From the NCBI GenBank assembly GCA_950097015.1, contig CATNEN010000011.1:1-64000 (forward strand): DNA of 64,000 bases, given 5' to 3'. Within the stretch, counting starts at the first letter, position 1; every line of letters begins with the position of its first letter. Below, piece by piece: positions 1-64,000 of this stretch. Under the pieces are notes generated by a model. The model was not told the DNA's origin and did not search any database. It was given only the letters and a program-made list of their open reading frames with translations. Source of the stretch: Macrostomum hystrix (taxonomy: Eukaryota; Animalia; Platyhelminthes). Made by a program: the position numbers and the translations under genes.

Positions 1-861
1 AATCATGCTCCGTGTAGCGATATAGAACAGCTTTGCGCGTGCTTCTCGCACAGATCGCTCTATATGGCTTTTCTGAACTATGTTGGGGCGCTGAGGCTAG
101 ACTTTGTTTCCTTGATTGGAACTGGCGCTTACACACTCTCCCAGTCAGCTGGAAGATATGAACGGAGCAAAAGTTTTAGCTAGCTGCTCCCGCAGATGTC
201 ATTATGCTGCAATGTTAGAATTAGTCTCAGGATTTTGCAAAACACGCCGTACATGAATAAGCGAAAAGAACAACTTGAGCTTCTTGCACGTGCACTAGAA
301 CAGCTTTGCACGTTCTGTTTGCAAAGATCAATTCATGCTGCTATTTAAGCATTTTGAAGGGACACTTAAGGCTGTAGCTAGTTTGCTTAAGTGAAAGTGC
401 TCTTACTCTAGTCAAGAGGAAGATATGAACGCAGCTAAAGTTTTATATCTAGCTGCTCCCACAGATGTCTTGTGCAGCAATATCAGAACCAATGATTGCT
501 ATTGCAGCTTACAGCTAGCATGCCTGACTTTGAGAGGCGCAATGATGCACGCTGATACAGGAACAACCATAGAAAACAATCATGCTCCGTGTAGCGATAT
601 AGAACAGCTTTGCGCGTGCTTCTCGCACAGATCGCTCTATATGGCTTTTCTGAACTATGTTGGGGCGCTGAGGCTAGACTTTGTTTCCTTGATTGGAACT
701 GGCGCTTACACACTCTCCCAGTCAGCTGGAAGATATGAACGGAGCAAAAGTTTTAGCTAGCTGCTCCCGCAGATGTCATTATGCTGCAATGTTAGAACTA
801 GGCTCAAGCTTTTGCAAATCACGCCGTACATGAAAAAGCGAAAAGAACAACTTGAGCTTCT

Positions 862-871
862 TGCACGTGCA
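862..871. other. Conserved 10-bp palindrome TGCACGTGCA (contains CACGTG), one per monomer and half-monomer; representative copy
   Basis: Read in CTTCTTGCACGTGCACTAG in nearly every unit checked, including the C half-units (one variant GCACGCGCAC in the 3887 unit). Function unknown. Confidence 0.6.
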
Positions 872-1001
872 CTAGAACAGCTTTGCACGTTCTGTTTGCA
901 AAGATCAATTCATGCTGCTATTTAAGCATTTTGAAGGGACACTTAAGGCTGTAGCTAGTTTGCTTAAGTGAAAGTGCTCTTACTCTAGTCAAGAGGAAGA
1001 T

Positions 1002-4000
1002 ATGAACGCAGCTAAAGTTTTATATCTAGCTGCTCTCACAGATGTCTTGTGCAGCAATATCAGAACCAATGATTGCTATTGCAGCTTACAGCTAGCATGC
1101 CTGACTTTGAGAGGCGCAATGATGCACGCTGATACAGGAACAACCATAGAAAACAATCATGCTCCGTGTAGCGATATAGAACAGCTTTGCGCGTGCTTCC
1201 CGCACAGATCGCTGTATGTGGCTTTTCTGAACTATGTTAGGGCGCTGAGGCTAGACTTTGTTTCCTTGATTGGAACTGGCGCTTACACACTCTCCCAGTC
1301 AGCTGGAAGATATGAACGGAGCAAAAGTTTTAGCTAGCTGCTCCCGCAGATGTCATTATGCTGCAATGTTAGAATTAGTCTCAGGATTTTGCAAAACACG
1401 CCGTACATGAATAAGCGAAAAGAACAACTTGAGCTTCTTGCACGTGCACTAGAACAGCTTTGCACGTGCTGTTTGCAAAGATCGATACATGCTGCTATTT
1501 AATCATTTGCAAAGGACACTCAAGGCTGTAGCCAGTTTGCTTAAGTGAAAGTGCTCTTACTCTAGTCAAGAGGAAGATATGAACGCAGCTAAAGTTTTAT
1601 ATCTAGCTGCTCCCACAGATGTCTTGTGCAGCAATATCAGAACCAATGACTGCTATTGCAGCTTACAGCTAGCATGCCTGACTTTGAGAGGCGCAATGAT
1701 GCACGCTGATACAGGAACAACCATAGAAAACAATCATGCTCCGTGTAGCGATATAGAACAGCTTTGCGCGTGCTTCTCGCACAGATCGCTCTATATGGCT
1801 TTTCTGAACTATGTTGGGGCGCTGAGGCTAGACTTTGTTTCCTTGATTGGAACTGGCGCTTACACACTCTACCAGTAAGCTGGAAGATATGAACGGAGCA
1901 AAAGTTTTAGCTAGCTGCTCCCGCAGATGTCATTATGCTGCAATGTTAGAATTAGTCTCAGGATTTTGCAAAACACGCCGTACATGAATAAGCGAAAAGA
2001 ACAACTTGAGCTTCTTGCACGTGCACTAGAACAGCTTTGCACGTGCTGTTTGCAAAGATCGATACATGCTGCTATTTAAGCATTTTGAAGGGACACTCAA
2101 GGCTGTAGCTAGTTTGCTTAAGTGAAAGTGCTCTTACTCTAGTCAAGAGGAAGATATGAACGCAGCTAAAGTTTTATATCTAGCTGCTCCCACAGATGTC
2201 TTGTGCAGCAATATCAGAACCAATGATTGCTATTGCAGCTTACAGCTAGCATGCCTGACTTTGAGAGGCGCAATGATGCACGCTGATACAGGAACAACCA
2301 TAGAAAACAATCATGCTCCGTGTAGCGATATAGAACAGCTTTGCGCGTGCTTCTCGCACAGATCGCTCTATATGGCTTTTCTGAACTATGTTGGGGCGCT
2401 GAGGCTAGACTTTGTTTCCTTGATTGGAACTGGCGCTTACACACTCTCCCAGTCAGCTGGAAGATATGAACGGAGCAAAAGTTTTAGCTAGCTGCTCCCG
2501 CAGATGTCATTATGCTGCAATGTTAGAATTAGTCTCAGGATTTTGCAAAACACGCCGTACATGAATAAGCGAAAAGAACAACTTGAGCTTCTTGCACGTG
2601 CACTAGAACAGCTTTGCACGTTCTGTTTGCAAAGATCAATTCATGCTGCTATTTAAGCATTTTGAAGGGACACTTAAGGCTGTAGCTAGTTTGCTTAAGT
2701 GAAAGTGCTCTTACTCTAGTCAAGAGGAAGATATGAACGCAGCTAAAGTTTTATATCTAGCTGCTCCCACAGATGTCTTGTGCAGCAATATCAGAACCAA
2801 TGATTGCTATTGCAGCTTACAGCTAGCATGCCTGACTTTGAGAGGCGCAATGATGCACGCTGATACAGGAACAACCATAGAAAACAATCATGCTCCGTGT
2901 AGCGATATAGAACAGCTTTGCGCGTGCTTCTCGCACAGATCGCTCTATATGGCTTTTCTGAACTATGTTGGGGCGCTGAGGCTAGACTTTGTTTCCTTGA
3001 TTGGAACTGGCGCTTACACACTCTCCCAGTCAGCTGGAAGATATGAACGGAGCAAAAGTTTTAGCTAGCTGCTCCCGCAGATGTCATTATGCTGCAATGT
3101 TAGAACTAGGCTCAAGCTTTTTGCAAATCACGCCGTACATGAAAAAGCGAAAAGAACAACTTGAGCTTCTTGCACGTGCACTAGAACAGCTTTGCACGTT
3201 CTGTTTGCAAAGATCAATTTATGCTGCTATTTAAGCATTTTGAAGGGACACTCAAGGCTGTAGCTAGTTTGCTTAAGTGAAAGTGCTCTTACTCTAGTCA
3301 AGAGGAAGATATGAACGCAGCTAAAGTTTTATATCTAGCTGCTCCCACAGATGTCTTGTGCAGCAATATCAGAACCAATGATTGCTATTGCAGCTTACAG
3401 CTAGCATGCCTGACTTTGAGAGGCGCAATGATGCACGCTGATACAGGAACAACCATAGAAAACAATCATGCTCCGTGTAGCGATATAGAACAGCTTTGCG
3501 CGTGCTTCCGCACAGATCGCTGTATGTGGCTTTTCTGAACTATGTTAGGGCGCTGAGGCTAGACTTTGTTTCCTTGATTGGAACTGGCGCTTACACACTC
3601 TCCCAGTCAGCTGGAAGATATGAACGGAGCAAAAGTTTTAACTAGCTGCTCCCGCAGATGTCATTATGCTGCAATGTTAGAATTAGTCTCAGGATTTTGC
3701 AAAACACGCCGTACATGAATAAGCGAAAAGAACAACTTGAGCTTCTTGCACGTGCACTAGAACAGCTTTGCACGTGCTGTTTGCAAAGATCGATACATGC
3801 TGCTATTTAATCATTTGCAAAGGACACTCAAGGCTGTAGCCAGTTTGCTTAAGTGAAAGTGCTCTTACTCTAGTCAAGAGGAAGATATGAACGCAGCTAA
3901 AGTTTTATACCTAGCTGCTCCCACAGATGTCTTGTGCAGCAATGTCAGAACCAATGATTGCTATTGCAGCTTACAGCTAGCATGCCTGACTTTGAGAGGC

Positions 4001-5617
4001 GCAATGATGCACGCTGATACAGGAACAACCACAGAAAACAATCATGCTCCGTGTAGCGATCTAGAACAGGTTTGCGCGTGCTTCTCGCACAGATCGCTCT
4101 ATATGGCTTTTCTGAACTATGTTGGGGCGCTGAGGCTAGACTTTGTTTCCTTGATTGGAACTGGCGCTTACACACTCTCCCAGTCAGCTGGAAGATATGA
4201 ACGGAGCAAAAGTTTTAGCTAGCTGCTCCCGCAGATGTCATTTTGCAGCAATGTTAGAATTAGTCTCAGGCTTTTGCAAATCACGCCGTACATGAAAAAG
4301 CGAAAAGAACAACTTAAGCTTCTTGCACGCGCACTAGAACAGCTTTGCACGTTCTGTTTGCAAAGATCGATACATGCTGCTATTTAAGCATTTTGAAGGG
4401 ACACTCAAGGCTGTAGCTAGTTTGCTTAAGTGAAAGTGCTCTTACTCTAGTCAAGAGGAAGATATGAACGCAGCTAAAGTTTTATATCTAGCTGCTCCCA
4501 CAGATGTCTTGTGCAGCAATATCAGAACCAATGACTGCTATTGCAGCTTACAGCTAGCATGCCTGACTTTGAGAGGCGCAATGATGCACGCTGATACAGG
4601 AACAACCATAGAAAACAATCATGCTCCGTGTAGCGATATAGAACAGCTTTGCGCGTGCTTCTCGCACAGATCGCTCTATATGGCTTTTCCGAACTATGTT
4701 GGGGCGCTGAGGCTAGACTTTGTTTCCTTGATTGGAACTGGCGCTTACACACTCTACCAGTAAGCTGGAAGATATGAACGGAGCAAAAGTTTTAGCTAGC
4801 TGCTCCCGCAGATGTCATTATGCTGCAATGTTAGAATTAGTCTCAGGATTTTGCAAAACACGCCGTACATGAATAAGCGAAAAGAACAACTTGAGCTTCT
4901 TGCACGTGCACTAGAACAGCTTTGCACGTGCTGTTTGCAAAGATCGATACATGCTGCTATTTAAGCATTTTGAAGGGACACTCAAGGCTGTAGCTAGTTT
5001 GCTTAAGTGAAAGTGCTCTTACTCTAGTCAAGAGGAAGATATGAACGCAGCTAAAGTTTTATATCTAGCTGCTCCCACAGATGTCTTGTGCAGCAATATC
5101 AGAACCAATGATTGCTATTGCAGCTTACAGCTAGCATGCCTGACTTTGAGAGGCGCAATGATGCACGCTGATACAGGAACAACCATAGAAAACAATCATG
5201 CTCCGTGTAGCGATATAGAACAGGTTTGCGCGTGCTTCTCGCACAGATCGCTCTATATGGCTTTTCTGAACTATGTTGGGGCGCTGAGGCTAGACTTTGT
5301 TTCCTTGATTGGAACTGGCGCTTACACACTCTCCCAGTCAGCTGGAAGATATGAACGGAGCAAAAGTTTTAGCTAGCTGCTCCCGCAGATGTCATTATGC
5401 TGCAATGTTAGAATTAGTCTCAGGATTTTGCAAAACACGCCGTACATGAATAAGCGAAAAGAACAACTTGAGCTTCTTGCACGTGCACTAGAACAGCTTT
5501 GCACGTTCTGTTTGCAAAGATCAATTCATGCTGCTATTTAAGCATTTTGAAGGGACACTTAAGGCTGTAGCTAGTTTGCTTAAGTGAAAGTGCTCTTACT
5601 CTAGTCAAGAGGAAGAT
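1002..5617 (+). repeat. 8-monomer block (variant order p-s-a-a578-p-t-s-a) repeated at 11392-16008
   Basis: Diagnostic variants recur at a constant 10390/10391-bp offset: CTCTACCAGTAAG units 1579/11969 and 4464/14855; 578-bp units 2733/13123; AGTTTTAACTAG units 3311/13701; ACCACAGAA units 3887/14278. Confidence 0.85.
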
Positions 5618-8600
5618 ATGAACGCAGCTAAAGTTTTATATCTAGCTGCTCCCACAGATGTCTTGTGCAGCAATATCAGAACCAATGATTGCTATTGCAG
5701 CTTACAGCTAGCATGCCTGACTTTGAGAGGCGCAATGATGCACGCTGATACAGGAACAACCATAGAAAACAATCATGCTCCGTGTAGCGATATAGAACAG
5801 CTTTGCGCGTGCTTCTCGCACAGATCGCTCTATATGGCTTTTCTGAACTATGTTGGGGCGCTGAGGCTAGACTTTGTTTCCTTGATTGGAACTGGCGCTT
5901 ACACACTCTCCCAGTCAGCTGGAAGATATGAACGGAGCAAAAGTTTTAGCTAGCTGCTCCCGCAGATGTCATTATGCTGCAATGTTAGAACTAGGCTCAA
6001 GCTTTTTGCAAATCACGCCGTACATGAAAAAGCGAAAAGAACAACTTGAGCTTCTTGCACGTGCACTAGAACAGCTTTGCACGTTCTGTTTGCAAAGATC
6101 AATTTATGCTGCTATTTAAGCATTTTGAAGGGACACTCAAGGCTGTAGCTAGTTTGCTTAAGTGAAAGTGCTCTTACTCTAGTCAAGAGGAAGATATGAA
6201 CGCAGCTAAAGTTTTATATCTAGCTGCTCTCACAGATGTCTTGTGCAGCAATATCAGAACCAATGATTGCTATTGCAGCTTACAGCTAGCATGCCTGACT
6301 TTGAGAGGCGCAATGATGCACGCTGATACAGGAACAACCATAGAAAACAATCATGCTCCGTGTAGCGATATAGAACAGCTTTGCGCGTGCTTCTCGCACA
6401 GATCGCTCTATATGGCTTTTCTGAACTATGTTGGGGCGCTGAGGCTAGACTTTGTTTCCTTGATTGGAACTGGCGCTTACACACTCTCCCAGTCAGCTGG
6501 AAGATATGAACGGAGCAAAAGTTTTAGCTAGCTGCTCCCGCAGATGTCATTATGCTGCAATGTTAGAATTAGTCTCAGGATTTTGCAAAACACGCCGTAC
6601 ATGAATAAGCGAAAAGAACAACTTGAGCTTCTTGCACGTGCACTAGAACAGCTTTGCACGTTCTGTTTGCAAAGATCAATTCATGCTGCTATTTAAGCAT
6701 TTTGAAGGGACACTTAAGGCTGTAGCTAGTTTGCTTAAGTGAAAGTGCTCTTACTCTAGTCAAGAGGAAGATATGAACGCAGCTAAAGTTTTATATCTAG
6801 CTGCTCCCACAGATGTCTTGTGCAGCAATATCAGAACCAATGATTGCTATTGCAGCTTACAGCTAGCATGCCTGACTTTGAGAGGCGCAATGATGCACGC
6901 TGATACAGGAACAACCATAGAAAACAATCATGCTCCGTGTAGCGATATAGAACAGCTTTGCGCGTGCTTCTCGCACAGATCGCTCTATATGGCTTTTCTG
7001 AACTATGTTGGGGCGCTGAGGCTAGACTTTGTTTCCTTGATTGGAACTGGCGCTTACACACTCTCCCAGTCAGCTGGAAGATATGAACGGAGCAAAAGTT
7101 TTAGCTAGCTGCTCCCGCAGATGTCATTATGCTGCAATGTTAGAACTAGGCTCAAGCTTTTTGCAAATCACGCCGTACATGAAAAAGCGAAAAGAACAAC
7201 TTGAGCTTCTTGCACGTGCACTAGAACAGCTTTGCACGTTCTGTTTGCAAAGATCAATTTATGCTGCTATTTAAGCATTTTGAAGGGACACTCAAGGCTG
7301 TAGCCAGTTTGCTTAAGTGAAAGTGCTCTTACTCTAGTCAAGAGGAAGATATGAACGCAGCTAAAGTTTTATACCTAGCTGCTCCCACAGATGTCTTGTG
7401 CAGCAATGTCAGAACCAATGATTGCTATTGCAGCTTACAGCTAGCATGCCTGACTTTGAGAGGCGCAATGATGCACGCTGATACAGGAACAACCATAGAA
7501 AACAATCATGCTCCGTGTAGCGATATAGAACAGCTTTGCGCGTGCTTCCCGCACAGATCGCTGTATGTGGCTTTTCTGAACTATGTTAGGGCGCTGAGGC
7601 TAGACTTTGTTTCCTTGATTGGAACTGGCGCTTACACACTCTCCCAGTCAGCTGGAAGATATGAACGGAGCAAAAGTTTTAGCTAGCTGCTCCCGCAGAT
7701 GTCATTATGCTGCAATGTTAGAATTAGTCTCAGGATTTTGCAAAACACGCCGTACATGAATAAGCGAAAAGAACAACTTGAGCTTCTTGCACGTGCACTA
7801 GAACAGCTTTGCACGTGCTGTTTGCAAAGATCGATACATGCTGCTATTTAATCATTTGCAAAGGACACTCAAGGCTGTAGCCAGTTTGCTTAAGTGAAAG
7901 TGCTCTTACTCTAGTCAAGAGGAAGATATGAACGCAGCTAAAGTTTTATATCTAGCTGCTCCCACAGATGTCTTGTGCAGCAATATCAGAACCAATGACT
8001 GCTATTGCAGCTTACAGCTAGCATGCCTGACTTTGAGAGGCGCAATGATGCACGCTGATACAGGAACAACCATAGAAAACAATCATGCTCCGTGTAGCGA
8101 TATAGAACAGCTTTGCGCGTGCTTCTCGCACAGATCGCTCTATATGGCTTTTCTGAACTATGTTGGGGCGCTGAGGCTAGACTTTGTTTCCTTGATTGGA
8201 ACTGGCGCTTACACACTCTACCAGTAAGCTGGAAGATATGAACGGAGCAAAAGTTTTAGCTAGCTGCTCCCGCAGATGTCATTATGCTGCAATGTTAGAA
8301 TTAGTCTCAGGATTTTGCAAAACACGCCGTACATGAATAAGCGAAAAGAACAACTTGAGCTTCTTGCACGTGCACTAGAACAGCTTTGCACGTGCTGTTT
8401 GCAAAGATCGATACATGCTGCTATTTAAGCATTTTGAAGGGACACTCAAGGCTGTAGCTAGTTTGCTTAAGTGAAAGTGCTCTTACTCTAGTCAAGAGGA
8501 AGATATGAACGCAGCTAAAGTTTTATATCTAGCTGCTCCCACAGATGTCTTGTGCAGCAATATCAGAACCAATGATTGCTATTGCAGCTTACAGCTAGCA

Positions 8601-11391
8601 TGCCTGACTTTGAGAGGCGCAATGATGCACGCTGATACAGGAACAACCATAGAAAACAATCATGCTCCGTGTAGCGATATAGAACAGCTTTGCGCGTGCT
8701 TCTCGCACAGATCGCTCTATATGGCTTTTCTGAACTATGTTGGGGCGCTGAGGCTAGACTTTGTTTCCTTGATTGGAACTGGCGCTTACACACTCTCCCA
8801 GTCAGCTGGAAGATATGAACGGAGCAAAAGTTTTAGCTAGCTGCTCCCGCAGATGTCATTATGCTGCAATGTTAGAATTAGTCTCAGGATTTTGCAAAAC
8901 ACGCCGTACATGAATAAGCGAAAAGAACAACTTGAGCTTCTTGCACGTGCACTAGAACAGCTTTGCACGTTCTGTTTGCAAAGATCAATTCATGCTGCTA
9001 TTTAAGCATTTTGAAGGGACACTTAAGGCTGTAGCTAGTTTGCTTAAGTGAAAGTGCTCTTACTCTAGTCAAGAGGAAGATATGAACGCAGCTAAAGTTT
9101 TATATCTAGCTGCTCCCACAGATGTCTTGTGCAGCAATATCAGAACCAATGATTGCTATTGCAGCTTACAGCTAGCATGCCTGACTTTGAGAGGCGCAAT
9201 GATGCACGCTGATACAGGAACAACCATAGAAAACAATCATGCTCCGTGTAGCGATATAGAACAGCTTTGCGCGTGCTTCTCGCACAGATCGCTCTATATG
9301 GCTTTTCTGAACTATGTTGGGGCGCTGAGGCTAGACTTTGTTTCCTTGATTGGAACTGGCGCTTACACACTCTCCCAGTCAGCTGGAAGATATGAACGGA
9401 GCAAAAGTTTTAGCTAGCTGCTCCCGCAGATGTCATTATGCTGCAATGTTAGAACTAGGCTCAAGCTTTTTGCAAATCACGCCGTACATGAAAAAGCGAA
9501 AAGAACAACTTGAGCTTCTTGCACGTGCACTAGAACAGCTTTGCACGTTCTGTTTGCAAAGATCAATTTATGCTGCTATTTAAGCATTTTGAAGGGACAC
9601 TCAAGGCTGTAGCTAGTTTGCTTAAGTGAAAGTGCTCTTACTCTAGTCAAGAGGAAGATATGAACGCAGCTAAAGTTTTATATCTAGCTGCTCTCACAGA
9701 TGTCTTGTGCAGCAATATCAGAACCAATGATTGCTATTGCAGCTTACAGCTAGCATGCCTGACTTTGAGAGGCGCAATGATGCACGCTGATACAGGAACA
9801 ACCATAGAAAACAATCATGCTCCGTGTAGCGATATAGAACAGCTTTGCGCGTGCTTCCCGCACAGATCGCTGTATGTGGCTTTTCTGAACTATGTTAGGG
9901 CGCTGAGGCTAGACTTTGTTTCCTTGATTGGAACTGGCGCTTACACACTCTCCCAGTCAGCTGGAAGATATGAACGGAGCAAAAGTTTTAACTAGCTGCT
10001 CCCGCAGATGTCATTATGCTGCAATGTTAGAATTAGTCTCAGGATTTTGCAAAACACGCCGTACATGAATAAGCGAAAAGAACAACTTGAGCTTCTTGCA
10101 CGTGCACTAGAACAGCTTTGCACGTGCTGTTTGCAAAGATCGATACATGCTGCTATTTAATCATTTGCAAAGGACACTCAAGGCTGTAGCCAGTTTGCTT
10201 AAGTGAAAGTGCTCTTACTCTAGTCAAGAGGAAGATATGAACGCAGCTAAAGTTTTATATCTAGCTGCTCTCACAGATGTCTTGTGCAGCAATATCAGAA
10301 CCAATGATTGCTATTGCAGCTTACAGCTAGCATGCCTGACTTTGAGAGGCGCAATGATGCACGCTGATACAGGAACAACCATAGAAAACAATCATGCTCC
10401 GTGTAGCGATATAGAACAGCTTTGCGCGTGCTTCCCGCACAGATCGCTGTATGTGGCTTTTCTGAACTATGTTAGGGCGCTGAGGCTAGACTTTGTTTCC
10501 TTGATTGGAACTGGCGCTTACACACTCTCCCAGTCAGCTGGAAGATATGAACGGAGCAAAAGTTTTAGCTAGCTGCTCCCGCAGATGTCATTATGCTGCA
10601 ATGTTAGAATTAGTCTCAGGATTTTGCAAAACACGCCGTACATGAATAAGCGAAAAGAACAACTTGAGCTTCTTGCACGTGCACTAGAACAGCTTTGCAC
10701 GTGCTGTTTGCAAAGATCGATACATGCTGCTATTTAATCATTTGCAAAGGACACTCAAGGCTGTAGCCAGTTTGCTTAAGTGAAAGTGCTCTTACTCTAG
10801 TCAAGAGGAAGATATGAACGCAGCTAAAGTTTTATATCTAGCTGCTCCCACAGATGTCTTGTGCAGCAATATCAGAACCAATGACTGCTATTGCAGCTTA
10901 CAGCTAGCATGCCTGACTTTGAGAGGCGCAATGATGCACGCTGATACAGGAACAACCATAGAAAACAATCATGCTCCGTGTAGCGATATAGAACAGCTTT
11001 GCGCGTGCTTCTCGCACAGATCGCTCTATATGGCTTTTCTGAACTATGTTGGGGCGCTGAGGCTAGACTTTGTTTCCTTGATTGGAACTGGCGCTTACAC
11101 ACTCTCCCAGTCAGCTGGAAGATATGAACGGAGCAAAAGTTTTAGCTAGCTGCTCCCGCAGATGTCATTATGCTGCAATGTTAGAACTAGGCTCAAGCTT
11201 TTTGCAAATCACGCCGTACATGAAAAAGCGAAAAGAACAACTTGAGCTTCTTGCACGTGCACTAGAACAGCTTTGCACGTTCTGTTTGCAAAGATCAATT
11301 TATGCTGCTATTTAAGCATTTTGAAGGGACACTCAAGGCTGTAGCTAGTTTGCTTAAGTGAAAGTGCTCTTACTCTAGTCAAGAGGAAGAT

Positions 11392-14300
11392 ATGAACGCA
11401 GCTAAAGTTTTATATCTAGCTGCTCTCACAGATGTCTTGTGCAGCAATATCAGAACCAATGATTGCTATTGCAGCTTACAGCTAGCATGCCTGACTTTGA
11501 GAGGCGCAATGATGCACGCTGATACAGGAACAACCATAGAAAACAATCATGCTCCGTGTAGCGATATAGAACAGCTTTGCGCGTGCTTCCCGCACAGATC
11601 GCTGTATGTGGCTTTTCTGAACTATGTTAGGGCGCTGAGGCTAGACTTTGTTTCCTTGATTGGAACTGGCGCTTACACACTCTCCCAGTCAGCTGGAAGA
11701 TATGAACGGAGCAAAAGTTTTAGCTAGCTGCTCCCGCAGATGTCATTATGCTGCAATGTTAGAATTAGTCTCAGGATTTTGCAAAACACGCCGTACATGA
11801 ATAAGCGAAAAGAACAACTTGAGCTTCTTGCACGTGCACTAGAACAGCTTTGCACGTGCTGTTTGCAAAGATCGATACATGCTGCTATTTAATCATTTGC
11901 AAAGGACACTCAAGGCTGTAGCCAGTTTGCTTAAGTGAAAGTGCTCTTACTCTAGTCAAGAGGAAGATATGAACGCAGCTAAAGTTTTATATCTAGCTGC
12001 TCCCACAGATGTCTTGTGCAGCAATATCAGAACCAATGACTGCTATTGCAGCTTACAGCTAGCATGCCTGACTTTGAGAGGCGCAATGATGCACGCTGAT
12101 ACAGGAACAACCATAGAAAACAATCATGCTCCGTGTAGCGATATAGAACAGCTTTGCGCGTGCTTCTCGCACAGATCGCTCTATATGGCTTTTCTGAACT
12201 ATGTTGGGGCGCTGAGGCTAGACTTTGTTTCCTTGATTGGAACTGGCGCTTACACACTCTACCAGTAAGCTGGAAGATATGAACGGAGCAAAAGTTTTAG
12301 CTAGCTGCTCCCGCAGATGTCATTATGCTGCAATGTTAGAATTAGTCTCAGGATTTTGCAAAACACGCCGTACATGAATAAGCGAAAAGAACAACTTGAG
12401 CTTCTTGCACGTGCACTAGAACAGCTTTGCACGTGCTGTTTGCAAAGATCGATACATGCTGCTATTTAAGCATTTTGAAGGGACACTCAAGGCTGTAGCT
12501 AGTTTGCTTAAGTGAAAGTGCTCTTACTCTAGTCAAGAGGAAGATATGAACGCAGCTAAAGTTTTATATCTAGCTGCTCCCACAGATGTCTTGTGCAGCA
12601 ATATCAGAACCAATGATTGCTATTGCAGCTTACAGCTAGCATGCCTGACTTTGAGAGGCGCAATGATGCACGCTGATACAGGAACAACCATAGAAAACAA
12701 TCATGCTCCGTGTAGCGATATAGAACAGCTTTGCGCGTGCTTCTCGCACAGATCGCTCTATATGGCTTTTCTGAACTATGTTGGGGCGCTGAGGCTAGAC
12801 TTTGTTTCCTTGATTGGAACTGGCGCTTACACACTCTCCCAGTCAGCTGGAAGATATGAACGGAGCAAAAGTTTTAGCTAGCTGCTCCCGCAGATGTCAT
12901 TATGCTGCAATGTTAGAATTAGTCTCAGGATTTTGCAAAACACGCCGTACATGAATAAGCGAAAAGAACAACTTGAGCTTCTTGCACGTGCACTAGAACA
13001 GCTTTGCACGTTCTGTTTGCAAAGATCAATTCATGCTGCTATTTAAGCATTTTGAAGGGACACTTAAGGCTGTAGCTAGTTTGCTTAAGTGAAAGTGCTC
13101 TTACTCTAGTCAAGAGGAAGATATGAACGCAGCTAAAGTTTTATATCTAGCTGCTCCCACAGATGTCTTGTGCAGCAATATCAGAACCAATGATTGCTAT
13201 TGCAGCTTACAGCTAGCATGCCTGACTTTGAGAGGCGCAATGATGCACGCTGATACAGGAACAACCATAGAAAACAATCATGCTCCGTGTAGCGATATAG
13301 AACAGCTTTGCGCGTGCTTCTCGCACAGATCGCTCTATATGGCTTTTCTGAACTATGTTGGGGCGCTGAGGCTAGACTTTGTTTCCTTGATTGGAACTGG
13401 CGCTTACACACTCTCCCAGTCAGCTGGAAGATATGAACGGAGCAAAAGTTTTAGCTAGCTGCTCCCGCAGATGTCATTATGCTGCAATGTTAGAACTAGG
13501 CTCAAGCTTTTTGCAAATCACGCCGTACATGAAAAAGCGAAAAGAACAACTTGAGCTTCTTGCACGTGCACTAGAACAGCTTTGCACGTTCTGTTTGCAA
13601 AGATCAATTTATGCTGCTATTTAAGCATTTTGAAGGGACACTCAAGGCTGTAGCTAGTTTGCTTAAGTGAAAGTGCTCTTACTCTAGTCAAGAGGAAGAT
13701 ATGAACGCAGCTAAAGTTTTATATCTAGCTGCTCTCACAGATGTCTTGTGCAGCAATATCAGAACCAATGATTGCTATTGCAGCTTACAGCTAGCATGCC
13801 TGACTTTGAGAGGCGCAATGATGCACGCTGATACAGGAACAACCATAGAAAACAATCATGCTCCGTGTAGCGATATAGAACAGCTTTGCGCGTGCTTCCC
13901 GCACAGATCGCTGTATGTGGCTTTTCTGAACTATGTTAGGGCGCTGAGGCTAGACTTTGTTTCCTTGATTGGAACTGGCGCTTACACACTCTCCCAGTCA
14001 GCTGGAAGATATGAACGGAGCAAAAGTTTTAACTAGCTGCTCCCGCAGATGTCATTATGCTGCAATGTTAGAATTAGTCTCAGGATTTTGCAAAACACGC
14101 CGTACATGAATAAGCGAAAAGAACAACTTGAGCTTCTTGCACGTGCACTAGAACAGCTTTGCACGTGCTGTTTGCAAAGATCGATACATGCTGCTATTTA
14201 ATCATTTGCAAAGGACACTCAAGGCTGTAGCCAGTTTGCTTAAGTGAAAGTGCTCTTACTCTAGTCAAGAGGAAGATATGAACGCAGCTAAAGTTTTATA

Positions 14301-16008
14301 CCTAGCTGCTCCCACAGATGTCTTGTGCAGCAATGTCAGAACCAATGATTGCTATTGCAGCTTACAGCTAGCATGCCTGACTTTGAGAGGCGCAATGATG
14401 CACGCTGATACAGGAACAACCACAGAAAACAATCATGCTCCGTGTAGCGATCTAGAACAGGTTTGCGCGTGCTTCTCGCACAGATCGCTCTATATGGCTT
14501 TTCTGAACTATGTTGGGGCGCTGAGGCTAGACTTTGTTTCCTTGATTGGAACTGGCGCTTACACACTCTCCCAGTCAGCTGGAAGATATGAACGGAGCAA
14601 AAGTTTTAGCTAGCTGCTCCCGCAGATGTCATTATGCTGCAATGTTAGAATTAGTCTCAGGATTTTGCAAAACACGCCGTACATGAATAAGCGAAAAGAA
14701 CAACTTGAGCTTCTTGCACGTGCACTAGAACAGCTTTGCACGTGCTGTTTGCAAAGATCGATACATGCTGCTATTTAATCATTTGCAAAGGACACTCAAG
14801 GCTGTAGCCAGTTTGCTTAAGTGAAAGTGCTCTTACTCTAGTCAAGAGGAAGATATGAACGCAGCTAAAGTTTTATATCTAGCTGCTCCCACAGATGTCT
14901 TGTGCAGCAATATCAGAACCAATGACTGCTATTGCAGCTTACAGCTAGCATGCCTGACTTTGAGAGGCGCAATGATGCACGCTGATACAGGAACAACCAT
15001 AGAAAACAATCATGCTCCGTGTAGCGATATAGAACAGCTTTGCGCGTGCTTCTCGCACAGATCGCTCTATATGGCTTTTCTGAACTATGTTGGGGCGCTG
15101 AGGCTAGACTTTGTTTCCTTGATTGGAACTGGCGCTTACACACTCTACCAGTAAGCTGGAAGATATGAACGGAGCAAAAGTTTTAGCTAGCTGCTCCCGC
15201 AGATGTCATTATGCTGCAATGTTAGAATTAGTCTCAGGATTTTGCAAAACACGCCGTACATGAATAAGCGAAAAGAACAACTTGAGCTTCTTGCACGTGC
15301 ACTAGAACAGCTTTGCACGTGCTGTTTGCAAAGATCGATACATGCTGCTATTTAAGCATTTTGAAGGGACACTCAAGGCTGTAGCTAGTTTGCTTAAGTG
15401 AAAGTGCTCTTACTCTAGTCAAGAGGAAGATATGAACGCAGCTAAAGTTTTATATCTAGCTGCTCCCACAGATGTCTTGTGCAGCAATATCAGAACCAAT
15501 GATTGCTATTGCAGCTTACAGCTAGCATGCCTGACTTTGAGAGGCGCAATGATGCACGCTGATACAGGAACAACCATAGAAAACAATCATGCTCCGTGTA
15601 GCGATATAGAACAGCTTTGCGCGTGCTTCTCGCACAGATCGCTCTATATGGCTTTTCTGAACTATGTTGGGGCGCTGAGGCTAGACTTTGTTTCCTTGAT
15701 TGGAACTGGCGCTTACACACTCTCCCAGTCAGCTGGAAGATATGAACGGAGCAAAAGTTTTAGCTAGCTGCTCCCGCAGATGTCATTATGCTGCAATGTT
15801 AGAATTAGTCTCAGGATTTTGCAAAACACGCCGTACATGAATAAGCGAAAAGAACAACTTGAGCTTCTTGCACGTGCACTAGAACAGCTTTGCACGTTCT
15901 GTTTGCAAAGATCAATTCATGCTGCTATTTAAGCATTTTGAAGGGACACTTAAGGCTGTAGCTAGTTTGCTTAAGTGAAAGTGCTCTTACTCTAGTCAAG
16001 AGGAAGAT
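11392..16008 (+). repeat. Second copy of the 8-monomer A block (see 1002-5617)
   Basis: Same ordered variant series at +10390/10391 bp. The 14278 unit has the head of the 3887 unit but a different tail, so it is recombinant. Confidence 0.85.
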
Positions 16009-16585
16009 ATGAACGCAGCTAAAGTTTTATATCTAGCTGCTCCCACAGATGTCTTGTGCAGCAATATCAGAACCAATGATTGCTATTGCAGCTTACAGCT
16101 AGCATGCCTGACTTTGAGAGGCGCAATGATGCACGCTGATACAGGAACAACCATAGAAAACAATCATGCTCCGTGTAGCGATATAGAACAGCTTTGCGCG
16201 TGCTTCTCGCACAGATCGCTCTATATGGCTTTTCTGAACTATGTTGGGGCGCTGAGGCTAGACTTTGTTTCCTTGATTGGAACTGGCGCTTACACACTCT
16301 CCCAGTCAGCTGGAAGATATGAACGGAGCAAAAGTTTTAGCTAGCTGCTCCCGCAGATGTCATTATGCTGCAATGTTAGAATTAGTCTCAGGATTTTGCA
16401 AAACACGCCGTACATGAATAAGCGAAAAGAACAACTTGAGCTTCTTGCACGTGCACTAGAACAGCTTTGCACGTTCTGTTTGCAAAGATCGATACATGCT
16501 GCTATTTAAGCATTTTGAAGGGACACTCAAGGCTGTAGCTAGTTTGCTTAAGTGAAAGTGCTCTTACTCTAGTCAAGAGGAAGAT

Positions 16586-17831
16586 ATGAACGCAGCTAAA
16601 GTTTTATATCTAGCTGCTCCCACAGATGTCTTGTGAAGCAATATCAGAACCAATGATTGCTATTGCAGCTTACAGCTAGCATGCCTGACTTTGAGAGGCG
16701 CAATGTTGCACGCTGATACAGGAACAACCATAGAAAACAATCATGCTCCGTGTAGCGATATAGAACAGCTTTGCGCGTGTTTCTCGCACAGATCGATATA
16801 TGCTGCTATTTCAGAACTAAGGAACTGTGTCTGTGAACTGGGCGCTGAGGCTATAATAAAAATTCCTTGATTGAAACGTGCGTTTGCACACTCTCAATCA
16901 GCAGGAATATAGAAACGCAGCTAGAGTTTCAGCTAGCTGCTCCTACAGATGTCAATATGCTGCAATGTTAGAACTAGGTTCAAGCTTTTTGCAAATCACG
17001 CCGTACATGAAAAAGCGAAAAGAACAACTTGAGCTTCTTGCACGTGCACTAGAACAGCTTTGCACGTTCTGTTTGCAAAGATCAATTTATGCTGCTATTT
17101 AAGCATTTTGAAGGGACACTCAAGGCTGTAGCTAGTTTGCTTAAGTGAAAGTGCTCTTACTCTAGTCAAGAGGAAGATATGAACGCAGCTAAAGTTTTAT
17201 ATCTAGCTGCTCCCACAGATGTCTTGTGAAGCAATATCAGAACCAATGATTGCTATTGCAGCTTACAGCTAGCATGCCTGACTTTGAGAGGCGCAATGTT
17301 GCACGCTGATACAGGAACAACCATAAACAATAAACATAAACATAAACAACCATAAACAACCATAAACAACCATACAGGAACCACAGAAAACAATCATGCT
17401 CCGTGTAGCGATATAGAACAGCTTTGCGCGTGTTTCTCGCACAGATCGATATATGCTGCTATTTCAGAACTAAGGAACTGTGTCTGTGAACTGGGCGCTG
17501 AGGCTATAATAAAAATTCCATGATTGAAACGTGCGTTTGCACACTCTCAATCAGCAGGAATATAGAAACGCAGCTAGAGTTTCAGCTAGCTGCTCCTACA
17601 GATGTCAATATGCTGCAATGTTAGAACTAGGCTCAAGCTTTTTGCAAATCACGCCGTACATGAATAAGCGAAAAGAACAACTTGAGCTTCTTGCACGTGC
17701 ACTAGAACAGCTTTGCACGTGCTGTTTGCAAAGATCGATACATGCTGCTATTTAAGCATTTTGAAGGGACACTCAAGGCTGTAGCTAGTTTGCTTAAGTG
17801 AAAGTGCTCTTACTCTAGTCAAGAGGAAGAT
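16586..17831 (+). repeat. Pair of B monomers with private SNPs at the A/B boundary; the second carries a 60-bp insertion (653 bp)
   Basis: Both units have TTGTGAAGCA, CAATGTTGCAC and GCGTGTTTCTCG, which I did not see elsewhere. Unit spacings are 593 and 653 bp. Confidence 0.9.
17326..17385. other. 60-bp low-complexity insertion built from local sequence (AACAACCATA x3, AAACAT pieces, CAGGAAC)
   Basis: The consensus GATACAGGAACAACCATA|GAAAACAATC is split by AACAATAAACATAAACATAAACAACCATAAACAACCATAAACAACCATACAGGAACCACA; unit length is 593+60. Confidence 0.92.
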
Positions 17832-18408
17832 ATGAACGCAGCTAAAGTTTTATATCTAGCTGCTCCCACAGATGTCTTGTGCAGCAATATCAGAACCAAT
17901 GATTGCTATTGCAGCTTACAGCTAGCATGCCTGACTATGAGAGGCGCAATGATGCACGCTGATACAGGAACAACCATAGAAAACAATCATGCTCCGTGTA
18001 GCGATCTAGAACAGGTTTGCGCGTGCTTCTCGCACAGATCGCTCTATATGGCTTTTCTGAACTATGTTGGGGCGCTGAGGCTAGACTTTGTTTCCTTGAT
18101 TGGAACTGGCGCTTACACACTCTCCCAGTCAGCTGGAAGATATGAACGGAGCAAAAGTTTTAGCTAGCTGCTCCCGCAGATGTCATTATGCTGCAATGTT
18201 AGAATTAGTCTCAGGATTTTGCAAAACACGCCGTACATGAATAAGCGAAAAGAACAACTTGAGCTTCTTGCACGTGCACTAGAACAGCTTTGCACGTGCT
18301 GTTTGCAAAGATCGATACATGCTGCTATTTAAGCATTTTGAAGGGACACTCAAGGCTGTAGCTAGTTTGCTTAAGTGAAAGTGCTCTTACTCTAGTCAAG
18401 AGGAAGAT

Positions 18409-18983
18409 ATGAACGCAGCTAAAGTTTTATCTAGCTGCTCCCACAGATGTCTTGTGCAGCAATATCAGAACCAATGATTGCTATTGCAGCTTACAGCTAG
18501 CATGCCTGACTTTGAGAGGCGCAATGATGCACGCTGATACAGGAACAACCATAGAAAACAATCATGCTCGGTGTAGCGATCTAGAACAGCTGTACGCGTG
18601 CTTCTCGCACAGATCGCGCTATATGGCTTTTCTGAACTATGTTGAGGCGCTAGGGCTAGACTTTGTTTCCTTGATTGGAACTGGCGCTTACACACTCTCC
18701 CAGTCAGCTGGAAGATATAAACGGAGCAAAAGTTTTAGCTAGCTGCTCCCGCAGATGTCATTTTGCAGCAATGTTAGAATTAGTCTCAGGCTTTTGCAAA
18801 TCACGCCGTACATGAAAAAGCGAAAAGAACAACTTAAGCTTCTTGCACGTGCACTAGAACAGCTTTGCACGTGCTGTTTGCAAAGATCGATACATGCTGC
18901 TATTTAAGCATTTTGAAGGGACACTCAAGGCTGTAGCTAGTTTGCTTAAGTGAAAGTGCTCTTACTCTAGTCAAGAGGAAGAT
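18409..18983 (+). repeat. Most diverged type A monomer seen (575 bp)
   Basis: It has a 2-bp loss (AAAGTTTTATCTAG) and private SNPs GCTCGGTG, CAGCTGTACGCG, GATCGCGC, GTTGAGGCGCTAGGGC, GATATAAACGG. Its tail (TTTTGCAGCAATG ... AACTTAAGCT) matches the unit at 3887. Confidence 0.85.
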
Positions 18984-19924
18984 ATGAACGCAGCTAAAGT
19001 TTTATATCTAGCTGCTCCCACAGATGTCTTGTGCAGCAATATCAGAACCAATGATTGCTATTGCAGCTTACAGCTAGCATGCCTGACTTTGAGAGGCGCA
19101 ATGATGCACGCTGATACAGGAACAACCATAGAAAACAATCATGCTCCGTGTAGCGATATAGAACAGCTTTGCGCGTGCTTCTCGCACAGATCGATATATG
19201 CTGCTATTTCAGAACTAAGGAACTGTGTCTGTGAACTGGGCGCTGAGGCTATAATAAAAATTCCTTGATTGAAACGTGCGTTTGCACACTCTCAATCAGC
19301 AGGAATATAGAAACGCAGCTAGAGTTTCAGCTAGCTGCTCCTACAGATGTCAATATGCTGCTATGTTAGAACTAGGCTCAAGCTTTTTGCAAATCACGCC
19401 GTACATGAAAAAGCGAAAAGAACAACTTGAGCTTCTTGCACGTGCACTAGAACAGCTTTGCACGTTCTGTTTGCAAAGATCAATTCATGCTGCTATTTAA
19501 GCATTTTGAAGGGAAACTCAAGGCTGTAGCTAGTTTGCTTAAGTGAAAGTGCTCTTACTCTAGTCAAGAGGAAGATATGAACGCAGCTAAAGTTTTATAT
19601 CTAGCTGCTCCCACAGATGTCTTGTGCAGCAATATCAGAACCAATGATTGCTATTGCAGCTTACAGCTAGCATGCCTGACTTTGAGAGGCGCAATGATGC
19701 ACGCTGATACAGGAACAACCATAGAAAACAATCATGCTCCGTGTAGCGATCTAGAACAGGTTTGCGCGTGCTTCTCGCACAGATCGCTCTATATGGCTTT
19801 TCTGAACTATGTTGGGGCGCTGAGGCTAGACTTTGTTTCCTTGATTGGAACTGGCGCTTACACACTCTCCCAGTCAGCTGGAAGATATGAACGGAGCAAA
19901 AATTTTAGCTAGCTGCTCCCGCAG

Positions 19925-19934
19925 CTGGCGCATA
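19925..19934. other. 10-bp insertion CTGGCGCATA in an A monomer (587 bp); second copy at 31111-31120
   Basis: CTCCCGCAG|ATGTCATT becomes CTCCCGCAG-CTGGCGCATA-ATGTCATT in units 19577 and 30763; both are spaced 587 bp from the next anchor. Confidence 0.9.
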
Positions 19935-21333
19935 ATGTCATTATGCTGCAATGTTAGAATTAGTCTCAGGATTTTGCAAATCACGCCGTACATGAAAAAG
20001 CGAAAAGAACAACTTGAGCTTCTTGCACGTGCACTAGAACAGCTTTGCACGTTCTGTTTGCAAAGATCAATTCATGCTGCTATTTAAGCATTTTGAAGGG
20101 ACACTCAAGGCTGTAGCTAGTTTGCTTAAGTGAAAGTGCTCTTACTCTAGTCAAGAGGAAGATATGAACGCAGCTAAAGTTTTATACCTAGCTGCTCCCA
20201 CAGATGTCTTGTGCAGCAATATCAGAACCAATGATTGCTATTGCAGCTTACAGCTAGCATGCCTGACTTTGAGAGGCGCAATGATGCACGCTGATACAGG
20301 AACAACCATAGAAAACAATCATGCTCCGTGTAGCGATCTAGAACAGCTTTGCGCGTGCTTCTCGCTCAGATCGATATATGCTGCTATTTCAGAACTAAGG
20401 AACTGTGTCTGTGAACTGGGCGCTGAGGCTATAATAAAAATTCCTTGATTGAAACGTGCGTTTGCACACTCTCAATCAGCAGGAATATAGAAACGCAGCT
20501 AGAGTTTCAGCTAGCTGCTCCTACAGATGTCAATATGCTGCAATGTTAGAACTAGGCTCAAGCTTTTTGCAAATCACGCCGTACATGAAAAAACGAAAAG
20601 AACAACTTGAGCTTCTTGCACGTGCACTAGAACAGCTTTGCACGTTCTGTTTGCAAAGATCAATTCATGCTACTATTTAAGCATTTTGAAGGGACACTCA
20701 AGGCTGTAGCTAGTTTGCTTAAGTGAAAGTGCTCTTACTCTAGTCAAGAGGAAGATATGAACGCAGCTAAAGTTTTATATCTAGCTGCTCCCACAGATGT
20801 CTTGTGCAGCAATATCAGAACCAATGATTGCTAATGCAGCTTACAGCTAGCATGCCTGACTTTGAGAGGCGCAATGATGCACGCTGATACAGGAACAACC
20901 ATAGAAAACAATCATGCTCCGTGTAGCGATCTAGAACAGGTTTGCGCGTGCTTCTCGCACAGATCGCTCTATATGGCTTTTCTGAACTATGTTGGGGCGC
21001 TGAGGCTAGACTTTGTTTCCTTGATTGGAACTGGCGCTTACACACTCTCCCAGTCAGCTGGAAGATATGAACGGAGCAAAAATTTTAGCTAGCTGCTCCC
21101 GCAGATGTCATTATGCTGCAATGTTAGAATTAGTCTCAGGATTTTGCAAATCACGCCGTACATGAAAAAGCGAAAAGAACAACTTGAGCTTCTTGCACGT
21201 GCACTAGAACAGCTTTGCACGTTCTGTTTGCAAAGATCAATTCATGCTGCTATTTAAGCATTTTGAAGGGACACTCAAGGCTGTAGCTAGTTTGCTTAAG
21301 TGAAAGTGCTCTTACTCTAGTCAAGAGGAAGAT

Positions 21334-24300
21334 ATGAACGCAGCTAAAGTTTTATACCTAGCTGCTCCCACAGATGTCTTGTGCAGCAATATCAGAACCA
21401 ATGATTGCTATTGCAGCTTACAGCTAGCATGCCTGACTTTGAGAGGCGCAATGATGCACGCTGATACAGGAACAACCATAGAAAACAATCATGCTCCGTG
21501 TAGCGATATAGAACAGCTTTGCGCGTGCTTCTCGCACAGATCGATATATGCTGCTATTTCAGAACTAAGGAACTGTGTCTGTGAACTGGGCGCTGCGGCT
21601 ATAATAAAAATTCCTTGATTGAAACGTGCGTTTGCACACTCTCAATCAGCAGGAATATAGAAACGCAGCTAGAGTTTCAGCTAGCTGCTCCTACAGATGT
21701 CAATATGCTGCAATGTTAGAACTAGGCTCAAGCTTTTTGCAAATCACGCCGTACATGAAAAAACGAAAAGAACAACTTGAGCTTCTTGCACGTGCACTAG
21801 AACAGCTTTGCACGTTCTGTTTGCAAAGATCAATTCATGCTGCTATTTAAGCATTTTGAAGGGACACTCAAGGCTGTAGCTAGTTTGCTTAAGTGAAAGT
21901 GCTCTTACTCTAGTCAAGAGGAAGATATGAACGCAGCTAAAGTTTTATATCTAGCTGCTCCCACAGATGTCTTGTGCAGCAATATCAGAACCAATGATTG
22001 CTATTGCAGCTTACAGCTAGCATGCCTGACTTTGAGAGGCGCAATGATGCACGCTGATACAGGAACAACCATAGAAAACAATCATGCTCCGTGTAGCGAT
22101 ATAGAACAGCTTTGCGCGTGCTTCTCGCACAGATCGATATATGCTGCTATTTCAGAACTAAGGAACTGTGTCTGTGAACTGGGCGCTGAGGCTATAATAA
22201 AAATTCCTTGATTGAAACGTGCGTTTGCACACTCTCAATCAGCAGGAATATAGAAACGCAGCTAGAGTTTCAGCTAGCTGCTCCTACAGATGTCAATATG
22301 CTGCTATGTTAGAACTAGGCTCAAGCTTTTTGCAAATCACGCCGTACATGAAAAAGCGAAAGAACAACTTGAGCTTCTTGCACGTGCACTAGAACAGCTT
22401 TGCACGTGCTGTTTGCAAAGATCAATTCATGCTGCTATTTAAGCATTTTGAAGGGAAACTCAAGGCTGTAGCTAGTTTGCTTAAGTGAAAGTGCTCTTAC
22501 TCTAGTCAAGAGGAAGATATGAACGCAGCTAAAGTTTTATACCTAGCTGCTCCCACAGATGTCTTGTGCAGCAATATCAGAACCAATGATTGCTATTGCA
22601 GCTTACAGCTAGCATGCCTGACTTTGAGAGGCGCAATGATGCACGATGATACAGGAACAACCATAGAAAACAATCATGCTCCTTGTAGCGATATAGAACA
22701 GCTTTGCGCGTGCTTCTCGCACAGATCGATATATGCTGCTATTTCAGAACTAAGGAACTGTGTCTGTGAACTGGGCGCTGAGGCTATAATAAAAATTCCT
22801 TGATTGAAACGTGCGTTTGCACACTCTCAATCAGCAGGAATATAGAAACGCAGCTAGAGTTTCAGCTAGCTGCTCCTACAGATGTCAATATGCTGCAATG
22901 TTAGAACTAGGCTCAAGCTTTTTGCAAATCACGCCGTACATGAAAAAGCGAAAAGAACAACTTGAGCTTCTTGCACGTGCACTAGAACAGCTTTGCACGT
23001 TCTGTTTGCAAAGATCAATTCATGCTGCTATTTAAGCATTTTGAAGGGACACTCAAGGCGGTAGCCAGTTTGCTTAAGTAAAAGTGCTCTTACTCTAGTC
23101 AAGAGGTAGATATGAACGCGGCTAAAGTTTTAAAGCTAGCTGCTCCCACATATTTCTTGTGCAGCAATATCAGAACCAATGATTGCTATTGCAGCTTACA
23201 GCTAGCATGCCTGACTTTGAGAGGCGCAATGATGGACGCTGATACAGGAACAACCATACAAAACAATCATGCTCCGTGTAGCGATCTAGAACAGGTTTGC
23301 GCGTGCTTCTCGCACAGATCGCTCTATATGGCTTTTCTGAACTATGTTGGGGCGCTAAGGCTAGACTTTGTTTCCTTGTTTGGAACTGGCGCTTACACAC
23401 TCTCCCAGTCAGCTGGAAGATATATGACCGGAGCAAAAATTTTAGCTAGCTGCTCCCGCAGATGTCATTATGCTGCAATGTTAGAATTTGTCTCAGGATT
23501 TTGCAAATCACGCCGTACATGAAAAAGCGAAAAGAACAACTTGAGCTTCTTGCACGTGCACTAGAACAGCTTTGCACGTTCTGTTTGCAAAGATCAATTC
23601 ATGCTGCTATTTAAGCATTTTGAAGGGACACTCAAGGCTGTAGCTAGTTTGCTTAAGTGAAAGTGCTCTTACTCTAGTCAAGAGGAAGATATGAACGCAG
23701 CTAAAGTTTTATACCTAGCTGCTCCCACAGATGTCTTGTGCAGCAATATCAGAACCAATGATTGCTATTGCAGCTTACAGCTAGCATGCCTGACTTTGAG
23801 AGGCGCAATGATGCACGCTGATACAGGAACAACCATAGAAAACAATCATGCTCCGTGTAGCGATATAGAACAGCTTTGCGCGTGCTTCTCGCACAGATCG
23901 ATATATGCTGCTATTTCAGAACTAAGGAACTGTGTCTGTGAACTGGGCGCTGAGGCTATAATAAAAATTCCTTGATTGAAACGTGCGTTTGCACACTCTC
24001 AATCAGCAGGAATATAGAAACGCAGCTAGAGTTTCAGCTAGCTGCTCCTACAGATGTCAATATGCTGCAATGTTAGAACTAGGCTCAAGCTTTTTGCAAA
24101 TCACGCCGTACATGAAAAAGCGAAAAGAACAACTTGAGCTTCTTGCACGTGCACTAGAACAGCTTTGCACGTTCTGTTTGCAAAGATCAATTCATGCTGC
24201 TATTTAAGCATTTTGAAGGGACACTCAAGGCGGTAGCCAGTTTGCTTAAGTAAAAGTGCTCTTACTCTAGTCAAGAGGTAGATATGAACGCGGCTAAAGT

Positions 24301-27300
24301 TTTAAAGCTAGCTGCTCCCACATATTTCTTGTGCAGCAATATCAGAACCAATGATTGCTATTGCAGCTTACAGCTAGCATGCCTGACTTTGAGAGGCGCA
24401 ATGATGGACGCTGATACAGGAACAACCATACAAAACAATCATGCTCCGTGTAGCGATCTAGAACAGGTTTGCGCGTGCTTCTCGCACAGATCGCTCTATA
24501 TGGCTTTTCTGAACTATGTTGGGGCGCTAAGGCTAGACTTTGTTTCCTTGATTGGAACTGGCGCTTACACACTCTCCCAGTCAGCTGGAAGATATATGAA
24601 CGGAGCAAAAATTTTAGCTAGCTGCTCCCGCAGATGTCATTATGCTGCAATGTTAGAATTTGTCTCAGGATTTTGCAAATCACGCCGTACATGAAAACGC
24701 GAAAAGAACAACTTGAGCTTCTTGCACGTGCACTAGAACAGCTTTGCACGTTCTGTTTGCAAAGATCAATTCATGCTGCTATTTAAGCATTTTGAAGGGA
24801 CACTCAAGGCTGTAGCTAGTTTGCTTAAGTGAAAGTGCTCTTACTCTAGTCAAGAGGAAGATATGAACGCAGCTAAAGTTTTATATCTAGCTGCTCCCAC
24901 AGATGTCTTGTGCAGCAATATCAGAACCAATGATTGCTATTGCAGCTTACAGCTAGCATGCCTGACTTTGAGAGGCGCAATGATGCACGCTGATACAGGA
25001 ACAACCATAGAAAACAATCATGCTCCGTGTAGCGATATAGAACAGCTTTGCGCGTGCCTCCCGCACAGATCGATATATGCTGCTATTTCAGAACTAAGGA
25101 ACTGTGTCTGTGAACTGGGCGCTGCGGCTATAATAAAAATTCCTTGATTGAAACGTGCGTTTGCACACTCTCAATCAGCAGGAATATAGAAACGCAGCTA
25201 GAGTTTCAGCTAGCTGCTCCTACAGATGTCAATATGCTGCAATGTTAGAACTAGGCTCAAGCTTTTTGCAAATCACGCCGTACATGAAAAAACGAAAAGA
25301 ACAACTTGAGCTTCTTGCACGTGCACTAGAACAGCTTTGCACGTTCTGTTTGCAAAGATCAATTCATGCTGCTATTTAAGCATTTTGAAGGGACACTCAA
25401 GGCTGTAGCTAGTTTGCTTAAGTGAAAGTGCTCTTACTCTAGTCAAGAGGAAGATATGAACGCAGCTAAAGTTTTATATCTAGCTGCTCCCACAGATGTC
25501 TTGTGCAGCAATATCAGAACCAATGATTGCTATTGCAGCTTACAGCTAGCATGCCTGACTTTGAGAGGCGCAATGATGCACGCTGATACAGGAACAACCA
25601 TAGAAAACAATCATGCTCCGTGTAGCGATATAGAACAGCTTTGCGCGTGCCTCCCGCACAGATCGATATATGCTGCTATTTCAGAACTAAGGAACTGTGT
25701 CTGTGAACTGGGCGCTGCGGCTATAATAAAAATTCCTTGATTGAAACGTGCGTTTGCACACTCTCAATCAGCAGGAATATAGAAACGCAGCTAGAGTTTC
25801 AGCTAGCTGCTCCTACAGATGTCAATATGCTGCAATGTTAGAACTAGGCTCAAGCTTTTTGCAAATCACGCCGTACATGAAAAAACGAAAAGAACAACTT
25901 GAGCTTCTTGCACGTGCACTAGAACAGCTTTGCACGTTCTGTTTGCAAAGATCAATTCATGCTGCTATTTAAGCATTTTGAAGGGACACTCAAGGCTGTA
26001 GCTAGTTTGCTTAAGTGAAAGTGCTCTTACTCTAGTCAAGAGGAAGATATGAACGCAGCTAAAGTTTTATATCTAGCTGCTCCCACAGATGTCTTGTGCA
26101 GCAATATCAGAACCAATGATTGCTATTGCAGCTTACAGCTAGCATGCCTGACTTTGAGAGGCGCAATGATGCACGCTGATACAGGAACAACCATAGAAAA
26201 CAATCATGCTCCGTGTAGCGATATAGAACAGCTTTGCGCGTGCTTCTCGCACAGATCGATATATGCTGCTATTTCAGAACTAAGGAACTGTGTCTGTGAA
26301 CTGGGCGCTGAGGCTATAATAAAAATTCCTTGATTGAAACGTGCGTTTGCACACTCTCAATCAGCAGGAATATAGAAACGCAGCTAGAGTTTCAGCTAGC
26401 TGCTCCTACAGATGTCAATATGCTGCTATGTTAGAACTAGGCTCAAGCTTTTTGCAAATCACGCCGTACATGAAAAAGCGAAAGAACAACTTGAGCTTCT
26501 TGCACGTGCACTAGAACAGCTTTGCACGTGCTGTTTGCAAAGATCAATTCATGCTGCTATTTAAGCATTTTGAAGGGAAACTCAAGGCTGTAGCTAGTTT
26601 GCTTAAGTGAAAGTGCTCTTACTCTAGTCAAGAGGAAGATATGAACGCAGCTAAAGTTTTATACCTAGCTGCTCCCACAGATGTCTTGTGCAGCAATATC
26701 AGAACCAATGATTGCTATTGCAGCTTACAGCTAGCATGCCTGACTTTGAGAGGCGCAATGATGCACGCTGATACAGGAACAACCATAGAAAACAATCATG
26801 CTCCGTGTAGCGATATAGAACAGCTTTGCGCGTGCTTCTCGCACAGATCGATATATGCTGCTATTTCAGAACTAAGGAACTGTGTCTGTGAACTGGGCGC
26901 TGAGGCTATAATAAAAATTCCTTGATTGAAACGTGCGTTTGCACACTCTCAATCAGCAGGAATATAGAAACGCAGCTAGAGTTTCAGCTAGCTGCTCCTA
27001 CAGATGTCAATATGCTGCAATGTTAGAACTAGGCTCAAGCTTTTTGCAAATCACGCCGTACATGAAAAAGCGAAAAGAACAACTTGAGCTTCTTGCACGT
27101 GCACTAGAACAGCTTTGCACGTTCTGTTTGCAAAGATCAATTCATGCTGCTATTTAAGCATTTTGAAGGGACACTCAAGGCGGTAGCCAGTTTGCTTAAG
27201 TAAAAGTGCTCTTACTCTAGTCAAGAGGTAGATATGAACGCGGCTAAAGTTTTAAAGCTAGCTGCTCCCACATATTTCTTGTGCAGCAATATCAGAACCA

Positions 27301-30169
27301 ATGATTGCTATTGCAGCTTACAGCTAGCATGCCTGACTTTGAGAGGCGCAATGATGGACGCTGATACAGGAACAACCATACAAAACAATCATGCTCCGTG
27401 TAGCGATCTAGAACAGGTTTGCGCGTGCTTCTCGCACAGATCGCTCTATATGGCTTTTCTGAACTATGTTGGGGCGCTAAGGCTAGACTTTGTTTCCTTG
27501 TTTGGAACTGGCGCTTACACACTCTCCCAGTCAGCTGGAAGATATATGACCGGAGCAAAAATTTTAGCTAGCTGCTCCCGCAGATGTCATTATGCTGCAA
27601 TGTTAGAATTTGTCTCAGGATTTTGCAAATCACGCCGTACATGAAAACGCGAAAAGAACAACTTGAGCTTCTTGCACGTGCACTAGAACAGCTTTGCACG
27701 TTCTGTTTGCAAAGATCAATTCATGCTGCTATTTAAGCATTTTGAAGGGACACTCAAGGCTGTAGCTAGTTTGCTTAAGTGAAAGTGCTCTTACTCTAGT
27801 CAAGAGGAAGATATGAACGCAGCTAAAGTTTTATATCTAGCTGCTCCCACAGATGTCTTGTGCAGCAATATCAGAACCAATGATTGCTATTGCAGCTTAC
27901 AGCTAGCATGCCTGACTTTGAGAGGCGCAATGATGCACGCTGATACAGGAACAACCATAGAAAACAATCATGCTCCGTGTAGCGATATAGAACAGCTTTG
28001 CGCGTGCCTCCCGCACAGATCGATATATGCTGCTATTTCAGAACTAAGGAACTGTGTCTGTGAACTGGGCGCTGCGGCTATAATAAAAATTCCTTGATTG
28101 AAACGTGCGTTTGCACACTCTCAATCAGCAGGAATATAGAAACGCAGCTAGAGTTTCAGCTAGCTGCTCCTACAGATGTCAATATGCTGCAATGTTAGAA
28201 CTAGGCTCAAGCTTTTTGCAAATCACGCCGTACATGAAAAAACGAAAAGAACAACTTGAGCTTCTTGCACGTGCACTAGAACAGCTTTGCACGTTCTGTT
28301 TGCAAAGATCAATTCATGCTGCTATTTAAGCATTTTGAAGGGACACTCAAGGCTGTAGCTAGTTTGCTTAAGTGAAAGTGCTCTTACTCTAGTCAAGAGG
28401 AAGATATGAACGCAGCTAAAGTTTTATATCTAGCTGCTCCCACAGATGTCTTGTGCAGCAATATCAGAACCAATGATTGCTATTGCAGCTTACAGCTAGC
28501 ATGCCTGACTTTGAGAGGCGCAATGATGCACGCTGATACAGGAACAACCATAGAAAACAATCATGCTCCGTGTAGCGATATAGAACAGCTTTGCGCGTGC
28601 TTCTCGCACAGATCGATATATGCTGCTATTTCAGAACTAAGGAACTGTGTCTGTGAACTGGGCGCTGAGGCTATAATAAAAATTCCTTGATTGAAACGTG
28701 CGTTTGCACACTCTCAATCAGCAGGAATATAGAAACGCAGCTAGAGTTTCAGCTAGCTGCTCCTACAGATGTCAATATGCTGCTATGTTAGAACTAGGCT
28801 CAAGCTTTTTGCAAATCACGCCGTACATGAAAAAGCGAAAGAACAACTTGAGCTTCTTGCACGTGCACTAGAACAGCTTTGCACGTGCTGTTTGCAAAGA
28901 TCAATTCATGCTGCTATTTAAGCATTTTGAAGGGAAACTCAAGGCTGTAGCTAGTTTGCTTAAGTGAAAGTGCTCTTACTCTAGTCAAGAGGAAGATATG
29001 AACGCAGCTAAAGTTTTATACCTAGCTGCTCCCACAGATGTCTTGTGCAGCAATATCAGAACCAATGATTGCTATTGCAGCTTACAGCTAGCATGCCTGA
29101 CTTTGAGAGGCGCAATGATGCACGCTGATACAGGAACAACCATAGAAAACAATCATGCTCCGTGTAGCGATATAGAACAGCTTTGCGCGTGCTTCTCGCA
29201 CAGATCGATATATGCTGCTATTTCAGAACTAAGGAACTGTGTCTGTGAACTGGGCGCTGAGGCTATAATAAAAATTCCTTGATTGAAACGTGCGTTTGCA
29301 CACTCTCAATCAGCAGGAATATAGAAACGCAGCTAGAGTTTCAGCTAGCTGCTCCTACAGATGTCAATATGCTGCAATGTTAGAACTAGGCTCAAGCTTT
29401 TTGCAAATCACGCCGTACATGAAAAAGCGAAAAGAACAACTTGAGCTTCTTGCACGTGCACTAGAACAGCTTTGCACGTTCTGTTTGCAAAGATCAATTC
29501 ATGCTGCTATTTAAGCATTTTGAAGGGACACTCAAGGCGGTAGCCAGTTTGCTTAAGTAAAAGTGCTCTTACTCTAGTCAAGAGGTAGATATGAACGCGG
29601 CTAAAGTTTTAAAGCTAGCTGCTCCCACATATTTCTTGTGCAGCAATATCAGAACCAATGATTGCTATTGCAGCTTACAGCTAGCATGCCTGACTTTGAG
29701 AGGCGCAATGATGGACGCTGATACAGGAACAACCATACAAAACAATCATGCTCCGTGTAGCGATCTAGAACAGGTTTGCGCGTGCTTCTCGCACAGATCG
29801 CTCTATATGGCTTTTCTGAACTATGTTGGGGCGCTAAGGCTAGACTTTGTTTCCTTGTTTGGAACTGGCGCTTACACACTCTCCCAGTCAGCTGGAAGAT
29901 ATATGACCGGAGCAAAAATTTTAGCTAGCTGCTCCCGCAGATGTCATTATGCTGCAATGTTAGAATTTGTCTCAGGATTTTGCAAATCACGCCGTACATG
30001 AAAACGCGAAAAGAACAACTTGAGCTTCTTGCACGTGCACTAGAACAGCTTTGCACGTTCTGTTTGCAAAGATCAATTCATGCTGCTATTTAAGCATTTT
30101 GAAGGGACACTCAAGGCTGTAGCTAGTTTGCTTAAGTGAAAGTGCTCTTACTCTAGTCAAGAGGAAGAT
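21334..30169 (+). repeat. 2357-bp 4-mer HOR (B593-B592-B593-A'579): copies 21334-23690, 25456-27812, 27813-30169, with an irregular B-A'-B trimer at 23691-25455
   Basis: The divergent A' unit (GAGGTAGATATGAACGCGGCTAAAGTTTTAAAGC, CCCACATATTTC, GATATATGA) starts at 23112, 24284, 27234 and 29591. The 592-bp B with AAGCGAAAGAAC starts at 21927, 26049 and 28406. Offsets of 2357 bp are confirmed. Confidence 0.92.
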
Positions 30170-31110
30170 ATGAACGCAGCTAAAGTTTTATATCTAGCTG
30201 CTCCCACAGATGTCTTGTGCAGCAATATCAGAACCAATGATTGCTATTGCAGCTTACAGCTAGCATGCCTGACTTTGAGAGGCGCAATGATGCACGCTGA
30301 TACAGGAACAACCATAGAAAACAATCATGCTCTGTGTAGCGATATAGAACAGCTTTGCGCGTGCCTCTCGCACAGATCGATATATGCTGCTATTTCAGAA
30401 CTAAGGAACTGTGTCTGTGAACTGGGCGCTGCGGCTATAATAAATATTCCTTGATTGAAACGTGCGTTTGCACACTCTCAATCAGCAGGAATATAGAAAC
30501 GCAGCTAGAGTTTCAGCTAGCTGCTCCTACAGATGTCAATATGCTGCAATGTTAGAACTAGGCTCAAGCTTTTTGCAAATCACGCCGTACATGAAAAAAC
30601 GAAAAGAACAACTTGAGCTTCTTGCACGTGCACTAGAACAGCTTTGCACGTTCTGTTTGTAAAGATCAATTCATGCTACTATTTAAGCATTTTGAAGGGA
30701 CACTCAAGGCTGTAGCTAGTTTGCTTAAGTGAAAGTGCTCTTACTCTAGTCAAGAGGAAGATATGAACGCAGCTAAAGTTTTATACCTAGCTGCTCCCAC
30801 AGATGTCTTGTGCAGCAATATCAGAACCAATGATTGCTATTGCAGCTTACAGCTAGCATGCCTGACTTTGAGAGGCGCAATGATGCACGCTGATACAGGA
30901 ACAACCATAGAAAACAATCATGCTCCGTGTAGCGATCTAGAACAGGTTTGCGCGTGCTTCTCGCACAGATCGCTCTATATGGCTTTTCTGAACTATGTTG
31001 GGGCGCTGAGGCTAGACTTTGTTTCCTTGATTGGAACTGGCGCTTACACACTCTCCCAGTCAGCTGGAAGATATGAACGGAGCAAAAATTTTAGCTAGCT
31101 GCTCCCGCAG

Positions 31111-31120
31111 CTGGCGCATA
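31111..31120. other. Second copy of the 10-bp CTGGCGCATA insertion
   Basis: Identical insertion in the unit at 30763, 11186 bp from the first. Confidence 0.9.
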
Positions 31121-31349
31121 ATGTCATTATGCTGCAATGTTAGAATTAGTCTCAGGATTTTGCAAATCACGCCGTACATGAAAAAGCGAAAAGAACAACT
31201 TGAGCTTCTTGCACGTGCACTAGAACAGCTTTGCACGTTCTGTTTGCAAAGATCAATTCATGCTGCTATTTAAGCATTTTGAAGGGACACTCAAGGCTGT
31301 AGCTAGTTTCCTTAAGTGAAAGTGCTCTTACTCTAGTCAAGAGGAAGAT

Positions 31350-31941
31350 ATGAACGCAGCTGAAGTTTTATATCTAGCTGCTCCCACAGATGTCTTGTGC
31401 AGCAATATCAGAACCAATGATTGCCATTGCAGCTTACAGCTAGCATGCCTGACTTTGAGAGGCGCAATGATGCACGCTGATACAGGAACAAAAATAGAAA
31501 ACAATCATGCTCCGTGTAGCGATATAGAATAGCTTTGCGCGTGCTTCTCGAACAGATCGATATATGCTGCTATTTCAGAACTAAGGAACTGTGTCTGTGA
31601 ACTGGGCGCTGAGGCTATAATAAAAATTCCTTGATTGAAACGTGCGTTTGCACACTCTCAATCAGCAGGAATATAGAAACGCAGCTAGAGTTTCAGCTAG
31701 CTGCTCCTACAGATGTCAATATGCTGCAATGTTAGAATTAGTCTCAGGATTTTGCAAAACACGCCGTACATGAATAAGCGAAAAGAACAACTTGAGCTTC
31801 TTGCACGTGCACTAGAACAGCTTTGCACGTTCTGTTTGCAAAGATCAATTCATGCTGCTATTTAAGCATTTTGAAGGGACACTCAAGGCTGTAGCTAGTT
31901 TCCTTAAGTGAAAGTGCTCTTACTCTAGTCAAGAGGAAGAT
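31350..31941 (+). repeat. Chimeric monomer: B central segment with A-type tail (592 bp)
   Basis: The B segment AAGGAACTGTGTCTGTG is followed by the A tail GTTAGAATTAGTCTCAGGATTTTGCAAAACACG. Private SNPs include GCTGAAGTT, TGCCATTG, ACAAAAATAG and GAATAGCT. Confidence 0.85.
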
Positions 31942-33127
31942 ATGAACGCAGCTAAAGTTTTATATCTAGCTGCTCCCACAGATGTCTTGTGCAGCAATAT
32001 CAGAACCAATGATTGCTATTGCAGCTTACAGCTAGCATGCCTGACTTTGAGAGGCGCAATGATGCACGCTGATACAGGAACAACCATAGAAAACAATCAT
32101 GCTCCGTGTAGCGATATAGAACAGCTTTGCGCGTGCTTCTCGCACAGATCGATATATGCTGCTATTTCAGAACTAAGGAACTGTGTCTGTGAACTGGGCG
32201 CTGAGGCTATAATAAAATTTCCTTGATTGAAACGTGCGTTTGCACACTCTCAATCAGCGGGAATATAGAAACGCAGCTAGAGTTTCAGCTAGCTGCTCCT
32301 ACAGATGTCAATATGCTGCAATGTTAGAACTAGGCTCAAGCTTTTTGCAAATCACGCCGTACATGAAAAAGCGAAAAGAACAACTTGAGCTTCTTGCACG
32401 TGCACTAGAACAGCTTTGCACGTTCTGTTTGCAAAGATCAATTCATGCTGCTATTTAAGCATTTTGAAGGGACACTCAAGGCTGTAGCTAGTTTGCTTAA
32501 GTGAAAGTGCTCTTACTCTAGTCAAGAGGAAGATATGAACGCAGCTAAAGTTTTATATCTAGCTGCTCCCACAGATGTCTTGTGCAGCAATATCAGAACC
32601 AATGATTGCTATTGCAGCTTACAGCTAGCATGCCTGACTTTGAGAGGCGCAATGATGCACGCTGATACAGGAACAACCATAGAAAACAATCATGCTCCGT
32701 GTAGCGATATAGAACAGCTTTGCGCGTGCTTCTCGCACAGATCGATATATGCTGCTATTTCAGAACTAAGGAACTGTGTCTGTGAACTGGGCGCTGAGGC
32801 TATAATAAAAATTCCTTGATTGAAACGTGCGTTTGCACACTCTCAATCAGCGGGAATATAGAAACGCAGCTAGAGTTTCAGCTAGCTGCTCCTACAGATG
32901 TCAATATGCTGCTATGTTAGAACTAGGCTCAAACTTTTTGCAAATCACGCCGTACATGAAAAAGCGAAAAGAACAACTTGAGCTTCTTGCACGTGCACTA
33001 GAACAGCTTTGCACGTTCTGTTTGCAAAGATCAATTCATGCTGCTATTTAAGCATTTTGAAGGGACACTCAAGGCTGTAGCTAGTTTGCTTATGTGAAAG
33101 TGCTCTTACTCTAGTCAAGAGGAAGAT

Positions 33128-36100
33128 ATGAACGCAGCTAAAGTTTTATATCTAGCTGCTCCCACAGATTTCTTGTGCAGCAATATCAGAACCAATGATT
33201 GCTATTGCAGCTTACAGCTAGCATGCCTGACTTTGAGAGGCGCAATGATGGACGCTGATACAGGAACAACCATAGAAAACAATCATGCTCCGTGTAGCGA
33301 TCTAGAACAGGTTTGCGCGTGCTTTTCGCACAGATCGCTCTATATGGCTTTTCTGAACTATGTTGGGGCGCTGAGGCTAGACTTTGTTTCCTTGATTGGA
33401 ACTGGCGCTTACACACTCTCCCAGTCAGCTGGAAGATATGAACGGAGCAAAAGTTTTTGCTTGCTGCTCCCGCAGATGTCATTATGCTGCAATGTTAGAA
33501 TTAGTCTCAGGATTTTGCAAAACACGCCGTACATGAATAAGCGAAAAGAACAACTTGAGCTTCTTGCACGTGCACTAGAACAGCTTTGCACGTTCTGTTT
33601 GCAAAGATCGATACATGCTGCTATTTAAGCATTTTGAAGGGACACTCAAGGCTGTAGCTAGTTTGCTTAAGTGAAAGTGCTCTTACTCTAGTCAAGAGGA
33701 AGATATGAACGCAGCTAAAGTTTTATATCTAGCTGCTCCCACAGATGTCTTGTGCAGCAATATCAGAACCAATGATTGCTATTGCAGCTTACAGCTAGCA
33801 TGCCTGACTTTGAGAGGCGCAATGATGCACGCTGATACAGGAACAACCATAGAAAACAATCATGCTCCGTGTAGCGATCTAGAACAGGTTTGCGCGTGCT
33901 TCTCGCACAGATCGCTCTATATGGCTTTTCTGAACTATGTTGGGGCGCTGAGGCTAGACTTTGTTTCCTTGATTGGAACTGGCGCTTACACACTCTCCCA
34001 GTCAGCTGGAAGATATGAACGGAGCAAAAATTTTAGCTAGCTGCTCCCGCAGATGTCATTATGCTGCAATGTTAGAATTAGTCTCAGGATTTTGCAAAAC
34101 ACGCCGTACATGAATAAGCGAAAAGAACAACTTGAGCTTCTTGCACGTGCACTAGAACAGCTTTGCACGTTCTGTTTGCAAAGATCAATTCATGCTGCTA
34201 TTTAAGCATTTTGAAGGGACACTCAAGGCTGTGGCTAGTTTGCTTATGTGAAAGTGCTCTTACTCTAGTCAAGAGGAAGATATGAACGCAGCTAAAGTTT
34301 TATATCTAGCTGCTCCCACAGATTTCTTGTGCAGCAATATCAGAACCAATGATTGCTATTGCAGCTTACAGCTAGCATGCCTGACTTTGAGAGGCGCAAT
34401 GATGGACGCTGATACAGGAACAACCATAGAAAACAATCATGCTCCGTGTAGCGATCTAGAACAGGTTTGCGCGTGCTTTTCGCACAGATCGCTCTATATG
34501 GCTTTTCTGAACTATGTTGGGGCGCTGAGGCTAGACTTTGTTTCCTTGATTGGAACTGGCGCTTACACACTCTCCCAGTCAGCTGGAAGATATGAACGGA
34601 GCAAAAGTTTTTGCTTGCTGCTCCCGCAGATGTCATTATGCTGCAATGTTAGAATTAGTCTCAGGATTTTGCAAAACACGCCGTACATGAATAAGCGAAA
34701 AGAACAACTTGAGCTTCTTGCACGTGCACTAGAACAGCTTTGCACGTTCTGTTTGCAAAGATCGATACATGCTGCTATTTAAGCATTTTGAAGGGACACT
34801 CAAGGCTGTAGCTAGTTTGCTTAAGTGAAAGTGCTCTTACTCTAGTCAAGAGGAAGATATGAACGCAGCTAAAGTTTTATATCTAGCTGCTCCCACAGAT
34901 GTCTTGTGCAGCAATATCAGAACCAATGATTGCTATTGCAGCTTACAGCTAGCATGCCTGACTTTGAGAGGCGCAATGATGCACGCTGATACAGGAACAA
35001 CCATAGAAAACAATCATGCTCCGTGTAGCGATCTAGAACAGGTTTGCGCGTGCTTCTCGCAAAGATCGCTCTATATGGCTTTTCTGAACTATGTTGGGGC
35101 GCTGAGGCTAGACTTTGTTTCCTTGATTGGAACTGGCGCTTACACACTCTCCCAGTCAGCTGGAAGATATGAACGGAGCAAAAATTTTAGCTAGCTGCTC
35201 CCGCAGATGTCATTATGCTGCAATGTTAGAATTAGTCTCAGGATTTTGCAAAACACGCCGTACATGAATAAGCGAAAAGAACAACTTGAGCTTCTTGCAC
35301 GTGCACTAGAACAGCTTTGCACGTTCTGTTTGCAAAGATCAATTCATGCTGCTATTTAAGCATTTTGAAGGGACACTCAAGGCTGTGGCTAGTTTGCTTA
35401 TGTGAAAGTGCTCTTACTCTAGTCAAGAGGAAGATATGAACGCAGCTAAAGTTTTATATCTAGCTGCTCCCACAGATTTCTTGTGCAGCAATATCAGAAC
35501 CAATGATTGCTATTGCAGCTTACAGCTAGCATGCCTGACTTTGAGAGGCGCAATGATGGACGCTGATACAGGAACAACCATAGAAAACAATCATGCTCCG
35601 TGTAGCGATCTAGAACAGGTTTGCGCGTGCTTTTCGCACAGATCGCTCTATATGGCTTTTCTGAACTATGTTGGGGCGCTGAGGCTAGACTTTGTTTCCT
35701 TGATTGGAACTGGCGCTTACACACTCTCCCAGTCAGCTGGAAGATATGAACGGAGCAAAAGTTTTTGCTTGCTGCTCCCGCAGATGTCATTATGCTGCAA
35801 TGTTAGAATTAGTCTCAGGATTTTGCAAAACACGCCGTACATGAATAAGCGAAAAGAACAACTTGAGCTTCTTGCACGTGCACTAGAACAGCTTTGCACG
35901 TTCTGTTTGCAAAGATCGATACATGCTGCTATTTAAGCATTTTGAAGGGACACTCAAGGCTGTAGCTAGTTTGCTTAAGTGAAAGTGCTCTTACTCTAGT
36001 CAAGAGGAAGATATGAACGCAGCTAAAGTTTTATATCTAGCTGCTCCCACAGATGTCTTGTGCAGCAATATCAGAACCAATGATTGCTATTGCAGCTTAC

Positions 36101-36589
36101 AGCTAGCATGCCTGACTTTGAGAGGCGCAATGATGCACGCTGATACAGGAACAACCATAGAAAACAATCATGCTCCGTGTAGCGATCTAGAACAGGTTTG
36201 CGCGTGCTTCTCGCACAGATCGCTCTATATGGCTTTTCTGAACTATGTTGGGGCGCTGAGGCTAGACTTTGTTTCCTTGATTGGAACTGGCGCTTACACA
36301 CTCTCCCAGTCAGCTGGAAGATATGAACGGAGCAAAAATTTTAGCTAGCTGCTCCCGCAGATGTCATTATGCTGCAATGTTAGAATTAGTCTCAGGATTT
36401 TGCAAAACACGCCGTACATGAATAAGCGAAAAGAACAACTTGAGCTTCTTGCACGTGCACTAGAACAGCTTTGCACGTTCTGTTTGCAAAGATCAATTCA
36501 TGCTGCTATTTAAGCATTTTGAAGGGACACTCAAGGCTGTAGCTAGTTTGCTTATGTGAAAGTGCTCTTACTCTAGTCAAGAGGAAGAT
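33128..36589 (+). repeat. 1154-bp dimer HOR (A''+A) x3
   Basis: A'' units (CAGATTTCTTG, ATGGACGC, AAAAGTTTTTGCTTGCTG) at 33128, 34282 and 35436 alternate with A units (GCAAAAATTTTAG) at 33705, 34859 and 36013. Confidence 0.93.
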
Positions 36590-39506
36590 ATGAACGCAGC
36601 TAAAGTTTTATATCTAGCTGCTCCCACAGATGTCTTGTGCAGCAATATCAGAACCAATGATTGCTATTGCAGCTTACAGCTAGCATGCCTGACTTTGAGA
36701 GGCGCAATGATGCACGCTGATACAGGAACAACCATAGAAAACAATCATGCTCCGTGTAGCGATATAGAACAGCTTTGCGCGTGCTTCTCGCACAGATCGA
36801 TATATGCTGCTATTTCAGAACTAAGGAACTGTGTCTGTGAACTGGGCGCTGAGGCTATAATAAAATTTCCTTGATTGAAACGTGCGTTTGCACACTCTCA
36901 ATCAGCGGGAATATAGAAACGCAGCTAGAGTTTCAGCTAGCTGCTCCTACAGATGTCAATATGCTGCAATGTTAGAACTAGGCTCAAGCTTTTTGCAAAT
37001 CACGCCGTACATGAAAAAGCGAAAAGAACAACTTGAGCTTCTTGCACGTGCACTAGAACAGCTTTGCACGTTCTGTTTGCAAAGATCAATTCATGCTGCT
37101 ATTTAAGCATTTTGAAGGGACACTCAAGGCTGTAGCTAGTTTGCTTAAGTGAAAGTGCTCTTACTCTAGTCAAGAGGAAGATATGAACGCAGCTAAAGTT
37201 TTATATCTAGCTGCTCCCACAGATGTCTTGTGCAGCAATATCAGAACCAATGATTGCTATTGCAGCTTACAGCTAGCATGCCTGACTTTGAGAGGCGCAA
37301 TGATGCACGCTGATACAGGAACAACCATAGAAAACAATCATGCTCCGTGTAGCGATCTAGAACAGGTTTGCGCGTGCTTCTCGCAAAGATCGCTCTATAT
37401 GGCTTTTCTGAACTATGTTGGGGCGCTGAGGCTAGACTTTGTTTCCTTGATTGGAACTGGCGCTTACACACTCTCCCAGTCAGCTGGAAGATATGAACGG
37501 AGCAAAAATTTTAGCTAGCTGCTCCCGCAGATGTCATTATGCTGCAATGTTAGAATTAGTCTCAGGATTTTGCAAAACACGCCGTACATGAATAAGCGAA
37601 AAGAACAACTTGAGCTTCTTGCACGTGCACTAGAACAGCTTTGCACGTTCTGTTTGCAAAGATCAATTCATGCTGCTATTTAAGCATTTTGAAGGGACAC
37701 TCAAGGCTGTGGCTAGTTTGCTTATGTGAAAGTGCTCTTACTCTAGTCAAGAGGAAGATATGAACGCAGCTAAAGTTTTATATCTAGCTGCTCCCACAGA
37801 TTTCTTGTGCAGCAATATCAGAACCAATGATTGCTATTGCAGCTTACAGCTAGCATGCCTGACTTTGAGAGGCGCAATGATGGACGCTGATACAGGAACA
37901 ACCATAGAAAACAATCATGCTCCGTGTAGCGATCTAGAACAGGTTTGCGCGTGCTTTTCGCACAGATCGCTCTATATGGCTTTTCTGAACTATGTTGGGG
38001 CGCTGAGGCTAGACTTTGTTTCCTTGATTGGAACTGGCGCTTACACACTCTCCCAGTCAGCTGGAAGATATGAACGGAGCAAAAGTTTTTGCTTGCTGCT
38101 CCCGCAGATGTCATTATGCTGCAATGTTAGAATTAGTCTCAGGATTTTGCAAAACACGCCGTACATGAATAAGCGAAAAGAACAACTTGAGCTTCTTGCA
38201 CGTGCACTAGAACAGCTTTGCACGTTCTGTTTGCAAAGATCGATACATGCTGCTATTTAAGCATTTTGAAGGGACACTCAAGGCTGTAGCTAGTTTGCTT
38301 AAGTGAAAGTGCTCTTACTCTAGTCAAGAGGAAGATATGAACGCAGCTAAAGTTTTATATCTAGCTGCTCCCACAGATGTCTTGTGCAGCAATATCAGAA
38401 CCAATGATTGCTATTGCAGCTTACAGCTAGCATGCCTGACTTTGAGAGGCGCAATGATGCACGCTGATACAGGAACAACCATAGAAAACAATCATGCTCC
38501 GTGTAGCGATCTAGAACAGGTTTGCGCGTGCTTCTCGCACAGATCGCTCTATATGGCTTTTCTGAACTATGTTGGGGCGCTGAGGCTAGACTTTGTTTCC
38601 TTGATTGGAACTGGCGCTTACACACTCTCCCAGTCAGCTGGAAGATATGAACGGAGCAAAAATTTTAGCTAGCTGCTCCCGCAGATGTCATTATGCTGCA
38701 ATGTTAGAATTAGTCTCAGGATTTTGCAAAACACGCCGTACATGAATAAGCGAAAAGAACAACTTGAGCTTCTTGCACGTGCACTAGAACAGCTTTGCAC
38801 GTTCTGTTTGCAAAGATCAATTCATGCTGCTATTTAAGCATTTTGAAGGGACACTCAAGGCTGTAGCTAGTTTGCTTATGTGAAAGTGCTCTTACTCTAG
38901 TCAAGAGGAAGATATGAACGCAGCTAAAGTTTTATATCTAGCTGCTCCCACAGATGTCTTGTGCAGCAATATCAGAACCAATGATTGCTATTGCAGCTTA
39001 CAGCTAGCATGCCTGACTTTGAGAGGCGCAATGATGCACGCTGATACAGGAACAACCATAGAAAACAATCATGCTCCGTGTAGCGATATAGAACAGCTTT
39101 GCGCGTGCTTCTCGCACAGATCGATATATGCTGCTATTTCAGAACTAAGGAACTGTGTCTGTGAACTGGGCGCTGAGGCTATAATAAAATTTCCTTGATT
39201 GAAACGTGCGTTTGCACACTCTCAATCAGCGGGAATATAGAAACGCAGCTAGAGTTTCAGCTAGCTGCTCCTACAGATGTCAATATGCTGCAATGTTAGA
39301 ACTAGGCTCAAGCTTTTTGCAAATCACGCCGTACATGAAAAAGCGAAAAGAACAACTTGAGCTTCTTGCACGTGCACTAGAACAGCTTTGCACGTTCTGT
39401 TTGCAAAGATCAATTCATGCTGCTATTTAAGCATTTTGAAGGGACACTCAAGGCTGTAGCTAGTTTGCTTAAGTGAAAGTGCTCTTACTCTAGTCAAGAG
39501 GAAGAT
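34859..39506 (+). repeat. 2324-bp 4-mer HOR (A-A''-A-B) x2
   Basis: The CTCGCAAAGATC variant is at 34859 and 37183, A'' at 35436 and 37760, and B with AAAATTTCC at 36590 and 38914; all offsets are 2324 bp. Confidence 0.92.
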
Positions 39507-42500
39507 ATGAACGCAGCTAAAGTTTTATATCTAGCTGCTCCCACAGATGTCTTGTGCAGCAATATCAGAACCAATGATTGCTATTGCAGCTTACAGCTAG
39601 CATGCCTGACTTTGTGAGGCGCAATGATGCACGCTGATACAGGAACAACCATAGAAAACAATCATGCTCCGTGTAGCGATATAGAACAGCTTTGCGCGTG
39701 CTTCTCGCACAGATCGATATATGCTGCTATTTCAGAACTAAGGAACTGTGTCTGTGAACTGGGCGCTGAGGCTATAATAAAAATTCCTTGATTGAAACGT
39801 GCGTTTGCACACTCTCAATCAGCGGGAATATAGAAACGCAGCTAGAGTTTCAGCTAGCTGCTCCTACAGATGTCAATATGCTGCTATGTTAGAACTAGGC
39901 TCAAACTTTTTGCAAATCACGCCGTACATGAAAAAGCGAAAAGAACAACTTGATCTTCTTGCACGTGCACTAGAACAGCTTTGCACGTTCTGTTTGCAAA
40001 GATCAATTCATGCTGCTATTTAAGCATTTTTATTAACAATCATGATAATAACAGCATTTAAGCATTTTTATTAACAATCATGATAATAACAATCATGATA
40101 ATAAAAATTCCTTGATTGAAACGTGCGTTTGCACACTCTCAATCAGCAGGAATATAGAAACGCAGCTAGAGTTTCAGCTAGCTGCTCCTACAGATGTCAA
40201 TATGCTGCAATGTTAGAACTAGGCTCAAGCTTTTTGCAAATCACGCCGTACATGAAAAAGCGAAAAGAACAACTTGAGCTTCTTGCACGTGCACTAGAAC
40301 AGCTTTGCACGTTCTGTTTGCAAAGATCAATTCATGCTGCTATTTAAGCATTTTGAAGGGACACTCAAGGCTGTAGCTAGTTTGCTTAAGTGAAAGTGCT
40401 CTTACTCTAGTCAAGAGGAAGATATGAACGCAGCTAAAGTTTTATATCTAGCTGCTCCCACAGATGTCTTGTGCAGCAATATCAGAACCAATGATTGCTA
40501 TTGCAGCTTACAGCTAGCATGCCTGACTTTGTGAGGCGCAATGATGCACGCTGATACAGGAACAACCATAGAAAACAATCATGCTCCGTGTAGCGATATA
40601 GAACAGCTTTGCGCGTGCTTCTCGCACAGATCGATATATGCTGCTATTTCAGAACTAAGGAACTGTGTCTGTGAACTGGGCGCTGAGGCTATAATAAAAA
40701 TTCCTTGATTGAAACGTGCGTTTGCACACTCTCAATCAGCGGGAATATAGAAACGCAGCTAGAGTTTCAGCTAGCTGCTCCTACAGATGTCAATATGCTG
40801 CTATGTTAGAACTAGGCTCAAACTTTTTGCAAATCACGCCGTACATGAAAAAGCGAAAAGAACAACTTGATCTTCTTGCACGTGCACTAGAACAGCTTTG
40901 CACGTTCTGTTTGCAAAGATCAATTCATGCTGCTATTTAAGCATTTTTATTAACAATCATGATAATAACAGCATTTAAGCATTTTTATTAACAATCATGA
41001 TAATAACAATCATGATAATAAAAATTCCTTGATTGAAACGTGCGTTTGCACACTCTCAATCAGCAGGAATATAGAAACGCAGCTAGAGTTTCAGCTAGCT
41101 GCTCCTACAGATGTCAATATGCTGCAATGTTAGAACTAGGCTCAAGCTTTTTGCAAATCACGCCGTACATGAAAAAGCGAAAAGAACAACTTGAGCTTCT
41201 TGCACGTGCACTAGAACAGCTTTGCACGTTCTGTTTGCAAAGATCAATTCATGCTGCTATTTAAGCATTTTGAAGGGACACTCAAGGCTGTAGCTAGTTT
41301 GCTTATGTGAAAGTGCTCTTACTCTAGTCAAGAGGAAGATATGAACGCAGCTAAAGTTTTATATCTAGCTGCTCCCACAGATGTCTTGTGCAGCAATATC
41401 AGAACCAATGATTGCTATTGCAGCTTACAGCTAGCATGCCTGACTTTGAGAGGCGCAATGATGCACGCTGATACAGGAACAACCATAGAAAACAATCATG
41501 CTCCGTGTAGCGATATAGAACAGCTTTGCGCGTGCTTCTCGCACAGATCGATATATGCTGCTATTTCAGAACTAAGGAACTGTGTCTGTGAACTGGGCGC
41601 CGAGGCTATAATAAAAATTCCTTGATTGAAACGTGCGTTTGCACACTCTCAATCAGCAGGAATATAGAAACGCAGCTAGAGTTACAGCTAGCTGCTCCTA
41701 CAGATGTCAATATGCTGCTATGTTAGAACTAGCCTCTAGCTTTTTGCAAATCACGCCGTACATGAAAAAGCGAAAAGAACAACTTGAGCTTCTTGCACGT
41801 GCACTAGAACAGCTTTGCACGTTCTGTTTGCAAAGATCAATTCATGCTGCTATTTAAGCATTTTGAAGGGACACTCAAGGCTGTAGCTAGTTTGCTTATG
41901 TGAAAGTGCTCTTACTCTAGTCAAGAGGAAGATATGAACGCAGCTAAAGTTTTATATCTAGCTGCTCCCACAGATGTCTTGTGCAGCAATATCAGAACCA
42001 ATGATTGCTATTGCAGCTTACAGCTAGCATGCCTGACTTTGAGAGGCGCAATGATGCACGCTGATACAGGAACAACCATAGAAAACAATCATGCTCCGTG
42101 TAGCGATATAGAACAGCTTTGCGCGTGCTTCTCGCACAGATCGATATATGCTGCTATTTCAGAACTAAGGAACTGTGTCTGTGAACTGGGCGCTGAGGCT
42201 ATAATAAAAATTCCTTGATTGAAACGTGCGTTTGCACACTCTCAATCAGCGGGAATATAGAAACGCAGCTAGAGTTTCAGCTAGCTGCTCCTACAGATGT
42301 CAATATGCTGCTATGTTAGAACTAGGCTCAAACTTTTTGCAAATCACGCCGTACATGAAAAAGCGAAAAGAACAACTTGATCTTCTTGCACGTGCACTAG
42401 AACAGCTTTGCACGTTCTGTTTGCAAAGATCAATTCATGCTGCTATTTAAGCATTTTTATTAACAATCATGATAATAACAGCATTTAAGCATTTTTATTA

Positions 42501-45500
42501 ACAATCATGATAATAACAATCATGATAATAAAAATTCCTTGATTGAAACGTGCGTTTGCACACTCTCAATCAGCAGGAATATAGAAACGCAGCTAGAGTT
42601 TCAGCTAGCTGCTCCTACAGATGTCAATATGCTGCAATGTTAGAACTAGGCTCAAGCTTTTTGCAAATCACGCCGTACATGAAAAAGCGAAAAGAACAAC
42701 TTGAGCTTCTTGCACGTGCACTAGAACAGCTTTGCACGTTCTGTTTGCAAAGATCAATTCATGCTGCTATTTAAGCATTTTGAAGGGACACTCAAGGCTG
42801 TAGCTAGTTTGCTTAAGTGAAAGTGCTCTTACTCTAGTCAAGAGGAAGATATGAACGCAGCTAAAGTTTTATATCTAGCTGCTCCCACAGATGTCTTGTG
42901 CAGCAATATCAGAACCAATGATTGCTATTGCAGCTTACAGCTAGCATGCCTGACTTTGTGAGGCGCAATGATGCACGCTGATACAGGAACAACCATAGAA
43001 AACAATCATGCTCCGTGTAGCGATATAGAACAGCTTTGCGCGTGCTTCTCGCACAGATCGATATATGCTGCTATTTCAGAACTAAGGAACTGTGTCTGTG
43101 AACTGGGCGCTGAGGCTATAATAAAAATTCCTTGATTGAAACGTGCGTTTGCACACTCTCAATCAGCGGGAATATAGAAACGCAGCTAGAGTTTCAGCTA
43201 GCTGCTCCTACAGATGTCAATATGCTGCTATGTTAGAACTAGGCTCAAACTTTTTGCAAATCACGCCGTACATGAAAAAGCGAAAAGAACAACTTGATCT
43301 TCTTGCACGTGCACTAGAACAGCTTTGCACGTTCTGTTTGCAAAGATCAATTCATGCTGCTATTTAAGCATTTTTATTAACAATCATGATAATAACAGCA
43401 TTTAAGCATTTTTATTAACAATCATGATAATAACAATCATGATAATAAAAATTCCTTGATTGAAACGTGCGTTTGCACACTCTCAATCAGCAGGAATATA
43501 GAAACGCAGCTAGAGTTTCAGCTAGCTGCTCCTACAGATGTCAATATGCTGCAATGTTAGAACTAGGCTCAAGCTTTTTGCAAATCACGCCGTACATGAA
43601 AAAGCGAAAAGAACAACTTGAGCTTCTTGCACGTGCACTAGAACAGCTTTGCACGTTCTGTTTGCAAAGATCAATTCATGCTGCTATTTAAGCATTTTGA
43701 AGGGACACTCAAGGCTGTAGCTAGTTTGCTTATGTGAAAGTGCTCTTACTCTAGTCAAGAGGAAGATATGAACGCAGCTAAAGTTTTATATCTAGCTGCT
43801 CCCACAGATGTCTTGTGCAGCAATATCAGAACCAATGATTGCTATTGCAGCTTACAGCTAGCATGCCTGACTTTGAGAGGCGCAATGATGCACGCTGATA
43901 CAGGAACAACCATAGAAAACAATCATGCTCCGTGTAGCGATATAGAACAGCTTTGCGCGTGCTTCTCGCACAGATCGATATATGCTGCTATTTCAGAACT
44001 AAGGAACTGTGTCTGTGAACTGGGCGCCGAGGCTATAATAAAAATTCCTTGATTGAAACGTGCGTTTGCACACTCTCAATCAGCAGGAATATAGAAACGC
44101 AGCTAGAGTTACAGCTAGCTGCTCCTACAGATGTCAATATGCTGCTATGTTAGAACTAGCCTCTAGCTTTTTGCAAATCACGCCGTACATGAAAAAGCGA
44201 AAAGAACAACTTGAGCTTCTTGCACGTGCACTAGAACAGCTTTGCACGTTCTGTTTGCAAAGATCAATTCATGCTGCTATTTAAGCATTTTGAAGGGACA
44301 CTCAAGGCTGTAGCTAGTTTGCTTATGTGAAAGTGCTCTTACTCTAGTCAAGAGGAAGATATGAACGCAGCTAAAGTTTTATATCTAGCTGCTCCCACAG
44401 ATGTCTTGTGCAGCAATATCAGAACCAATGATTGCTATTGCAGCTTACAGCTAGCATGCCTGACTTTGAGAGGCGCAATGATGCACGCTGATACAGGAAC
44501 AACCATAGAAAACAATCATGCTCCGTGTAGCGATATAGAACAGCTTTGCGCGTGCTTCTCGCACAGATCGATATATGCTGCTATTTCAGAACTAAGGAAC
44601 TGTGTCTGTGAACTGGGCGCTGAGGCTATAATAAAAATTCCTTGATTGAAACGTGCGTTTGCACACTCTCAATCAGCGGGAATATAGAAACGCAGCTAGA
44701 GTTTCAGCTAGCTGCTCCTACAGATGTCAATATGCTGCTATGTTAGAACTAGGCTCAAACTTTTTGCAAATCACGCCGTACATGAAAAAGCGAAAAGAAC
44801 AACTTGATCTTCTTGCACGTGCACTAGAACAGCTTTGCACGTTCTGTTTGCAAAGATCAATTCATGCTGCTATTTAAGCATTTTTATTAACAATCATGAT
44901 AATAACAGCATTTAAGCATTTTTATTAACAATCATGATAATAACAATCATGATAATAAAAATTCCTTGATTGAAACGTGCGTTTGCACACTCTCAATCAG
45001 CAGGAATATAGAAACGCAGCTAGAGTTTCAGCTAGCTGCTCCTACAGATGTCAATATGCTGCAATGTTAGAACTAGGCTCAAGCTTTTTGCAAATCACGC
45101 CGTACATGAAAAAGCGAAAAGAACAACTTGAGCTTCTTGCACGTGCACTAGAACAGCTTTGCACGTTCTGTTTGCAAAGATCAATTCATGCTGCTATTTA
45201 AGCATTTTGAAGGGACACTCAAGGCTGTAGCTAGTTTGCTTAAGTGAAAGTGCTCTTACTCTAGTCAAGAGGAAGATATGAACGCAGCTAAAGTTTTATA
45301 TCTAGCTGCTCCCACAGATGTCTTGTGCAGCAATATCAGAACCAATGATTGCTATTGCAGCTTACAGCTAGCATGCCTGACTTTGAGAGGCGCAATGATG
45401 CACGCTGATACAGGAACAACCATAGAAAACAATCATGCTCCGTGTAGCGATATAGAACAGCTTTGCGCGTGCTTCTCGCACAGATCGATATATGCTGCTA

Positions 45501-48500
45501 TTTCAGAACTAAGGAACTGTGTCTGTGAACTGGGCGCTGAGGCTATAATAAAAATTCCTTGATTGAAACGTGCGTTTGCACACTCTCAATCAGCGGGAAT
45601 ATAGAAACGCAGCTAGAGTTTCAGCTAGCTGCTCCTACAGATGTCAATATGCTGCTATGTTAGAACTAGGCTCAAACTTTTTGCAAATCACGCCGTACAT
45701 GAAAAAGCGAAAAGAACAACTTGATCTTCTTGCACGTGCACTAGAACAGCTTTGCACGTTCTGTTTGCAAAGATCAATTCATGCTGCTATTTAAGCATTT
45801 TTATTAACAATCATGATAATAACAGCATTTAAGCATTTTTATTAACAATCATGATAATAACAATCATGATAATAAAAATTCCTTGATTGAAACGTGCGTT
45901 TGCACACTCTCAATCAGCAGGAATATAGAAACGCAGCTAGAGTTTCAGCTAGCTGCTCCTACAGATGTCAATATGCTGCAATGTTAGAACTAGGCTCAAG
46001 CTTTTTGCAAATCACGCCGTACATGAAAAAGCGAAAAGAACAACTTGAGCTTCTTGCACGTGCACTAGAACAGCTTTGCACGTTCTGTTTGCAAAGATCA
46101 ATTCATGCTGCTATTTAAGCATTTTGAAGGGACACTCAAGGCTGTAGCTAGTTTGCTTATGTGAAAGTGCTCTTACTCTAGTCAAGAGGAAGATATGAAC
46201 GCAGCTAAAGTTTTATATCTAGCTGCTCCCACAGATGTCTTGTGCAGCAATATCAGAACCAATGATTGCTATTGCAGCTTACAGCTAGCATGCCTGACTT
46301 TGAGAGGCGCAATGATGCACGCTGATACAGGAACAACCATAGAAAACAATCATGCTCCGTGTAGCGATATAGAACAGCTTTGCGCGTGCTTCTCGCACAG
46401 ATCGATATATGCTGCTATTTCAGAACTAAGGAACTGTGTCTGTGAACTGGGCGCCGAGGCTATAATAAAAATTCCTTGATTGAAACGTGCGTTTGCACAC
46501 TCTCAATCAGCAGGAATATAGAAACGCAGCTAGAGTTACAGCTAGCTGCTCCTACAGATGTCAATATGCTGCTATGTTAGAACTAGCCTCTAGCTTTTTG
46601 CAAATCACGCCGTACATGAAAAAGCGAAAAGAACAACTTGAGCTTCTTGCACGTGCACTAGAACAGCTTTGCACGTTCTGTTTGCAAAGATCAATTCATG
46701 CTGCTATTTAAGCATTTTGAAGGGACACTCAAGGCTGTAGCTAGTTTGCTTATGTGAAAGTGCTCTTACTCTAGTCAAGAGGAAGATATGAACGCAGCTA
46801 AAGTTTTATATCTAGCTGCTCCCACAGATGTCTTGTGCAGCAATATCAGAACCAATGATTGCTATTGCAGCTTACAGCTAGCATGCCTGACTTTGAGAGG
46901 CGCAATGATGCACGCTGATACAGGAACAACCATAGAAAACAATCATGCTCCGTGTAGCGATATAGAACAGCTTTGCGCGTGCTTCTCGCACAGATCGATA
47001 TATGCTGCTATTTCAGAACTAAGGAACTGTGTCTGTGAACTGGGCGCTGAGGCTATAATAAAAATTCCTTGATTGAAACGTGCGTTTGCACACTCTCAAT
47101 CAGCAGGAATATAGAAACGCAGCTAGAGTTTCAGCTAGCTGCTCCTACAGATGTCAATATGCTGCAATGTTAGAACTAGGCTCAAGCTTTTTGCAAATCA
47201 CGCCGTACATGAAAAAGCGAAAAGAACAACTTGAGCTTCTTGCACGTGCACTAGAACAGCTTTGCACGTTCTGTTTGCAAAGATCAATTCATGCTGCTAT
47301 TTAAGCATTTTTATTAACAATCATGATAATAACAGCATTTAAGCATTTTTATTAACAATCATGATAATAACAATCATGATAATAAAAATTCCTTGATTGA
47401 AACGTGCGTTTGCACACTCTCAATCAGCAGGAATATAGAAACGCAGCTAGAGTTTCAGCTAGCTGCTCCTACAGATGTCAATATGCTGCAATGTTAGAAC
47501 TAGGCTCAAGCTTTTTGCAAATCACGCCGTACATGAAAAAGCGAAAAGAACAACTTGAGCTTCTTGCACGTGCACTAGAACAGCTTTGCACGTTCTGTTT
47601 GCAAAGATCAATTCATGCTGCTATTTAAGCATTTTGAAGGGACACTCAAGGCTGTAGCTAGTTTGCTTATGTGAAAGTGCTCTTACTCTAGTCAAGAGGA
47701 AGATATGAACGCAGCTAAAGTTTTATATCTAGCTGCTCCCACAGATGTCTTGTGCAGCAATATCAGAACCAATGATTGCTATTGCAGCTTACAGCTAGCA
47801 TGCCTGACTTTGAGAGGCGCAATGATGCACGCTGATACAGGAACAACCATAGAAAACAATCATGCTCCGTGTAGCGATATAGAACAGCTTTGCGCGTGCT
47901 TCTCGCACAGATCGATATATGCTGCTATTTCAGAACTAAGGAACTGTGTCTGTGAACTGGGCGCTGAGGCTATAATAAAAATTCCTTGATTGAAACGTGC
48001 GTTTGCACACTCTCAATCAGCGGGAATATAGAAACGCAGCTAGAGTTTCAGCTAGCTGCTCCTACAGATGTCAATATGCTGCTATGTTAGAACTAGGCTC
48101 AAACTTTTTGCAAATCACGCCGTACATGAAAAAGCGAAAAGAACAACTTGATCTTCTTGCACGTGCACTAGAACAGCTTTGCACGTTCTGTTTGCAAAGA
48201 TCAATTCATGCTGCTATTTAAGCATTTTTATTAACAATCATGATAATAACAGCATTTAAGCATTTTTATTAACAATCATGATAATAACAATCATGATAAT
48301 AAAAATTCCTTGATTGAAACGTGCGTTTGCACACTCTCAATCAGCAGGAATATAGAAACGCAGCTAGAGTTTCAGCTAGCTGCTCCTACAGATGTCAATA
48401 TGCTGCAATGTTAGAACTAGGCTCAAGCTTTTTGCAAATCACGCCGTACATGAAAAAGCGAAAAGAACAACTTGAGCTTCTTGCACGTGCACTAGAACAG

Positions 48501-50131
48501 CTTTGCACGTTCTGTTTGCAAAGATCAATTCATGCTGCTATTTAAGCATTTTGAAGGGACACTCAAGGCTGTAGCTAGTTTGCTTATGTGAAAGTGCTCT
48601 TACTCTAGTCAAGAGGAAGATATGAACGCAGCTAAAGTTTTATATCTAGCTGCTCCCACAGATGTCTTGTGCAGCAATATCAGAACCAATGATTGCTATT
48701 GCAGCTTACAGCTAGCATGCCTGACTTTGAGAGGCGCAATGATGCACGCTGATACAGGAACAACCATAGAAAACAATCATGCTCCGTGTAGCGATATAGA
48801 ACAGCTTTGCGCGTGCTTCTCGCACAGATCGATATATGCTGCTATTTCAGAACTAAGGAACTGTGTCTGTGAACTGGGCGCCGAGGCTATAATAAAAATT
48901 CCTTGATTGAAACGTGCGTTTGCACACTCTCAATCAGCAGGAATATAGAAACGCAGCTAGAGTTACAGCTAGCTGCTCCTACAGATGTCAATATGCTGCT
49001 ATGTTAGAACTAGCCTCTAGCTTTTTGCAAATCACGCCGTACATGAAAAAGCGAAAAGAACAACTTGAGCTTCTTGCACGTGCACTAGAACAGCTTTGCA
49101 CGTTCTGTTTGCAAAGATCAATTCATGCTGCTATTTAAGCATTTTGAAGGGACACTCAAGGCTGTAGCTAGTTTGCTTATGTGAAAGTGCTCTTACTCTA
49201 GTCAAGAGGAAGATATGAACGCAGCTAAAGTTTTATATCTAGCTGCTCCCACAGATGTCTTGTGCAGCAATATCAGAACCAATGATTGCTATTGCAGCTT
49301 ACAGCTAGCATGCCTGACTTTGAGAGGCGCAATGATGCACGCTGATACAGGAACAACCATAGAAAACAATCATGCTCCGTGTAGCGATATAGAACAGCTT
49401 TGCGCGTGCTTCTCGCACAGATCGATATATGCTGCTATTTCAGAACTAAGGAACTGTGTCTGTGAACTGGGCGCTGAGGCTATAATAAAAATTCCTTGAT
49501 TGAAACGTGCGTTTGCACACTCTCAATCAGCAGGAATATAGAAACGCAGCTAGAGTTTCAGCTAGCTGCTCCTACAGATGTCAATATGCTGCAATGTTAG
49601 AACTAGGCTCAAGCTTTTTGCAAATCACGCCGTACATGAAAAAGCGAAAAGAACAACTTGAGCTTCTTGCACGTGCACTAGAACAGCTTTGCACGTTCTG
49701 TTTGCAAAGATCAATTCATGCTGCTATTTAAGCATTTTTATTAACAATCATGATAATAACAGCATTTAAGCATTTTTATTAACAATCATGATAATAACAA
49801 TCATGATAATAAAAATTCCTTGATTGAAACGTGCGTTTGCACACTCTCAATCAGCAGGAATATAGAAACGCAGCTAGAGTTTCAGCTAGCTGCTCCTACA
49901 GATGTCAATATGCTGCAATGTTAGAACTAGGCTCAAGCTTTTTGCAAATCACGCCGTACATGAAAAAGCGAAAAGAACAACTTGAGCTTCTTGCACGTGC
50001 ACTAGAACAGCTTTGCACGTTCTGTTTGCAAAGATCAATTCATGCTGCTATTTAAGCATTTTGAAGGGACACTCAAGGCTGTAGCTAGTTTGCTTATGTG
50101 AAAGTGCTCTTACTCTAGTCAAGAGGAAGAT
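39507..50131 (+). repeat. 2427-bp HOR (B+C, B+C, B*) x4 plus a partial fifth copy
   Basis: B* units with GGGCGCCGAGG, GAGTTACAGC and ACTAGCCTCTAGC start at 41341, 43768, 46195 and 48622 (spacing 2427 = 917+917+593). Confidence 0.96.
40031..40097. other. 67-bp AT-rich filler replacing a 336-bp deletion (first of 17 such junctions); creates the 324-bp half-monomer C
   Basis: ...GCTATTTAAGCATTTT|TATTAACAATCATGATAATAACAGCATTTAAGCATTTTTATTAACAATCATGATAATAACAATCATG|ATAATAAAAATTCC. Other copies start at 40948, 42458, 43375, 44885, 45802, 47312, 48229, 49739, 52996, 53913, 54830, 55747, 56071, 62401, 63318 and 63627. Confidence 0.95.
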
Positions 50132-52471
50132 ATGAACGCAGCTAAAGTTTTATATCTAGCTGCTCCCACAGATTTCTTGTGCAGCAATATCAGAACCAAT
50201 GATTGCTATTGCAGCTTACAGCTAGCATGCCTGACTTTGAGAGGCGCAATGATGGACGCTGATACAGGAACAACCATAGAAAACAATCATGCTCCGTGTA
50301 GCGATATAGAACAGGTTTGCGCGTGCTTTTCGCACAGATCGCTCTATATGGCTTTTCTGAACTATGTTGGGGCGCTGAGGCTAGACTTTGTTTCCTTGAT
50401 TGGAACTGGCGCTTACACACTCTCCCAGTCAGCTGGAAGATATGAACGGAGCAAAAGTTTTTGCTTGCTGCTCCCGCAGATGTCATTATGCTGCAATGTT
50501 AGAATTAGTCTCAGGATTTTGCAAAACACGCCGTACATGAATAAGCGAAAAGAACAACTTGAGCTTCTTGCACGTGCACTAGAACAGCTTTGCACGTTCT
50601 GTTTGCAAAGATCAATTCATGCTGCTATTTAAGCATTTTGAAGGGACACTCAAGGCTGTAGCTAGTTTGCTTAAGTGAAAGTGCTCTTACTCTAGTCAAG
50701 AGGAAGATATGAACGCAGCTAAAGTTTTATATCTAGCTGCTCCCACAGATGTCTTGTGCAGCAATATCAGAACCAATGATTGCTATTGCAGCTTACAGCT
50801 AGCATGCCTGACTTTGAGAGGCGCAATGATGCACGCTGATACAGGAACAACCATAGAAAACAATCATGCTCCGTGTAGCGATCTAGAACAGGTTTGCGCG
50901 TGCTTCTCGCACAGATCGCTCTATATGACTTTTCTGAACTATGTTGGGGCGCTGAGGCTAGACTTTGTTTCCTTGATTGGAACTGGCGCTTACACACTCT
51001 CCCAGTCAGCTGAAAGATATGAACGGAGCAAAAATTTTAGCTAGCTGCTCCCGCAGATGTCATTATGCTGCAATGTTAGAATTAGTCTCAGGATTTTGCA
51101 AAACACGCCGTACATGAATAAGCGAAAAGAACAACTTGAGCTTCTTGCACGTGCACTAGAACAGCTTTGCACGTTCTGTTTGCAAAGATCAATTCATGCT
51201 GCTATTTAAGCATTTTGAAGGGACACTCAAGGCTGTAGCTAGTTTCCTTAAGTGAAAGTGCTCTTACTCTAGTCAAGAGGAAGATATGAACGCAGCTAAA
51301 GTTTTATATCTAGCTGCTCCCACAGATGTCTTGTGCAGCAATATCAGAACCAATGATTGCTATTGCAGCTTACAGCTAGCATGCCTGACTTTGAGAGGCG
51401 CAATGATGCACGCTGATACAGGAACAACCATAGAAAACAATCATGCTCCGTGTAGCGATCTAGAACAGCTTTGCGCGTGCTTCTCGCACAGATCGATATA
51501 TGCTGCTATTTCAGAACTAAGGAACTGTGTCTGTGAACTGGGCGCTGAGGCTATAATAAAATTTCCTTGATTGAAACGTGCGTTTGCACACTCTCAATCA
51601 GCGGGAATATAGAAACGCAGCTAGAGTTTCAGCTAGCTGCTCCTACAGATGTCAATATGCTGCAATGTTAGAACTAGGCTCAAGCTTTTTGCAAATCACG
51701 CCGTACATGAAAAAGCGAAAAGAACAACTTGAGCTTCTTGCACGTGCACTAGAACAGCTTTGCACGTTCTGTTTGCAAAGATCAATTCATGCTGCTATTT
51801 AAGAATTTTGAAGGGACACTCAAGGCTGTAGCTAGTTTGCTTAAGTGAAAGTGCTCTTACTCTAGTCAAGAGGAAGATATGAACGCAGCTAAAGTTTTAT
51901 ATCTAGCTGCTCCCACAGATGTCTTGTGCAGCAATATCAGAACCAATGATTGCTATTGCAGCTTACAGCTAGCATGCCTGACTTTGAGAGGCGCAATGAT
52001 GCACGCTGATACAGGAACAACCATAGAAAACAATCATGCTCCGTGTAGCGATATAGAACAGCTTTGCGCGTGCTTCTCGCACAGATCGATATATGCTGCT
52101 ATTTCAGAACTAAGGAACTGTGTCTGTGAACTGGGCGCTGAGGCTATAATAAAAATTCCTTGATTGAAACGTGCGTTTGCACACTCTCAATCAGCGGGAA
52201 TATAGAAACGCAGCTAGAGTTTCAGCTAGCTGCTCCTACAGATGTCAATATGCTGCTATGTTAGAACTAGGCTCAAACTTTTTGCAAATCACGCCGTACA
52301 TGAAAAAGCGAAAAGAACAACTTGATCTTCTTGCACGTGCACTAGAACAGCTTTGCACGTTCTGTTTGCAAAGATCAATTCATGCTGCTATTTAAGCATT
52401 TTGAAGGGACACTCAAGGCTGTAGCTAGTTTGCTTAAGTGAAAGTGCTCTTACTCTAGTCAAGAGGAAGAT
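50132..52471 (+). repeat. A''-A-B-B block echoing 37760-40030 (offset 12372 bp)
   Basis: Same ordered variants: A'', then A with GCAAAAATTTTAG, then B with AAAATTTCC, then B with CAAACTTTTT and CTTGATCTTC. Confidence 0.85.
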
Positions 52472-55222
52472 ATGAACGCAGCTAAAGTTTTATATCTAGC
52501 TGCTCCCACAGATGTCTTGTGCAGCAATATCAGAACCAATGATTGCTATTGCAGCTTACAGCTAGCATGCCTGACTTTGAGAGGCGCAATGATGCACGCT
52601 GATACAGGAACAACCATAGAAAACAATCATGCTCCGTGTAGCGATATAGAACAGCTTTGCGCGTGCTTCTCGCACAGATCGATATATGCTGCTATTTCAG
52701 AACTAAGGAACTGTGTCTGTGAACTGGGCGCTGAGGCTATAATAAAAATTCCTTGATTGAAACGTGCGTTTGCACACTCTCAATCAGCGGGAATATAGAA
52801 ACGCAGCTAGAGTTTCAGCTAGCTGCTCCTACAGATGTCAATATGCTGCTATGTTAGAACTAGGCTCAAACTTTTTGCAAATCACGCCGTACATGAAAAA
52901 GCGAAAAGAACAACTTGATCTTCTTGCACGTGCACTAGAACAGCTTTGCACGTTCTGTTTGCAAAGATCAATTCATGCTGCTATTTAAGCATTTTTATTA
53001 ACAATCATGATAATAACAGCATTTAAGCATTTTTATTAACAATCATGATAATAACAATCATGATAATAAAAATTCCTTGATTGAAACGTGCGTTTGCACA
53101 CTCTCAATCAGCAGGAATATAGAAACGCAGCTAGAGTTTCAGCTAGCTGCTCCTACAGATGTCAATATGCTGCAATGTTAGAACTAGGCTCAAGCTTTTT
53201 GCAAATCACGCCGTACATGAAAAAGCGAAAAGAACAACTTGAGCTTCTTGCACGTGCACTAGAACAGCTTTGCACGTTCTGTTTGCAAAGATCAATTCAT
53301 GCTGCTATTTAAGCATTTTGAAGGGACACTCAAGGCTGTAGCTAGTTTGCTTAAGTGAAAGTGCTCTTACTCTAGTCAAGAGGAAGATATGAACGCAGCT
53401 AAAGTTTTATATCTAGCTGCTCCCACAGATGTCTTGTGCAGCAATATCAGAACCAATGATTGCTATTGCAGCTTACAGCTAGCATGCCTGACTTTGAGAG
53501 GCGCAATGATGCACGCTGATACAGGAACAACCATAGAAAACAATCATGCTCCGTGTAGCGATATAGAACAGCTTTGCGCGTGCTTCTCGCACAGATCGAT
53601 ATATGCTGCTATTTCAGAACTAAGGAACTGTGTCTGTGAACTGGGCGCTGAGGCTATAATAAAAATTCCTTGATTGAAACGTGCGTTTGCACACTCTCAA
53701 TCAGCGGGAATATAGAAACGCAGCTAGAGTTTCAGCTAGCTGCTCCTACAGATGTCAATATGCTGCTATGTTAGAACTAGGCTCGAACTTTTTGCAAATC
53801 ACGCCGTACATGAAAAAGCGAAAAGAACAACTTGATCTTCTTGCACGTGCACTAGAACAGCTTTGCACGTTCTGTTTGCAAAGATCAATTCATGCTGCTA
53901 TTTAAGCATTTTTATTAACAATCATGATAATAACAGCATTTAAGCATTTTTATTAACAATCATGATAATAACAATCATGATAATAAAAATTCCTTGATTG
54001 AAACGTGCGTTTGCACACTCTCAATCAGCAGGAATATAGAAACGCAGCTAGAGTTTCAGCTAGCTGCTCCTACAGATGTCAATATGCTGCAATGTTAGAA
54101 CTAGGCTCAAGCTTTTTGCAAATCACGCCGTACATGAAAAAGCGAAAAGAACAACTTGAGCTTCTTGCACGTGCACTAGAACAGCTTTGCACGTTCTGTT
54201 TGCAAAGATCAATTCATGCTGCTATTTAAGCATTTTGAAGGGACACTCAAGGCTGTAGCTAGTTTGCTTATGTGAAAGTGCTCTTACTCTAGTCAAGAGG
54301 AAGATATGAACGCAGCTAAAGATTTATATCTAGCTGCTCCCACAGATGTCTTGTGCAGCAATATCAGAACCAATGATTGCTATTGCAGCTTACAGCTAGC
54401 ATGCCTGACTTTGAGAGGCGCAATGATGCACGCTGATACAGGAACAACCATAGAAAACAATCATGCTCCGTGTAGCGATATAGAACAGCTTTGCGCGTGC
54501 TTCTCGCACAGATCGATATATGCTGCTATTTCAGAACTAAGGAACTGTGTCTGTGAACTGGGCGCTGAGGCTATAATAAAAATTCCTTGATTGAAACGTG
54601 CGTTTGCACACTCTCAATCAGCGGGAATATAGAAACGCAGCTAGAGTTTCAGCTAGCTGCTCCTACAGATGTCAATATGCTGCTATGTTAGAACTAGGCT
54701 CAAACTTTTTGCAAATCACGCCGTACATGAAAAAGCGAAAAGAACAACTTGATCTTCTTGCACGTGCACTAGAACAGCTTTGCACGTTCTGTTTGCAAAG
54801 ATCAATTCATGCTGCTATTTAAGCATTTTTATTAACAATCATGATAATAACAGCATTTAAGCATTTTTATTAACAATCATGATAATAACAATCATGATAA
54901 TAAAAATTCCTTGATTGAAACGTGCGTTTGCACACTCTCAATCAGCAGGAATATAGAAACGCAGCTAGAGTTTCAGCTAGCTGCTCCTACAGATGTCAAT
55001 ATGCTGCAATGTTAGAACTAGGCTCAAGCTTTTTGCAAATCACGCCGTACATGAAAAAGCGAAAAGAACAACTTGAGCTTCTTGCACGTGCACTAGAACA
55101 GCTTTGCACGTTCTGTTTGCAAAGATCAATTCATGCTACTATTTAGGCATTTTAAAGGGACACTTAAGGCTGTAGCTAGTTTGCTTAAGTGAAAGTGCTC
55201 TTACTCTAGTCAAGAGGAAGAT
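52472..55222 (+). repeat. 917-bp (B+C) repeat x3
   Basis: Anchors at 52472, 53389, 54306 and 55223; each B ends in the filler junction. Confidence 0.95.
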
Positions 55223-56057
55223 ATGAACGCAGCTAAAGTTTTATATCTAGCTGCTCCCACAGATGTCTTGTGCAGCAATATCAGAACCAATGATTGCTAT
55301 TGCAGCTTACAGCTAGCATGCCTGACTTTGAGAGGCGCAATGATGCACGCTGATACAGGAACAACCATAGAAAACAATCATGCTCCGTGTAGCGATATAG
55401 AACAGCTTTGCGCGTGCTTCTCGCACAGATCGATATATGCTGCTATTTCAGAACTAAGGAACTGTGTCTGTGAACTGGGCGCTGAGGCTATAATAAAATT
55501 TCCTTGATTGAAACGTGCGTTTGCACACTCTCAATCAGCGGGAATATAGAAACGCAGCTAGAGTTTCAGCTAGCTGCTCCTACAGATGTCAATATGCTGC
55601 TATGTTAGAACTAGGCTCAAGCTTTTTGCAAATCACGCCGTACATGAAAAAGCGAAAAGAACAACTTGAGCTTCTTGCACGTGCACTAGAACAGCTTTGC
55701 ACGTTCTGTTTGCAAAGATCAATTCATGCTGCTATTTAAGCATTTTTATTAACAATCATGATAATAACAGCATTTAAGCATTTTTATTAACAATCATGAT
55801 AATAACAATCATGATAATAAAAATTCCTTGATTGAAACGTGCGTTTGCACACTCTCAATCAGCGGGAATATAGAAACGCAGCTAGAGTTTCAGCTAGCCG
55901 CTCCTACAGATGTCAATATGCTGCTATGTTAGAACTAGGCTCAAGCTTTTTGCAAATCACGCCGTACATGAAAAAGCGAAAAGAACAACTTGAGCTTCTT
56001 GCACGTGCACTAGAACAGCTTTGCACGTTCTGTTTGCAAAGATCAATTCATGCTGCT

Positions 56058-56213
56058 ATTTAAGCATTTTTATTAACAATCATGATAATAACAGCATTTA
56101 AGCATTTTTATTAACAATCATGATAATAACAGCATTTAAGCATTTTTATTAACAATCATGATAATAACAGCATTTAAGCCTTTTTATTAACAATCATGAT
56201 AATAACAATCATG
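56058..56213 (+). repeat. 38-bp minisatellite ATTTAAGCATTTTTATTAACAATCATGATAATAACAGC, ~4 copies
   Basis: Half-unit spacing is 400 = 324+2x38 (55839 to 56239); the copies are directly readable. Confidence 0.93.
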
Positions 56214-56539
56214 ATAATAAAAATTCCTTGATTGAAACGTGCGTTTGCACACTCTCAATCAGCAGGAATATAGAAACGCAGCTAGAGTTTCTGCTAGCTG
56301 CTCCTACAGATGTCAATATGCTGCAATGTTAGAACTAGGCTCAAGCTTTTTGCAAATCACGCCGTACATGAAAAAGCGAAAAGAACAACTTGAGCTTCTT
56401 GCACGTGCACTAGAACAGCTTTGCACGTTCTGTTTGCAAAGATCAATTCATGCTGCTATTTAAGCATTTTGAAGGGACACTCAAGGCTGTAGCTAGTTTG
56501 CTTAAGTGAAAGTGCTCTTACTCCAGTCAAGAGGAAGAT

Positions 56540-59500
56540 ATGAACGCAGCTAAAGTTTTATATCTAGCTGCTCCCACAGATGTCTTGTGCAGCAATATCA
56601 GAACCAATGATTGCTATTGCAGCTTACAGCTAGCATGCCTGACTTTGAGAGGCGCAATGATGCACGCTGATACAGGAACAACCATAGAAAACAATCATGC
56701 TCCGTGTAGCGATATAGAACAGCTTTGCGCGTGCTTCTCGCACAGATCGATATATGCTGCTATTTCAGAACTAAGGAACTGTGTCTGTGAACTGGGCGCT
56801 GAGGCTATAATAAAAATTCCTTGATTGAAACGTGTGTTTGCACACTCTCAATCAGCAGGAATATAGAAACGCAGCTAGAGTTTCAGCTAGCTGCTCCTAC
56901 AGATGTCAATATGCTGCAATGTTAGAACTAGGCTCAAGCTTTTTGCAAATCACGCCGTACATGAAAAAGCGAAAAGAACAACTTGAGCTTCTTGCACGTG
57001 CACTAGAACAGCTTTGCACGTTCTGTTTGCAAAGATCAATTCATGCTGCTATTTAAGCATTTTGAAGGGACACTCAAGGCTGTAGCTAGTTTGCTTAAGT
57101 GAAAGTGCTCTTACTCTAGTCAAGAGGAAGATATGAACCCAGCTAAAGTTTTATATCTAGCTGCTCCCACAGATGTCTTGTGCAGCAATATCAGAACCAA
57201 TGATTGCTATTGCAGCTTACAGCTAGCATGCCTGACTTTGAGAGGCGCAATGATGCACGCTGATACAGGAACAACCATAGAAAACAATCATGCTCCGTGT
57301 AGCGATATAGAACAGCTTTGCGCGTGCTTCTCGCACAGATCGATATATGCTGCTATTTCAGAACTAAGGAACTGTGTCTGTGAACTGGGCGCTGAGGCTA
57401 TAATAAAAATTCCTTGATTGAAACGTGCGTTTGCACACTCTCAATCAGCAGGAATATAGAAACGCAGCTAGAGTTTCAGCTAGCTGCTCCTACAGATGTC
57501 AATATGCTGCAATGTTAGAACTAGGCTCAAGCTTTTTGCAAATCACGCCGTACATGAAAAAGCGAAAAGAACAACTTGAGCTTCTTGCACGTGCACTAGA
57601 ACAGCTTTGCACGTTCTGTTTGCAAAGATCAATTCATGCTGCTATTTAAGCATTTTGAAGGGACACTCAAGGCTGTAGCTAGTTTGCTTAAGTGAAAGTG
57701 CTCTTACTCTAGTCAAGAGGAAGATATGAACGCAGCTAAAGTTTTATATCTAGCTGCTCCCACAGATGTCTTGTGCAGCAATATCAGAACCAATGATTGC
57801 TATTGCAGCTTACAGCTAGCATGCCTGACTTTGAGAGGCGCAATGATGCACGCTGATACAGGAACAACCATAGAAAACAATCATGCTCCGTGTAGCGATA
57901 TAGAACAGCTTTGCGCGTGCTTCTCGCACAGATCGATATATGCTGCTATTTCAGAACTAAGGAACTGTGTCTGTGAACTGGGCGCTGAGGCTATAATAAA
58001 AATTCCTTGATTGAAACGTGCGTTTGCACACTCTCAATCAGCAGGAATATAGAAACGCAGCTAGAGTTTCAGCTAGCTGCTCCTACAGATGTCAATATGC
58101 TGCAATGTTAGAACTAGGCTCAAGCTTTTTGCAAATCACGCCGTACATGAAAAAGCGAAAAGAACAACTTGAGCTTCTTGCACGTGCACTAGAACAGCTT
58201 TGCACGTTCTGTTTGCAAAGATCAATTCATGCTGCTATTTAAGCATTTTGAAGGGACACTCAAGGCTGTAGCTAGTTTGCTTAAGTGAAAGTGCTCTTAC
58301 TCTAGTCAAGAGGAAGATATGAACCCAGCTAAAGTTTTATATCTAGCTGCTCCCACAGATGTCTTGTGCAGCAATATCAGAACCAATGATTGCTATTGCA
58401 GCTTACAGCTAGCATGCCTGACTTTGAGAGGCGCAATGATGCACGCTGATACAGGAACAACCATAGAAAACAATCATGCTCCGTGTAGCGATATAGAACA
58501 GCTTTGCGCGTGCTTCTCGCACAGATCGATATATGCTGCTATTTCAGAACTAAGGAACTGTGTCTGTGAACTGGGCGCTGAGGCTATAATAAAAATTCCT
58601 TGATTGAAACGTGCGTTTGCACACTCTCAATCAGCAGGAATATAGAAACGCAGCTAGAGTTTCAGCTAGCTGCTCCTACAGATGTCAATATGCTGCAATG
58701 TTAGAACTAGGCTCAAGCTTTTTGCAAATCACGCCGTACATGAAAAAGCGAAAAGAACAACTTGAGCTTCTTGCACGTGCACTAGAACAGCTTTGCACGT
58801 TCTGTTTGCAAAGATCAATTCATGCTGCTATTTAAGCATTTTGAAGGGACACTCAAGGCTGTAGCTAGTTTGCTTAAGTGAAAGTGCTCTTACTCTAGTC
58901 AAGAGGAAGATATGAACGCAGCTAAAGTTTTATATCTAGCTGCTCCCACAGATGTCTTGTGCAGCAATATCAGAACCAATGATTGCTATTGCAGCTTACA
59001 GCTAGCATGCCTGACTTTGAGAGGCGCAATGATGCACGCTGATACAGGAACAACCATAGAAAACAATCATGCTCCGTGTAGCGATATAGAACAGCTTTGC
59101 GCGTGCTTCTCGCACAGATCGATATATGCTGCTATTTCAGAACTAAGGAACTGTGTCTGTGAACTGGGCGCTGAGGCTATAATAAAAATTCCTTGATTGA
59201 AACGTGCGTTTGCACACTCTCAATCAGCAGGAATATAGAAACGCAGCTAGAGTTTCAGCTAGCTGCTCCTACAGATGTCAATATGCTGCTATGTTAGAAC
59301 TAGGCTCAAGCTTTTTGCAAATCACGCCGTACATGAAAAAGCGAAAAGAACAACTTGAGCTTCTTGCACGTGCACTAGAACAGCTTTGCACGTTCTGTTT
59401 GCAAAGATCAATTCATGCTGCTATTTAAGCATTTTGAAGGGACACTCAAGGCTGTAGCTAGTTTGCTTAAGTGAAAGTGCTCTTACTCTAGTCAAGAGGA

Positions 59501-61876
59501 AGATATGAACCCAGCTAAAGTTTTATATCTAGCTGCTCCCACAGATGTCTTGTGCAGCAATATCAGAACCAATGATTGCTATTGCAGCTTACAGCTAGCA
59601 TGCCTGACTTTGAGAGGCGCAATGATGCACGCTGATACAGGAACAACCATAGAAAACAATCATGCTCCGTGTAGCGATATAGAACAGCTTTGCGCGTGCT
59701 TCTCGCACAGATCGATATATGCTGCTATTTCAGAACTAAGGAACTGTGTCTGTGAACTGGGCGCTGAGGCTATAATAAAAATTCCTTGATTGAAACGTGC
59801 GTTTGCACACTCTCAATCAGCAGGAATATAGAAACGCAGCTAGAGTTTCAGCTAGCTGCTCCTACAGATGTCAATATGCTGCAATGTTAGAACTAGGCTC
59901 AAGCTTTTTGCAAATCACGCCGTACATGAAAAAGCGAAAAGAACAACTTGAGCTTCTTGCACGTGCACTAGAACAGCTTTGCACGTTCTGTTTGCAAAGA
60001 TCAATTCATGCTGCTATTTAAGCATTTTGAAGGGACACTCAAGGCTGTAGCTAGTTTGCTTAAGTGAAAGTGCTCTTACTCTAGTCAAGAGGAAGATATG
60101 AACGCAGCTAAAGTTTTATATCTAGCTGCTCCCACAGATGTCTTGTGCAGCAATATCAGAACCAATGATTGCTATTGCAGCTTACAGCTAGCATGCCTGA
60201 CTTTGAGAGGCGCAATGATGCACGCTGATACAGGAACAACCATAGAAAACAATCATGCTCCGTGTAGCGATATAGAACAGCTTTGCGCGTGCTTCTCGCA
60301 CAGATCGATATATGCTGCTATTTCAGAACTAAGGAACTGTGTCTGTGAACTGGGCGCTGAGGCTATAATAAAAATTCCTTGATTGAAACGTGCGTTTGCA
60401 CACTCTCAATCAGCAGGAATATAGAAACGCAGCTAGAGTTTCAGCTAGCTGCTCCTACAGATGTCAATATGCTGCAATGTTAGAACTAGGCTCAAGCTTT
60501 TTGCAAATCACGCCGTACATGAAAAAGCGAAAAGAACAACTTGAGCTTCTTGCACGTGCACTAGAACAGCTTTGCACGTTCTGTTTGCAAAGATCAATTC
60601 ATGCTGCTATTTAAGCATTTTGAAGGGACACTCAAGGCTGTAGCTAGTTTGCTTAAGTGAAAGTGCTCTTACTCTAGTCAAGAGGAAGATATGAACGCAG
60701 CTAAAGTTTTATATCTAGCTGCTCCCACAGATGTCTTGTGCAGCAATATCAGAACCAATGATTGCTATTGCAGCTTACAGCTAGCATGCCTGACTTTGAG
60801 AGGCGCAATGATGCACGCTGATACAGGAACAACCATAGAAAACAATCATGCTCCGTGTAGCGATATAGAACAGCTTTGCGCGTGCTTCTCGCACAGATCG
60901 ATATATGCTGCTATTTCAGAACTAAGGAACTGTGTCTGTGAACTGGGCGCTGAGGCTATAATAAAAATTCCTTGATTGAAACGTGCGTTTGCACACTCTC
61001 AATCAGCAGGAATATAGAAACGCAGCTAGAGTTTCAGCTAGCTGCTCCTACAGATGTCAATATGCTGCAATGTTAGAACTAGGCTCAAGCTTTTTGCAAA
61101 TCACGCCGTACATGAAAAAGCGAAAAGAACAACTTGAGCTTCTTGCACGTGCACTAGAACAGCTTTGCACGTTCTGTTTGCAAAGATCAATTCATGCTGC
61201 TATTTAAGCATTTTAAAGGGACACTCAAGGCTGTAGCTAGTTTGCTTAAGTGAAAGTGCTCTTACTCTAGTCAAGAGGAAGATATGAACGCAGCTAAAGT
61301 TTTATATCTAGCTGCTCCCACAGATGTCTTGTGCAGCAATATCAGAACCAATGATTGCTATTGCAGCTTACAGCTAGCATGCCTGACTTTGAGAGGCGCA
61401 ATGATGCACGCTGATACAGGAACAACCATAGAAAACAATCATGCTCCGTGTAGCGATATAGAACAGCTTTGCGCGTGCTTCTCGCACAGATCGATATATG
61501 CTGCTATTTCAGAACTAAGGAACTGTGTCTGTGAACTAGGCGCTGAGGCTATAATAAAATTTCCTTGATTGAAACGTGCGTTTACACACTCTCAATCAGC
61601 GGGAATATAGAAACGCAGCTAGAGTTTCAGCTAGCTGCTCCTACAGATGTCAATATGCTGCTATGTTAGAACTAGGCTCAAGCTTTTTGCAAATCACGCC
61701 GTACATGAAAAAGCGAAAAGAACAACTTGAGCTTCTTGCACGTGCACTAGAACAGCTTTGCACGTTCTGTTTGCAAAGATCAATTCATGCTACTATTTAG
61801 GCATTTTGAAGGGACACTTAAGGCTGTAGCTAGTTTGCTTAAGTGAAAGTGCTCTTACTCTAGTCAAGAGGAAGAT
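56540..61876 (+). repeat. Homogeneous type B block, 9 x 593 bp, containing a 1186-bp dimer HOR (57133-60690)
   Basis: Exact 593-bp spacing from 56540 to 61877. The GAACCCAGC SNP marks every second unit (57133, 58319, 59505). Confidence 0.95.
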
Positions 61877-63317
61877 ATGAACGCAGCTAAAGTTTTATAT
61901 CTAGCTGCTCCCACAGATGTCTTGTGCAGCAATATCAGAACCAATGATTGCTATTGCAGCTTACAGCTAGCATGCCTGACTTTGAGAGGCGCAATGATGC
62001 ACGCTGATACAGGAACAACCATAGAAAACAATCATGCTCCGTGTAGCGATATAGAACAGCTTTGCGCGTGCTTCTCGCACAGATCGATATATGCTGCTAT
62101 TTCAGAACTAAGGAACTGTGTCTGTGAACTGGGCGCTGAGGCTATAATAAAAATTCCTTGATTGAAACGTGCGTTTGCACACTCTCAATCAGCGGGAATA
62201 TAGAAACGCAGCTAGAGTTTCAGCTAGCTGCTCCTACAGATGTCAATATGCTGCTATGTTAGAACTAGGCTCAAACTTTTTGCAAATCACGCCGTACATG
62301 AAAAAGCGAAAAGAACAACTTGATCTTCTTGCACGTGCACTAGAACAGCTTTGCACGTTCTGTTTGCAAAGATCAATTCATGCTGCTATTTAAGCATTTT
62401 TATTAACAATCATGACAATAACAGCATTTAAGCATTTTTATTAACAATCATGATAATAACAATCATGATAATAAAAATTCCTTGATTGAAACGTGCGTTT
62501 GCACACTCTCAATCAGCAGGAATATAGAAACGCAGCTAGAGTTTCAGCTAGCTGCTCCTACAGATGTCAATATGCTGCTATGTTAGAACTAGGCTCAAGC
62601 TTTTTGCAAATCACGCCGTACATGAAAAAGCGAAAAGAACAACTTGAGCTTCTTGCACGTGCACTAGAACAGCTTTGCACGTTCTGTTTGCAAAGATCAA
62701 TTCATGCTACTATTTAGGCATTTTGAAGGGACACTTAAGGCTGTAGCTAGTTTGCTTAAGTGAAAGTGCTCTTACTCTAGTCAAGAGGAAGATATGAACG
62801 CAGCTAAAGTTTTATATCTAGCTGCTCCCACAGATGTCTTGTGCAGCAATATCAGAACCAATGATTGCTATTGCAGCTTACAGCTAGCATGCCTGACTTT
62901 GAGAGGCGCAATGATGCACGCTGATACAGGAACAACCATAGAAAACAATCATGCTCCGTGTAGCGATATAGAACAGCTTTGCGCGTGCTTCTCGCACAGA
63001 TCGATATATGCTGCTATTTCAGAACTAAGGAACTGTGTCTGTGAACTGGGCGCTGAGGCTATAATAAAAATTCCTTGATTGAAACGTGCGTTTGCACACT
63101 CTCAATCAGCGGGAATATAGAAACGCAGCTAGAGTTTCAGCTAGCTGCTCCTACAGATGTCAATATGCTGCTATGTTAGAACTAGGCTCAAGCTTTTTGC
63201 AAATCACGCCGTACATGAAAAAGCGAAAAGAACAACTTGAGCTTCTTGCACGTGCACTAGAACAGCTTTGCACGTTCTGTTTGCAAAGATCAATTCATGC
63301 TGCTATTTAAGCATTTT

Positions 63318-63369
63318 TATTAACAATCATGATAATAACAGCATTTAAGCATTTCTATTAACAATCATG
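63318..63369. other. Contracted filler (52 bp; one 15-bp AACAATCATGATAAT copy lost)
   Basis: Half-unit spacing is 309 = 324-15; it also carries the SNP ATTTCTATTA. Confidence 0.9.
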
Positions 63370-63626
63370 ATAATAAAAATTCCTTGATTGAAACGTGCGT
63401 TTGCACACTCGCAATCAGCGGGAATATAGAAACGCAGCTAGAGTTTCAGCTAGCCGCTCCTACAGATGTCAATATGCTGCTATGTTAGAACTAGGCTCAA
63501 GCTTTTTGCAAATCACGCCGTACATGAAAAAGCGAAAAGAACAACTTGAGCTTCTTGCACGTGCACTAGAACAGCTTTGCACGTTCTGTTTGCAAAGATC
63601 AATTCATGCTGCTATTTAAGCATTTT

Positions 63627-63731
63627 TATTAACAATCATGATAATAACAGCATTTAAGCATTTTTATTAACAATCATGATAATAACAGCATTTAAGCCTT
63701 TTTATTAACAATCATGATAATAACAATCATG
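63627..63731. repeat. Filler with ~3 copies of the 38-bp unit (105 bp)
   Basis: Half-unit spacing is 362 = 324+38. Confidence 0.92.
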
Positions 63732-64000
63732 ATAATAAAAATTCCTTGATTGAAACGTGCGTTTGCAGACTCTCAATCAGCAGGAATATAGAAACGCAGC
63801 TAGAGTTTCTGCTAGCTGCTCCTACAGATGTCAATATGCTGCAATGTTAGAACTAGGCTCAAGCTTTTTGCAAATCACGCCGTACATGAAAAAGCGAAAA
63901 GAACAACTTGAGCTTCTTGCACGTGCACTAGAACAGCTTTGCACGTTCTGTTTGCAAAGATCAATTCATGCTGCTATTTAAGCATTTTGAAGGGACACTC

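Follow-up and report, generated by a model that had tools for sequence, protein, structure and literature searches.

Satellite arrays diversify by insertions and deletions and are homogenized by unequal exchange, and it is rarely possible to read the mutation that founded a monomer variant. Higher-order repeats form by unequal exchange, as in the primate alpha satellite, and it is already established that satellite monomer variants born from indels can be captured in higher-order repeats, that microhomology-based repair takes part in satellite dynamics, and that polymerase theta (Pol theta) leaves scars in evolving genomes. In Drosophila, a study of satellite spread is said to have proposed microhomology-mediated processes as the way in which new satellite loci are seeded.

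Two lines of published work describe junctions that can be compared with a scar of this type. In snap-back synthesis-dependent MMEJ (SD-MMEJ), a short stretch of synthesis is primed by a 3' tail that has folded onto an inverted repeat, after which the nascent end anneals to a microhomology on the opposite side and the inserted bases join a longer inverted repeat (PMC5728401). In C. elegans, the signature of Pol theta consists of templated inserts taken from near the break with iterative priming, and deletions fall into classes of about 7-13 bp at nuclease breaks and 50-200 bp at replication-associated breaks (PMC4490562; PMC4032859). Of the Pol theta junctions described, more than 80% show a microhomology of 1 nt or longer. 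In a limited full-text search of the literature, we found no report of a templated repair scar that had become a satellite monomer and been amplified, and none that describes satellites of the present kind in Macrostomum.

We studied a window of 64,000 nucleotides (C11:1-64000) from the flatworm Macrostomum hystrix. It opens a contig of 6.6 Mb, one of the 42 that make up a 220-Mb assembly. To place its repeats, we built a fuzzy-anchor map of C11 from 1 to 114 kb, in which the window proved to be a single satellite array throughout, made up of long monomers (types A and B and a mixed zone) and of a short monomer, C, interleaved with B (Table 1). Our main reading is that C was created by one templated deletion-insertion in a B-type 593-bp monomer and was then amplified, to which we give a probability of about 0.9. 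The C11 array extends to about 85.7 kb, with remnants as far as 102 kb. Two insertions, one of 4.4 kb (C11:69121-73537) and one of 4.8 kb (C11:85673-90483), break it up and show in the map as multi-kilobase interruptions at 68.8-73.7 kb and 85.5-90.9 kb. A separate array of the same satellite family lies on the minus strand of contig C3, from at least 20 kb to 55 kb (20175-55338), with units of 575-594 bp (575/590/592-bp units in recurring patterns) and no short monomer. Both arrays are near contig starts. Between 21242 and 31850, the window also holds a second higher-order pattern, independent of C, in which 593-, 592- and 579-bp monomers recur in order (e.g. 593-592-593-579-593-579). No match to Rfam was found in the window.

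Table 1. Positions in the window of the satellite zones, the C junction and its parts, and the higher-order repeats. Positions within the B monomer are written B1, B2 and so on.
Feature	Position	Strand	Remark
577-bp A monomers	1-16.5 kb and again 33-38 kb		Fuzzy-anchor map
Mixed zone of 593/579/587/592-bp units	16.5-33 kb		Fuzzy-anchor map
593-bp B monomers interleaved with short units	40 kb onward		Fuzzy-anchor map
Left breakpoint flank, B242-257	40015..40030	+	Identical at 17/17 sites
Canonical 67-bp filler, first copy	40031..40097	+	
Minimal core of the filler, 14 nt	40031..40044	+	
Right breakpoint flank, B1-14	40098..40111	+	Identical at all sites; head motif specific to the C11 B type
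Two perfect 36-nt direct copies of the junction	40018..40091	+	40018-40053 and 40056-40091, 2-nt spacer
Perfect 15-bp tandem duplication, 2.5 units	40072..40108	+	Spans the filler/right-flank boundary
Inverted repeat, arms of 13 nt, 92%	40064..40108	.	Arms 40064-40076 and 40096-40108
10-nt template (B477-486), as it stands in one full B monomer	40574..40583	+	
[C B C B B] 2427-bp higher-order repeat, four copies	40008..49715	+	0, 1, 5 or 6 differences between copies
[C B] 917-bp higher-order repeat units	52973..56447	+	3-9 differences; [C B] block at 52973-56047, then a closing C-C pair with the 143-bp filler
Outlying C copies 62378 (1 SNP), 63295 (52-bp filler) and 63604 (105-bp filler)	62378..63965	+	

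To count the junctions, we performed an exact scan with a 16-nt left anchor ending at 40030 and a 14-nt right anchor starting at 40098 (coordinates of the first copy). The left anchor occurred 103 times; 86 copies ran into the normal continuation and 17 into a filler followed by the right anchor. The first-pass annotation had reported 17 sites at which the B monomer makes the same jump, with 336 bp lost and usually 67 bp gained, and both statements hold: the breakpoints and filler recur at all 17, the loss is 593 − 257 = 336 bp, and the filler is 67 bp long at 14 of the 17, which yields a monomer of 257 + 67 = 324 bp. The three remaining fillers are 52 bp (63302), 105 bp (63611) and 143 bp (56055). 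Thirteen of the 67-bp fillers are identical, and one has a single SNP (62385). In the fuzzy-anchor map we found 18 short monomers (15 of 324 bp and one each of 309, 362 and 400 bp); 17 are in the window and the eighteenth is just beyond it, with the monomer at C11:65152 and the junction at C11:65175. Comparison of the junctions, which had been proposed as a check, showed breakpoints identical at both ends in all 17 window copies, and with the copy at C11:65175 included, the left breakpoint, the right breakpoint and the filler core are the same in 18/18. The repeated junction is clearly beyond chance.

The B monomer into which this junction is set (e.g. 40098-40690) is itself an old head-to-tail dimer of subrepeats of roughly 270-300 bp. 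B38-122 and B307-391 are 78% identical, B198-390 is about 70% identical to the half that follows it, and B198-251 and B502-555 are about 87% identical. The 336 bp missing from C correspond roughly to the second subrepeat. Elsewhere in the C11 array, at C11:66411-66424, a single-copy monomer of 403 bp carries a simple deletion of about 190 bp that joins B13 to about B205 with 1 nt of homology and without filler; it is an unamplified counterpart to the C event.

We next describe the filler, which Tandem Repeats Finder (TRF) and a repeat finder resolved mostly into duplications of the junction itself. Each 36-nt copy consists of left flank (B245-257), the 14-nt core and the first 7 nt of the right flank; together with its 2-nt spacer it forms a 38-bp unit, present in 2 to 4 copies among the C monomers. 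The 15-bp duplication is bounded by a 3-nt repeat and occurs in 1-2 copies overall, with one unit absent from the 52-bp variant (63302). Because the length variants are exact unit multiples (52 = 67 − 15; 105 = 67 + 38; 143 = 67 + 2 × 38), the 38-bp and 15-bp units must have altered in copy number after the origin of the junction. The 36-nt block holds both flanks and the core as one piece and was therefore copied from an already joined product. What had been described as a 67-bp patchwork of independent patches thus reduces to a 14-nt core, a 36-nt junction duplicate and a 15-bp duplication, and since everything else duplicates the finished junction, only 14 nt (40031-40044), not 67, call for a repair explanation. 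No intermediate with the filler absent or 0-40 nt long was found in the whole assembly, and because no such copy survives, the 14-nt founding state is one that we infer. The 38-bp and 15-bp duplications may have arisen in either order.

The templates of the core are local. Its first 5 nt and the 5 nt that close the left flank are jointly an exact reverse complement of B2-11, which abuts the right breakpoint; the remaining 10 nt equal B477-486, share 1 nt with the inverted tract, and have their template within the deleted part, 107 bp upstream of the right breakpoint. The inserted bases in this way lengthen a 5-nt inverted microhomology into a 10-nt perfect inverted repeat, and the same 10-nt perfect core, within the longer inverted repeat at 40064..40108, pairs the start of the filler with B2-11 of the right flank. 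The sequence around the junction is AT-rich, and none of 200 shuffles folds as well as the assembled junction does (z = −2.84). In another monomer, which is 653 bp long, a 10-bp microsatellite of about 6 units lies directly upstream of the B477-486 10-mer (17316-17374); because it has expanded there, we regard this neighborhood as slippage-prone.

To assess these matches, we compared them with two null models, shuffled cores and random sequence of matched composition. An internal match of at least 10 nt had P = 0.005-0.023, and covering the 14-nt core with no more than two tracts, each with a priming match of 1 nt or longer, had P = 0.0016-0.0038. The earlier claim had been that every piece of the filler has a local template. 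All four of the matches it named are real (B245-257 direct, B1-7 direct, the reverse complement of B2-11, and B477-486 direct), and the two direct-flank pieces are parts of the 36-nt junction duplication; the argument from complete coverage is weak, however, as 3-6% of shuffled 14-mers are also fully covered by local 7-mers (P about 0.03-0.06 for coverage by 6-7-mers), and we rejected 7-mer coverage as evidence of templating on this ground. The real templating signal is the 10-mer together with the primed inverted tract. In C11 1-114 kb, C3 20-60 kb, C11 140-150 kb and C30, a search that took in 154 kb of the two arrays with their surroundings, no longer template of at least 12 nt was present, and single 11-mer matches occurred at chance level. 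Short AT-rich matches are common and the templates were identified post hoc, and the significance of the templating is moderate. Very probably the core was copied from the local monomer, or its 10-mer possibly retained from it, in a pattern that was picked out post hoc.

An end-joining route is, on balance, the account of the core that we favor, with snap-back SD-MMEJ, a reaction attributed to polymerase theta, as the best explanation. In a B monomer, one complex deletion-insertion would have removed 336 bp, possibly with whole monomers in addition, and added a short templated insert with 14 irreducible nucleotides. After a presumed double-strand break, and in the sequence of events that we assume, the right end would act first: its 3' tail, on the bottom strand, would gain the complement of a 10-mer that is present 107 bp upstream. 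This tail would then snap back on its own flank and copy 10 nt, the final 5 of which would anneal to the five bases that end the left flank. The finished junction would have been partly duplicated (the 36-nt block with its 2-nt spacer and the 15-bp tandem unit) to give the 67-bp filler, either within the founding event or later through slippage.

Several features of the scar bear on this route. Templated inserts, as in TMEJ and SD-MMEJ, are present in the form of the B477-486 10-mer and the inverted copy of B2-11 at the right breakpoint. Snap-back is indicated by the growth of the 5-nt inverted microhomology into a 10-nt perfect inverted repeat, with the new end microhomologous to the other side. 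Homology amounts to 5 nt between left flank and inverted tract, 1 nt between the two tracts, and 0 nt at the right junction. Deletion size departs from the described pattern, being at least 336 bp compared with published classes that derive from one species; with flanks that are periodic, the real loss could equal 336 + n × 593 bp. The junction keeps the order of the parent monomer (B257, then B477-486, then B1), and the 10-mer, being collinear, may for this reason be an island retained between two jumps rather than a copy.

With respect to the enzyme, the first-pass annotation had read the junction as a signature of POLQ-mediated end joining or synthesis-dependent MMEJ. The geometry does fit snap-back SD-MMEJ, but the enzyme is read from the shape of the scar and template switching gives the same product; a single scar cannot identify the enzyme, and we put Pol theta forward only tentatively. 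The plant name TEBICHI, offered alongside, is inapplicable because the organism is a flatworm. We did find a Pol theta-like gene in the assembly (C41:2607617-2614901, minus strand), with at least one short intron within the polymerase part. Its family A polymerase domain (C41:2607617-2609230, minus strand) matched human Pol theta best (E 2.6e-60), with weaker matches to Pol nu (3e-39) and Pol I (1e-30), and a Hel308/PolQ-type helicase domain (PF20470) is located 5.4 kb upstream of it on the same strand. The presence of this gene is no more than permissive evidence for the Pol theta route. A second, weaker family A polymerase locus is found at C2:4650145-4653794.

Replication could produce the same junction without a double-strand break or Pol theta, by serial template switching or slippage (serial replication slippage, FoSTeS/MMBIR type). 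The nascent strand would have made two forward jumps and one jump onto the opposite strand, and the small duplications would be further slips. The collinearity of the 10-mer, if retained, suits this account, as do the AT-rich, hairpin-prone character of the junction (z = −2.84), its proneness to slippage (2-4 copies of the 38-bp unit and 1-2 of the 15-bp unit) and the microsatellite expanded beside the same 10-mer at 17316-17374. No sequence feature contradicts it. Snap-back end joining nevertheless predicts more specifically the inverted tract with its terminal 5-nt match to the other flank, and we consider template switching a serious but rather unlikely origin for the scar.

A stepwise origin, in which two independent simple deletions (about 219 and 107 bp) left the 10-bp island and AT-rich slippage filled the rest, is improbable. 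It too would make the 10-mer collinear, and the simple single-copy deletion with 1-nt homology nearby (C11:66411-66424) indicates that deletions recur in the array. Such an origin needs two rare events in one monomer ahead of any amplification, has no surviving intermediate in the assembly, and leaves the 4-5 nt between left flank and island still in need of a source.

The direction of change can be read from the other variants of the satellite. All of them keep the 336 bp, including the A type, which is 6-8% diverged, the subtype at 78-85 kb and the whole C3 array, and the head motif B1-14, which supplies the inverted template, is confined to the B subtype of C11, with a different head in the other subtypes and in C3. 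On these two grounds C is derived from B. Units near 324 bp were absent from the C11 map outside 40-65 kb and from the C3 array. In their first halves, neighboring B monomers are 98-100% identical to the 257 bp of C and share with them the same two haplotypes. Because both breakpoints are identical in 18/18 copies, C arose once, and the proposal that one event created the 324-bp monomer is borne out by these breakpoints, by the shared filler core and by the derivation from B. Identical breakpoints, an ancestral state in outgroup arrays and a restricted distribution are the marks of a derived monomer with one origin, and a single origin followed by amplification is well supported.

It is conversely conceivable that the 324-bp unit is ancestral and B a derived dimer, or that the junction is an assembly error; both ideas draw on real features, since B is an old dimer in its own right, built of subrepeats of roughly 270-300 bp with 70-78% identity, and the array sits at a contig end. 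Against reversed polarity, the 257 bp of C match the first halves of neighboring B monomers at 98-100%, whereas the two halves of B are only 70-78% alike, and C is restricted to 25 kb whereas full-length units are everywhere, C3 included; we rejected C as the ancestral monomer on these observations. Against an artefact, the 18 copies have their own SNPs and length variants in several contexts, unlike consensus errors. We regard this pair of explanations as very improbable. Copy numbers are those of the assembly, in which a satellite at a contig end is possibly misassembled; that the junction itself is an artefact is very unlikely, given its own variants in several contexts.

The filler had been expected to occur only in this satellite context, and both whole-assembly searches agree. 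BLAST of the 67-bp filler against the 220-Mb assembly gave matches in C11 40-65 kb only. A pattern search with the 25-nt filler core (at most 3 mismatches) across the whole assembly gave 39 forward matches, all in the C11 array, and 0 reverse matches, with 0 matches for the reversed control. Metagenome contigs gave no match to the filler, a blank scan that carries little weight. Capture of foreign DNA at breaks is known in general, but the idea that the filler is a foreign or dispersed fragment (transposon, organelle) drew no result of this analysis in its favor, is largely refuted by the confinement of both the 67-bp and the 25-nt queries to this array alongside the blank metagenome contigs, is made needless by the local templates of the core, and can be given scarcely any credence.

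Finally, we examined how C is distributed along the array. The previously suggested spread into 917-bp and 2427-bp higher-order repeats is confirmed by the block map and by the 0-9 differences between copies. Identity between higher-order repeat copies is 99.0-100% (99.75-100% for the 2427-bp copies) and far exceeds that between the constituent monomers (324 vs 593 bp), as in satellite higher-order repeats. C occurs in four contexts: within the 2427-bp unit, within the 917-bp unit, in C-C pairs (55724/56048 and 63295/63604), and followed by an A-type monomer (49716 and 65152). Over 1.5 kb, identity between the two C-A contexts is 98.2%; between the two C-C contexts it is about 97%. In the upstream half, one or the other of two haplotypes is present, distinguished by four sites. 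The block at 62378-63965 is related to 54807-57634 through a larger segmental duplication. We interpret the pattern of spread as the product of repeated unequal exchange or segmental tandem duplication at several scales. The 324-bp unit would have been multiplied by these processes into CB (917 bp) and CBCBB (2427 bp), while the 38-bp and 15-bp units would have gone on varying in copy number. The same pattern marks the C family as young relative to the A/B split and to the split between the C11 and C3 arrays.

Taken as a whole, this case is a clear, well-preserved example and not a new principle, a tidy but ordinary route to satellite variants. One contig is enough to follow the polarity, the single origin, the local templates and the subsequent spread, which makes the locus a good teaching and illustrative case and a candidate for genotyping across populations or sister species. 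It does not change what is known of satellite evolution or of end joining, and the enzyme assignment stays an interpretation. The fullest version of the repair reading, in which the junction is the fossil of a single Pol theta snap-back repair that founded a new monomer, a nested 38-bp minisatellite and two higher-order repeats, is doubtful; if true, it would be a base-by-base record that connects the birth of structural variants in a satellite with a repair pathway known by name.

Compared with Pol theta end-joining and SD-MMEJ scars in C. elegans and Drosophila (PMC4490562, PMC4032859, PMC5728401, PMC2943611), the C junction has the same combination of a deletion and an insert templated next to the break. 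The insert consists of more than one tract in both orientations, and a longer inverted repeat was created along with a 5-nt microhomology to the other end. Unlike those scars, the right junction of C is without microhomology, the deletion is 336 bp or 336 + n × 593 bp, and one template is 107 bp away from the breakpoint, farther than the few tens of base pairs seen there; moreover, the C scar is fixed in a tandem array in many copies, and its dependence on the enzyme is putative. Higher-order repeats of the alpha-satellite type likewise contain a distinct monomer variant in multi-monomer units, with copies 99.0-100% alike and monomer types less so. The C variant differs from them in being a large deletion-insertion rather than a product of point divergence, in containing a nested 38-bp minisatellite, and in belonging to a small flatworm array (about 85 kb) at a contig end. 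With the proposal for satellite spread in Drosophila, the flatworm locus would share error-prone, microhomology-based repair as a source of structural novelty in satellites; whereas that proposal concerns the seeding of new loci, the event described here remodeled a monomer within an existing array.
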